Shown piece after piece: positions 1-64,000 of a stretch of DNA of 64,000 bases. Origin of the DNA: Phoronis australis (Eukaryota > Animalia > Phoronida); the NCBI GenBank assembly GCA_002633005.1, contig NMRA01000295.1, positions 314,240 to 378,239 on the forward strand, given 5' to 3'. A program made the translations under genes and the position numbers. Numbering within the stretch: position 1 is the first letter of the stretch; each line of letters begins with the position of its first letter. The notes below the pieces were generated by a model, which was not told where the DNA came from, made no database searches, and worked only from the letters and a program-made list of their open reading frames with translations.

Positions 1-304
1 AACCCAAGTTAGACAGTAGTTGACTGAATTAGAAAATGAATCGTGAAAAAGGTCAATTGAGACACACTTTCTTGATTACGGCGCCAGGTGCTCTTTGATG
101 CTTTGGTGATGTTTTTCGTTTCGGTACCGTCGCGGCGCGTGCAGCTGGTGCTCAGTCTTACCCACATCTCCTTACCAGTGTCCCATTCTCACTTCACCTT
201 CTGGCCAAAATGCACTTATTAAATGAAGAAAATGTTCTACCTTGTTTGAAAATATTTCGTCAGCCATACAACACATATGCTTGCACATGCCGTCTTAGTT
301 GAAC

Positions 305-790
305 CAGGGCTTGGAATTTTCCGGGGAAACGCGGATTTCTGCTTTTTTCAAATGTGCTTTCCGCTTTTTTATAATATTTCCGCGTAAAAAAATCGGATTT
401 GATATAAAATTTCCGCGGCAAATTCCTTTCTTACCGCGGCGTTGCAGACGACGTTCACCTCGAAAAGCGGAAGTTGCTCTTTATGTTTCGGAGGAACGTA
501 AATTGTCAACATTGCCGGGGCATCTGGGACAGCTTGGTGGGATTTTCAATAGCGTCTCGTGTTATTGTTAAGTGTGGCGACAAATACTACCGCTCTGCAG
601 CCGGACGGGCGAGCTAAAAGGACGCAGACGCATGCTACTGATGGTGGTAACGTTTTTTTTTTCTTTTTTTTTAGTCCTCCCGATTTTTGTCGGGGAAAGG
701 TTAACATTGACCATTTCAAGGCTGGTTATCGGGCATGATTTGGGCCGTAAAAGTTTCCGCGTTTTTTGTCACTGGTCATTCCAAGCCCTG
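305..790. mobile_element. MITE / non-autonomous DNA transposon (hAT-like ends)
   Basis: 13-bp terminal inverted repeats cagggcttggaat / attccaagccctg; ttgaac repeated on both flanks. Confidence 0.7.
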
Positions 791-926
791 TTGAACGTTG
801 TGTAGAGTTATCGAACGTTAAAAGTGTGTTTTGAGTAGGTGTTGGTATTTAGTTCATGTAGATGAATTTAGTAGCTACATCTACGTTAATATAAGGTGAC
901 CTAGAATTGAATCTGTAAAGATTTCC

Positions 927-1000
927 ATCTTGACCGGGTCTCGAACATGGGACCTCCTGGTTTCTGTGCAGACATTCTAGTCCACCGTGCTGCGTGGGCC
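927..1000 (-). mobile_element. tRNA-derived SINE head or tRNA pseudogene
   Basis: The minus strand has an A-box-like agcacggtgg and B-box gttcgagacc at tRNA spacing, but no clean cloverleaf. Confidence 0.5.
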
Positions 1001-1883
1001 ACTGGTCAAACACAGAGATCCAATCAGTCTAGTGAAAGACTTGACATCCATGTTGTTGGACATTTGTAACATGAAGGATCGACAACGACTGGTACTGTGT
1101 ATGTACTTGTACAGTCATACACGAAAGATGGTGAACGTGCATTGCCTGAGCTTCTGTTGATCATTCATATTACGTTTGGATATATTGTGTTTTAAATCTG
1201 CATGCAAGTCTATGACGGCTAGTTGTCATCTCGTGAGTGAAACTATCTAGTACTTTAACCCTATCCAGTCCCTTAGCTACAACTGTGCCAGTATCCAGAT
1301 GTTTTCAAAGATTCTGATGTTAGTAAAGTTAAAACCGTAGTTCTGCCAAATATCAACAGGTGGCATTTCTGCGCAGGCAGGTTAACATGTTTGCAACAAA
1401 AGGAATCCTGTGGTAGCGGTATGTGAAAGTAAAATATTAAATCATTTTCGTTGTTTTTTCTTGATGTCTTATTAACCAATCACGTTAATCGTACAGATGT
1501 CAAAGCAGCAAAGTCTGCTTTTTGAAGATGATTTTTATGAATTTTTTGTCAATAGGATTAGGCGACTGAGAAATTAACATGCAGCGATATGCAAAACTAA
1601 GGTAATCAAAGCATCCAAATTTTTATAAGATTTCAAATTTAATTCGGGCTGGAAAGGGTTATGTGTGTTGCAACAAGTTGTTTTACTCCCCACTGTACGT
1701 TGATGTCTTTCTTGAGCTGTACTTGAGTATCAGTGAACTTGACTTGTAAATGAATGTTTGCATGTGTGCTTGACTCGTGTGTGTCAGTGTGCGTGTGTGT
1801 CGGTGTGCGTCTCATGATTCATCGACTACCCGTGGCATGCTCGATGTGATCCACTGCATTCTACGGCCCGTTGTTGTTTGCAG

Positions 1884-2041
1884 AGAGAGCCACTGCGAGA
1901 TCGAGCGGCGCCGGCGCAACAAAATGGCCACCTACCTGAGCGAGCTGTGCGAGATGGTTCCGGCCTGCAGCACTCTGGCCCGTAAGCCAGACAAGCTGAC
2001 CATCCTCCGCATGGCAGTCTCGCACATGAAAACACTGCGAG
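1884..2041 (+). CDS. ARNT: ARNT bHLH exon, copy A (158 nt): [52 protein letters not shown]
   Basis: Acceptor ttgtttgcag at 1883, donor G|gtaatg at 2042; 1+156+1 nt; close match to the ARNT basic-HLH. Confidence 0.95.
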
Positions 2042-5000
2042 GTAATGTGTTACACACAGCGCCCTCTAACCACCTGCTACAACTATTGCCGTTGTATTGT
2101 CTGCCTGTTGTTGGCATCTTCTACTGTTTGTACCCACCCTCTTCTGTTGCTGCAATTGATGTTGATGGCTTGGTTTCGTTCAATTTTGTTATGGCATGAT
2201 GCTGAGAAAGTTTTTAAATTTGTCATTTTTCACTTAATAGGATTTTTCTGTTAATATAATGGGCTCATTTTGAAAAAGATTCAAATCATCCAGCTCTTCA
2301 GGTTTGATTTTGAACTTTGTAAAATTTCTGCCTGGAAAATAGCTGTCGCAGTTTCTCTTTTGAAATCCTGTCAACTTTTGCCCAAGTTGGTTTCCTCATG
2401 CATCGTGACAAAGCAATGCGGAACAGGGCGACATCACCGTGGCAACGACTCCCCAGTGCCATCTCTTCCTCATCCGGGCATGCTTCCAAAGAACATTCAC
2501 TTCACCGACTCATCACGTGTTTCTTGCAGAGACAATCACCGACAGATTGAAAGCCGCCGTCGCCTTAAGATGGCCGCCTATGTTAACGAGCTGTGCGACT
2601 TGGTGCCAGCTTGTAGCACGCTGGCTCGTAAGCCAGATAAACTGACAATTCTGCGGTTGGCGGCGGCGCACATGAAGACGCTACGAGGTAACGTCACGTG
2701 TTCGCATTGAACCTTCCCCACTGAGTCGATAGTTGGTGTGCTTTTCTTGCATTTCCTTTTTCACACTGCACACGTGAAGCCACCACAAGACCGCAACACT
2801 ACCACCAACACCGGGATGGCTGCGTCAAGCTTTCTCAGTTGAGCTGATTGTTGTACTTATCATTCCATTTTCCAACTCACACCTCTTGGCCCATTTCTCT
2901 CACTGTGCTCTGAATTCTCATTCTTCTGTTCTCACACTGACAAGAGCCTCCTGAACTTTACACCTAAGGTATGCTGTTATGTTTGTTTCATTGTGTTCTG
3001 TTACCTTATCTCAGGCTGGACTGGCAGCCTTCTCCGTGAGTCACGCACCATTGTGTGATGGTCATGCAATTCTGTTCCATTTAGGCTCTTTATGTTTGTT
3101 TGGCCAGAATTGAGTGTACTACTTTATTGTAATTTTTACACTCTCTGTTAGAGGTTTCCTGAATTACAATCGCGTATGTTTACTCTAGCTCACACCTGGT
3201 GCGACTTTCACATTCACTTTGGCAAGCGTAATGCGTTCCACAATTTTGTTTTGATGCTGTGCTTGTTTTCAATTGTCATGGAAAGTGGTTCTCTGCCACT
3301 GAAGTAGAAGTCGAATTGTTCACCACACAAGATGTCTGTTTAATGTTGGAGTGTGTTAAATGTATGTTTTTATGTTTTTTTTTTTCGTCAAAACTGACAG
3401 GCAGTTTGTATTCGTTTCAGAATCTCTGTGTTTAGTGAGATAATTTATCCTTTAGAAATAATTGGTTGCAACTTATTGATTACAACATACTTTGCCAGGA
3501 AAGTCATTAGCATGACGCGCAAGCTTCCCATAAGCAGCTAAAATTAATATTTTGATTTCTTGTTAAGTTTAAAAATTTATTTAGTAGTTACTTTCTGTGT
3601 TTTTCTGAGTTAGTTTTCGTGATTTTTTTGTTGCAGGTACTGGGAACACAGGGGCTGATGGTTCATACAAGCCGTCTTTTTTAACAGATCAAGAACTGAA
3701 GCATTTGATATTGGAGGTGTGTACCGAAACTGGAAGTTGTCATGGTGTGATCAATCGAACTGATTTAGTCTCCACGCATTTTTAATTAATTTAGGTCAAA
3801 TCTTGATTGGAAATGAGGTTTTGATGAATTCTATGCTGGTGTGTGCTAACTGTCCATAACATGTTTTATGTTGGTATTTATTAATGGTACTTTGTGATAG
3901 GCAGCACAGCACCCCAGATTGATGAAACTAAACAGTAACATGCCCTTGACATCATATAAAGTATGAATTTGTAAAGGTCGTGTACCATTTTATGGATCGA
4001 TGAAAATTTTTGCGTGTGTTTGTTAGGGCTGTTTTAAAGGTTTTATCTGGCTGATATAGAGGGCCCTGAACATGTCCAAATTTGGCTAACTTTAAAAAAT
4101 CATATCTCAGAAGTGGCTGATCAGATTCATGAAAACCCTAATGTGCTGTAACAGAGGATATTGCACAAATGTGTAATGGGAAGTGCCAAAGTAATTTCGA
4201 GTGGAGTATGAAGTTTATACCCAGCGCCCTGGTGTCGAGACTTTTCCTACTTTATGCCAACTGTTGACTGTAAAGGGACGTGTTTCATTTTGCATGAATG
4301 GACAGTGTCCCATAGTTCATTGCACTCTCTCCGTATGAAGGTCAATCAGACGTCTGCTCACAAATAATTTCTTCAAAAACGTGGAGTTAGAGTTTGTTTT
4401 ATTTTAGCAACCAAAGCCTTATGTTTTTTTTGTTTGTTTGTTTGTTTGTTTGTTTGTTTGATATACGGATTCATCGATTGCTTTGATGAGTTTCATATTT
4501 TGCTCATTTCCTATTCTCAGGCCGCAGATGGTTTCCTGTTTGTCACTCAGTGTGACACTGGACAGGTTATCTATGTGTCCGACTCGGTAACACCTGTACT
4601 CAATCAACCTCAGGTAAGTACATCTGTGGCAGCACATTTAGAACCCTCCATTTACTGGTTACTGTCAGTAGTTAGAGAAATGCATTTTTAGGAAATTAGT
4701 TGCCGAAGTAGACGTTCTTTTGCTTCTTTACCTGTCCTTTTGTATTCAGGCATTTCCATCTTTGTTAAATCGCTGCTCAAGCTAGTTGATTGTTATGGCT
4801 GAAGATCAATATGAATTGGTAATTGAACACGGACCAAAAATTACATTTACTTTATTCTATTTGGCATGAGTATAAGTGGTTCTCTCTCTCTCTTAGCAAT
4901 AGTGACATACCTCTGTGTGTTTTTTTTTTGGCTTCAAATTTTCCATATTTGGTGGCAATAAATATTGTGGCAGTCTTCTTTTTCCAAAAATGAAATTAAC

Positions 5001-8000
5001 GACTGTCTGTGCAGGTTTTTTTGTTGCATTGTTAGTTACAAGGCATGTCGCTTCTTTGTCAGTTGCAGCTCTGAAATGCTTTGCGGTCGTACTTTTCAAA
5101 ACTAAGTCAATCATGCTAGTTATATTTTTCTACCTCCACTGCAGAAAAAAGTTAAATTCACGACATGGCTGTTTGACGTCTTTGTTTAACCCCTGTAGGG
5201 CGAGTGGTACAGGAAGTCCCTTTACGAACTGGTGCACCCTGAGGATGTTGACAAACTTCGGGAGCAGCTGTCAACGTCGGAGCCACAGAACGCCGGCAGG
5301 ATACTTGACCTCAAAAGTACGTTGCGCTCCAATTCCATGAACGTGCATATGCACTTGGTTAAGATTCTGCGCCATAGTGCAAAGTTTAACCCTTTTACAT
5401 GAATTTAAAAATTCTTGTTAAACAGTCAAGACAAGTGCTTAATCGCAACACTTGTTAGCTTTTACATGTTGGCCTTGGAGGTGGTAACTAGTCTTCATAT
5501 TGGCTTAGAATTCTGCAGAGGGTTGTAAAACATGGGTGTCGTTCACAAGCAATTGGCTTTTTGAAATTGACATGCTAAGTTAGTGAAAGCAGCTCTTTGT
5601 GAAACCTGCTCTTAGCCATAAACTGTCCCAGTTGGACTGTGTGACTAAACATAGTTTAACAAAGGGTTTCTGGTCTTGGGTGTGAAGAAAATCATTTTAT
5701 TACCCCTTTTGGATAGTTGAATAGCCAGGCCTACATGAATTTTCTTTGTGTGCAGTGTGCATGGCCTTGAGTCACTTTCGTAATTAAATGATCACTTGTT
5801 ATTGACTCGCCTTGTCTTCGTTGCCGTTGTCCCATAAAATATTGCAGAGACTAAATATTTTTGAATCCATTCAGAGAAATCACTGTTTTCTTTTATCCAC
5901 AAACGTTTCTTTCAGCTGGAACAGTGAAGAAGGAAGGCCATCAATGTATGTGCTCAGTCTGTGGAATAAGTATTCTTTTTGTTGATTTCAATTTGTGAAC
6001 ATTCGTGACTTGTCACATAAATATTGCCTCAACAGGTATCGCCATATATGAAGTTCTGACAGTTGTAATCATTGTCCTAACATATATATTTGGCTTTCGG
6101 TTTCATCGACATCAGTATCATTTATGAGCATATTTGGTGTATTCAAAGGCAATAGCCAAGGGCAACACGTTTGTGTGTACGCCAGGCACGCGTGTATTGT
6201 GAAGCAACTTGCACCAGTGTCGTAGATGCACATTTTAATTTGGACACTGTCGCTGTCTTTTATTGCAGCGTCCATGAGGTTGTGCATGGGCTCGCGACGG
6301 GGCTTCATTATTCGCATGAGACTAGGCGGTGTGCAGATTGATCCGATGGCCGCCAATCACACTGTGCGCATTCGCCAGCGTAGCACGCTGGGCCCCTCCC
6401 CCGACGGACACCAGTACGCTGTCGTGCACGTAACGGGATACATAAAGAACTGGCCGCCCTCTGGTGAGAACATTTGATTGTTGCGTTGTATTTCTGTAAT
6501 GTTAACGGGGCACATAATACAGTTTCTGTGGTGTGGTAAAGTAATCACACGGTAATCAGTTTCTGGCCTGGGACCAGCTTCTTCTTGTTTTAAATAAGTC
6601 AGATTTTTAATTTGTCTTCTATAAATATTGTATTTCAGACCAGAGTGAGGCAATAAGATTGTTAAAATTCAAATTAGGTTGATTTTTTGTAACGTTATGC
6701 GTCTATACATCTCGGGAATTTTTGAGTCAGATACAAAATTTCCCAAATGCCATGTGTCCTTGCATTCTGTGACGATAATTGCATAAAAGTTTAATAAGTA
6801 CTTCTGTTACCTCAGGACTTCCGTAGTTTCATTGACGAACAATCCGAAACCATTCAAATATAGTAAAAAATTGAAAGATCCAGCAACTTCAACTAAAATT
6901 ACCAAGTGAACTCTTAAACTCTTAAAGCAGTTCGTGACTATTGGAATTGGAAACATGTTAAAGTTATGTATAATCTTTTCGATAAGTCTGCATTTTGCCA
7001 AATATCTACACATTAAGTTAAACTGTAAAAATTAACTCAGAGTCTGTAAAATGATATATTTCCTGAATGTAGAAATCCTGTAGACTTTGATTTATTGTGA
7101 TGTGTTGTTAATTGGGTCACGTGACATCTTCTCTATGTTCATAAAATTTAGGATGAAAGAGAAGTGCAACGTTATCAATAATGGCCAAGTTTCATTTGAT
7201 TTAGATTTCATGAGGAAATCTTGAAAAAGCTGATGGTTTTATGAAATAATTTGTTATATGCAACTTTTGATTTTTTCATAAAAAATGATAAAAGAAACAT
7301 TTTTGATTGCCCCTCATGCATAAGTGGAACATTTTAAAAGCTTCTACACGGTTAGCAGAAGGTCCTGCGTTCGAGTCCCGGTCGGGGGGCAGAAATCTTT
7401 TTCGGACTTATATTCATTAGGTCACATGATGTGACCAAAAAGGTGGCGGGTTGAACGGGATAAACTATTTCCAGCATTTTAAAAGCAATTCCTAGTGTCT
7501 TGGAGAACAGTGTGAAATACATAACGTGGAAGTTTCAACCAAGCTTGGAATTTTCCTATTTTAAGAAGATTTCCTCTTTTTTGGTGTCGATTTCGTCTTA
7601 TTGGATTTCCAGTTTCCTCTTTCTTCGTCGTATCATCAATTTCACTTTATTCATGCAGAAATGTTAATTTCACTTACGTTTTACAACACAAATTGTATTT
7701 CTGTCACACAAGCCTATTGGTGGAACCATACCTCACTAAGAAAATTTTCCTAGTTTTTGTCGAGCCCTGTTTGAAATGAATCTGATGAGCCATTCTTGAG
7801 ATATATTCTTCCAAAGTTAGCAAAGTTTGGACATTCTTCCAGGCTCCTACTTATAACCTTAAATCTGGTAATCATTGTTGTAGGTGTACAGTTAGATCGT
7901 AGTGACACAGACGATGGCCACGGTTCCAACAACTGCTGCCTTGTGGCCATTGGTCGATTGCAGGTGACCTCATCACCCAACTGCAGTGACCTCAACAATC

Positions 8001-11000
8001 CTAATGCTACGGAATTCATCTCGCGCCATAGTGTTGATGGGAAATTCACATTTTTAGACCAGAGGTACTTTGTGCCTTGTGTAGAACTGCGGAATCATTC
8101 TTCTGATGTTGCTGCCCAGTGTCCTACTACTGAACTGGTGATTGCAAACCGTTAAGGATTTTTCCCCAAAAATTCAATAGTTTTCCGTGCCACTCCTAAC
8201 AATTCTTTAATACGTGTCAAGTTTGCTACTTGTTAGGAAATACTTTAAATGATTTCAGTCACAAAGCAAATTGGCCATTTTCAGGGGTTTTTGGCGGTTT
8301 TAGCTGATTTGAACTTCAATTTGTCTGGATCTGCATGGAATTTTACACACTAATTTTATAGATCTGTTAGCCAGGGAGCTACTACAATTTTTTATTCTCC
8401 AAGCAAATGAGATATTGGATGCGAAATATGAAGACTTGAATTCTTTAAAGAAGTCTTTTTTATTTGAGGGTAAATTCTTTTGCAAATTCGTTGTAAGTTC
8501 TTTGATATTAGAATCAAATCTAGCCCAAGTGTTGTTAATGCGATATACCCTGTCTATTAGAGTTTTAATGAGACCTACTTTATAAACAAAGGATGTGAAG
8601 CTATGAAAACAACGAATTTGTAAAAGAATGGCTATCCCCTAGAATTAGTCAATAGAGTACTGAAAGCAAGACTCCAACGTAACCCTGATGATGTTCATCC
8701 TGTAGACAAAACTAACTACAAGTACTTTAAAATACCCTATGTTGGGTTTTACGCCAAAATTGCTCAACGAAAACTCAACAAATTGGTGAATGATTACTGT
8801 TTGAACTTAAGAGTTGTATTAACATTCAAGTCTCTAAAACTGTCGAGTTTATTTAACCGTAAGGACAAAATTTCTATGGGTCTACAGTCCAAGGTAGTAT
8901 ACAAATTTATCTGTGCTGGATGTGGCTCCAGTTATATAGGCGAAACTGTTCGCCATTTGAAAACCAGGACCAAGGAACATCTAAATTCTGACAGTAATTC
9001 ACATGTAAATATTCACCTGCAGAGCTCCAATCATTGTTATCAGCAGTGCTCTTTCAATGACTTTGCAATAATAGACCAGGCAGTAACAACAAAGGAGCTT
9101 AAAATTCGTGAGGCTTTACATATCAGTTGGTGCAAGCCCAATCTCAATAGGCAACTGACACACCACAGGTTGTCATTGTTGGTCTAGTTCATTGTCACTC
9201 CCTGTAACTGACTGTATCTGTGCTTCATTACTTGTTGCTGGGCCTAGCTAGGTGGCCACTGTATCTGAGGATGGTGTTTAATAAATGACACCGAAACATG
9301 TCAAGTTTTAAAACCGTTGTTGTTTTCTTGAATATATGCTGTTACTTGCTATCATGGAACTCCACCTTAACCATTTGGAGCTGTTCAGTCTGGACACGGC
9401 GGCCATTACACCTATACCTCTCACACAGGCATTGACATTATATAAAGTTACTTGAAGTTAAACTGTGTGAATGTGTGAGGGTAGTCTGTTGACATTCAAC
9501 CATTTTATTGCAGTTTTAAAGCTGATCGAAAGGTGACTCAAAACCAGAAAGTCAACAATATTGCTTGCTCATACTTTTCTCCTCTGCTTAGCCTGATGAA
9601 AAAATTTTAGGTCTCTTGGAATTTTATGAACAGCTTTGTGATGAGCGCAACTCTAGACCAAAAATTGTCCTTATTTGTCTAATCCCAACTTACAAGGCTT
9701 TCTCATTTTACAGGGTCAGTGCAGTGCTGGGCTATCAGCCTCAGGAGCTACTGGGAAAGTCATCCTACGAGTTTTTCCACCCCGAAGACCAACCACTATT
9801 GCGAGATACATTCGAAAGAGGTGAATGCTGTCAGTTTAATATTTCCTTCTGAGGCTAGTTTGTCTTGACGTGTGTCATTCAGTTCATCTTTGTGTCAGGG
9901 TTACAAAACTGCAAATCTTTCAACAGGTATTTGATTTAAGAGCGACATCATTTTGAAATCGAAATTCCTCACTCTCATGCAGTTTGCCAGTCTTAGTAAC
10001 TGACTTTTCAATAATTTTTACTGTTTTCTTGTTAGTTTTCTACTGTAGCCAAAAGTATTCACACAAAATGACCCAGAATCTCCCGTCACGACGGCTGGGT
10101 AGAATCTGAATTCATCATTGGAACAGTGTCCCATGGTGACTGGCGTTGAAGGATAATTACCAGGGACAGTAAGAAGTTGGATTCTGTAATTCGAATTTTA
10201 TCGCCATAATAGTTATTATCAGTAAACTTTGTTGTGAACAGAATTAGACGTCATGATGGGGAAATTTGTTCGATTACTTTTTTCTGATTACTTTTGCCTT
10301 GTGCTGTATTGCTTAGTTTTACTTTTGCCTTGTGCTGTATTGCTTAGTTTTACTTTTTTGTGGTGTCCATATTGTGTCACTGTATTCCGTGATTTTTTTC
10401 TTATTTAAAATTTTCATTTGTTTAACAGTGAAGTTGATAATGTATGAACATTTCCTTGTCGTGCAATAATACTTTCCATCTGCCTAGTGTTGAATTTGAA
10501 AGGTCTCAAAATGTACCATATACATAAACTTTCCCTTCTCATTTGTGTGTCGTCTCATTTCCCACCTTTCTTGAATAGTCATCTGGTTTCCACGGTTTTC
10601 AATATCCATTAAACGTTTCTTCTCTCTGGTAACGTTTGGTTTCTAATCTCCCTAATTTTCCTTCCTTTCATCTGCCTAGTGTTAAAGTTGAAAGGTCAGG
10701 TCGTGTCAACTATGTCATTTGGTGTCTAATCTCCCTAATCTTCCTATTTTACATCTACCCAGTGTTAAAGTTGAAAGGTCAGGTCGTGTCCACAATGTAC
10801 CGTATCCGTGCCAAGACCAATGAGTGGGTGTGGCTACGGACCAACTGCTTCAGCTTTCAGAACCCTTACACTGATGAGGTGGAGTATATTGTCTGCACTA
10901 ACTGTCTGAACAAGTGAGTAGACGGGCTGGGGATGTGGGCAGGGGGGGTGAACCAGGGGGTGTGGACCGTGTTTGGCACCTCATAGCATTGTAGGGACAC

Positions 11001-14000
11001 CCAGAATCACTCATTCAGTATGTTAAACTTTGCATCTAATGGGAGAGAATATGATGGAAATGTTCTGTTTTTGGCTAATTTTTCGTATGATTTCCTGCAT
11101 AATTTTTCCTGGTCTGCAAGGACAAAATTAACGCTTTAGAGTAACTAATCTTGAGACTAGATTTTATGTAATAACATTTGCACTTGGATACAGTAGTTTT
11201 CAAAAAAGTTTATGGTATATCTTGTCGCAATTTTGAAGCAAAAATTTTTGTCGGACTAATTTTGGAAGACTTTAGGTTATTTTCCGCCTGTTTTTTCTTT
11301 TAGGTTTTTGCCTCGATTTTGACAAAGCCAGGTGAATTTTTATAAAATTTATCAACTCATCTTGAAAACTACTGTCAGTACTAAGACCACTCCTTTGTAA
11401 TTGAGATTATTAATGAGGCGTTCTAATGTTGCTTCTGCGCAGTGTCTCATTGATTTTTGTCGAATGGGAAAGCAAAAAATTTCGACTTCATGTTGTTTTT
11501 CATCTGATTTGTTTGCAGGTTTTCGCTTACACTTTTTTTTTGAAATATATGTTTTATGAAAACATCAACAGAACTTGTTGAACTATTAAAGTTCATCTTG
11601 CCATACAAAAATTGCAGATCAAGTAACCAGCCGAGCCAACCCGGTGCCCTTCCAGGGGAACAGACCACCGACCCGAGTGGCCGCCTGAGTACTGTCTTCT
11701 CCAGCCAACAACAGGTGGAGTCAATGGGTAGCGCTAGCCATACAGAAGCTGGCTGCTACTCAGACGTTTACCGCAATGTGACCAATCCCATCCGACCAGC
11801 TCATGGTATGTTATTGGTTATTTCTGTATTCAAAGCAGTTCATGATGCATTAAATTACAATGTGGTAGATAATTAAGATATGGGATGAGATTATTAATGA
11901 GGCGTTATAGTGTTGCTTCTGCGCAGTGTCTCATTGATTTTTGTCGAATGGGAATGCTAGCGTGATGTTATCAGTTAGGCCACCAGCCGCATTTGTTAAC
12001 CGTCGCCGACATTCGTCTTACTTATCTCTGTCGCTATCTCACAAGATCACTGCTAGAGACTTATGGTGGGAACGACGCGTGTTGCTCACACATGGTTAGT
12101 TGCTCACTTGTTGTAAATGTGTCACATAATGTGTACGACACATTCCTTTACAGCTGGACCCAGTGCTGCCATTGGAGGTCCTGGTCAGAGGTCCAACTGT
12201 CCCCCCACCTGGACACAGGCCAATCCATTTCCTGGAAATCAGGTAATAGGACAAGCCGTCATCCTCTAATCTCCAAAGTCGTTGTTGACTTAGAAATATA
12301 ACCAATCACGCTGCAGGACTAGAGTTTGGCAATGTAAGTTTGCCCGAGCCATGAGATACTATCGGTCAATTTTCGAGTCTGGTTTTACATACAGAGATGA
12401 GAAAGTGTGCCAAGGTTTTCTTCATCCATGATTGTCGATTGTTGGATGTGTTTTACATAGTCAAGACAACATCAGTTACATTACAAATCTGACTCTTGTC
12501 TTGTGACGCTTGTGTTTTGTTCACTCTGTTACACGATAGATCATTGACAACAAATTCGCAGCTCTGATATTTGCCTATGAAAATCCCCAAAGGAGGCACC
12601 ACTCCCTTCCAGTGTGCATCTCAGCTTTAAGATAATGAGCGGAAGACGTACTTGGCGGACATGAAACCTCTCATCACGCCGCCAGTGAATTGTGACGTCA
12701 CGGCCAACAGGGAAACTAGTGTTGTTGGTGGTGCACAAATCTTGTGCGTATGAGAATGTACAGAGTTGGCGGTCCATTAACTATGGTCTATGATTACAAT
12801 CACAATAGAATGAATATAATTCTGTCCTGTGCTGGTCGATCAACACTTGCAGTCACTACTGCGTATTCCGTTTGGTCTGTGTTCTCGGATGTTGGTTCTC
12901 ACTCCTATGTTTCACTGATCAGTCCTTTCTGTGTGTCAACGTTGTACAGTTGGTCTCCTATTTGATTTCAGTTATAATACATGCATTCTAAGCCTACAGT
13001 ATTGTTCACACAAAACTAAACAAACTTGGACAGAATTCTCTCAGTGAGCCGGTAATGGTACTAATAGGTTGAATTTTTCAACAAACAGTAAAATATTATT
13101 TTTGTCAAAGTTTTGTCAGAGTTCAATGTGGCATTATTGCGCCTTGCCCCTAATTGTTTATTTGTGAGCTGTCAAGATTTAGCCAGAATTGAAACATATT
13201 GTTGTCGAAAACCTAAGATATTTAGTAACCGTTTTTGCGCCAACACTTTGGTGATTGTTTTAATTTGTTCCGTTAATTGAAAAGTATGTATTTAATAATT
13301 TTTCTGGGCGCATGGAAATTTTGTGTTTAAGATATAGGCAGCTTTTCGTATGGTGCCTTTCACTGGCTTCGCTTGTTTGTTCATTTTTTCAATGGACCAT
13401 GATGAATTTTTTCACAAGGGTATATGGAGGACTTTTTGGAATCCCCTATTGGTTTTTACAATATTGGGCAAAAAATTCCTCGTCTGTCTATTATTGATGA
13501 AATGCCTTCAGTAATGATTTTAAATGAGAGTTAACACACATGGTGATAATGCTCCAGCACCAGTCAATTTTTGATCACCTTCTCAACTAGTGTGGCACCC
13601 CTGTTGGCCGTTTTAGTTTTTGATAAAAAAATTCTCTGGTCAATTTTTGGCGATACTATTGGACAAATTTTGCTGAAACTGGACACAGAGGTATATCTTG
13701 GGTATGCGCCAATTTCAATTGATTTTCAGACTGATTGAACTACCTCTTGTTGTCTGTTTTAGTTTTCAACAAGAAGTCCTTGTCAATAATTTTTTGCCAA
13801 AGGACTTGGCAAATGGCTCTGAAGGTTACGCTGGTGTCAGTCGATTTCCAAACTAATTCGACTTTCGTGGCACCCCCTATTTTCCATTTTAGTTATCTAC
13901 AAACTTGCCCTCAGTTCTTATCAAAACTGCTTGACAGAGTTATGTACTGGAAATGCGTCACCTGTTGCTTTTCTGTGGAGTCAATTATCCTTGGTCCCCC

Positions 14001-17000
14001 TATAGGCAACTTTAGTTTTCATCCATTTTCCTTTTTTGTTGATAAAAGTTACAATGCCTTGACAAATTTTGATATATTTTGACATCAAGGTTCGTGGTTT
14101 GGATGTGCCAGCACAAGTAGATTTTATGCTGAAATCGACTACTTGGGCACCCCCTGTTGGCCATTTTAGTTATTGCTTGCTCTTCATTACTGTCAAAATG
14201 TGTGGGCAGAGTGTTCGATTGATCTTGACCAAGTTGTGTATGGCTGGAATGTGCCAGTAGCAGCCGACGTCCTGGTTTGACCACAGCATAATTCTATATG
14301 CAACATGGTGCTTGTAAACACCATGTCGTTTGTGGTGCAGTCATGAGCTTATTTCTCTGGTTTCGGAGGTCATTTCCGCTGTTCTGCTCTTAGCTAAGCA
14401 CAGATGACCTGTACCAGGTCCTGTTGACTCATGTTGATTGACCCCTATTTAGTGACCCATATTGGGTGACCTCTTACTGAAGTGGAGTACTACCTGTTTC
14501 AGAGGCCGCCTTCAGACTTCACTCAGCAGCTTAGTCCGGTCACTTCTCAAGGTAAGTTAGACTTGACCTACACTCAAGATTTGTGTACTGAGTAAACATA
14601 CAGACCTTCTTGACCTGTCCACGATAGTAGTTTCCTAAGCTGTCTTAAGTGCTGGACAAGCATTTCGGTTGTCGTGAATAAATTCCAAGCATTCTATCGG
14701 GTTGTTTGATAACTGATAACGGATTTGAACGTTGTACACTTCAAATACTTTTAATTTTCTCCGTTAAAATGTTAAAACTTTAGAGCAGGCTGTTTCCTTC
14801 TGTTTAGCTTTATGTTCAAAACTAGACAACTTAGTTGATCTGACAAAAATCATTTGTCATGACTGTACTTTATTTTTATTGCCTCAAAGAGGTTTCAGAA
14901 CAATGTTTAATGTTGAATCTGATGCAGAGATGAAGAGGATGATGAGATTATAATTTGAAGTGCTTCTATTGTTTTTCAAATGCATTGTGGGATAGTTGTT
15001 GGCTTGTGAACACCCGGCAGCAGCACGGTTAACTTGGTGGTATGCAAACAATATGACGACTTGTCACTTGAATGCTCCATAATAGATAGCATGGGTCCAC
15101 TTTTTTGGTACAAGTATGATTAAGCAACCATCATACACAAAGATACGAAAGTGAGTAAAAATGCATGGATTGAATGCATAGATTAGTTAATGTTTTGCAC
15201 AAAACCATATTGTACTCGAGTAGAACTATTGGACACATACCTTGAGCTTGCACAAACGGAGAATGTCAGAAATGATTTTGAGTTTGATATCGAATGAAAA
15301 GATTATACCCTGGACCCTGGTCACCACGGTCAGCGATATATCACCACACCTCGTCCATATTTCAGGTCACCCTGTCTACACACAGCTGCCACAGACTGCC
15401 TCCTCGCAGTCCACGAGACAGTATGGCTGGCAACAACATTGGCAAGGTAGTTATATATTAATTACTTTAAATGTCTATCATCTTGGTGATACATTGTCAT
15501 TCGTGTTGTCTCATCACCAACAGGGAGATTTACTATTAATTTAGCTTCCAACTGTCTTAGACAACAGTGTTCCTCAGAATGATGTCGTTATTGCTGGCTG
15601 TTGGTTGTTGGTATGTGATTGTGCAGTCAATACCTGATTATTAAAATGTTGGTAACACAATACAAATGTCCCTGTTTATGGTGGGGTTGCCATGTTTTAT
15701 ATGTATCGCTTCCCTGATTTTTCTGGGAATGTCTATAGTGCCACTCTCTAATTGACTCTCAAGTTTCCCTCTTCTCGACCCATTTTGGAAGATGATCTCA
15801 TTACGATGATTTCATCCATAACTGATTCGGCGGAATGTCGTGGCCTAATTACAGGTCCTTCTTTAATTAAACTGTTAATTTACCTTGGACACATTCTTGT
15901 GTCGCAAAGTGGCTCTGGTGGTAGGCACATTCTTTCTAGACAATCTCCATCATCTTGCACGAAGCATTAGTTAACATTTATGTGATATTGAAATTCACGA
16001 TAAATTTTTGAGGGTTGCCTTGGGTTATGGGGTATTTTCGACTTCACAGTTTGCGGTGACATAGTTGCTTGATGTCAGGCTAAAATGGGTTTACTGGGGA
16101 TTTACAAAAGAGCCCCTAAAAGCCTATTTTCCAGAAGTGATTTTGTGTCCACAAAAAATGCGGGGAGCTCTTTCGGAAAAAGTAGCGGCCTTTTTATAAA
16201 TTTCTATTGCCATGTGCTATGAGATGGCCTAATATAAGACTACGGTCTGGCTATCCGTTCGATTTATCTATAAACTTGAAAAATTTGAACGCCCTTTTTA
16301 AGGACCAAAGTTGATGAAATAACATTTCCCATACCCTTCTCCCGTGAAGAGTTTTCCAGTCTTCTTTTCCCAAAGAGCTCTCATGCAGGGGTTTTCTGTT
16401 GGTGCGGGCTATTTTTAGTTTTCCCTGATTGTATCCACAGAACAGACTGGTCTCAGGGCGGTTCTTCAGCTCCATGTGTGGCACAGTGTTAAAATTGTAC
16501 ATTAAAGTTTAATGATGTATTCACATGCTCCTAACTATGCTAATGTATAGCATGAATTAAATGAGAATGCTATTTTAACAACTTGTAAATGTGGTAACAA
16601 AAACTTTTTGCGAATAGGTGACCATTGCACTATACGTATCCCACGGGCTCATGTAGCCTGCATCGTGCAGTGTAATTGCCCAGCACTACGTCACCATACT
16701 TGCTGGACTCGGGTCAGTGATTTGCAGCAGATCATTTTCACCATGAAACTCGCTCTTAAGATCATTAAGCAGTGGTGGATCTAGGATATCACAAGGGGAG
16801 GCTCAACATTTTGTCTGTAAACATTTGCTCAAAGCACGATTGTAGATGCGCATAGCACCGAATGGGGGGAGGTTTGCCCCCCTCCCTCCCAGGATATTTT
16901 TCTGTTTTTTCCTCCAAAAATCAAGCATTTTCCTTGATTCCCGAAGTATTATCCAAGAAAAAAGACCAAAAAAAAAACACTGAGAAAGTGTCACACAGGA

Positions 17001-20000
17001 AAAACTGCAGGTATCACAGACTCGAACTTATGACCTGGCAGATAGAGCGCGCATGCATTACCATTACACCACCACGATTTATCTCCTAATTATGTACCAA
17101 GAGACCTACTTGTTTATAGTCCACAGCGTTTGCGCGCGAAATCTTCTTATTACATGTTTTATATTTTGTGATATCAGCTCGTAAGAAATTTGTTGTATTT
17201 AAAATAGTCTTCAATTGCCCAAAAGACCAAATCCGTTTTTTGTGTTGACAATAATGATGCGATTGCTTTGGAAATTGTCTTAAGTTAAGGTTTGACAAAG
17301 TGAGAATTATGAGTTTCTGAGCGATTTACTAAGGCTTTGATTAAAATTGACATCGTACCAGCAGCTTCTTTTTTTCATCATCACTCAGATTCCATTTTCT
17401 TTAAAAAATGGAGTAATTTTCTTCATCGCACAGTGAAGCAGACGACGGAAGCGGAGTCGTAGTGCCCAGCGCCACTGCCGGTCGCCTGGGTTATCGCGAA
17501 GAGCCAATACTTAGCCATAGTTCCGTTACGATTGCGCCGTGTTTCGAATTTGACACTTGAAATTGGATCTGAGCCTCCCCCCCCCAAACACTTAAACTGC
17601 ACACATTTGAATCTTGTTTCAGCCGTATAATTTTAATTACCGGGGTTAATTAATAAACTCAACATTTCCCAATGCTCTTGCTGTTTTATTTTTTTCCGGC
17701 AGCCATAGGAGGGCCCCTCCCCTAAATCCGCCTATGCATTAAGCAATTTTCAATGTACTTCATCATAATGCGTGTCATCGTTATATGTTGTGTTTCTAAG
17801 TAATTTTGACAAGCAGTCACAGAGATAAGGAATTATCCTTCAAGTTCCACTTTAAGGCCATCACATATAATAGTTAAGTTAATCTTGGAATTGTTGAGAT
17901 TCATTACTTATTTCTACTAGTTCGTGCCACATCATTTAAACTGAAAATCTCAAAAATAAGGGGTTGTCCAAGCACAGGCGTTTAAAAGCTGTTAAGTTAT
18001 GGTGTTTGTTTATCAATTTACCTGTTCTGGTTAACAATGTGTTTTTTTTTTTTGAAGTCTACATGCAGTTCCAGTGATAGTCTATTGGTGGCGCCTCAAC
18101 TGGTTGTTATATATCATTCTTGTTTATAGATTTGCAATGTTTATTAGTGATCTATGGCAAGAGGTAAATGCGATCAATGAGTTTCAATGAGCCTCTGTTG
18201 ACTCTTTCTTAGTTCATTGCTTGTGTGACAATAGAGCAAATTTCCTCTTTTGTAAATTAATGTAAATTAATTAAACCTGGTAAGCAGTGAGTAGCTGTTT
18301 TTACAAGTAGAGAGCATTAGACTATTGTGTTATGAACAATAAGCAAACAATGTTGTAAATCAAGGTGTACTATAAATTACTGGCTTTGGTTCTCTTGGTA
18401 TTAAAGCAGTGGAGACCAGATTGGTTAGAACAAGCTGGCTGTGTTTTTGGTTAAAAGTCATCACATCGATGTGTAACGGTGTATATGGATACGTAGTGTT
18501 TAGTTGCATTTATGCAGACCTTAGTATTAAGTGATGTATTTTAGTTGCTCGTAATCGCTAAACAAAATTGTCTGTTGACACAGCTACGAACCCGTGGCCT
18601 ATCAAAGAAATTCGCTTTTGATTTCATTCGCTGATCTGGACTTGTTCTGTGCTCAGGTGGAACATTGTTACTTGGCGGAATTCTTTGAGTTCCGACAAGT
18701 ATGTTGCTCTCTCTTCGTGTTTTTTTTTTGTTTGTTTGCACTCTACAGGTCGCAATTTTTGTCCGATTCTCACGAAATTTGCACATGACATGTAGATCGG
18801 AAAGTCCTGGAAGCCTATTGTTTTTGGTCATGATCGGATTCAAAATGGCGGACGTGACGGCCATTTTGTATCCGATTTCAGAGTCAAATGCTCATAGAGG
18901 CCGCATTTTTCGAAACGTGGTACGATTATTATAGAACACGTGCTACAACTGCCGAAAATCGTTGACTTCCAGTCAAAGATGGCGGAACTATTGGAAATGG
19001 CGCATACACAACTCGATATCTAGCCGAAAACGTTTTCTCCTGTAGAGGGCGCATCGACAAACCAATCATTTTCAAACTAGTCACATGTTTGTTGCTATTA
19101 ATCGGCTTTTATAAAATTTTGTTTAACCGGAAGTCACTTTCAAGATGGCGGTTCTGGCGCATTTTCACCCGTTTTATCGTTCTGCTGTCGCATTTTTAAC
19201 GGAAAAAGCAAATGACGTGAATTTTTGCATGTGGATTCCTTGAAGTATGCTCTTTCAAAAGTTCTACGATAACGTTTTTCTCAGACTTACCGTTTTTGAG
19301 TTATTTGACTTTGAATTTCAAAAAAACGCAAAATTTCAATTTTGTCGAAAAAAATATGGAATGTTGGGAAACTATCAATTTAGATAGAGTTTTGAACGGG
19401 CTATTAGAAGATGTTTTTCTTTTTTCACTACGACGTCTATTTTTCGAATTATTCAACATTTTGTGATAGCGCTGTTCCTTTGTTCACCGGTCTTGCTGCA
19501 CTGATGTTGGTTTAGCTTCTATTGAACAAGACCATGAAGTCATTGCTCGTAGAGGCCTCATTTTTCAACGTACAGGGCTGAAACTTGTGACGATTATTAT
19601 AGAGCACAAGCACTACACTTGCGCCGTAAATCATCAACTTCCGGTGAAAGATGGCGGATATATTGGCAAAGGCGCATGCACACCTCGATATCTGGTCAAA
19701 AATTTTCTCCTGTAGAGGACGCACTGGCGAACCAATCATTTTCAAACTGGTCACATGCTTGTTGCTATTAATCGGCTTTTATAAAATTTTGTTTAACCAG
19801 AAGTCACTTTCAACTATCAATTTAGATAGAGTTTGGAACAGGCTTTCAGAAGAAGTTTTCCATTTTTCGCTAGGACGTCTACTTTTCGAATTATTTGAGA
19901 TTTTCTGATAGCGCTGTTCCTTTGTTGAACGCTCTTACTGCATTGACGATGGTTTAGTTTATTTAAACAAGACTGCTTCTTACTAGTTAATGACATCTAA

Positions 20001-22012
20001 GTTTGTTGTATGAATGTTATGATGTTGTTCATCATTACCACCTTCATCATCACAATCATCATCCTCGTTAATTTTGCCTGTTGTTGCTCAAGACTGTAGG
20101 GAGCACTGAACAGTCAGGCCGCGGCCACGGAGCATTTTCTAGTCCCTAGAATTTATGTTGAGGGCGTGTGTCAGGTTTGGCGGGTGGTTTGAGGAAATTG
20201 TTGACAACAATTGCCAGGAAACTTATTTACTTTTGTTTTTGAATGAGAAAAGCCAAGTTTTACCTACTTTTGATGCAAACTGGTGGTTGTCATTTGCTAT
20301 CAACCCGTCCGCTGTCCGAGAAACCGGGTGCGATTTCAGGTGGCTGTCAGACAGATCAAATTTGCCAAAAAAGTAGCTGGTAAGAGGCTTACTATGACCA
20401 CATAGTTAGAATATTGTGAGGACGAACATTCTGAATCTTTAGTCAGACTTTTTCTAGCACTTGCAGGGAAGTGCTTATTTCGGGGAGAAAATTGTCAAAT
20501 TTGGCATTTTTTTGCAAATAGTTTTGTTTTCTTGCCATGTATATTAACCGATCAGTTCGATAGAGTTTTAAACGGGCTTTCATAAGATATTTTTCATTTC
20601 TCGCTAGTCGTCATGATCGTCGTCGTCGTCCTCCCCATCGTCCTGTTTTTGCGTAATTTCGCCAAGTGTCGCTCCTCGTGTCTGTGTTATCATTTTTGCA
20701 TGAGATGCGCTTGGCGCCTAAAATAATCGCCTTTAACAAGCTAACTTGCATAGCCTACACTTGCTTTAGCTTGTTTCAAGAAAGCTGTCTGAGCTAAAAC
20801 AATTTGTAAGCTTAAGTCAAGTTTAAGATATTTCTTACCGTCGTCTTTGTTCTAAGTCTTCTTTACAAGGCTGAAATAGCTCACATACACAAAGAAAATT
20901 TTCAAAAAAAACGTTCATAATAGAGAAGCATTGCATGGTTGAACTCAAAAACTTTTTGGGCATAAGTTGATATTTGACGTAGTTTTCATAAAATGCTGCA
21001 ATGCATATGTGTTCCAACCTTGTCTGTTGAAAATGTGAAACTATCCAAATTTAGATTATAAAGTTAAACCACTTTGACTTCAGAGGGCGCAATAAAAAAC
21101 AACTTGATAGGGTGTCAAGAAGCTTTGCGCAGGTGTTGTTGTGATAAAACCATTCTATGTTGAGTAGAGTTTCTTTGGTGAATGTAAATGACAGCTAAGA
21201 TTGAGGTAAGATAACTTTAAGATGGAATATCTTAAGGGCCTTTCATTCTAACGTCGACGGATCGATGTTTTGGGGAGTTGTGGTCAGTATGAATGGTTAA
21301 CTTCATTCCTGGATTGAAGTTAACAGCCCCAGTTTTTAACTTCGCAGTGAACGGGTGGTTTTAAAAGTGGAGCATCGACGCTGCGGTGCAGTATGAACGG
21401 TCAACTTCGGTCCCATCGAAGTGCCACTGTTATCGTCAACAATTAAAGGATAATGTTGTCACATGTAGTTGCTTATATTTTGCTCGAATGATAACGAATG
21501 GAATTAAAAATAAGTTTTATGTCAATTAGAACATGTAAAAATGTTCCCAAATTGTCACATTAAAAAAAATCTAAGTGTGCAGCGCTACCTTGCGATTACC
21601 TCGATGACGTCAACGTCACCTACCTACTGTTAACTACCGAAGCCTGTATGAACAGTTTACTTATAGTTAATTTCGCAGTTGATGTCGATGCTCCACACAA
21701 ACCAGAGTTAAGTCAGTATGAAAATGCCTTTAGTTTAGGTGCAGTGCTAGACAAAGGTAATCGGACAGAATACCATTATCCTGCCATGACAGCTAATTAT
21801 GTTGACAACAATAATGACTGTATGGGGGAAAAATTCTAATTGGAGTATGGCTTATCCAGCTTACTAACTTACCTGTTAATTCCCTTTCATTGTCTGTCAC
21901 GTGGCAAGACTAGCTTGGCCATGAATTTGGTTTCGACCCAGCCGTCATTGCACGGAATTGTGGGTTATTACTTGGCGAAATAAATTTCGCCAAGTATGTT
22001 GCTCTTCCACTA

Positions 22013-22045
<33 letters not shown>

Positions 22046-25000
22046 CGCGGATTGGGTAGTCCTCACTCCGGTCTCTGTCTCTAGACTGGTCTTAGACTTA
22101 GACAGTACCTCCGTCTGAACTGNNNNNNNNNNNNNNNNNNNNNNNNNNNNNNNNNNNNNNNNNNNNNNNNNNNNNNNNNNNNNNNNNNNNNNNNNNNNNN
22201 NNNNNNNNNNNNNNNNNNNNNNNNNNNNNNNNNNNNNNNNNNNNNNNNNNNNNNNNNNNNNNNNNNNNNNNNNNNNNNNNNNNNNNNNNNNNNNNNNNNN
22301 NNNNNNNNNNNNNNNNNNNNNNNNNNNNNNNNNNNNNNNNNNNNNNNNNNNNNNNNNNNNNNNNNNNNNNNNNNNNNNNNNNNNNNNNNNNNNNNNNNNN
22401 NNNNNNNNNNNNNNNNNNNNNNNNNNNNNNNNNNNNNNNNNNNNNNNNNNNNNNNNNNNNNNNNNNNNNNNNNNNNNNNNNNNNNNNNNNNNNNNNNNNN
22501 NNNNNNNNNNNNNNNNNNNNNNNNNNNNNNNNNNNNNNNNNNNNNNNNNNNNNNNNNNNNNNNNNNNNNNNNNNNNNNNNNNNNNNNNNNNNNNNNNNNN
22601 NNNNNNNNNNNNNNNNNNNNNNNNNNNNNNNNNNNNNNNNNNNNNNNNNNNNNNNNNNNNNNNNNNNNNNNNNNNNNNNNNNNNNNNNNNNNNNNNNNNN
22701 NNNNNNNNNNNNNNNNNNNNNNNNNNNNNNNNNNNNNNNNNNNNNNNNNNNNNNNNNNNNNNNNNNNNNNNNNNNNNNNNNNNNNNNNNNNNNNNNNNNN
22801 NNNNNGAATTAAATGATACCATCAGTTTAGATAGAATTTTGAACGGGCTTTCAGAAGATGTTTTCCATTTTTCGCTAGGACGTCTACTTTTCGAGTTATT
22901 TGAGATTTTCTGATAACGCTGTTCCTTTGTTGAGCGCTCTTGCTGCATTGATGTTGGTTTATCTTCTATTGAACTAGACTGTAGTCTATTTCTTATTGAT
23001 TTATGACATCTAAGTTCGTCATATGAATGTTGTGATGTTGTTCATCATCGCCACCACCATCATCATATTCGTCATCATCGTCATCATCTTCGTCATCATC
23101 TCCGTCGTTATCTTTTCCGTTAATTTCACCAAGTGTCGCTCAAGACTGTATCCTTTTTCTTACTAATTTCGGACTTATACATACGTTCGTCATGTGTATG
23201 TTATTATTACTTCTTTTGTTCATCCTCGCCACCATCGCCGTCATATTCGTCATCTTTGTCGTCATCTTTTTGGTTAATTTCGCCAAGGTTCGCTCCTCGG
23301 AGCGCTTTCATTTTGTATGTCATTTGGCTTGCACTGTGCTATTTAGAATCGTGCTAAAAATCTTTCAAGTTTCAATTTGTGTCATAAGCTACTGTCAAGC
23401 CTGCATAGTTAGTCAGATGTTAACAAAATGATAGATTTTGACTTGGTGAAAGTGTGTTGGTAGAAAGCCTGTGGAATTTGATATTTTGGTAATCTCTTGT
23501 CAATTGGGTCATGTCTTTTTGGTAAAATTTAGCAAGGAGAAACTGTGATTGCAAAGCAATGGGTATCAATAACTGATAATAAATGTCTTTTGATATAATG
23601 TTCTAGCTGAGATCTCAAAAACACTGTTACAGTTTTTTATATCTCATTTTCGTTCTATGTAACTTCAGAGTTTTTTCAAAAACGATGACAACATTTAAAA
23701 GTTTCATATGAATCTGAGTAGCCATTTCTGAGATGTCACGTTTGGAAGTTTGGTCCTTTTTAGGGTCCTACATTATCTTATAACAGATCTTAAACTTGTA
23801 GGTGAAATTTTAAACAAATATGAGTGTAACACAAAGTGGTCAAATCAAACAAAAATTATAGTTTTTGATTAAAGACAGTTGAAGATTGCTTTTTAAATAC
23901 AGGGTGTCCCAATACCAGAAAGATGCACTCGCGCCTCAGTACAATGTTGTTAACATGTAGTTACTCACACCTTGCTTTGGTAGTACTCGTTTGGGCCTTA
24001 GGGGGCGCTGTGGTCATGGTGTGGGCAAAAATCTATTGCGCCCTGCTACTGGAAACTCAGAAAACATGATAGGAGTTAAAAGACAATAAATCTGCTTCTT
24101 AAGTGGGTAATGAATCCATTTATTTTGTTTTAAAGAATGTCTGATCTAATTCCTTTTGATGATATCTTTTTGAATTTAAATAGTAATATTGTTATTGAGT
24201 CAATAATAAACAGTTATCGTCAATTGATGAGTGACATCTTTGCAACACCATGTATAACGATTTTCATTTCACAAGTAATAATTACCTCATCACTCTCCTT
24301 AATATGCCAGAATAGTTTTTCAATAGTTACTAGACAGTTTACTTTGATGATTTGTATGTGGTTTTTAGTAGCATGTCGGCAGTGTTGAACTTTTTTTAAC
24401 ACTGCCATCATGCATTATGTAGAAGTACGCAAAAATTGTCAAGGAAGAAATATGACCTAATTTTGTTGAGAGAATGAAATTGTGTTGCAAAAAGAAAATT
24501 CATTTATCTTGTGCCACCATCAGAATGTTGTACTGTAAATTGTCATGTACTCTAAGAAATGCGTGATATGAGTCACCAGGTACCTATATGCGGGGGGGGG
24601 GGCATTCAGCTGTGCCAGGCATTCAGATCACTTTGCATGATATTACCCTTGATTTTTTAAAATTTCCTGGTTGTCTTCGATCAGTTTGCTTATGAGGGTT
24701 GACATCTGACAATCAACTTGCTCGGGAAATGTGGGTGTCTGGGCACTGGGAAATGACGGTCAGTTTTGTTCATCTTCTTGAATGGAAATTCTTAATGTCT
24801 TAGTGAGCGATAAGTGCATCAAAGTTTTGAGACATCCAGTTTAGGTAGCACAATACAGAAAAAACATAAGTCAAATATTGAATTAGCGACGTTGCATTCT
24901 TCTCTCACGGACTTCAGCTTGGCAAGTGATGTTGCTATTGTTCTGACCAATTGGTGGCGTTTAATCCAGTGGACACGGCATTGAATTCAGGGCACCCATA

Positions 25001-28000
25001 AGTGTGACAGTTGGAACCTTAATCCACCTTGTTAGAATGCCACCTATTGGCCAGAAACACCACTAGCCAAGCTGAAGACCGTGAGAAACAGACGCAACAT
25101 TGCTAACTCAAGTAAGCAAATTCCAGTACTTGACTTAAAAAAATTCTGACAAATTCAACCTTTTCAACACACACTATAGAGTCTGGATATTTAAAAAAAC
25201 GATTGATGCATGTCCATCAAACTTGATGACACGTTCGGCCACTGCAGCACCCTCTAGTGGCAATTTTCAACGGTTGTCCTGTTGCATGTCTGATCAAAAT
25301 CTGAAAAACCTGTGTTTATATTATGATGTAATTCGCCAGCAGAATGTAGGGCATCGCTAGTGGGGCACATGCCTCTTTCCAAGGTGCCACGGTGCCATGG
25401 GCGGAGCTTTGCAGTATTTTTTTAGGAAGAACATTTACCAATTTTGAGCAAATTACAACAAGTGATGCATGTGCCGTTATATTTTATGTCTACCATTGTA
25501 TCTGCCAAAGATTATATTGTTACAACTAGAAATTATTTTTGTTTGCGAAAAATGACAGTTCATTATTTCGAGACTATGGTCGATGCATTAAACGACACAC
25601 CTTGACGAGCTTACTTGTCTAAAATAGTATCAAATCGTCAGTTGTTCCGAAGCTGGAAATCACTTCCAATATGACTAAGGAACAATTTGAGGCCAATTTC
25701 GATCTGAATCAAGTTGTTTTTTGTTATGGAAGGCAAGTTTATNTATTGGCCAGAAACACCACTAGCCAAGCTGAAGACCGTGAGAAACAGACGCAACATT
25801 GCTAACTCAAGTAAGCAAATTCCAGTACTTGACTTAAAAAAATTCTGACAAATTCAACCTTTTCAACACACACTATAGAGTCTGGATATTTAAAAAAACG
25901 ATTGATGCATGTCCATCAAACTTGATGACACGTTCGGCCACTGCAGCACCCTCTAGTGGCAATTTTCAACGGTTGTCCTGTTGCATGTCTGATCAAAATC
26001 TGAAAAACCTGTGTTTATATTATGATGTAATTCGCCAGCAGAATGTAGGGCATCGCTAGTGGGGCACATGCCTCTTTCCAAGGTGCCACGGTGCCATGGG
26101 CGGAGCTTTGCAGTATTTTTTTAGGAAGAACATTTACCAATTTTGAGCAAATTACAGCAAGTGATGCATGTGCCGTTATATTTTATGTCTACCATTGTAT
26201 CTGCCAAAGATTATATAAAAAATAATTGCAGGTGGTCTGATACACATTGTACCAGACGTGCGCAGGCCTCGCATGTGGGCCCATTGCACTGATCACCTGG
26301 AAATATTTTTATACTTTATTAATATATGGTTAAAACCGAGCTGAGGAGCTAGAAACCTGGCTCAAGGGTTTAGCAGTGTGACCTAGTGGGACTTGAACCC
26401 ACGACCTTGAGTAAAGAAAGCGGGCACTTATCAACCAGGCCACACTGCCTCCTCTAAGATTATATTGTTACAACTAGAAATTATTTTTGTTTGCGAAAAA
26501 TGACAGTTCATTATTTGTAGAGACTGGTCGATGCATAAAACGACACACCTTGACGAGCTTACTCGTCTAAAGTAGTATCAAATTGTCAGTTCTTCCAAAG
26601 CTGAAAATCACTTCCAATATGACTAAGGAACGATTTGAAGCCAATTTCGATTTGAATCATGTTGTTTTTTGTTATAGAGGGCAGGTTTATTGTCTCTTAA
26701 GAAACGTCAATTCTTTTCATATACGTTTTCGCTCTTCGAAATATGTGTTATCGCATTCTTAACCTTAATTTTGTTTAATTGAAATTGATTACAATAAATT
26801 ACCTGGAAATCTTCTAAGGTATATTATAAATAGCACATATATATCATGTCATGACTGAGGAGGTTCATTATCCGTCTAGTTGAAATAATTAGGTATGAAA
26901 TTTAAGAGAAGGTGGACAATATTAGAGGCCTTGATTTTTCTTGATAACGGCGAAGAGGCAAAATTCACAGGAGTTGACTCTTACAGAATTAGTTGTTTTG
27001 AGTGGGGTTTATGTATTTTAGGAACGTTAGATTTCTAAGTCTCTGTTTTCAATGATCAAGAGTTAAGAATGTTATCTGTTAAATTCCAAAGATTTTACTT
27101 ACAAGTTGATCGACAGCCATTAGCAGCGGACACGTTCAAGTTGGTCATTCTGTTGTAAGGTGGCGCTGTTTCCTTTTCAATTTTCAAAAAAACAATAAAC
27201 ATTGCACGCAGCAAGTTATCCGTAAATGCCACCTGTGGCAGAATTTGGCAGAAAAAAATGGCAATTCCCAGATCATTTTTGTGTGCCCACATCTACATCC
27301 CTGTCCATCTGACTACCTAGTAAATTTTCATAGAGTTTCAATTACCACTGTCCCCTTGTCAGTGGCGATAATTTTTTTGTACTTTAGCCTCTATGTCTGA
27401 CGAGTTTCCTGATGGATTTTCGTGAAATTTGGCAGATAGGGTTGCATTGTTCAAATGATGACACTATCACATTTTAAATGTACTGTACTTCATCTCTGCC
27501 CCTAGTGGCCGTTTTTATTATTTTTCCATCTGTTTCGTGGTATCCACCTGTCTTCCACCTGTCTTTCCGACTAAACTGCTCGAGAGATAATCATGAAATA
27601 TCACAGATGTTCTTAAAGAGATGAGCATGACTGTGGCCTTCAGTGGCAGCTTAGTTTTTTGCCAATGCCTCAACATAACCAAGTTTGCTTGCAAAATTTG
27701 TTGAACAAGCTGATATTACAGCAATGTACATGGAAATGGGCGAACTTTGTGTAAACAAGCTTGCTTTGAGCATTGTATAATCGCATATTTAGGCCTATCC
27801 ACCTATTCTTGATTTAATGCATTTTCCCAAAACAAAAATATCTTTGCAAGCCCATGTGCCTCAATTCAAACATAGGTACAGCTCTAACTGGGAACATTTT
27901 TGAAACACGTGGATGCGGTGAGTTTGGATCACAGGCCCTCAAGTCTAATGGCCATTTTGCAGGATCTGTTCACCAATTTGAAGGATATATGGACCATGTT

Positions 28001-31000
28001 AGTTGTTTTGTCCTTTTTTACTTCCAATTTTAATGGGCGTGTTGGCCCGAGCTTAGCAGTCATAGTGCACCAATGAAATAAGTTTTGCACCAATGACACG
28101 GTGCGTCCTCCAAAAGTTATCCCTGCTTTACACAGAAGGGCTTGGGCATCAATTAGTTTACATTAGATTTTTGTGCAAATACAGTACGACGACTATTTAC
28201 TACAAAAATTTCACTTCCATCAAGTCTAAACGTATTCTTTACTACACGCTGCTGAGTGATATTGTTTCCCATCGCATCCAGGTGGCACTAATCATTGCCT
28301 GTCCCACGTGATCTGCAATAGCGTTGCTTTAGACCTTCGTTGGACATTATGCATTGCCGTATTGGAAATTGTTCCAACATTGCCGCTTACACTGCTCTTC
28401 GTTACGAGCGCGCCTCTTTGAAGGTACTGATAAGAAATCGATGAGTGATTGATTACTCTGTCAATTCTGAACACTCTTAGCGTTGATTATCCCAGATTAT
28501 GAAGTCTTATTTTAATTGCCTGTCTTGTGTGCGTAGTTCACTCACTTGTAGTTTAATTAATGGCCATGTTAGCCATGTGTAACTGTAATCTCTGCTGAAT
28601 GTAATCCACGCTATTTTTGCTCTTCCGTCTCCTGCACTCTTAGCACTAGAGTGCCAGTGCTCGAATATACTTGTAAAGGATTTATTTTGAAGTATCGATA
28701 CTTTCCACAAAGATATGCATCTCTCAACCAGCAATGATATAATTTTCCCTTTTGTCAGTTTGTTAGACAGACTGTCGGCATGTGATTCATCGTCCTACAA
28801 ATTTGTCTGCATTACAATGATGAATTATATAATATGGTAGTTAGTACATGAGATAGTGACTAATAGATTTGCATGTGAAGAAGCAGTGCTCGATGAATGT
28901 GATGCATTATGGGAAATACCTAAAGCAATTAGATCAGATTCTTGAATCACTAGAGATGGCTCTTTAACCCTTGTCGGCCCCCAAAACTTCTTTCATAGTT
29001 GCCTAATGCAGCAGGCATCCACGGCTGACACACAGAGGGCGCTACACGGAAAGTGCTCTCTTGGAAGCACAGGATCCATCCCTGCTGGTTCCCTGCGTGT
29101 CCGCTAGGGGTAGAGAACCGGTATCATTTTATTTGCCTCGGTAATTTTTTTACCCCATTGTTTCTGATTAGTTGGTCGAATTCTCAACAGGTTGCGCTTT
29201 ACGTAAACAAACTGGCGTGACTGATACAGGAAGTGTAAATGTGGATACAGTTTGTAGTCTGATGTACAAACAAAACGGTGTCTATGAATTCGGACATGTT
29301 CAAGAAATGTGAATGGGAAAATTGTGGTTGCGCCTTTTCGGTGTGCATCTTTCTACTGTCGCTGACTTTTGTATACGTTGCTGTCCTGTATTCACACAGT
29401 ATGAATAACACACCGGTTAAATCAGCCAGATGTGTGTGCCTTGCATGTGCTGCAAGCACACGGCTATTGAACGTTACTGCATGCCACTTGCGTGACAAGG
29501 CTAAAAATCTTCCACAGACCGCCATTTTCTTTCTTTGTTGTAAAGCTAACCAATGACTGCCGAGGTTAAATCTACCAGTGATAAAACGTGTGCTACTGAA
29601 TGATACCTGCATGTTCTCTACCCTCTAGCAGACACGCAGGGAACCAGTGAGGGGATCCATCCATTCTGCGATCCAATGAGAGAATGATTTATCTGAGACT
29701 GGTATTGTCTGTCAAAAGGTGTACTAATGTCCGTAGTACCAAAGCTTACGTTGAAATCACCAAAACAGCAGATGACTACTAGAGACAGAATTTCAATTTT
29801 TTTTAAGTCTTGTCAAAGGCTATCAGCACAGTGATGTGAGTGATGAACTGGGAATCAAAAATGCCGTTCACACACAGCCTACCGTAGAACAACTTGCCCG
29901 TGTGCAACTTGCCCCACACACATATTGGATAACTAGGGTAAGGGGGACGTTGTCGCTCCGTGCATGACAATGGACAGCTAATGCAAATAAGGCGCGTAAA
30001 AGAAGACAAGTCTGTATGTAACCGCACCTGGTAATTACTTCCGCCCCTGGTTTGCGGCCACACAGCGATTAGAAACGGCGCGCATTACCCCTTAACAAGT
30101 TACCCCACCTGGATAAGATGGAGTAAGTTGTCACAAGGGGGGGTAAGATGCACTAGTTTAAATAGCATCCAATAAGCCCTCATACCTTGGCACAACTCGT
30201 TCTGGGGCAAGTCTGTGTGTGGTCGGCACTAAAGTGAATTTTAACCTCACGGACATTTTACTGGAAATGACATCAGATCAATTCTCCAGATGTACATTTT
30301 TATGAGCTAAGTAAAAACTATTCAAACAGTTCCTGAATCTTGGTAGGTTTTGAGTTGTTTGTAATAGAAATGAGACGATATTTTCAAGTTTTCGCAAAGT
30401 TGTGATTTTTTTTTCACTAAAATGTAGAGGTCACTGGCAATCAAATGCCAAGCTTTTCCGGGTTCCCTGATTAGAAATTGTCCAACATTATTTGTAGAGA
30501 ACACGAGGACGTGTGGTTTTAGGAATTTTTTGTACCTGGAACAAAGATAATATGATTCGTTTTTATGAACAGGGTATGAAAATGTGTTAAGTTTAAATTT
30601 TAATCGTCTTATTCACCAAGCAAAGGTCCAGCAACTGAAAGTTCGAAGGACCCCTATTAAGGTGAAAAGACTAGAATGCCGGGATCTAGAATGCCCCTGT
30701 CTTGCTCAATTACATGAATATTCATGGTAAAATTTCCATTATTTCTGACTATTACATTATTTCAAAAGAAATGAAATGCCACACAATTTCATAAATCTTT
30801 GATATTCGAAGTCTCGAGCTTCTTTTCACCATTTTCTTGAGTTTCTTAACGTAAACCTCTGTTGTGAGTAATCATAATGACTCGCACAGTGATAATTAGG
30901 TCAAGCCAAACTTACACACTTCAAACTGAAATAAATCGCGTTAGCGGCGATGAATCTTTGTGTCGGTGTAATCAGTCAACTTAATTTGGTTTAAGCTTTT

Positions 31001-31287
31001 ATCCTTGTGTCCAATTCAGAACATCGACTCGTATTAAAAAAAATCTAAGGGCTCGGTCCTAAAACATGAAAGAAAATTGATTTTCAAAGATGACTACATT
31101 TGCCTTAATCAATTGTGTCCTTTTTCCAGGCGACAGTACCAACGCTGTCTCTCAGGCCTCCCATGAAGCTCAGTCAGGACCATCTAGTGGCCACACAACT
31201 CAGCAGGAGTTTTCGGACATGCTACACAACATGATAGACCCCCCGGGCTCCGACTTTGCGGATATCTTCGGAACGTATCCGGAGTAG
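1884..31287 (+). CDS. ARNT: ARNT / HIF-1beta / tango-family bHLH-PAS transcription factor, 5'-partial multi-exon gene (overall span; exons listed separately)
   Basis: Spliced translation gives hallmark ARNT motifs: [12 protein letters not shown]...[56 protein letters not shown]...[11 protein letters not shown]...ILDLKTGTVKKEG...[17 protein letters not shown]...[15 protein letters not shown]...EFISRH...GKFTFLDQR...[11 protein letters not shown]...[16 protein letters not shown]. All introns are GT-AG and exon phases chain consistently to the stop codon. Confidence 0.97.
2530..2687 (+). CDS. ARNT: ARNT bHLH exon, copy B (158 nt), candidate mutually exclusive alternative: [52 protein letters not shown]
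   Basis: Acceptor tttcttgcag at 2529, donor G|gtaacg at 2688; same length and phases as copy A; 38/52 aa identical; no indels or stops. Confidence 0.9.
3015..3035 (+). CDS. Candidate 21-nt in-frame microexon between bHLH and PAS-A (net +7 aa, WTGSLLR)
   Basis: ttaccttatctcag|GCTGGACTGGCAGCCTTCTCC|gtgagt: pyrimidine tract plus AG, consensus gtgagt donor, multiple of 3, open in phase 1. No transcript evidence available. Confidence 0.4.
3637..3716 (+). CDS. ARNT: ARNT exon: (G)[26 protein letters not shown]
   Basis: ttgcag| ... GAG|gtgtgt; highly conserved ARNT linker and A'-alpha motif. Confidence 0.95.
4521..4613 (+). CDS. ARNT: ARNT exon, PAS-A: [31 protein letters not shown]
   Basis: ttctcag| ... 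CAG|gtaagt; conserved PAS-A motif. Confidence 0.96.
5199..5316 (+). CDS. ARNT: ARNT exon, PAS-A: [39 protein letters not shown]
   Basis: ctgtag| ... A|gtacgt; [12 protein letters not shown] and RILDLK motifs. Confidence 0.95.
5916..5945 (+). CDS. ARNT: ARNT 30-nt exon: [10 protein letters not shown]
   Basis: tttcag| ... T|gtatgt; completes the conserved ILDLKTGTVKKEG motif. Confidence 0.92.
6269..6463 (+). CDS. ARNT: ARNT exon, PAS-A C-terminal part: [18 protein letters not shown]...[16 protein letters not shown]
   Basis: attgcag| ... G|gtgaga; conserved ARNT motifs. Confidence 0.96.
7350..7470 (+). mobile_element. Fragment of a tRNA-derived SINE
   Basis: aaggtcctgcgttcgagtcccggtcggggg resembles a T-arm/B-box; the 5' half is missing. 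Confidence 0.4.
7884..8064 (+). CDS. ARNT: ARNT exon: GVQLDRSD...[44 protein letters not shown]
   Basis: ttgtag| ... AG|gtactt; end of PAS-A and start of PAS-B. Confidence 0.96.
8470..9310 (+). mobile_element. 5'-truncated Penelope-like retroelement (end of RT, linker and GIY-YIG endonuclease) in an ARNT intron
   Basis: The + frame reads NGYP...IPYVG...[29 protein letters not shown]...[16 protein letters not shown] (to 9187). The minus strand at 8470-8585 encodes [20 protein letters not shown]..., the upstream RT C-terminal motif. Confidence 0.88.
9258..9306 (+). ncRNA. Minimal hammerhead ribozyme motif in the 3' region of the Penelope-like element
   Basis: CUGAGGA-U-[GGUGU...ACACC stem II]-GAAAC-AU-GUC; palindromic ACAUGU stem III; stem I weak. 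Confidence 0.7.
9714..9820 (+). CDS. ARNT: ARNT exon, PAS-B: [35 protein letters not shown]
   Basis: tttacag| ... G|gtgaat; conserved PAS-B motif. Confidence 0.96.
10476..10791 (+). repeat. Three copies of the PAC-exon acceptor plus exon start (AGs ending at 10487, 10679 and 10762)
   Basis: catct(g/a)cc(t/c)agtgtt(a/g)aa(g/t)ttgaaaggtc repeated; the last two copies form an ~83-bp tandem duplication. Confidence 0.85.
10763..10913 (+). CDS. ARNT: ARNT exon, PAC: [50 protein letters not shown]
   Basis: ctacccag| ... AA|gtgagt; conserved PAC motif. Confidence 0.96.
11191..11374. mobile_element. Short MITE
   Basis: TIRs cagtagttttcaa / ttgaaaactactg; TA on the left flank (Tc1/mariner-like). Confidence 0.55.
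11402..11954 (+). repeat. 69-bp direct repeats (11402-11470, 11886-11954) flanking the ARNT exon at 11618-11805
   Basis: tgagattattaatgaggcgtt...gtctcattgatttttgtcgaatgggaa twice, with 2 mismatches. Confidence 0.9.
11618..11805 (+). CDS. ARNT: ARNT C-terminal low-complexity exon ([15 protein letters not shown]...NPIRPAH)
   Basis: attgcag| ... G|gtatgt; phase fits both neighbours; open, S/Q/P-rich. Confidence 0.8.
12154..12242 (+). CDS. ARNT: ARNT C-terminal exon ([30 protein letters not shown])
   Basis: cctttacag| ... CAG|gtaata; phase-compatible, GC-richer than its flanks. Confidence 0.75.
13570..14300. repeat. Degenerate internally repeated element (about 4 subunits)
   Basis: ggcaccccct(g/a)tt..cc.ttttagtt-like motif recurs near 13593, 13869, 13994 and 14146. 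Confidence 0.5.
14503..14551 (+). CDS. ARNT: ARNT C-terminal exon ([16 protein letters not shown])
   Basis: tgtttcag| ... G|gtaagt; bridges phase 0 to phase 1 exactly as required. Confidence 0.72.
15366..15446 (+). CDS. ARNT: ARNT C-terminal exon ([27 protein letters not shown])
   Basis: atttcag| ... G|gtagtt; phase-compatible; the WxxWQ-like motif resembles ARNT C-termini. Confidence 0.78.
16770..17736. mobile_element. Non-autonomous DNA transposon nested in an older repeat
   Basis: Ends cagtggtggatcta / aaatccgcctatg, flanked by duplicated cattaag. The flanks rejoin to match the uninterrupted copy at ~58430-58820. Confidence 0.7.
18670..20680 (+). mobile_element. Helentron-associated non-autonomous element (HINE/DINE-1-like) with an internal ~670-bp duplication
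   Basis: 5' cttggcggaa...ttccgacaag inverted pair; 3' tttcgccaagtgtcgctcctcg; shares body and (CAT)n-rich segment with the 21970-23310 element. Confidence 0.6.
21234..21732. mobile_element. MITE (PIF/Harbinger-like) with repeated cagtatgaa.gg(t/c)taacttc-like motifs
   Basis: Ends aagggcctttcattct / agtatgaaaatgccttt, with TTA/TAA-like flanks. Confidence 0.45.
21970..23310 (+). mobile_element. Helentron-associated non-autonomous element (spans an N gap)
   Basis: 5' cttggcgaaa-taaa-tttcgccaag; 3' subterminal tttcgccaag (23278-23287) followed by hairpin cgctcc-tc-ggagcg (23291-23304). Confidence 0.65.
24868..25137. mobile_element. MITE with ~50-bp imperfect TIRs
   Basis: tctcacggacttcagcttggcaagtg versus cactagccaagctgaagaccgtgaga, extending outward. 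Confidence 0.65.
25045..26690. repeat. Single-N-joined tandem duplication (25045-25742 / 25744-26690), probable uncollapsed haplotypes
   Basis: Near-identical copies separated by one N at 25743; the second copy carries a SINE insertion. Confidence 0.85.
26217..26455 (-). mobile_element. Apparently full-length tRNA-derived SINE (~240 bp) with a 10-bp TSD
   Basis: Minus-strand head with A-box tggcctggttg and B-box ggttcaagtcc; TSD aagattatat at 26207-26216 and 26456-26465; empty site at 25508-25517. Confidence 0.85.
29056..29681. mobile_element. MITE with long imperfect TIRs
   Basis: ctggttccctgcgtgtccgctaggggtagagaac versus gttctctaccctctagcagacacgcagggaaccag. Confidence 0.7.
31130..31287 (+). 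CDS. ARNT: ARNT terminal coding exon (GDSTNAVSQ...[28 protein letters not shown])
   Basis: tttttccag| in phase 1; the EFSDML...F..F..E* tail resembles the ARNT C-terminal activation tail; stop TAG at 31285-31287. Confidence 0.85.
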
Positions 31288-34200
31288 TACGGAGGCTGTG
31301 GAAAACATTTATTTTTGACAAGCATGTAAACAGTAGGGCAAGGAGCCAATGTGGTGCCATCTGGTGGATGAACGATGAAGCTGCAGGACGACAGGTTTAC
31401 CTTGGTTACGATGTGTTCGCCAGTAGCGGTGGTTCTGGACGTTGCAGTGTTTACTCCATTTTCTATCACATGAAATGTCCTTATGTAGGATATAGTATGC
31501 TCCAAGATGCCATCGGTTTTTCATGTTGTGATGTTTAAAGCGGTTTATAGAGCGCCCACGATTAGGGCTTCTTACATATGCTGCCGCGGAGCTGTTTACT
31601 AGATGTCAGTATTTATTTATATTTTTGTTGCACTTGTTGTGCCACAGTAGATCATAGACTGCAGATACGCAATTTGGATAACTTCTTGTGCAATTGCCAG
31701 AGGAGACGCCACTCTCTTCCAATGCTCAAGCGCCACTTGTGAATAATGACGTCACAGCCAGTAGTGTTGGTCGCAGTTTGCGGGCAAAATCACAGATTTT
31801 GTGCTTTGAGAATGTGCCGCGTTATTAGTGAGTTTACTATGGTTCGTGGTCCTGTTTTGTATTTTTGACTCAGCTGTGCATTCTGGGAACTTTGAACTTA
31901 CCACAGTTTGTAAGTGGTAGTAGCTCCCTGCAGTACGTGTGGTCAAATCGACAACCACGAATTGCGGCTTCTCATATGCTAGAACTAGACCAAACTTCTA
32001 TACTTGGTTACTATAATACTTAGCTACTGTGTGTAGTCTGTAGTTATTGCTTCTGCTACTACAATGTGTTTTTTATGTACATAGGTTTTTTGTTTACAGT
32101 CGAGTGTATTTCTGTATCCTTCGAGTGTATTTCTGTATCCTTGTTGACGTTTGGCCCATCATTGGCAATGGTAAAATTGATTTGGGCTGGCATGTGACAT
32201 CACCACCTACGGGACCTGGGTTGTGGTGAGCGTCCCGTATAGTGAATCTATGATTTAAGGACGGGTGTACATATGCATAGTGCTGTTGATATTGGTTGGA
32301 TATACCTAGATTTCAGCGCTGAAGTCACATGTCAGTTCACTTTAATTGGATGAAAATCATTGCCCTGGATGGTTGATAATGTTGACAGTGGTTCGTATAT
32401 TTAATCAACTGTGAACAAACGAACCTATGTATATCAGTAACTCGCTAGTCTGATGGAACTATTTAACAAATGCATACAAAGTCCTTCAAGCTGAGTGATG
32501 GTGGTGACTTGGGACTGTGGTTAAGTTTTGAGGTAATGGGCTACCTTCGCTACCAATGATTAAATTTCTTAATTAAGTTTTTAAGAAATAATTGTAGACC
32601 CATAAAACTGGATTCATAAAACCCTTGATTGATCTCGTGACTTGCACATCGAAAGCAGTGCCTTGAGGTTTGTAATCATGTGACCCTGTTTTTTTTCTAA
32701 AAAAAAATAATTCACAGAGATCCACATAATTTCCACAAACATGAATTATTTAATATGAAACTTGTAAATCCTGTTTCTTTAATCAAGTAGTATGACTAGG
32801 ATACACCTCTAAGGTCTTAGCCTGGTAGCACCCTGTGTCACAACAAAGATATCAACAGTGTTGTTATTTGACAGCCAGGTTCTTGGGCTGAAAGAGCTGA
32901 AAAGAAAATTCCAAAACACTTTTGTGTCGGATAGAAAAAAGAAACAGAATTTGTAAGTATCGTGGGACAAAATCATGTTTGCGAAAGATATAGCTCATGA
33001 AAAATTGCAATTTTATAGAAGAAACGCGGTGGTGTGGTTACAAATATCTGGGCATTTCTCTTGCACGCATTATAATGTTCATTAAGGCTTACTAAGGTAA
33101 CCAATTAGCTCAAATCACTGGGTACGTCTTGCTGAATAATTTCCTATGGTGAAATATTGGTCTATTCCTATGCTTTTGAAACGGAGAGCCTAGGCAGTTT
33201 TTTAACTTTGAGGAGCAAGAGTGTTTGCATATTCGCGTTGGGTTTTTTGCTTACTTTGAAAGAAGAGCTTGCCTTTCTAACACCTGTTAACAGAGACTGA
33301 ATCGGTCTGAGAAAGGTGAACTCAGTCTCCTTTATTGGAATATTGTGCATGTACATAAGCATAAGTGGTCACAAATACTGTCGTATGTTGATATGAAATG
33401 CATTAAAAGCCCAACATTCGGAGCACCCCACTTTAAAGGGTGTGACTGAGGTAAGGACCAGGTGAATTTAAGGTTAATTTTTGGCATTGTTGGTTGGAAT
33501 AGACTTCAGCTTTGAGTTCTTAGCTTTGATCAGGGCTGTAAGACAACAAAATCCGTTGTATTTTGGGATTTTATTAAAAATCGCCCATTTCTTGCTGAAA
33601 TCGAGACTGGTTACACTGGCTTAAAGTGCGTTTATCAGTGGGATTTACCTCTTACCAGCAAATCATTGGACTGGATCAGCGGAGGTCTTTGGTTGGATTT
33701 CACGCGGATGCTGAGCTCAGAAAAACACTTTTCTTGCCGATAACATGGCATCGACGTTAGTCTTACTGTATTTTGTACCATTTTACTGGAACTGAGGTTA
33801 TACTTAAATGCTTCTTTTGTCGCTACAACATTTTGTGGTGTTTTAGCTATGACACTTGGTGTGATTTGGTTGTGATTCCGTTGTGCATGGAGTATGATAT
33901 GTGGTCTTATTCCACGAACGAAGTTGTAATATTCGTTAGATCGTCTGGTGCATGAACTCATTTGTGAGACTGCTCAGGTTTAAAGTGTGGTGGTGTGACT
34001 CCACCTTCTCTGAGAAATAACTTTTGTTTTATCCCCCCTTGTTGTGAAACTGGAGTTGGTTTGATGTGCACTCACCATATTCTGAACAAAGCGTGACCAG
34101 CTGGGCCTAGCCAAAAAAAGGCCCGTTTGTTGTGCCTGGTCCAAGCTGCGGAGCTCAGAAGTCAAGGCTAATTTGAGTTGAGATGGATTGCAGAGCGATT

Positions 34201-37002
34201 CTATAATTGTAAGGGGCCAAGATCAAAAGTTTGTTTTTTTACCCAGAAGGCCTATCGTCGAAACGACACCTGGCGTAGGTTTTGTAATGTGACCTTGGCG
34301 TGGGTGTAACCCCAGATGTCTGGGACTCATTCGTTTTTTTTTTTTAAATTGATTGCATGTGCAGTCTCTTACGATATTTTCTTATATTTTTGTCTCCAGG
34401 TGTCAGTCAGACATTAAACCGAAATCCATAATTGTGCTTTATCTAGAAAATCAAATTTTCCAGACGACTTTCGCTGCATTTGTAGTCATGTATTGATTAA
34501 CAAAAAGATTGAGTCGCCACTTGCCTACCGGCGTTAGGCGATTCTCCACTTGCTTCGCACAGAAATAACTGCCAGAATTATAATGAGATTTTAGCAAATA
34601 GTTTATGGCATCTACACATTGCAATTAGAAGTGGTGTTTTTAGTGTTTGCTTTTGTGGAGAAATATGACAAAATGGAATGTCACTTGTCCGACATATCAT
34701 GTGCTAAATAAGCGACGAATCTTTGGAAGTTTTTCCTAAGTTTGCATTTTNNNNNNNNNNNNNNNNNNNNNNNNNNNNNNNNNNNNNNNNNNNNNNNNNN
34801 NNNNNNNNNNNNNNNNNNNNNNNNNNNNNNNNNNNNNNNNNNNNNNNNNNNNNNNNNNNNNNNNNNNNNNNNNNNNNNNNNNNNNNNNNNNNNNNNNNNN
34901 NNNNNNNNNNNNNNNNNNNNNNNNNNNNNNNNNNNNNNNAACCCCCCCCCCCCACCAAAAGAAAAACAAAAACGCTAACACTCCTTTTTGGTTTAGTTAA
35001 CGTAAAAACTGTGGTTGCACCTTACAAAATCCTAGATCCGCCAGGAGGTTGGTCCCTGCTATCTCATCGAACTTTCTTTCCGGGTCCGAAGAGACGTACT
35101 GTGAGACCGAGAACATTTAATGGTCAATTTACCTCAATTCACACTAGGATATAAACTATGTGTCTGACTCAAAAAGATGATTAATGGAAACATTCATTTT
35201 TCTTGACAAGTGAAATATGAATATTTAGGCAGTTATTTCAGTTTTAATTACGCTCGACATTACGTCGCCGTCTTTCTACCCATTTTGGTGGGCTCGTTTT
35301 GTAAAAAAAAAATAGTTAAGTAAGGCATCTTTCGTTTCGTACACAGTTTCTCGAATAGGCGGTAGTGGATGCAGGTGATGTAAAATGAACATGTTTTATT
35401 GTCAGGCTGAAAGAGGTGACTCGATCTTGTCCACACACACGCACATCGGGCTTGTTACCATGTTTTACACGCAATTGGAAACGAACCGACGACAGGTGCT
35501 TACACCTTAGGCAGTTCAAGCAGAACTCGCACTGCCCGTCTACCGCTGTGGGCGAATCCGTTCTGACTTCCGAGAGGCCACAAGGTTCAGGCACCTTTAA
35601 CACGGCGTCCTTGTCGTGCACAAAGGGAAGCGATTCGTCTCCATGATAGCGAAGTATATCAGTAGAGACGGGGTGTTTTTACACACGTGTTTTTTTATTC
35701 GGTTGTGTAAATAGAAAGTAGTCTAAAATAAATTTACTTAAAGTCGTCTTTAGAACGCGAACATATGGCCAATACGACGAACAATAGTTAAAATCGCTCT
35801 GACGTTTCTACGCTACTGAATAAACAGGCGTCCGTATTATGGTTCGGGACCAACGTTGCGGAGTATTAAACGATCATCTGTTTACATGAAGATTACGGGA
35901 TGACTGTGCTGGAAAAGGTAATCTTTTTCTCTTTACTAATTATCGCGGCAATATAATCCAAAATTTACATTGGTTTTGTTTAAGGTTCATGGATACTGTT
36001 GATTTGTAAACTAAAAGCAAAATTCTCAGTTGAAATTGCTTGTATTTCGTCAATTTTGCAAAATCAACGTATTGATCTGAAACTACAGATATCCGAGAAC
36101 CACCAATATCGTAAGGCGAAACATAAATATTGAGGTCCATCTTTGGCATTTCCCATCCCCATAGTGTATAAGTATTGTAACAAGATTTGTGTAAACAGTC
36201 CCGATTTTTCCAGTATCAAATTTCCGCCGAGTCCTCGATTTGCATTGGCCAACAGTTTATACTTTGATATCTTGTGTATGCTCACAACGTTTAGCCAATC
36301 TCTTGCTGGTTCACCGTGTCGTATATGTATATACACCAAAAGCTAGACGATATATATTTTTACCTGTGTGGGTTCAGTCTGCTCACTTGGGCAACACAGA
36401 CATACAGTTTGGAGAATGTGTCAATTCAACCCTTTTGTTTTCGTCAGTACCTCCTGGGTTCGTAAAAATTGCCGGTCAGATCTTTAAGGCAGAGAAATCA
36501 GTTCAAGGATCGAAGACATGACTGCTTTGCCTGAACTTAGAGTAGGACCGAACTGCGCAAACTGTTCGCGGGTTGCGGACCAAATTCTGCTACTGGGTCA
36601 AAAGCACAATTTCGTAGATGCGAGAATTTAGCGAGTAAAACTAGTAATACGGCTAAATCCTATGCGATCTCTTATTTTACGAGGTTCTCGCGTCAACGGA
36701 ACGCACGCCTGCTGGTTCGCTCGAACCACTATAAGGACGGGCGCTTCAGTGAAACACCGGAAGCCGGCTAAGTTTAGTTGCTTCATAAAACCTGCAAATC
36801 ATGTCTACAAAATCGACAAACATTAGAACAGTCCTAGACATCAACATGTTCACCTAGAAATTATGTTGCAGAACTTAACGGAAAATATACAACGTGTCAG
36901 CTCGGATTGTACAGTCTTAATCGTAAGATCGAACCTTCAGATCAGAAATGGCTGTTCGGACTCGGATACCACGATATCTCACTAGTGAGATACAGTAACA
37001 TT

Positions 37003-37088
37003 TTGGGGGGAAACCGAGGCCGGATTCGAACCCGGGCGCCAAGAGTTTCGAGTCGCCGACTTTACCACCACTCAGCGGCTGACGTCAT
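37003..37088 (-). mobile_element. tRNA-like SINE head
   Basis: Minus strand has gagtggtggtaaag...gggttcgaatccgg (A/B boxes); the anticodon arm does not pair cleanly. Confidence 0.45.
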
Positions 37089-38099
37089 CGAACGTGAAAC
37101 CAGAATACTAAATGAGCACGCGCAACAATCGCATGTTCAGCAAAAGGCATTGCACCGACATTTATACGCTATAACAAATAAGACGCATAATTTTAATTCA
37201 GTAAAAATTTTCTCTCGTGTTCTCTCACTTGTAAATCACCGATCTCCAATTCGAATGCGGGTATCGTGTCGTAGGGATACTTTGACTTGAGCATTATAGT
37301 CTGTTACTTACTTTAGCAGACGATATTTTCAAGGTCGAAGCTTGGCGTGATAAAATGTGTAGTAAGCAATAATAGTTGCTAAACCTTAATTTATAGATTC
37401 ATTTCACTTCTATTTTGTTTAAATATCCAATTGGTTTTGAGTATAAGCATTATTTGACAAAAATAGCTCGGCTTTTCTTAAAAGGTCACGACCTCCGACC
37501 CCGGGCCACTGACATAAAAAGTAGTTACAAAGCCGAGGCGAGTCCAGAAAGGTAGACCGATTCATTGCTATGTTTCTCGTTAAGTATGTGGTATAAATAG
37601 ATTATAACATGTTCTCAGTTGTTATCCCCCTTATCTTTTGGATAATTACCACCCTCGGGGCTAACTTCCCTCGGGCGACTAATTCTCCAAACTCCACTCG
37701 GGCTCTAGATAGCGGGGGATAACGACTTCTCTATGTAATAATCTATATTTATGAACTGTTCCATTTTTGCACAAGAGGAAGTCAAATAATAGCATTTCTA
37801 TGATTTTTACGAAAAAAAAGTTGCATGAAAAGAAAACGAAATGATTTGAAGATTGTAATAGCGTCATATATTGATAACGTTATTTTGCGGTTGATGTAAT
37901 TTTCTTTTTTCTTAAATTTTTACTGAAACACACGGTCACCCGATCCAATGGATGATTGGTAAAAAGTCAAAAAATGAATTCCATAGGCTTTCTGCTTTCA
38001 GAAAATGTATAATTTTACAGAGGTAAAATCTACAGTGTAGTAGATATTTGGCAAAATGCGCAAAGGTTTGGATAAAGTTAAACAAGCGAAAATGACGGT

Positions 38100-38290
38100 A
38101 ATTGATGTTGAAGAAAGTGATGATGTTGATTAGGAATATCATAGCAATGATGATAGCGACAACGACGACGATGGTGTTGATAACGACATTGAGGATGATG
38201 ATGACCACGATGTCGATAATATCGATGAGAGAGACGACGAGGTTGGCGACGGTGGTGAACTTATATGGCGATGAAGACGATGGCAGTAAT
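38100..38290. repeat. Degenerate (GAT/GAC)n trinucleotide repeat
   Basis: Directly visible; similar in composition to the reverse complement of 60920-61420. Confidence 0.8.
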
Positions 38291-41205
38291 TAAAGTTCTA
38301 TTCGGTTTTGAGTTCAAACAGAAATGTCGATACACATCATTCCGTCACACCTCTACACTCTGGATATAGCAAGGTAGACATTGTTGCTCTGAACTAACGT
38401 TATGTAGGAAACAGGAAAATGTCCAAATTTGGTTAACTTCGAAATATCGCGTCTCAGAAATGACTGATCGGATTCATATAAACAGTGCTGTCGTATATCT
38501 TTCCCTCTCTCCCTAAATGTTTCTAAAAAAGCAATGTCACGTGCCATGCGAGCACCCAGCCTTCAATGTGGGGGGACACGAATTTCTGTCTATGTGGACC
38601 TTTTGCTGACGAAATACCGGCGGGACTAAAAAAAATCTTAGTAAAAGGTCCGCGTTCTCAAAGATTCGAACCCCACATTTTTTAGGCACGCGCTACGCTA
38701 GCAGTCCATAAAATTGCATGCAGATGGCGTTGTTATTCTCTTTTTTGATCCGTAAGAGTGGGGTTCCTAAATGCACCAGTGGCACTTATGCTAACGCAGG
38801 TGTTGTTTTTCTCTAAAAGTGTCATTTTATCAGCCAGCAGGCAAGGATGCAGAGTACCACATGTATACTGTATACGACTCGCTCACTGAGACAACACTGT
38901 TACCTGTGCCATTAATATAATAGGAAATGACTATGTTAGAAAAAACTCGCTTCTTTTGAAGTCCCACGGACGGCTAAATTAGGAGCATTAGAAATCGTAA
39001 ATGCCAAAATAGAATAAATGTTAGCACTGGTGAACCTTCTAGTTAAGAATGAATGAGTTCCATTGATAAAAGTGTTGTCACGTGTTATTAGTAACGCTAT
39101 TTTAGTTCTTCGTTGTGAATTAAACAACCAAAACAGAGGGTTTTTTTCAGCAACATGGACAGAAACTAACGTAGCCACGCATCTGGCGCAATTGCGATAA
39201 TTGGATAGGTGAAATTAATTGAATGAGTACACCTGTAGTGTCTTTAACGAATATGGCGAATAATCGCAACAAGATCTTTTAAGTTGATGTGAGGCAAAAT
39301 CTATAGGCGGAATGCATTAAGTTTATTAATTCCTCAGTTGCTTTGGTTATTCTTTGTAACGCTTCAACGGAGTTACCATGACAGTCAAGAATTCCCTTTA
39401 ATTTGCCTGTTTCGTAACCAGGAACGAGGTAAATTGTCAGTAAACGTGTATTAACACGAAATATCGTGTAAAGTCTTAATGCTGATACACCTTTATCAAC
39501 ATTGGAGTACACGTTGACCTATGATGTTGATTGTAAAAAACGAATAAGTAACTGCTATGGCATCAGTGAACTGTACATCCGGGTGTCTCATGGTGTTTGA
39601 GCATCATTGTGCATTCATGAACGCTTAGTCTGTACGCGCCCAGTGATAGCACACGAAAGAAACTACGAGGATACGTACAACTAGTAGGCAGGTATTTCGA
39701 GCTTCAAGGGAACAAAGTCAGGCGGAATGGTGATGCTCACTACGTTCAAAAGAAAGTGTCCACATAAACTCTAAAAACAGCACGCCGGCGGGTTACTTTT
39801 TGGTCATGATAGGAAACCTCACCACCTCCTCTGGCATCCAATTCTCACTGCTTTAGAAGGGTTTCCCAATACGATCCGTCGCGATCGCCGATGACGTCAC
39901 AGGAAATGAAAGCGTTCATTTTATGCGGTGCATAGTTATTTTTGAAATAAGCTATGATTGAAATTTTTCTTTTGTCCCCATAAGTCCCAGAGTGTGTGAT
40001 TAATAGTCCGTTGCATTAGAGAGATTCATTATTCACGCTTAATGGCTTGCCGCAAATAGTTTTCTTGGGGCATTTGTCTTTTCTCAGTTCCAGTTACTGG
40101 TGGCTCGAGACGGTTATGTGCTAATTCATTAAGAACAAATATGGCATTCATATGTCTCACGGCTAAGTCACCTACTTTTTCACTGCACACTCCCAGACAC
40201 ATTTGCATTGATTACCCGAATCTTCCAAGCGATTTGCTGAGTCCCAAAATCAGTTTATTGGCCGAAAAAAGTATTTAGCATACTTAGTTTAAAAAAAAAT
40301 GAAAATGAAAATGAATATTACGAAGACAATGTGGTCACGACGTCAATGCCCCATGACTACAGTCTTTTACTTTGATCGTGTTGTGGGAAAACTCTAAATG
40401 TTATTTCTGAAAATAGTCCAATCGTCGGTATTTCAATATTATAATTCCCATTAAACACTCGCTTCGACGCTAACTTCAAAATATTTCCGGTTTATTGAAG
40501 CATGAAATAGTCTTAAGAAATAAGTCTCAGTGATAATAAGCGGATCTTATTTATAAAACAACTAGATAGCAGAAAGTAGTCACAAAAAGACATTATACGA
40601 TCCAACACGACCGTCGTCCTAATGAATTAATTTCGACACTGTGGCATTCCGATGACTCAAAAATCCTGCTTTGAGAAAATACAAACTGGCTATTTGATAA
40701 TGGATCACAGCGTCTGTACGTATTTTCACAGACAGCTTTTAAGCTACCGACATTTTTATTAATTGCAGGTAAGGTTTCAATGATGTTGTGACACCAGTCT
40801 AATTTCGTGTTTTATACGAGTCAACGAGCAAAGTAAAACTTTCGAAAAGATCTTATAGAATTTTAAAATCTCAGCTTGGTAATTCCAGAGGTGACAATAG
40901 TTCAATTCATACTGGCTTCTTTAGACAGTAAACATCGGAGGTTTCCGCTAGTCATTCACGATGGCAAACATAATTGATGAAATCCTCGGCAAAGTGATAC
41001 AACAAGGAGAGGATGGGGATAAAAAATGAAAGATTTTAGGTTCCGTCTGAATGCTTCGCACGATCTGTCTAACTGTGCTGGGAATTAACAATGGCCAAAT
41101 GAAGCAAGGCACTTGAAAAGAGCAAGGTAAAAAGATGAAGCTCGGTTTATTAATGAGCTCGATAATAGTAATAATTTTAAAAGCTGCTATGAACCGAGTT
41201 CTCTA

Positions 41206-41478
41206 GCCTGTTTTATGAAAAGTGACTTAAGACTAAGAAAGAAATTTGGTTTTGCGCCCCCTCCTTACAGTTGCTGAATTAAGGTTCAGCCAAACAACTA
41301 TTGGCGTATCACTGTTTAGAAATCCTTCACAGAAAAAATTTCCAGTAACTAGCAGTTATGTCGATATAGACTTCGCATTTTTGCATAAGCGAGGTATTAT
41401 TATTTTTCAGTTCAGTTGTGTGAAGCGTAAGACTAAACTTTTGTCTTAGTCTTATCTCACTTTACACGAAACAGGCCC
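41206..41478. mobile_element. MITE
   Basis: gcctgttttatgaaaagtgacttaagactaaga / tcttagtcttatctcactttacacgaaacaggc imperfect TIRs. Confidence 0.65.
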
Positions 41479-43478
41479 AAGGGAATGCTATGTCGTTCCT
41501 ATCCGTTGTCTGAATTAAAATGGGCCAGTACCAATCTCCTGGTAGACATTCTGCCTTGGCAAATTGAAACTAACCCACCGTGACAAGCAAATTAATGCGC
41601 CTGGTGAGCAGCAATGACCACCTGAAAGTTCTTCTGAAACCTAGCAACCATTTGTTATCTGAGTAAGGTGCAAGTTCATGCCGATTTTAAATCGGCGTCC
41701 TATATCAAACGTTGTTTTTTGTAGAAGGCATAGATTTGATGCCCCTTCATGAATGAGCCGTATAATAGGATTGCAGGCGTAGTAACACCGTTAAAATGAA
41801 CCCCGTAACTAAAATCACACCAGGAACGCCATCGTTTTGAGTCTATTTGTCCATTCGTTGTGTCTAAGTTGGTGAAAACCACCAAATTGTCTTCAAAGGG
41901 ATTAAGAGCGCGCATTTACAGAAATGTTTATTTCCTATTCAAGAATTTATTTTGGTGTTTTGGTTTAAAGGAACATTGTCGGGGAGAAAAGGAATTTTAT
42001 CCTCAGCAACATCCGGGGCCCCGCTCTACTGACGGAGCTAAACACATCTCGATAAACGGCTGACCAACCGTATTTTAACTTCAACAAAGTCACCGGCCTT
42101 ATTTTCAGTGAACGATTGACAGACCACTGCGATAATTGGCTATGAAGTAACTTTTGTGCAACCGTGGCCTGGTGAGTGCATGGAGACTGTGTATCAGTTC
42201 CAGTCTAGAGGCCAATGATCCATGTACCTAAACCCGCATACGGGCTGTTTTGATCAATGCATAACTTTGATCTAGTCCAGTCAAGGGGTCTCGGCAGAGT
42301 AAGCAAGCGATCCCCTCGGGTAGATATTTTGTCTCTTTCGGTATCAATGTTTTTGAACTTTTCATCATTTGGTAGTTTTACACCGGAGCACCCATTTTCC
42401 TGATGTTACATTCATTGTCTGATTTTGGATGTCCCGGCCGTAAACCCCTGGCTTGTCTTGCATACGCTGAACAGCCTTTTCCCTTAGGAAATATCTGGGA
42501 TGTCAACGTGGTCTTGAATGCATGAGTGCAATCGTGAACGCATCGTGAATTACCTGTTACTAAGACGTTACATGACATGTCATGTGTAGTTGCTATGGTG
42601 ATGTCGACGAAGGCCAGCATGTCTCAGTCTCTTCAGTATCTTGTGCAGGTAAGACCAGTTTTTCGACTGTTGTCTGAGTGAATGTTGTTAACACGCCATC
42701 AAAAGAAACATACTGGTTTTTCAGTTTTTCGGCTGCAATTCAGATGTAACCTACTGCTCCATGTGTTGTCGTCCGTTTTCGTTGGTTATCGGTAGATTCT
42801 TAACGGACTGTTAGTGTTGATAAGTCCAAGACCCGGAGTCTCAAGATAGTGAACCGCATGGATATCACTATGTGTCTGTGTATGGTTCAACAATCAGCTT
42901 TGTTTTTATCTGTTTTAATTAGATTTATACCGACTTGTACGCAAATACCAGGCGTAAATGGACGAAACATAGCGTGGCTGGGAATAACGCATAGCCGATA
43001 ACAAGTTCGATCAATGAGATAATATATTTTTGATTACCTTCCCCACAAAAGACAGGAATAATAACAATATTATTATGGAATGGATGAAAGTATTTGCCCA
43101 AAGAAACAATGACATTCGCATAAAAACCATGTTTTGAACTACTATTTAACCTAGGTCCACAATAACACTTCAGTTTAAGAATCATAATTATTTTATTATC
43201 CTTGCACTGCTGTTTGAAATCTCGGCGATACGATGTTCAACACGACCATTAGCGTTTAGTCTTTACCTAAACATAACTGTCATAAAGCTAACATTGTGAC
43301 AGACCTGAAGTGACATTACCAAATGATATTTTTTTTCACCATCGATTTTCTCTCTGTGGCTGTCCACCTGTATCTTACGCCTTCCCATCTATGATTATGA
43401 TCAATTTATAATTATAATCCTTCACGTGTGAGTGGACGGGACGGTAGATTAGACTGGTGGTGTTGCTCAAAGCCTGCA

Positions 43479-43743
43479 CACGATTTTCGCCGGTTCCCCG
43501 GGTTAATCGGCTAAGCGGCTATCTTTGTAGAGTTTCGTAAACGCAAGTATCTCGGATAGTTTCATCACGGGCTTCGCTTGTAATACATGGCGATATCTCG
43601 CAGTCTTGCGTGCTCTTGCGTTTTCGCGTGATTTCGCCTTTACGGAACGCGTGCCTGATTAGTTTTCGAGTGACGACTTCCCTCCCCAATCGCATAATGT
43701 CTTTCCCGGTTAACTGGGCGGAACCGGCGAAGTCATTCACGTG
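43479..43743. mobile_element. MITE
   Basis: ttcgccggttccccgggttaatcgg / ccggttaactgggcggaaccggcgaa inverted repeats. Confidence 0.6.
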
Positions 43744-44937
43744 CCGCCAGTGACATCATGGAACTGAGTTCTATAGTGCCACGTAACTGGTTTCCTGCGT
43801 GACCCCTAGGGCAGCGAGTAGCCGTGAGCGCTCGAAACCTTTCTAACACGTAGTCCGCATGCTTGATTCTGGTAACCTTCAGTATTACAAACATGTAATT
43901 AGAAGCAAAATGTTTAAATAGACTAAATAATTTATAGAGAATATATCTATTTGTGCCATATTCTGCTGCACGGACGCTATCGCTGTTCGCCTTAAGTTAA
44001 AATAAACGCAGAACGTCCACATCCTCATATTCGTCCACAAGACTTTTGCATCTGACGTGAAGTGGCGATGCGACCGATAAGCGACCCCTTGATGAATGAG
44101 ATAACCTGTTCAATCTTCAATTTCTACAAGAACTCTTGAATTAGTTGAAGAGGATAATGTGTTAGTCTGTTTTGAATAGCGTGCACAAGTGAGCAGCAAA
44201 ATAAGAGGATTCGCAAAATGTCGCGAGATATCGCCAAGTTTTGCAAGCAAAGTACGTGATTCCTTAACGAGATGATTGCGTCCATGAAACTTTACTCTGT
44301 ATTCATGCTAAGATGTGATATCAGCAACGTCACGGATTTGATTTGCATAAATGCACCTTGCTATCATTGGGAAGGAAACCAGATGTTTCGCTCTTGTCAA
44401 CAAAGAACATGATTAGTATCCGTGGCAACTGTTTTTTCTAACCACTGTTTTGGAAGGACTCAGGAGCCTCGGGGAATATTCAGGCGTGCCTGTGAATAGT
44501 GCTTAATGTGGCGCCCTCTGCTTTTCGTGTTCAATTCTTTTGATCTTGAAAGGTATGAAATAAAACATCCGGCATGTCCCTGACCGTAGGCAGAACTGCA
44601 TAATTACGGGAAGGCCGGTAGATGCACTTGTTTGCACGAAATGAATAAAAATCTAATCACATTGAAGGCAGATATATAATGGATTAGTCTTCCGCTACAC
44701 GTAATTCTATGAGCGTTATGTTTTAAACTAAAACAGACCTTAAAAGTACACGAAACCCTGTTCTTGTGATTTCAACCGGTTCTCGTGCGGTCACCTGCCA
44801 ATGCATCACTGGCGTCCTACTTGAGTGATGAAAGCGAGGTCCAACCAAAAACGTACTCTCTGCGTCAAAGTTTTGATGTTTTGGTTCTTGGCTGGTATTC
44901 TTCCCTATAGATGCCGTCTTACTCGCCTAAAGCGTAG

Positions 44938-46253
44938 GTCACGCTTGTCCGTTTAGCATATTTTGTAAGGAGTTTTCAAAGTTTGCTCCAAGCTTTTGAG
45001 GGTAGTCGAGGGTTACTTAACATTACTTTGTTTGTTAAAACTGGATTAGAAAGTTGTTTTAGTATCTACTAATAGTCCTGAACCGGGTTTGGTATCCTTT
45101 TGAAGAAAATCAGTAGATTTCCTCGCTACATTAAAGTTGCATTTGTCCTGTTTCAAGTTATCTGGTTGAAAAAAGAAAATCAAAATAGACATTTTACTTT
45201 CGTAAAATCGGTCTCACCTGAACAAAATTAGCATTTTTGTCAAAAGACGCATCATTTATCATAGGCCTAAATAGTTGCATAGTGGGATCGTGAAGGTTTT
45301 AATATTCATGTCTGACTTTGCAATTGACACAAACATAAGAGGTAGGGATCCACTCTGTGAGGCTATTTTTGCGACTTTTGTAATATCACGCAAATCTTCG
45401 AGAAATATTGCCGTCTTTTTCCAGCGAAGCACGTGATCATACTACCGCGTAGCTATCACTCGCGATGGCACCCAGGTGCGTGTTGTCATGGAGACTGGAA
45501 GAGACTAGCTGATGACAGAGTCCAGGGTAGAGTTCAATAACGCTAGGACCTCGCTGAAAGAAAGACTTCGCGAGATTACGTGAGATATTGCCGNGTCACG
45601 CTTGTCCGTTTAGCATATTTTGTAAGGAGTTTTCAAAGTTTGCTCCAAGCTTTTGAGGGTAGTCGAGGGTTACTTAACATTACTTTGTTTGTTAAAACTG
45701 GATTAGAAAGTTGTTTTAGTATCTACTAATAGTCCTGAACCGGGTTTGGTATCCTTTTGAAGAAAATCAGTAGATTTCCTCGCTACATTAAAGTTGCATT
45801 TGTCCTGTTTCAAGTTATCTGGTTGAAAAAAGAAAATCAAAATAGGCATTTTACTTTCGTAAAATCGGTCTCACCTGAACAAAATTAGCATTTTTGTCAA
45901 AAGACGCATCATTTATCATAGGCCTAAATAGTTGCATAGTGGGATCGTGAAGGTTTTAATATTCATGTCTGACTTTGCAATTGACACAAACATAAGAGGT
46001 AGGGATCCACTCTGTGAGGCTATTTTTGCGACTTTTGCAATATCACGCAAATCTCCGAGAAATATCGCCGTCTTTTTCAAGCGAAGCACGTGATCATACT
46101 ACCGCGTAGCTATCACTCGCGATGGCACCCAGGTGCGTGTTGTCATGGAGACTGGAAGAGACTAGCTGATGACAGAGTCCAGGGTAGAGTTCAATAACGC
46201 TAGGACCTCGCTGAAAAAAAAAAGACTTCGCGAGATTACGTGAGATATTGCCG
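44938..46253. repeat. Single-N-joined tandem duplication (44938-45593 / 45595-46253)
   Basis: Near-identical copies separated by one N at 45594. Confidence 0.85.
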
Positions 46254-47641
46254 TGTATTTTAAATGAAAACACGTGTTTTGGCTAAAGGCGAGGTCCTAG
46301 GGCAGGTCCTAGAGTTATTGAACTTTACCAAGATGACAAAGAATGTTTTGTTGTAATGCACCGCTACAAACCAGTCTTGCATTAACATAGACGGACTTTC
46401 CACTTCTGCTCAAAAATGGAAGAGGGCTGTTCTCAAGTATTGTTTAATTAAAAAATTCTTTGATTAGATTATTCTGCCCAGAGAAGAGGCGGAAAGGGGG
46501 CTTGATAAATAATATGTTTATGCTCATTGGCGGCTCTCTGTAATGTGGCAGTCCTTGTATTCAGCTCGTTTCTTTTATTAGAACGTGAGTAAAAACGATG
46601 AATTTCACCAACTTAAAGAGAACTTGGGCTTTAAAACGAATCGAACAGGTTAGATTTCACTGAAGCTCGTGAAATTTGGTTTAAGTCTTGTCACGTACAT
46701 CCAAACGTACTAGTGTTGTTAGGATGGTTAGGATGGTCATTTGCAGAGGGTTGATGCTCAGTACTGACGAGTTAGTAAATGCCTTTGGCGGTCGAGGAAC
46801 GCTCCGGTCGAAAAGCTTTCATTTTTATTAACCTTGGTACACCTGTTAGATGATAAGAAGTATTTAATTAGGAGCTCGTCTCAAGCGATAAAACGGAACG
46901 GTACCAATATGTACTCAAATTGCTTGATTGCGATTTAAGCATAATTAGTGCATTCGGTACATCTGGGTTGGCTACCGGGTCTTTGTGGTGCGAGCATTTC
47001 CGATTATCGATCTTCTGACCCAATTTTGGTGTCTGGCATTACGAACATCCGATTATGTGACCACATCCTGACCTTCGTGTGCTGGGTCATGTGAGCCTCT
47101 TGCGTCTGTTGGTCACTGACGTCACCTTGCTCGACTGCGTGCGTTCCGTAGACCCAACACTGAACTAGTGTTATTACTCATTTCTCGTCTAATGCACTCG
47201 ATATCTTGTGAGGACTTGTTATGTTGCGTTTTCTAGTCGTGAGTTTCATAAAAAGAACTCAGCCAGGTTCGTGTTCGTTGAATGACCACCAATCCCTCAT
47301 ACAGAAATCGTTAGGAAATGTATACCATTGTAAGGCCTCGCACTCCAATCATTCTCACGAGTAAAATTCGATCCTTTTTTGGGGCTCCTCTGATGATTGG
47401 CGGCAAAAGGCATGCTGTAACCTGCGATGATCTTTCCAATGTAGCTTTATCTCGATCGAGTAAAATGAAAGCGACTTGTCGTGACTCTTCCGGCGGCGGC
47501 AAACAGAATATGATGACTATTTCAGGTGTGCCTGCGGACCCTATTTGTTGTTAATCCACTGCGGCAGACTCAGAGGGAAGCTTATGTATAGCGCCTAGGC
47601 ATGTTGTACATGGTTCGTCGGTTATAGAGTTTGTCGTTTTA

Positions 47642-49792
47642 TTTATGCTTGTATGGTGTACTGTCATCATCTTTTGAGTGGCCTTTAGTCGACTGCAATA
47701 TGATGACGAAAGCTGGTTTTAATACGGAGATTTTTTTAACAAGATCTTTTCTTTGTTCGGTGCTATTTTAGTCTTCAGTGCCATAGTGACTACGGAAATG
47801 TGGTCAAGGAAGCAAATCCTGGGGGGCATTACTATTTACTCATACTAAACACTTCACCAGTCAATCACAACGCGTAGATGACGGATGATGACATGGCCAC
47901 AGGTGCAGTTGTGTAGTTCATAAATGTTACTGACTATCCCGTTTTTCTGCTTGTTTGACTTTCAGGGAATGAGCCCTCATACTCGTGTAGTTCATAATGT
48001 CACTGCCCCGTTTGACTCCGCTTGTTTGACTTTCAGAGAAGCCCTCATGCAATTTCCACGGCATTTGCATTCGGACGGAAAACATCGGCACACATGCCGG
48101 TTTCAGCGTCAGTGACATTTTCATATACACGTGACCCAAAAAGCGAATGGATTTCTTAATTCAAGAACAACATTTTCTTTCTAAATGACTCGAAAGGATA
48201 AGACATTGTCATAGGCTTGAGCTTAAGTCCACTGAATTGGTTAATTAAATATCCATCGCCAACCTGTACATAATAAGTACTTAAGTGCCGATTTCCTAGC
48301 ACTAGAATTTCAAGAATCAGTCGGCGTTTCACATGACGAGTTACTAAAACCGTGTTCACCTTATGAAAGAAAACACTGTGAACAATGGTGAACAGATATG
48401 AAAAGCAATGAAGGTCGTCTTAGTAAATTTAGGTGGTTTAAATCGATCAACGTTAAACTAGTGGAAAAATATTACGTAAGCGTTTCCAGCTTTACAGTTT
48501 GGTCTCACGAGACCTTTCCGTTCTCGTGTGTGTAAGTAATGGGCGACAGACCAGCTCCCAAACGAGCAGTCGCAAAGGCATCGTATCTGCCGTCTTACCA
48601 ATACCGGTAAATGACGTAACAGTTATGTGCAATAAGTTATTACTCTGGTCAATAATGAGTGATCATTACGGGAGGGTATAACCCCCTATTTCTTCATTAT
48701 AATGTAGTCTTCTNTTTATGCTTGTATGGTGTACTGTCATCATCTTTTGAGTGGCCTTTAGTCGACTGCAATATGATGACGAAAGCTGGTTTTAATACGG
48801 AGATTTTTTTAACAAGATCTTTTCTTTGTTCGGTGCTATTTTAGTCTTCAGTGCCATAGTGACTACGGAAATGTGGTCAAGGAAGCAAATCCTGGGGGGC
48901 ATTACTATTTACTCATACTAAACACTTCACCAGTCAATCACAACGCGTAGATGACGGATGATGACATGGCCACAGGTGCAGTTGTGTAGTTCATAAATGA
49001 TACTGACTATCCCGTTTTTCTGCTTGTTTGACTTTCAGGGAATCAGCCCTCATACTCGTGTAGTTCATAATGTCACTGCCGCCCGTTTGACTCTGCTTGT
49101 TTGACTTTCAGAGAAGCCCTCATGCAATTTCCACGGCATTTGCATTCGGACGGAAAACATCCGATCGGCACACATGCCGGTTTCAGCGTCAGTGACATTT
49201 TCATATACACGTGACCCAAAAAGCGAATGGATTTCTTAATTCAAGAACAACATTTTCTTTCTAAATGACTCGTAAGGTTAAGACATTGTCATAGGCTTGC
49301 GGAGCTTAAGTCCACTGAAAGAATAAATGGATTGATGCTTGGTTAATTAAATATCCATCGGCAACCTGTACATGATAAGTACTTAAGTGCCGATTTCCTA
49401 GCACTAGAATTTCAAGAATCAGTCAGCATTTCATGAGTTACTAAAACCGAAGAAAACACTGTAAGCAATGGTGAACAGATATGAAAAGCAATGAAGGTCG
49501 TCTTAGTAAATTTAGGTGGTTTAAATCGATCAACGTTAAACTAGTGGAAAAAAATTAAGCGTTTCCAGCTTGACAGTTTGGTCTCATGAGACCTTTCCGT
49601 TCTCGTGTGTGTAAGTAATGGGCGACAGACCAGCACCCAAACGAGCAGTCGCAAAGGCATCGTATCTGCCGTCTTACCAATACCGGTAAATGACGTAACA
49701 GTTATGTGCAATAGGTTATTACTCTGGTCAATAATGAGTGATCATTACGGGAGGGTATAACCCCCTATTTCTTCATTATAATGTAGTCTTCT
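47642..49792. repeat. Single-N-joined tandem duplication (47642-48713 / 48715-49792)
   Basis: Near-identical copies with small indels, separated by one N at 48714. Confidence 0.85.
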
Positions 49793-51948
49793 CGAGGCTT
49801 GTTAGGGAGATATTCAAGCTTACTCCGTTCACGTGCAGTCCGACCAGAAGGTAGATCGTATGAAAAAATTCACATGGTGAATCCTCGCCAGACGTCTGTT
49901 CAGCCTTTGAAATCAGGCGGCCGATCTGCTATATCGCGACGAAAAGGCAACATTATACCGATTTGAAGTTAGACGCAACGAGATCGCGCGTGATTGGTCA
50001 GTTTAACATTAAAGTTCGACGTCTGACGAGGGTTCCACTTATGCATCATTTTCAGACGGCGGATAAGATGTTCGATCTGCCTTCTAACATATTGACCGGC
50101 CGTGTATTCGTTCGCAATAATTATGCATGGAAACAAATTGTACCCTGCACTGAGGCTACGCAGTCTAGCAGCTGATGTCATATGAAGGCTGGAAGAGGCT
50201 CAAAGGCCGGCAAAAGCTTAGGAAAGAGTCATTCCCACACGGGGTTTTCAGAGGTGTTGATTATTCCGTCTAAACATCAGTTGTCACTAGACGTCTTATC
50301 TCCAACAAACTACAAGTAAATGTAACCATTTCCGCTGTGTTTAGTTTGAAGCGTGTCTTTTTGAAATGCCACCTCACCACCTTGCATTTGTGGCCGGGAC
50401 TGAATAGGCCAACACTTTTGGACTGAAGGTCTAATCTACTTACCATTGATTTGTTGTTGCATGTACGTTTCAGTAGTGACGAAAATCAGTCGTCATAAAT
50501 AATGGAGGAAGAGCATGCATGATTAAGAACGAAACGAATTACATGTATATCACTTTGAAGCATGCATCGCGCACGCAAATTACCCTAATAAGCAGTGCAG
50601 AAGTTAATTGTTATGGCAACCACATGACGGCTGTAGCCATGTCACAGGCCGAAGCAAAACACTTTCGCTGAATCGTGTAAGCATTTTAATTAAACGTATA
50701 ACAGACACGAAATAATCAATCGAAAGCCGTCCCAAACTCTGTTGTTAAAACTTCGAATGTAACACATCGAACGCCGCGAGCGTGGACAACATATGAGGGG
50801 TCATAGTTGCAGACAAGTTTTACTCAGAAACGTCCACGTATCCCCAAAACCAATTCGGGTGTTTAGTTATGACGTGTCATGGCGGTAGATGACGCAATTT
50901 GGACCCGGAAATAAGAATAGACATGCCGTCACATTGGGTCCAAAACGTCACAATGACGTCATGCTAAACATTCCTATAGTCCCACCATTTTATTTTTCGA
51001 AAAGAAGCTATACAGACTGTGTCTGTTTTACCACTAAAATCAAACTGGAGCAGAAGTTGTAGGTTTGTTAAAGTGTCTTCCTTGCCCATACTAAACGGAA
51101 AGCTATTGTTTAGTCAGTAACAGGTGTCTTATCACCTGTGTAAAGAAATCGACACACTGTCAATGAACATTGAACAAAATGGAACGCTATTTTTATTTCA
51201 ATGCAGTCTTTGTCTCGTTCAGTTTTGTTAATTAGAGGTGTGAAACGTGAAGGCTCGTCAAAATATCTTTTAAATAATTCCCGACGAAAGTACCATCTCA
51301 CAACTTCTACTGCAAGGCTATTCACTTTCTACTGTGAGAGATTTTCCAAAAAATCACGAAATTCACAATTTTTTAATTATACGTGAGGAAAAAATTCTGT
51401 AGTCAACTCAGAGCTTCTAATCTCCCTCCCACTTTTGATCTCACTGTCATTCCACAAACAGCTGACAAGATGGATATTAACAGCAGATTATCATAGGTGA
51501 TCGCAGTTCGAATCTGAGGTAGATAGTACACTCTATCACACTCTACAGTGCTAAACGAATTGCAGCATTGGTGGCGCTGTGTCAGAGGGTAAGGTAGACA
51601 GCACAGTATGAGGCAACATAGGGAAGCAAGCAATTTTCCCAAAACAATTACAAGTGCATTTACAATGTATGTGAATACTACGATACCTTTACGACTAATT
51701 TTAAACAGTTAACACTAACACCAGGTTCCTCTTACGCGGACGTCTGGCTGCGGCTCGAAGCCTATTCCGAGCTTGTACTCTTTTGCCCTCACTATATGAC
51801 CTTCAGTTGAAAACGGCAGTTCACTGAGTACACAAAATGTTTCCACGACTAATCGTTCTTTGAAAAGGGATGCAATAACTACAGATAGATCACATCAGAC
51901 TGGGTAGATTCAACCATGACCAAATCATTTTCTAGCGTCTCTATCACG

Positions 51949-52045
51949 TTCCGGTGGTCGGCTTCATGTGCGAGTCTCTACCAGGTTCCGGTGGTCGGGT
52001 TCATGTGCGCGTCTCTACAAGCTTCCGGTGGTCGGCTTCGTGTGA
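51949..52045 (+). repeat. Minisatellite, ~37-bp unit, ~2.6 copies
   Basis: ttccggtggtcgg(c/g)ttc(a/g)tgtg... repeated three times. Confidence 0.85.
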
Positions 52046-52404
52046 GCCGAAAATAGTAGTCAAATTTCAAACTATACTGGCTTTTTTATTTGGATATTGA
52101 AGTGAGCAGAGAACATCAGAAGTGCCGTTGTTTTCCCATTTAAAAAGGCTTGAGGGAATACCACCGCTTCTTCTTTTTTGTTATTATGTTGTTCATGACC
52201 GAAAGATGGATTATTCTAAGTATCATTGATTCATTCCGCAATGCATCCATCCATTCAATTCCCGGGTAATATTTTCGATGTTGAAGCTTTCTTTATTGAA
52301 TAAACTCGTTCACATCTCGCTTGAAATTCTGCAGAAAAACAGCATTATCCTCAGACGCGCCACGTCGTTTGCGTAGTAAGCGTGGGGAATGTATCGACAA
52401 TCCT

Positions 52405-52652
52405 CATTGGCTGACTTATGTCAGACATAAATACGATTTATGTCAGATACAAATAGAATAATGATGAAAATTAATTTTTTTATGTCTGACACAATAAGAT
52501 TATGGTTGGCATTAATGAATTATGCATGACATTATTCGAGAATTTTGTCAGACATAAATCTGATTGATGTCTGACAAAATTCTAATTTCTGTCAGACATA
52601 ATTCCGATTTACGTCTGAAGTAAATCACAATTATGTCGCACTGTGCCAACCA
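52405..52652. repeat. Cluster of direct and inverted tgtcagaca(t) motifs (probable MITE with subterminal repeats)
   Basis: About 7 copies of tgtcagac/gtctgaca-like motifs in both orientations within 250 bp. Confidence 0.6.
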
Positions 52653-55600
52653 CGCACGTTTGCGTTCACTTTTATCTTGTAGCCAAAGGTTTTACAGACT
52701 AATTACACGTGTTTGTGTCTTGGCTCTTTTGGTAAAACCAAATAGTCGAACGCCCTCTATCGGGGCGGTCAGGTAAATACATCGGTCTTTTAATAAACAG
52801 AATGCTCATTGTGTCCCTGGCATCACCTTATCGGTTGACGAATTCAACTGTAAACGCTCAAGGACAAGACTTTGTCTTTGGTGAAAAACTACGGCATTAC
52901 AAAATCAGAGCCCACCGGGGTGGCGCTATCATCTGAACGGTAAGCGTGAAGCCCTGTAATCAAATTCTTTAATCAGTAAAGCAGGTTTTTTCTTAATCGA
53001 CCTTTAGTTTGAACGCTGTGCCTGGAGTCATCGTAAAACGGAAAGTCTATCAACAAGTGAGTGATTAAAAAGTTCACGTAACACGGGCGGCGCAGGACTG
53101 AAAAAAATGGGGGCTATAGCCCCTCCCCCGCAGCCCCCTATGGTGCGTCGCCCACTCATGCCGTAAAGAGAAGACCGACTTGTGCTACATTTCTGGAGAG
53201 CAATATCAACATTATCACCTTGGAATGATGGCGTGTTCCAAATGCAGAAGTGTCATCACAGGTAGTTCTGACGGAAGGCTTTGCATAAGACAGAGTCTGA
53301 CACTGAGACAAGGGAACTCTGTGGAGAATTTGACAGGTTTTCTATTGACGTTGGGTCACCCTCCACTTTGCTGTGTAACTTAACAGTTTCAGTTAAGGCG
53401 CCGTGAAAAACAAGCAACTTTCTTTGAGTTGGACCTACATTACAATCAATGTTTCTTTTGAGTGAATTATTTGAAGTACACAGTGTAAGAGCGACTCAGG
53501 ACAGGTATATGTACGAGGGGCTGGAGTGTTCCGGGAACGTCTCGCACAGCGTCATTTTGAACACGAATGGTAGTGACGGAAATATTCTACAAAATAAGCG
53601 ACGATTGTATGAAGTGACAAAACTAAGATTTGTGATGTCTGTGAATGTCTGAAAAACACAGGTTGCAGATATGAATCTAAGGTACAAAGGTAAGAAGAAT
53701 GTTGACGTAATAACGGAAAGCATAGTCTGTGAAACGCAATAGTTGTTGTATGCGCGACCACATTCAAACCGCCGTGCGTCTTTTCAAAAACGTTTGTTTA
53801 AGTGTTTCGCAGGCGCATATGTGCTCCCATAAGCACTTCCACTTATAGGCGCAGGAGACCGTCCCATGTATATGTGTGCAGTAGTCGAATTGTTTGTTAT
53901 TTTTTGTTTTTGTTCAGTTTTAATCAATATATTCTTATCGATTGGTAAAAGTAACGGAAAAGTCAGGTCTCATTCAGAGAATCTTTTTAACAGTTCCTGA
54001 AGCATCACCGTCTTTTGAAACTATATTTGTCAGTTTCCCTATGACAAAAATACGAGTTTGTGCACCGGATTTCCCATGTAAACCCTATTTTGGAATAAAC
54101 TGAACAGTTTAAGCGGCCGTGCAAATCTTTGAGGCTCTGTAGATAGGCCTAGTCAATAACGTCTTTGCGACCCTCTCTGTCGCATCTCCCGTTCATTTCA
54201 TTCAAAACACGTCTTAACTCGTCGAATTTGTACAATTCAAAAAATCTGTAAACGGCTCCTCCACTTCTTGATTAGCTAAGTACTTTAGTCACGCTGGAAC
54301 TGAAATCACAATCATTTTCAATATTAATGAGTCAGCTTGGAACTTTAGGGTCATCCCAATCAATGTTGATCTTAAACAGGCTATAAACCTTTCTTCCGTC
54401 GCAAAAGCCAACTTTTAATTTAGACCACTTAAATGTACCAATAAGAATTTGGTCTCAAACTGTGTCGTAGTCGTAATACATACAGATGTAATTTCTGGGC
54501 TTGGAATGAAATGAAAGAAGTTCGTTCTATATTAAAACCAAGTTGTCTTGTCAGTGCGTGTCTTTTATTCGTCGTGCACGTTCTCGACTACTAACAAACT
54601 GCCAGTTATCGCGGAAGATCAAAAATCACTTCTCTGAGTCATAAGTAAGTCGAAAGCAAGTTTACAGCGGTAAGCGGCCTAAATCAAAATCAAGTTTAAT
54701 CGATGGTACGCAGGTTATTAAATCCGTGCTTCTGTCAAACTACCACTTTGCGTCATGAAGTGAGTCTCAAATTGTTCCATAGCCAAGTTAGGTGCGATTC
54801 TTCGGCATAGACAGAAGTGATTGCTCGCTATTCCTTCAGGGCAAGCTCATAAAATTTCATGTCACGGCAGCTTACAATGTACTGGGTAAGGCATAAGATG
54901 ACTATTTCATAACGGTAAGTTACCTAACTCTAAACTTGTTTTTGACACAAAGCACGGGTTTTTAAAATGTCGTTCGAACTAAAGTTTTCAAAACGAGAAC
55001 AAAGCCAAATGGAATCTGCTGTTTTTCGACTGAATAAATAACAAAATATTGTGTTAATGATTCCCACGAGTTAGCTTGAACGAACTCGGAATTCATGTTT
55101 ATTCCGATATTGCAAGTTTATACACGTCACCTGACATAGCTGATGCTATACGGCTTGTGAATTTTTTACATTTAGCGCGTGCGTTTGGCAGCCAAATGTT
55201 CACTGCATGCAGCTCTCGCTTGGGTGACAGGCAAGGCGAACTTTATTGACTATTGAAGCTGTGAAAACATAACGTTGAGAAATTGTTCAATCGTTCACTT
55301 AGACTTCAAGAATGATAAGAGTGACACTCCAAGTATAAGCCAATCAAGAGTGGGCAAGACGTTTATAGGTCTTAAAAAGTTAATAAATAATTGTCGATTG
55401 ATTGCTCAAATGCCGTGAAGGGAGTGGTGAGCGGCTAGTTTGGAGGTAAGAAATTTAATCTTCGATGCACACGTTTGTATGGTTTTTACTCTTGAGAAAA
55501 TCAGTTCTAGTGTCTTAAAATTCTATTAGAATGAGCGGCGGCGGATTTGGTGGTAAAATCGTTGCACAAGCTTGTTTTGTTATGTGTAGAAAATGTACAC

Positions 55601-56064
55601 AGTAATTTCGTACGGAAATTGACAAACATTGTATTTAATGAATTTGACAGCGAATTTCACACAAGCAGTAGCCTCACGCCGAATTCCGGATATCGGTAAA
55701 AGTTCACGTTCAGGAGAAGAGGTGTAAATATGGACTTAAATATAGAGGGCGAGTAGTAGCCCTGACAAATATTCGATAACAGAATTGAAACGATTAGATG
55801 ACTTGTCGCTGACATCGTCGCTAAAGAACATCGCATTGAAATTGCTCCAAAACAATAAAAAATGATTGTGTTTTTGCTAAAATTGAAAATTGGTCGATTT
55901 CTCCTGTTCCAAAAGTAAACCTTCCTTCAGTATTGCTAAACGTTTTCAATACAATCACATAAACAGGGCAAAGTCACCTCGTCCGAACGCAAATCTTCGT
56001 CTGGCAGAGGAAGTCCGCGTCATTTGAAGTTCGGTTGAGGAACGGAGTCTCCGTGTTTTCACTG

Positions 56065-57296
56065 CAGTGGCGGATCCACGTTTTCAGTAAGGGGGGGTTT
56101 AGGATAGGATTCCCGCAAAGGTCGAATCCGAGGCGCGTGGCGCCGAGCGGGGGNNNNNNNNNNNNNNNNNNNNNNNNNNNNNNNNNNNNNNNNNNNNNNN
56201 NNNNNNNNNNNNNNNNNNNNNNNNNNNNNNNNNNNNNNNNNNNNNNNNNNNNNNNNNNNNNNNNNNNNNNNNNNNNNNNNNNNNNNNNNNNNNNNNNNNN
56301 NNNNNNNNNNNNNNNNNNNNNNNNNNNNNNNNNNNNNNNNNNNNNNNNNNNNNNNNNNNNNNNNNNNNNNNNNNNNNNNNNNNNNNNNNNNNNNNNNNNN
56401 NNNNNNNNNNNNNNNNNNNNNNNNNNNNNNNNNNNNNNNNNNNNNNNNNNNNNNNNNNNNNNNNNNNNNNNNNNNNNNNNNNNNNNNNNNNNNNNNNNNN
56501 NNNNNNNNNNNNNNNNNNNNNNNNNNNNNNNNNNNNNNNNNNNNNNNNNNNNNNNNNNNNNNNNNNNNNNNNNNNNNNNNNNNNNNNNNNNNNNNNNNNN
56601 NNNNNNNNNNNNNNNNNNNNNNNNNNNNNNNNNNNNNNNNNNNNNNNNNNNNNNNNNNNNNNNNNNNNNNNNNNNNNNNNNNNNNNNNNNNNNNNNNNNN
56701 NNNNNNNNNNNNNNNNNNNNNNAACGAGTATTACATGAACATGTACACTGTATGATATTGCGCAAGACAACTTTACAATACACCAGTCAAATTCGAGTTA
56801 CAAACGTGTGGGGTGTAATAGGATGACACGGCATGACAGATGAGGTAAAAACGTTGCCCGTCAATTCGCCTGAATATCAGGGTTGCGGCACCACAGTATT
56901 TCCCCTAATCAAATCAAAACATATCTTAGAGTAAAGAAACTAGTAACCTAAAGAAATCAGCTATACAGCTGCTCTTTCAGCGATGGATCCATCTAAAATG
57001 CTTGGCTAGTCTACTTCAGAAGTGGCGACGGAAGCGCGCGCACAATTGATCTCCGGGGTTTTGCCGATGAGCCACGAAGACTCGAATCGCGTGGATTTTC
57101 ATAACAGCAATTCACAATGCAAAAAACATATTTTCAGAGTGAACCCCCCCTCATTTTTTCCAAGTTGGTTTACTCGGAGTTTACACACGCTGGCGGTGCC
57201 TTTTTTGTTNGTTTTTTTTTTTTTTTTTTTTAACTTTTGGGTCCTGGCCCGAGGGGGGGGTTTAAACCCCCTGAACCCCCCGTAGATCCGCCACTG
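56065..57296. mobile_element. Non-autonomous DNA transposon (spans an N gap)
   Basis: Perfect TIRs cagtggcggatc / gatccgccactg; cactg on both flanks; same end type as 16770-17736. Confidence 0.7.
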
Positions 57297-58429
57297 CACT
57301 GGGTCTCACTGCCTATCATAACACTGACACCAACTTGCCTCCAGTAATCAGAATCGAGCCTCGATTCCACCTACTGTACTTGTTAGCCTCTCATTAACAC
57401 ATCAATCCGTCTCAGCTGCTTGTTTTATATCGTAATTTAGAATGTGCAAATTACACCATAAACCAATTATTATGTAAAGTGTTATAATTTCATTAATAAA
57501 CTGATAGCTCTCTGACTAAATCAACTTGAGGGAGTGCATAAGTGACGACGAAGCAGTGTCTTATTAAGTGACATTGCTCATGTTCTTACTTGGAGAAATT
57601 TCGTTTCGCTAGGTAATAATTTCTTCTGTTTTATCGTCTGTGATCAAGCGTCTGTGCGACAAGTTAATGGTAAATAATAAGTCATGTCAAAGTGCTATTG
57701 TTTGTTGTTATGGCAACTGATCATCTATTTTCAGCTGCCTCGTTTGCGAGACTTAAATGATCACCTTGGGCTTAAGTTATGTTTCAATATGTTAGAAGAA
57801 TGTGAACCGTCGTCAAAATTACAAATAAAACTCCTCTGTGTTCATTTTTCCGTTGTCGCGTGAAGATACAATAAGGTACTGATGCTCTACGTTTCCTTTT
57901 ACTGAGACCTAAGCAGTGTTCCCACGTGGAATCCAAATAATGTAATTCTCAAAGATGGCGCTGTATAGGACTTTTTACGCGATATGGTTGGTCAGTTTTC
58001 GATGAAGCTTGGTGATCGTGAGTCCTTGCGCTGTCTGAGCGACACGAGATCTTTGGGTGTATTTCTTTAAAGTGCCATAACCCATTTACATTTAGGTTAA
58101 CAGGAGACATCCCACTAGTCGTAATCTTTGTCGCAAATCTCCATTTGGGCACCGTTTAAAAAGCGTCGCAAAGAGTGAGCTGATGGGGCTACCATCATTG
58201 TAAATATTACATTAATAAATAAATAATAAATAAATAAATAAATAAAGTTATGATATCTAAGGCAACTTAGTCGGACTCAGTCTCTGGCATGCACTTTAAA
58301 TGCTTTTTACATTTTCGTTTCTACAACTGTGCTTGTTTCATTGAAAATCTTTGCAAAGGTGATTCATTTTCGTTGACCCCAGGTGTATATTTACTCACTA
58401 ACCCCTAATTGTTTACACGTGTCACACAA

Positions 58430-58820
58430 GTTAAATATGTATTTGCATGCTCCTAATTATTCTAATGTATATCAGGAACTAAATGGCAGTAATCTACGCT
58501 AAAGAGAGTACAGTTTTCTTAACTGACAACTCGTAAATGTGAAACAAAAAGATTCTGCAAATATGTGACCTTTGTACTAATGACATACCCTGCAGGCTCA
58601 CATAGCCCGCATCATGCAGTGTTATTCCCCCAGTTATACTTACTGTACACGGTTCAGTGATTTGCGGCGGATCATTTTCATCACAAAATTCATTTTTTAA
58701 AACATTTGTCAATTTTCAACCTACTTCCTATTCACATTGTCGCTAAATGCTGTGTTTCTAAGTATACACTTGGCCAAGAGATCACAGAGATAAAGAATTA
58801 GCCTGCACCTTCCACTTTGA
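58430..58820 (+). mobile_element. Uninterrupted copy of the repeat split at 16502-16769 + 17737-17855
   Basis: Collinear similarity (atgctcctaa, tcagtgatttgc.gc.gatcattttca, tgtgtttctaagta, cacagagataa.gaatta, ttccacttt). Confidence 0.65.
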
Positions 58821-60919
58821 ATGAGTTACGTGCCAGATTTAGGCTTAGGGGCCAGGAGCACTTTTAGTTTGGAAGTCCATAGTTTCTAGAGTTGTTGTTT
58901 CATCTGCAGACATTAAAAACGGACATTTTACTGTAGAACACCTCCGCAGTAGAAAGTCCTCGAAAACTTGATGTACATGTGTATAGATTTTCCGCAGAAC
59001 ATTTGTTATGATTTCTAATTCAAAAATATAATTTTAGATAACGCTTCTCCGCAGCAGCGTAATACTATCAAAGGGCTTCCGTTAAATATAATACTTCTGA
59101 GAAGAAAATCATTTTTCTTATTTTTATTATATCTATGTGATAACAAATTTGTTAAGGTTGGCCATCCAAACGTGCGCATGCAAAGTGAACCGATAGGTTA
59201 GGTGGCGTATGGCCTGACTCTTTTTTCTCCTTAGTACAAACATTAGCTATCGAGTAAAAATTATACTAAATGAAGTGCAGTTTTAGTAGATCAATTTCTA
59301 ACCAACTTGATGAAGTACCCGTATTTGAAACAAGTAAAGTTTGATAAATATCACTGTGACGAAGGACTAGTAACAGTCGAAGCTTGATAAATGCAGACGA
59401 TTGTAATGGTCTCTCTGTAGAATACTCCATTCGCCCTCTGCAGTAAAGTTATCTCCCTTTGCTCAACACCCTTGGGATACCTGACGTTCTCGGCACCTCA
59501 ATGGAGAAAAGTCCCGTAATTAGTGAATGACATCTTAATAATGGCTCGTAGAAAAGTCTATATCAAAAGATATACTAACTATACAGAATCGCCGCATACC
59601 TTTAAGGACCCCTTGTAGACAGCATGAAGTTGAAATCAAATAACACCTTTTACCTAACATATTACATCTACCCTGTGTGCGAAGAGCCCCCTGGCGGATT
59701 CGGAGGAGACCTTGATGATCGGCGCCATAAATTGTTTCTCTTTTGTTTTCGATGATGTCATCATTTGTCGCTGATCTTCCTCTTTTTTTCTCATTCCATT
59801 CTGGCAGTTAGAAACCGGTGACGGAATTAAACGCCTCTTTTCCTGTTTTGTGAAATCAGATAAGGGGCCCTAGTGAAATCATTTGTTACGTTTTCCTTTT
59901 TTCAAAACTATATACTGTAGGTTACTTAGGCATATACCGGTACACGCCGCTGAAGTTGTGACCTTTGACCCTTATAAACCATGCATTATACTGCAACGCT
60001 TACGAGTGCCTGTACCAGTTCGTAGACACAGAACACTCGCGAAAACTTAAGATCGCAAAAGTCTTTGCGAGACATCGACATGGATTGCAAGCAAAGGACG
60101 TGGTCACACTATCGTTAATCAGCCCTGATCTTGTATTTATTACTTTCTGAGTATGCGCAAAGTTGTGCACATTTCTACAGTTAGAAAAGATCGATATACA
60201 TTTACAGTAAACACTCTTCATGGGACCGGTATTACGTAAAGCTTACGTTCACTGATGGTGGAGCGAAATCGTAATCGAGAAGGAAATAGAGCAAATTGCG
60301 GTGCGCGTGACAATATTTACATGTACGGCAACAAGGTGTTTTTCTTCACTCCAGTCACGTGAGTATTTCACGACACATCACCACATAGTGCCTGTGTACA
60401 TTCTATGACTGTATTTGAATATGATAAAGAAGAGAGTCAAATTTTTATGTCCCTCACAACTACCGATACCATTAACCGTTCAACTTTGAACCACCATAGC
60501 TTATTGCGGGGATGTAAAACCGATAGTGCCACAGAAGATGTTTCGTTGTTTAAAACCCTACTATCGCTTTCTCGATAGGTGATATTTACAGACATTTTCA
60601 AGACGTTTATCTAAATGAGAGACACACAAAGGAATCGGTTCAATTTTGAAGTTTCCGGTGTTGAGCCGGTTCAGTAATTGAAGACAAATACAATCATGTG
60701 CCTTGTGTAGTTGTTGTTACGAAGAGTGTGAAAATCTCCGTGGAGTACTTTTTATGACGCAAGCAATTTGCTGAATAGATATTACCAGCAGCGTTTAAAT
60801 TTTGTTATTCTGTCGCATAAATGAGCTCGCGGCCTTGTAGCGCCGTAAAACGAATGATTACGTTTTAAATTTTAAGCTTCAATCTTGGAAATCGTGTATT
60901 TTTGTGAAAGATGTCTGGT

Positions 60920-61420
60920 GAGATCATTTTAATCGTCATCGTTGCCGCGGTTGTCGTCTCCATCATCTTCATCTTAATCATCACATTTCATCACCAACAT
61001 ACGTGTAATCATCATCGTCGTCGTCGCCTACATGGTGGTAATCATCACCACTATCATCGTGTCCATCGTCGTCATCATTGTAGCCTTCGTTATATCCGTT
61101 GTCCTCAACTTCACGTTCGCCTCGTGATTAGCCACGTTATCTTGGTGATCATCATTAACATTCCTGTCATCAATATTTCGGTCTTACTCAGCAATACCAC
61201 CACCACCAGCACCACCAGCAGCACAACCACCAACCCACCACCATGCACCACCATCGCCATCACCACCATTACCACCACCACCACCACCACCACCACGAGC
61301 GTCACCATCACCACTATCCCCTGCATCAACATCAGCACATCAACCAATACGACTATTACCAACAATACAACTATTACGATCACCGCCGCTATTATCATCA
61401 CTTCATCAATATCGCCGTTA
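60920..61420. repeat. Degenerate (CAT)n/(CAC)n microsatellite
   Basis: Directly visible; produces spurious His/Thr/Val-rich ORFs. Confidence 0.9.
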
Positions 61421-64000
61421 CCGACCATTTTTCAATTAAATGTCATAGATAGCACTTCTAACTAATTATTTCTGCTATGTTTTGCAGTCGTCCATTGCTT
61501 TTGTCATGAGTACTTTGGCTGGATTGATTTGGAAACAAACGTCAGTAAATCGAGGTAAAACTATTTTCCACATCTTGTAGGCTAAGTCTTCGTGAATTAA
61601 GCCTAGCAATAGCGTCATAGAAATCTCATGACTAGTTAATAATACAAAGTGTTAATCTGTCTTGTGGGCTTCAGGGAATTAGCGTAATTTTATGAAATAT
61701 TTACCTCGGTCACTAGTTTTAAAAAACTATTAGCAAAATACATAACTTGTGCCTGGTTCCGATTGCTTCTAATGATTACATACTTTCACGCAACCTTACT
61801 TCTGCAGCAATACCTAGATTCATTACCCATGTATCAAAAGCAATAAGTGTTTCTTACGATCAGTTAAAGTAGGCATGTTGCATGGCAGTTCATCGGAGAG
61901 GTTATTCGATTTCAATCTCGTCTGACTCTTGATGTTTCGTAAAACTGACGTCAAGCGACAGTAGCGAGGAACCCTTGCACAACGAAGGTCATGGCAACAA
62001 TAACACGTGTACCACCCTGGTACGACCCGGTAACGGTAGCACCTTCTCAAATAACCCTCCGCGAATACTGGACTGCTACTTAGGGCTCTTTGGAACCCTT
62101 GAGTATGCCTGTAAAACATCTTGCAAGAGACATCGACCCATTACAAAACAGAAATTATGGATAAAGCTTTGCAAATGAGCCAATACGACAGATAACGCAA
62201 TACCTCCTTTCCTTTCTATTTCTGGCCGTCTCATAAATGTTTGCGTGTGCTTTTCAATTGGTCATAGTTGGGAGAATTAAAAAGTACGTATAAAACTTTC
62301 AATGTTAACGCTTCTTATGGCGAGGTACTCTGGTGGATGTTTGCCTACAGAGGGCATTCTGGTAAACAGGCATTTCATATTTTGACTTTCTCTTATTGCA
62401 ACTATGGCAAGCTCTGTGTTCCCAGACAATCTCTGTATCTACCTTCACTGATCTTTATTTTTAAACTGCGCATGCTTGAAGCAAGTAATACTCGAATATT
62501 ATGTAATACCAGACAGGAAGGACATTTTCCATAAAAAAGTCATTTTTAAACAGTGCTTACACAGACTTAGTCTGATTGACAAATCAGAATCAAATCATGG
62601 CACTTTTCACTCGGAATTTACAGACAATTTACTACACCTTGGGTCATATAGACTGGAACAAAATCTGGAGTAAACGGTAAACCCTCAACATCTAGTCCCC
62701 CGAAAATAATCTTTTCAAAACGCTCAAACTTTAAAAAAGAACGATTTTTGACTGTGTGTCGCACAAAAACAACCCATCTGTGGGCTCTGCTCTGCACTAT
62801 TTCTTGCTGTCAGCAGCGAACCTTGGTTTAATCATTGCCGTTTGTCGTGGTTTGTATTTTGGGTGGTGAGTAATGAAAAAATGTCCCTACACTTTGTTTG
62901 TCTAACTCTGCAGGTTTAGCTGAATACGGTTTCACGCCAATTTCTGTTCATGTTTTTAAGACTCTCTTTATCAAACACGCACTGGTCCTTAGAAAACCAA
63001 CTCAATTCTGAAGACAGTAGAATTCGCGATAAAGAGATAACTCGTACTTTTTCTTTTAAGCGGTGTTGTCAGCTCGAATGTTTCTTTCTTGCGAAGGCAA
63101 TAAACCACAGCAATTTGTCGAAGGTCTTTGACTTCGACCATTTGCTGTCATGAAATCAGTCTCTTCTAGTTCAGAACTAAGATTCTGATTTGACGTGCAG
63201 GCTTGGAAATAATTGACAAGCCAGACCCACTTAAGTTGCATGTCACGGTGGTTTAGTTTCAGTCGTCAGGGAAGATCGGCCGCCAGGGGAAATCTCGGCG
63301 AACTGAATTAACCAATTTCAAGGATAAGAGCTCGGCGAATTTTTGATTAGAACAAATACTGCTTTAATGAAAGTTGCTGTTTTTTATCACCAGGATACGA
63401 CTGATGACGGCTTTACAAAACTTGGTATATCATCAGTAATTGGTCAAGTGTTCATAAAAACGCATTGCATTCATTTAACGTATTTCCTTGTTTCGAAACT
63501 TTCCCAATTCGTCTGAAAACATCCAGAGAGCGCAAGCACAAGCTGGGGCGTCTAAAGCGCTACCTATAGGTGTCCAGTATCGGACGCGCAGTTGACATGA
63601 TCCCGGATTTGAGCCTGGAACCTTGTAAGTCTCAGTTTACATTTGTCTCAGTTCCGTCTTCTGAAAAACTTTTGCCTGATGTCGTCTATAAACTGTGTAT
63701 AAAGTAAATAACGGAAATACTGACAAAAGCGTGTTTCCTATTCTGAGCGGAGAAAAGCTATCTAGAGCAATCTACCTCAGGACTCCGACTGCCGTAAATA
63801 TATACACTACTCAAAACGTTTTATTTGTAATCTGTTATATGATGTTCTTCTATGATTTTAATAGTAAAAATGGATATTTTTCAACAAAAATGTGGCGCAT
63901 TGGCCCTGTAAAACTGGAAAATATTTTTTCCACGCCGACCTACCAGCAATCTCAGGTCAGTGAGTGGCTATGATGAAGTAAGGCGAGGGAAACGAACTGA

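Follow-up and report, generated by a model that had tools for sequence, protein, structure and literature searches.

We found two tandem copies of the bHLH exon, A and B, in the ARNT gene of Phoronis australis, within a window of 64,000 nt (the whole stretch of DNA analysed here) in which most of one animal ARNT gene lies on the + strand. Exon A is of the ordinary ARNT type and is spliced in this animal, and exon B is of an alternative type, which would here be a minor form restricted to certain tissues or stages. We hold with good confidence that the pair probably goes back to a single duplication before the annelid-brachiopod split, and that its two members are probably used in a mutually exclusive manner. 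An earlier note, made from the letters of this DNA alone, had proposed such a switch; the logic of the reading frame and the either-or isoforms or tandem copies annotated in three phyla argue for it, but only A was seen spliced in P. australis itself.

The assignment of the gene to ARNT, also proposed in that note, is borne out by its bHLH, which fits ARNT structures best (E 4e-19, compared with 2e-15 for BMAL1), and by PAS-A and PAS-B downstream, the succession of domains that places it in class II of the bHLH-PAS proteins. The eight downstream exons, when joined, encode 317 residues with no stop, and this part is 77-79% identical to the best-matching lophotrochozoan ARNTs (Lingula, Haliotis and an annelid-like source); in a quick tree it groups with sequences of annelids at moderate support (SH-aLRT 91). 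PAS exons belonging to B separately from those of A were looked for and none were found. The exon upstream of A falls outside the window, and its end was placed solely from the overhangs of reads. All features are collected in Table 1.

Table 1. Exons and introns of the P. australis ARNT gene, in positions of the window; X1, X2 and X3 are RNA raw-read runs
Feature	Position	Strand	Evidence and remarks
bHLH exon A, ordinary ARNT type	1884..2041	+	158 nt; spliced form in 3 of 3 raw-read runs
Intron separating A from B	2042..2529	+	488 nt, GT-AG; reads of X1 and X2 run through it unspliced
bHLH exon B, alternative type	2530..2687	+	158 nt, intact splice sites; no spliced junction listed
Intron following B	2688..3636	+	949 nt; reads of X1 and X2 run through it unspliced, few of X3
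First exon shared downstream of A and B (linker into PAS-A)	3637..3716	+	joints to 4521 in 10/3/22 reads of X1/X2/X3
PAS-A exon	4521..4613	+	joints in reads; frame check
PAS-A exon	5199..5316	+	joints in reads
30-nt exon	5916..5945	+	joints in reads
PAS-A exon	6269..6463	+	joint from 5945; read overhang into the following exon
Exon leading into PAS-B	7884..8064	+	read overhang fits its start; tblastn
PAS-B exon, predicted	9714..9820	+	tblastn, open frame
PAS-B exon, predicted	10763..10913	+	tblastn, open frame
Probable last coding exon	31150..31284	+	weak match to ARNT C-termini, tblastn E 0.002 and E 0.049

Several local repeats accompany this gene. The PAS-B exon at 10763 is preceded by two partial copies of its acceptor end (10470-10505 and 10635-10798, with an AG at 10486-10487 and at 10678-10679), and an 83-nt tandem unit of 88% identity is found near the same exon. 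The copy at 10680 codes for the first 11 residues of the exon and then reaches a stop; these copies look like broken local duplications and could act as decoy acceptors. The intronic region 8560-9190 resembles, by eye, the endonuclease end of a retroelement, and dispersed intronic repeats at 4072-4135 and 5463-5679 attract reads of both strands and from other loci. Ahead of the exon at 6269, six X1 and two X2 reads continue into the intron (6176-6268) and have five mismatches to the window; another allele with partial retention may be their source, or an alternative acceptor.

A and B are complete bHLH exons with intact and nearly identical splice sites, both acceptors reading TTGCAG/AGA and both donors GAG/GTAA. 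We reproduced what had been reported for this pair earlier, namely the spacing of 488 nt, the 14 of 52 residues that are unlike (six of these within the first 12), the common stretch of codons 25-42 with silent changes in 12 of its 18 codons and no residue change, and the frameshift to a TGA at 2643-2645 when A is spliced onto B. Omitting both exons likewise leads to an early stop (TGA at 3656-3658), and unspliced run-on from A stops at 2197-2199. Either exon by itself preserves the frame, so that a productive mRNA can hold only one copy, as had been claimed. Within the window, A and B align at 75% identity over 144 nt (E 1.8e-23), with 42 of all 158 bases unlike, and no further match to either exon was found elsewhere in the 64,000 nt. 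Nei-Gojobori counts gave a pS of 0.72 and a pN of 0.13 (dS about 2.3, close to saturation, and dN 0.14), and the introns flanking A share no alignable sequence with those flanking B, both in agreement with the earlier view of an old duplication under purifying selection. A and B are thus adjoining homologous exons of equal length and equal phase with intact sites, as expected of a tandem-duplicated exon, and they represent a tandem duplication of the complete ARNT bHLH exon, real and old.

The use of the two exons in P. australis was followed in three stranded raw-read runs of the same species (X1-X3), about 19% of each being read, and in a contig set (X4) that had no coverage of A or B. Splicing of A was directly seen: the junction 2041 to 3637 occurs in 6, 3 and 16 reads of X1, X2 and X3, with nine further short overhangs in X3, and overhangs into the exon upstream of A are present in six reads of X1 and 16 of X3. 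The junctions named in the earlier note were therefore recovered for A but not for B, as no junction into or out of B reached the listing threshold of three reads in any of the three runs, compared with 25 A junctions. A predominance of transcripts joining A to B, which that note had named as evidence against a switch, was not found, no such joint being listed in X1-X3 at three or more reads.

Reads over B do exist, at depths of 2.8-4.8 (X1), 3.8-4.0 (X2) and 0-1.4 (X3), compared with 9.7, 5.1 and 30 over A. Because the introns flanking B have the same depth as B itself (1.6-7.6 in X1 and 0-6.2 in X2), these reads are best read as unspliced RNA. Depth is zero in the repeat-free bins of the next three downstream introns, and in X1 it was found in all 30 bins except the last, so that 2042-3636 is covered throughout. 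Sense unspliced reads around the two exons lie at 1637-1790 (X1 only) and at 2042-3636 (X1 and X2), and hardly occur in X3. Splicing of the cassette thus lags in two of the three samples, with small counts. The upper bound on the share of B among spliced molecules is 25%, 40% and 7-11% in X1, X2 and X3, a loose bound given the small counts.

Homologues were collected by protein searches and from 30 clusters, with at most 15 members listed for each, which yielded 343 proteins and 67 distinct full bHLH copies. In the brachiopod Lingula, the RefSeq isoforms X1/X3 and X2/X4, of equal length and from one contig, differ at 12 residues, every one inside the exon; in the nemertean Lineus, isoforms X1/X4 and X2/X5 differ at 19 residues, again every one inside the exon (both sets are automatic models). 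In the Lingula genome, about 500 nt lie between the A type and a B type downstream of it, an arrangement repeated on a second scaffold, according to supplementary data (PMC5381572). A gene model of the annelid Paralvinella likewise holds an A type followed by a B type, and the conserved tandem copies that the earlier note had suggested looking for in relatives therefore exist. Of the two Capitella models, which lie on different scaffolds, one is a full A type and the other a partial B type; Owenia and Tubulanus have one A-type model each. Use of each exon in related species is documented by the annotated isoform pairs of Lingula and Lineus, automatic as these models are, and by continuous B-type ORFs, intron-free over 634-722 aa on contigs of 2.8-4.0 kb (P0012, P0016, P0154), which are likely spliced mRNAs. 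Dimorphilus (four bHLH proteins: P0009, P0040, P0057 and P0058) and Intoshia (P0157) have proteins of B type or B-like, and B can thus be the annotated main form; exon A may have been lost from these compact genomes, for which nothing else is annotated.

Ten clusters include named molluscs; their 80 listed members with a bHLH all agree in type within each cluster, and no bHLH switch within a species was found among the 19 flatworm, 48 arthropod and 3 tardigrade proteins listed from clusters. The lack of a second type in molluscs and the other groups is provisional, because the large clusters were partly sampled (15 members each of 112, 25, 22, 41, 77 and 16) and because clustering at 90% hides isoforms. 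Three apparent further cases were rejected: the four bHLH variants of bees track species and not isoforms, the two identical bHLH copies 542 residues apart in Cordylochernes (P0063) reflect a doubled gene model, and P0064 has a short repeat of the exon start.

The age of the duplication was addressed with bHLH trees of 52 columns and either 42 or 21 rows, the tests on 21 rows being run with repeated searches. In the 42-row tree, a branch (bootstrap 41, SH-aLRT 95) separates the B copies, that of Lineus among them, from the rest, and a private clade of A and B of P. australis was not rejected (p-AU 0.245). With 21 rows, forcing all B copies into a single clade costs 0.25 log units (p-AU 0.45), and separate duplications in each of five species cost 46 and were rejected (p-KH 0.002, p-SH 0.017). 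The cost of a private pair is 7.8 log units for P. australis (p-AU 0.008, p-KH 0.057, hence rejected by the AU test only), 13 for Lingula (p-AU 0.043) and 3.9 for Lineus (p-AU 0.46, not rejected). One duplication per phylum had a p-AU of 1e-6 and a p-SH of 0.09, under a constraint that also forces the monophyly of phyla, which blurs this rejection. The trees would thus permit one origin, short of proof, as 52 columns make a weak tree; taken together with the order and spacing of the Lingula copies, they make a single duplication that predates the annelid-brachiopod split the best reading, and a likely one. The nemertean copy has a long branch and could have arisen independently.

A copy was counted as B type if ARNT positions 109 and 134 were occupied by V and L, respectively. 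N103 is absent from all 14 distinct B-type copies of other species and present in 49 of the 53 other copies, and positions 103, 109 and 134 represent the conserved marks of B. The same 14 copies keep the ordinary first 11 residues. B of P. australis carries six residues that are absent from all 67 distinct copies, five of them in the basic region, and six of its eight differences from Lingula B lie in the first 12 residues (Fisher p 0.001). The contrast between A and B in the basic region, to which the earlier note had drawn attention, is accordingly real (6 of 12 residues), but it is not a conserved feature of B, as none of the 67 other copies shares it. The ARNT residues reported to read the GTG half-site, H94, E98, R101 and R102 (in the parts of PMC9674253 and PMC8657931 that deal with this contact), are kept in both exons by alignment to ARNT chains, in line with the earlier claim. 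All four are missed by the six basic-region changes (chance probability 0.03); substitutions in B include R99 to S, N103 to L and S95 to R. The alternative exon of Lineus longissimus (P0172/P0168) has followed a path of its own: 19 of its 52 residues have diverged, some of them in the loop and in helix 2, and the R99 position is occupied by K. That B mimics BMAL1 is not supported, both B types scoring higher on ARNT chains (70 vs 59 bits, and 51.9 vs 48.9 for Lineus B).

The rewritten basic region, along with the lack of a listed B junction, also bears on another reading, in which B was once a working alternative exon and is now silent or decaying in this animal, or acts as a decoy that slows splicing and cuts ARNT output via retained introns and decay. 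Retention in X1 and X2 that coincides with the surroundings of A and B, the six residues unique among 67 copies, the crowding of the differences from Lingula B at the exon start and the apparent lack of B in molluscs would all suit such an exon; however, a dead exon with silent sites so near to saturation would be expected to lose its open frame, its perfect splice sites, its spared contact residues and its excess of silent over residue changes in codons 25-42 (12 vs 0), and we regard this explanation as unlikely. The changes also cluster upstream of Met14, and in X1 and X2 the intron that precedes B has sense reads over it, as could be the case if B were expressed from an internal promoter or as an alternative first exon with a start at Met14 (2570), giving an ARNT without basic region that serves as an Id-like partner sink. 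This we consider very improbable, because the contact residues upstream of Met14 are kept, the B isoforms of relatives have a full N-terminus, and neither clustered molecule starts nor a joint from B to 3637 were listed. That the two copies are an assembly artefact of two haplotypes or remnants of two genes, as N gaps elsewhere in the window, the 83-nt repeat at another ARNT exon and a published survey that took Lingula copies for genes (PMC5381572, supplementary data) might suggest, is largely refuted and barely credible in view of the 42 differing bases, the unalignable flanks, the continuous X1 depth across 2042-3636, the missing PAS exons of B and the same order and spacing in Lingula.

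On the preferred reading, an old pair of exons used one at a time, mRNAs with both exons or with neither would be cleared by nonsense-mediated decay. Exclusivity could result from competition of the near-identical splice sites under a regulator, together with decay of the wrong products, and the retention in two of three samples, small in counts, suggests a regulated slow splicing step at A/B. Steric exclusion is at odds with the intron length (488 nt) and the AG-free zone of 36 nt before B, and a mismatch of U2 and U12 spliceosomes with the fact that all sites are GT-AG. In a crude scan for docking-site RNA pairing, with the upstream intron mostly outside the window, none of ten region pairs exceeded the best of eight shuffles (exon A with exon B tied). 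An ARNT protein with exon B would still read the GTG half-site through its four conserved contact residues, and its affinity would likely be lower or altered by R99 to S, N103 to L and R at the S95 position; R99 is a position that we take usually to help hold the DNA backbone. Positions 109, 115, 134, 136 and 137, which are presumably helix-packing sites, may slightly change how B packs with HIF-alpha, AhR, Sim or Trh.

ARNT is the single common partner of HIF-alpha, AhR, Sim and Trachealess, and its bHLH is, to our knowledge, nearly invariant across animals. If our reading is true, an either-or bHLH has been kept in three phyla for, by the divergence dates usually given, more than 500 million years and represents an overlooked control point over a number of pathways in stress and development, the animals concerned being frequent inhabitants of low-oxygen sediments and vents. 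More speculatively, and with considerable doubt, the cassette might be a two-state switch of ARNT DNA binding and dimerisation that dates from the annelid-brachiopod-nemertean ancestor, was lost in molluscs and has been mistaken for additional genes, with the B slot separately rewired in P. australis and Lineus, so that one splicing choice resets hypoxia, xenobiotic and midline outputs.

This probable either-or bHLH cassette of ARNT is real and ancient, and it seems undescribed so far: no title or abstract describing it was found in a literature that mostly excludes subscription journals, where a prior description is possible, and RefSeq numbers the Lingula and Lineus isoforms without comment on exon choice. 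Bao et al. 2017, in the portions that concern ARNT, list four Lingula ARNT 'genes' as an A-type/B-type pair on each of two scaffolds, report that each of five mollusc genomes has a single ARNT, and treat the linked copies as recent gene duplicates within single species (PMC5381572). Our finding corrects these gene counts for Lingula. The P. australis pair is like 'LaARNT1-4' in its two sequence types, their order and the gap of about 500 nt, as far as the supplement of that study goes (PMC5381572), and unlike them in the rewritten basic region of B.

By the fit of its bHLH to ARNT structures and its downstream PAS-A and PAS-B, the gene belongs with the ARNT/HIF-1beta/Tango family, yet its second bHLH type sets it apart from the ARNTs of the mollusc, flatworm, arthropod and tardigrade members listed. 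The closest parallel is TCF3/E2A, described, in the passage concerned, as one gene with two alternative bHLH exons, E12 with weak and E47 with strong DNA binding (PMC6317319). TCF3 is a class I E protein; ARNT, in contrast, is a bHLH-PAS hub, and for its arrangement, found in lophotrochozoans, the observed contrasts are sequence differences between the copies and intron retention that varies with the sample. Both are single genes that hold two alternative bHLH exons for binding DNA, and as they come from different gene families, the ARNT cassette probably arose independently of E12/E47.
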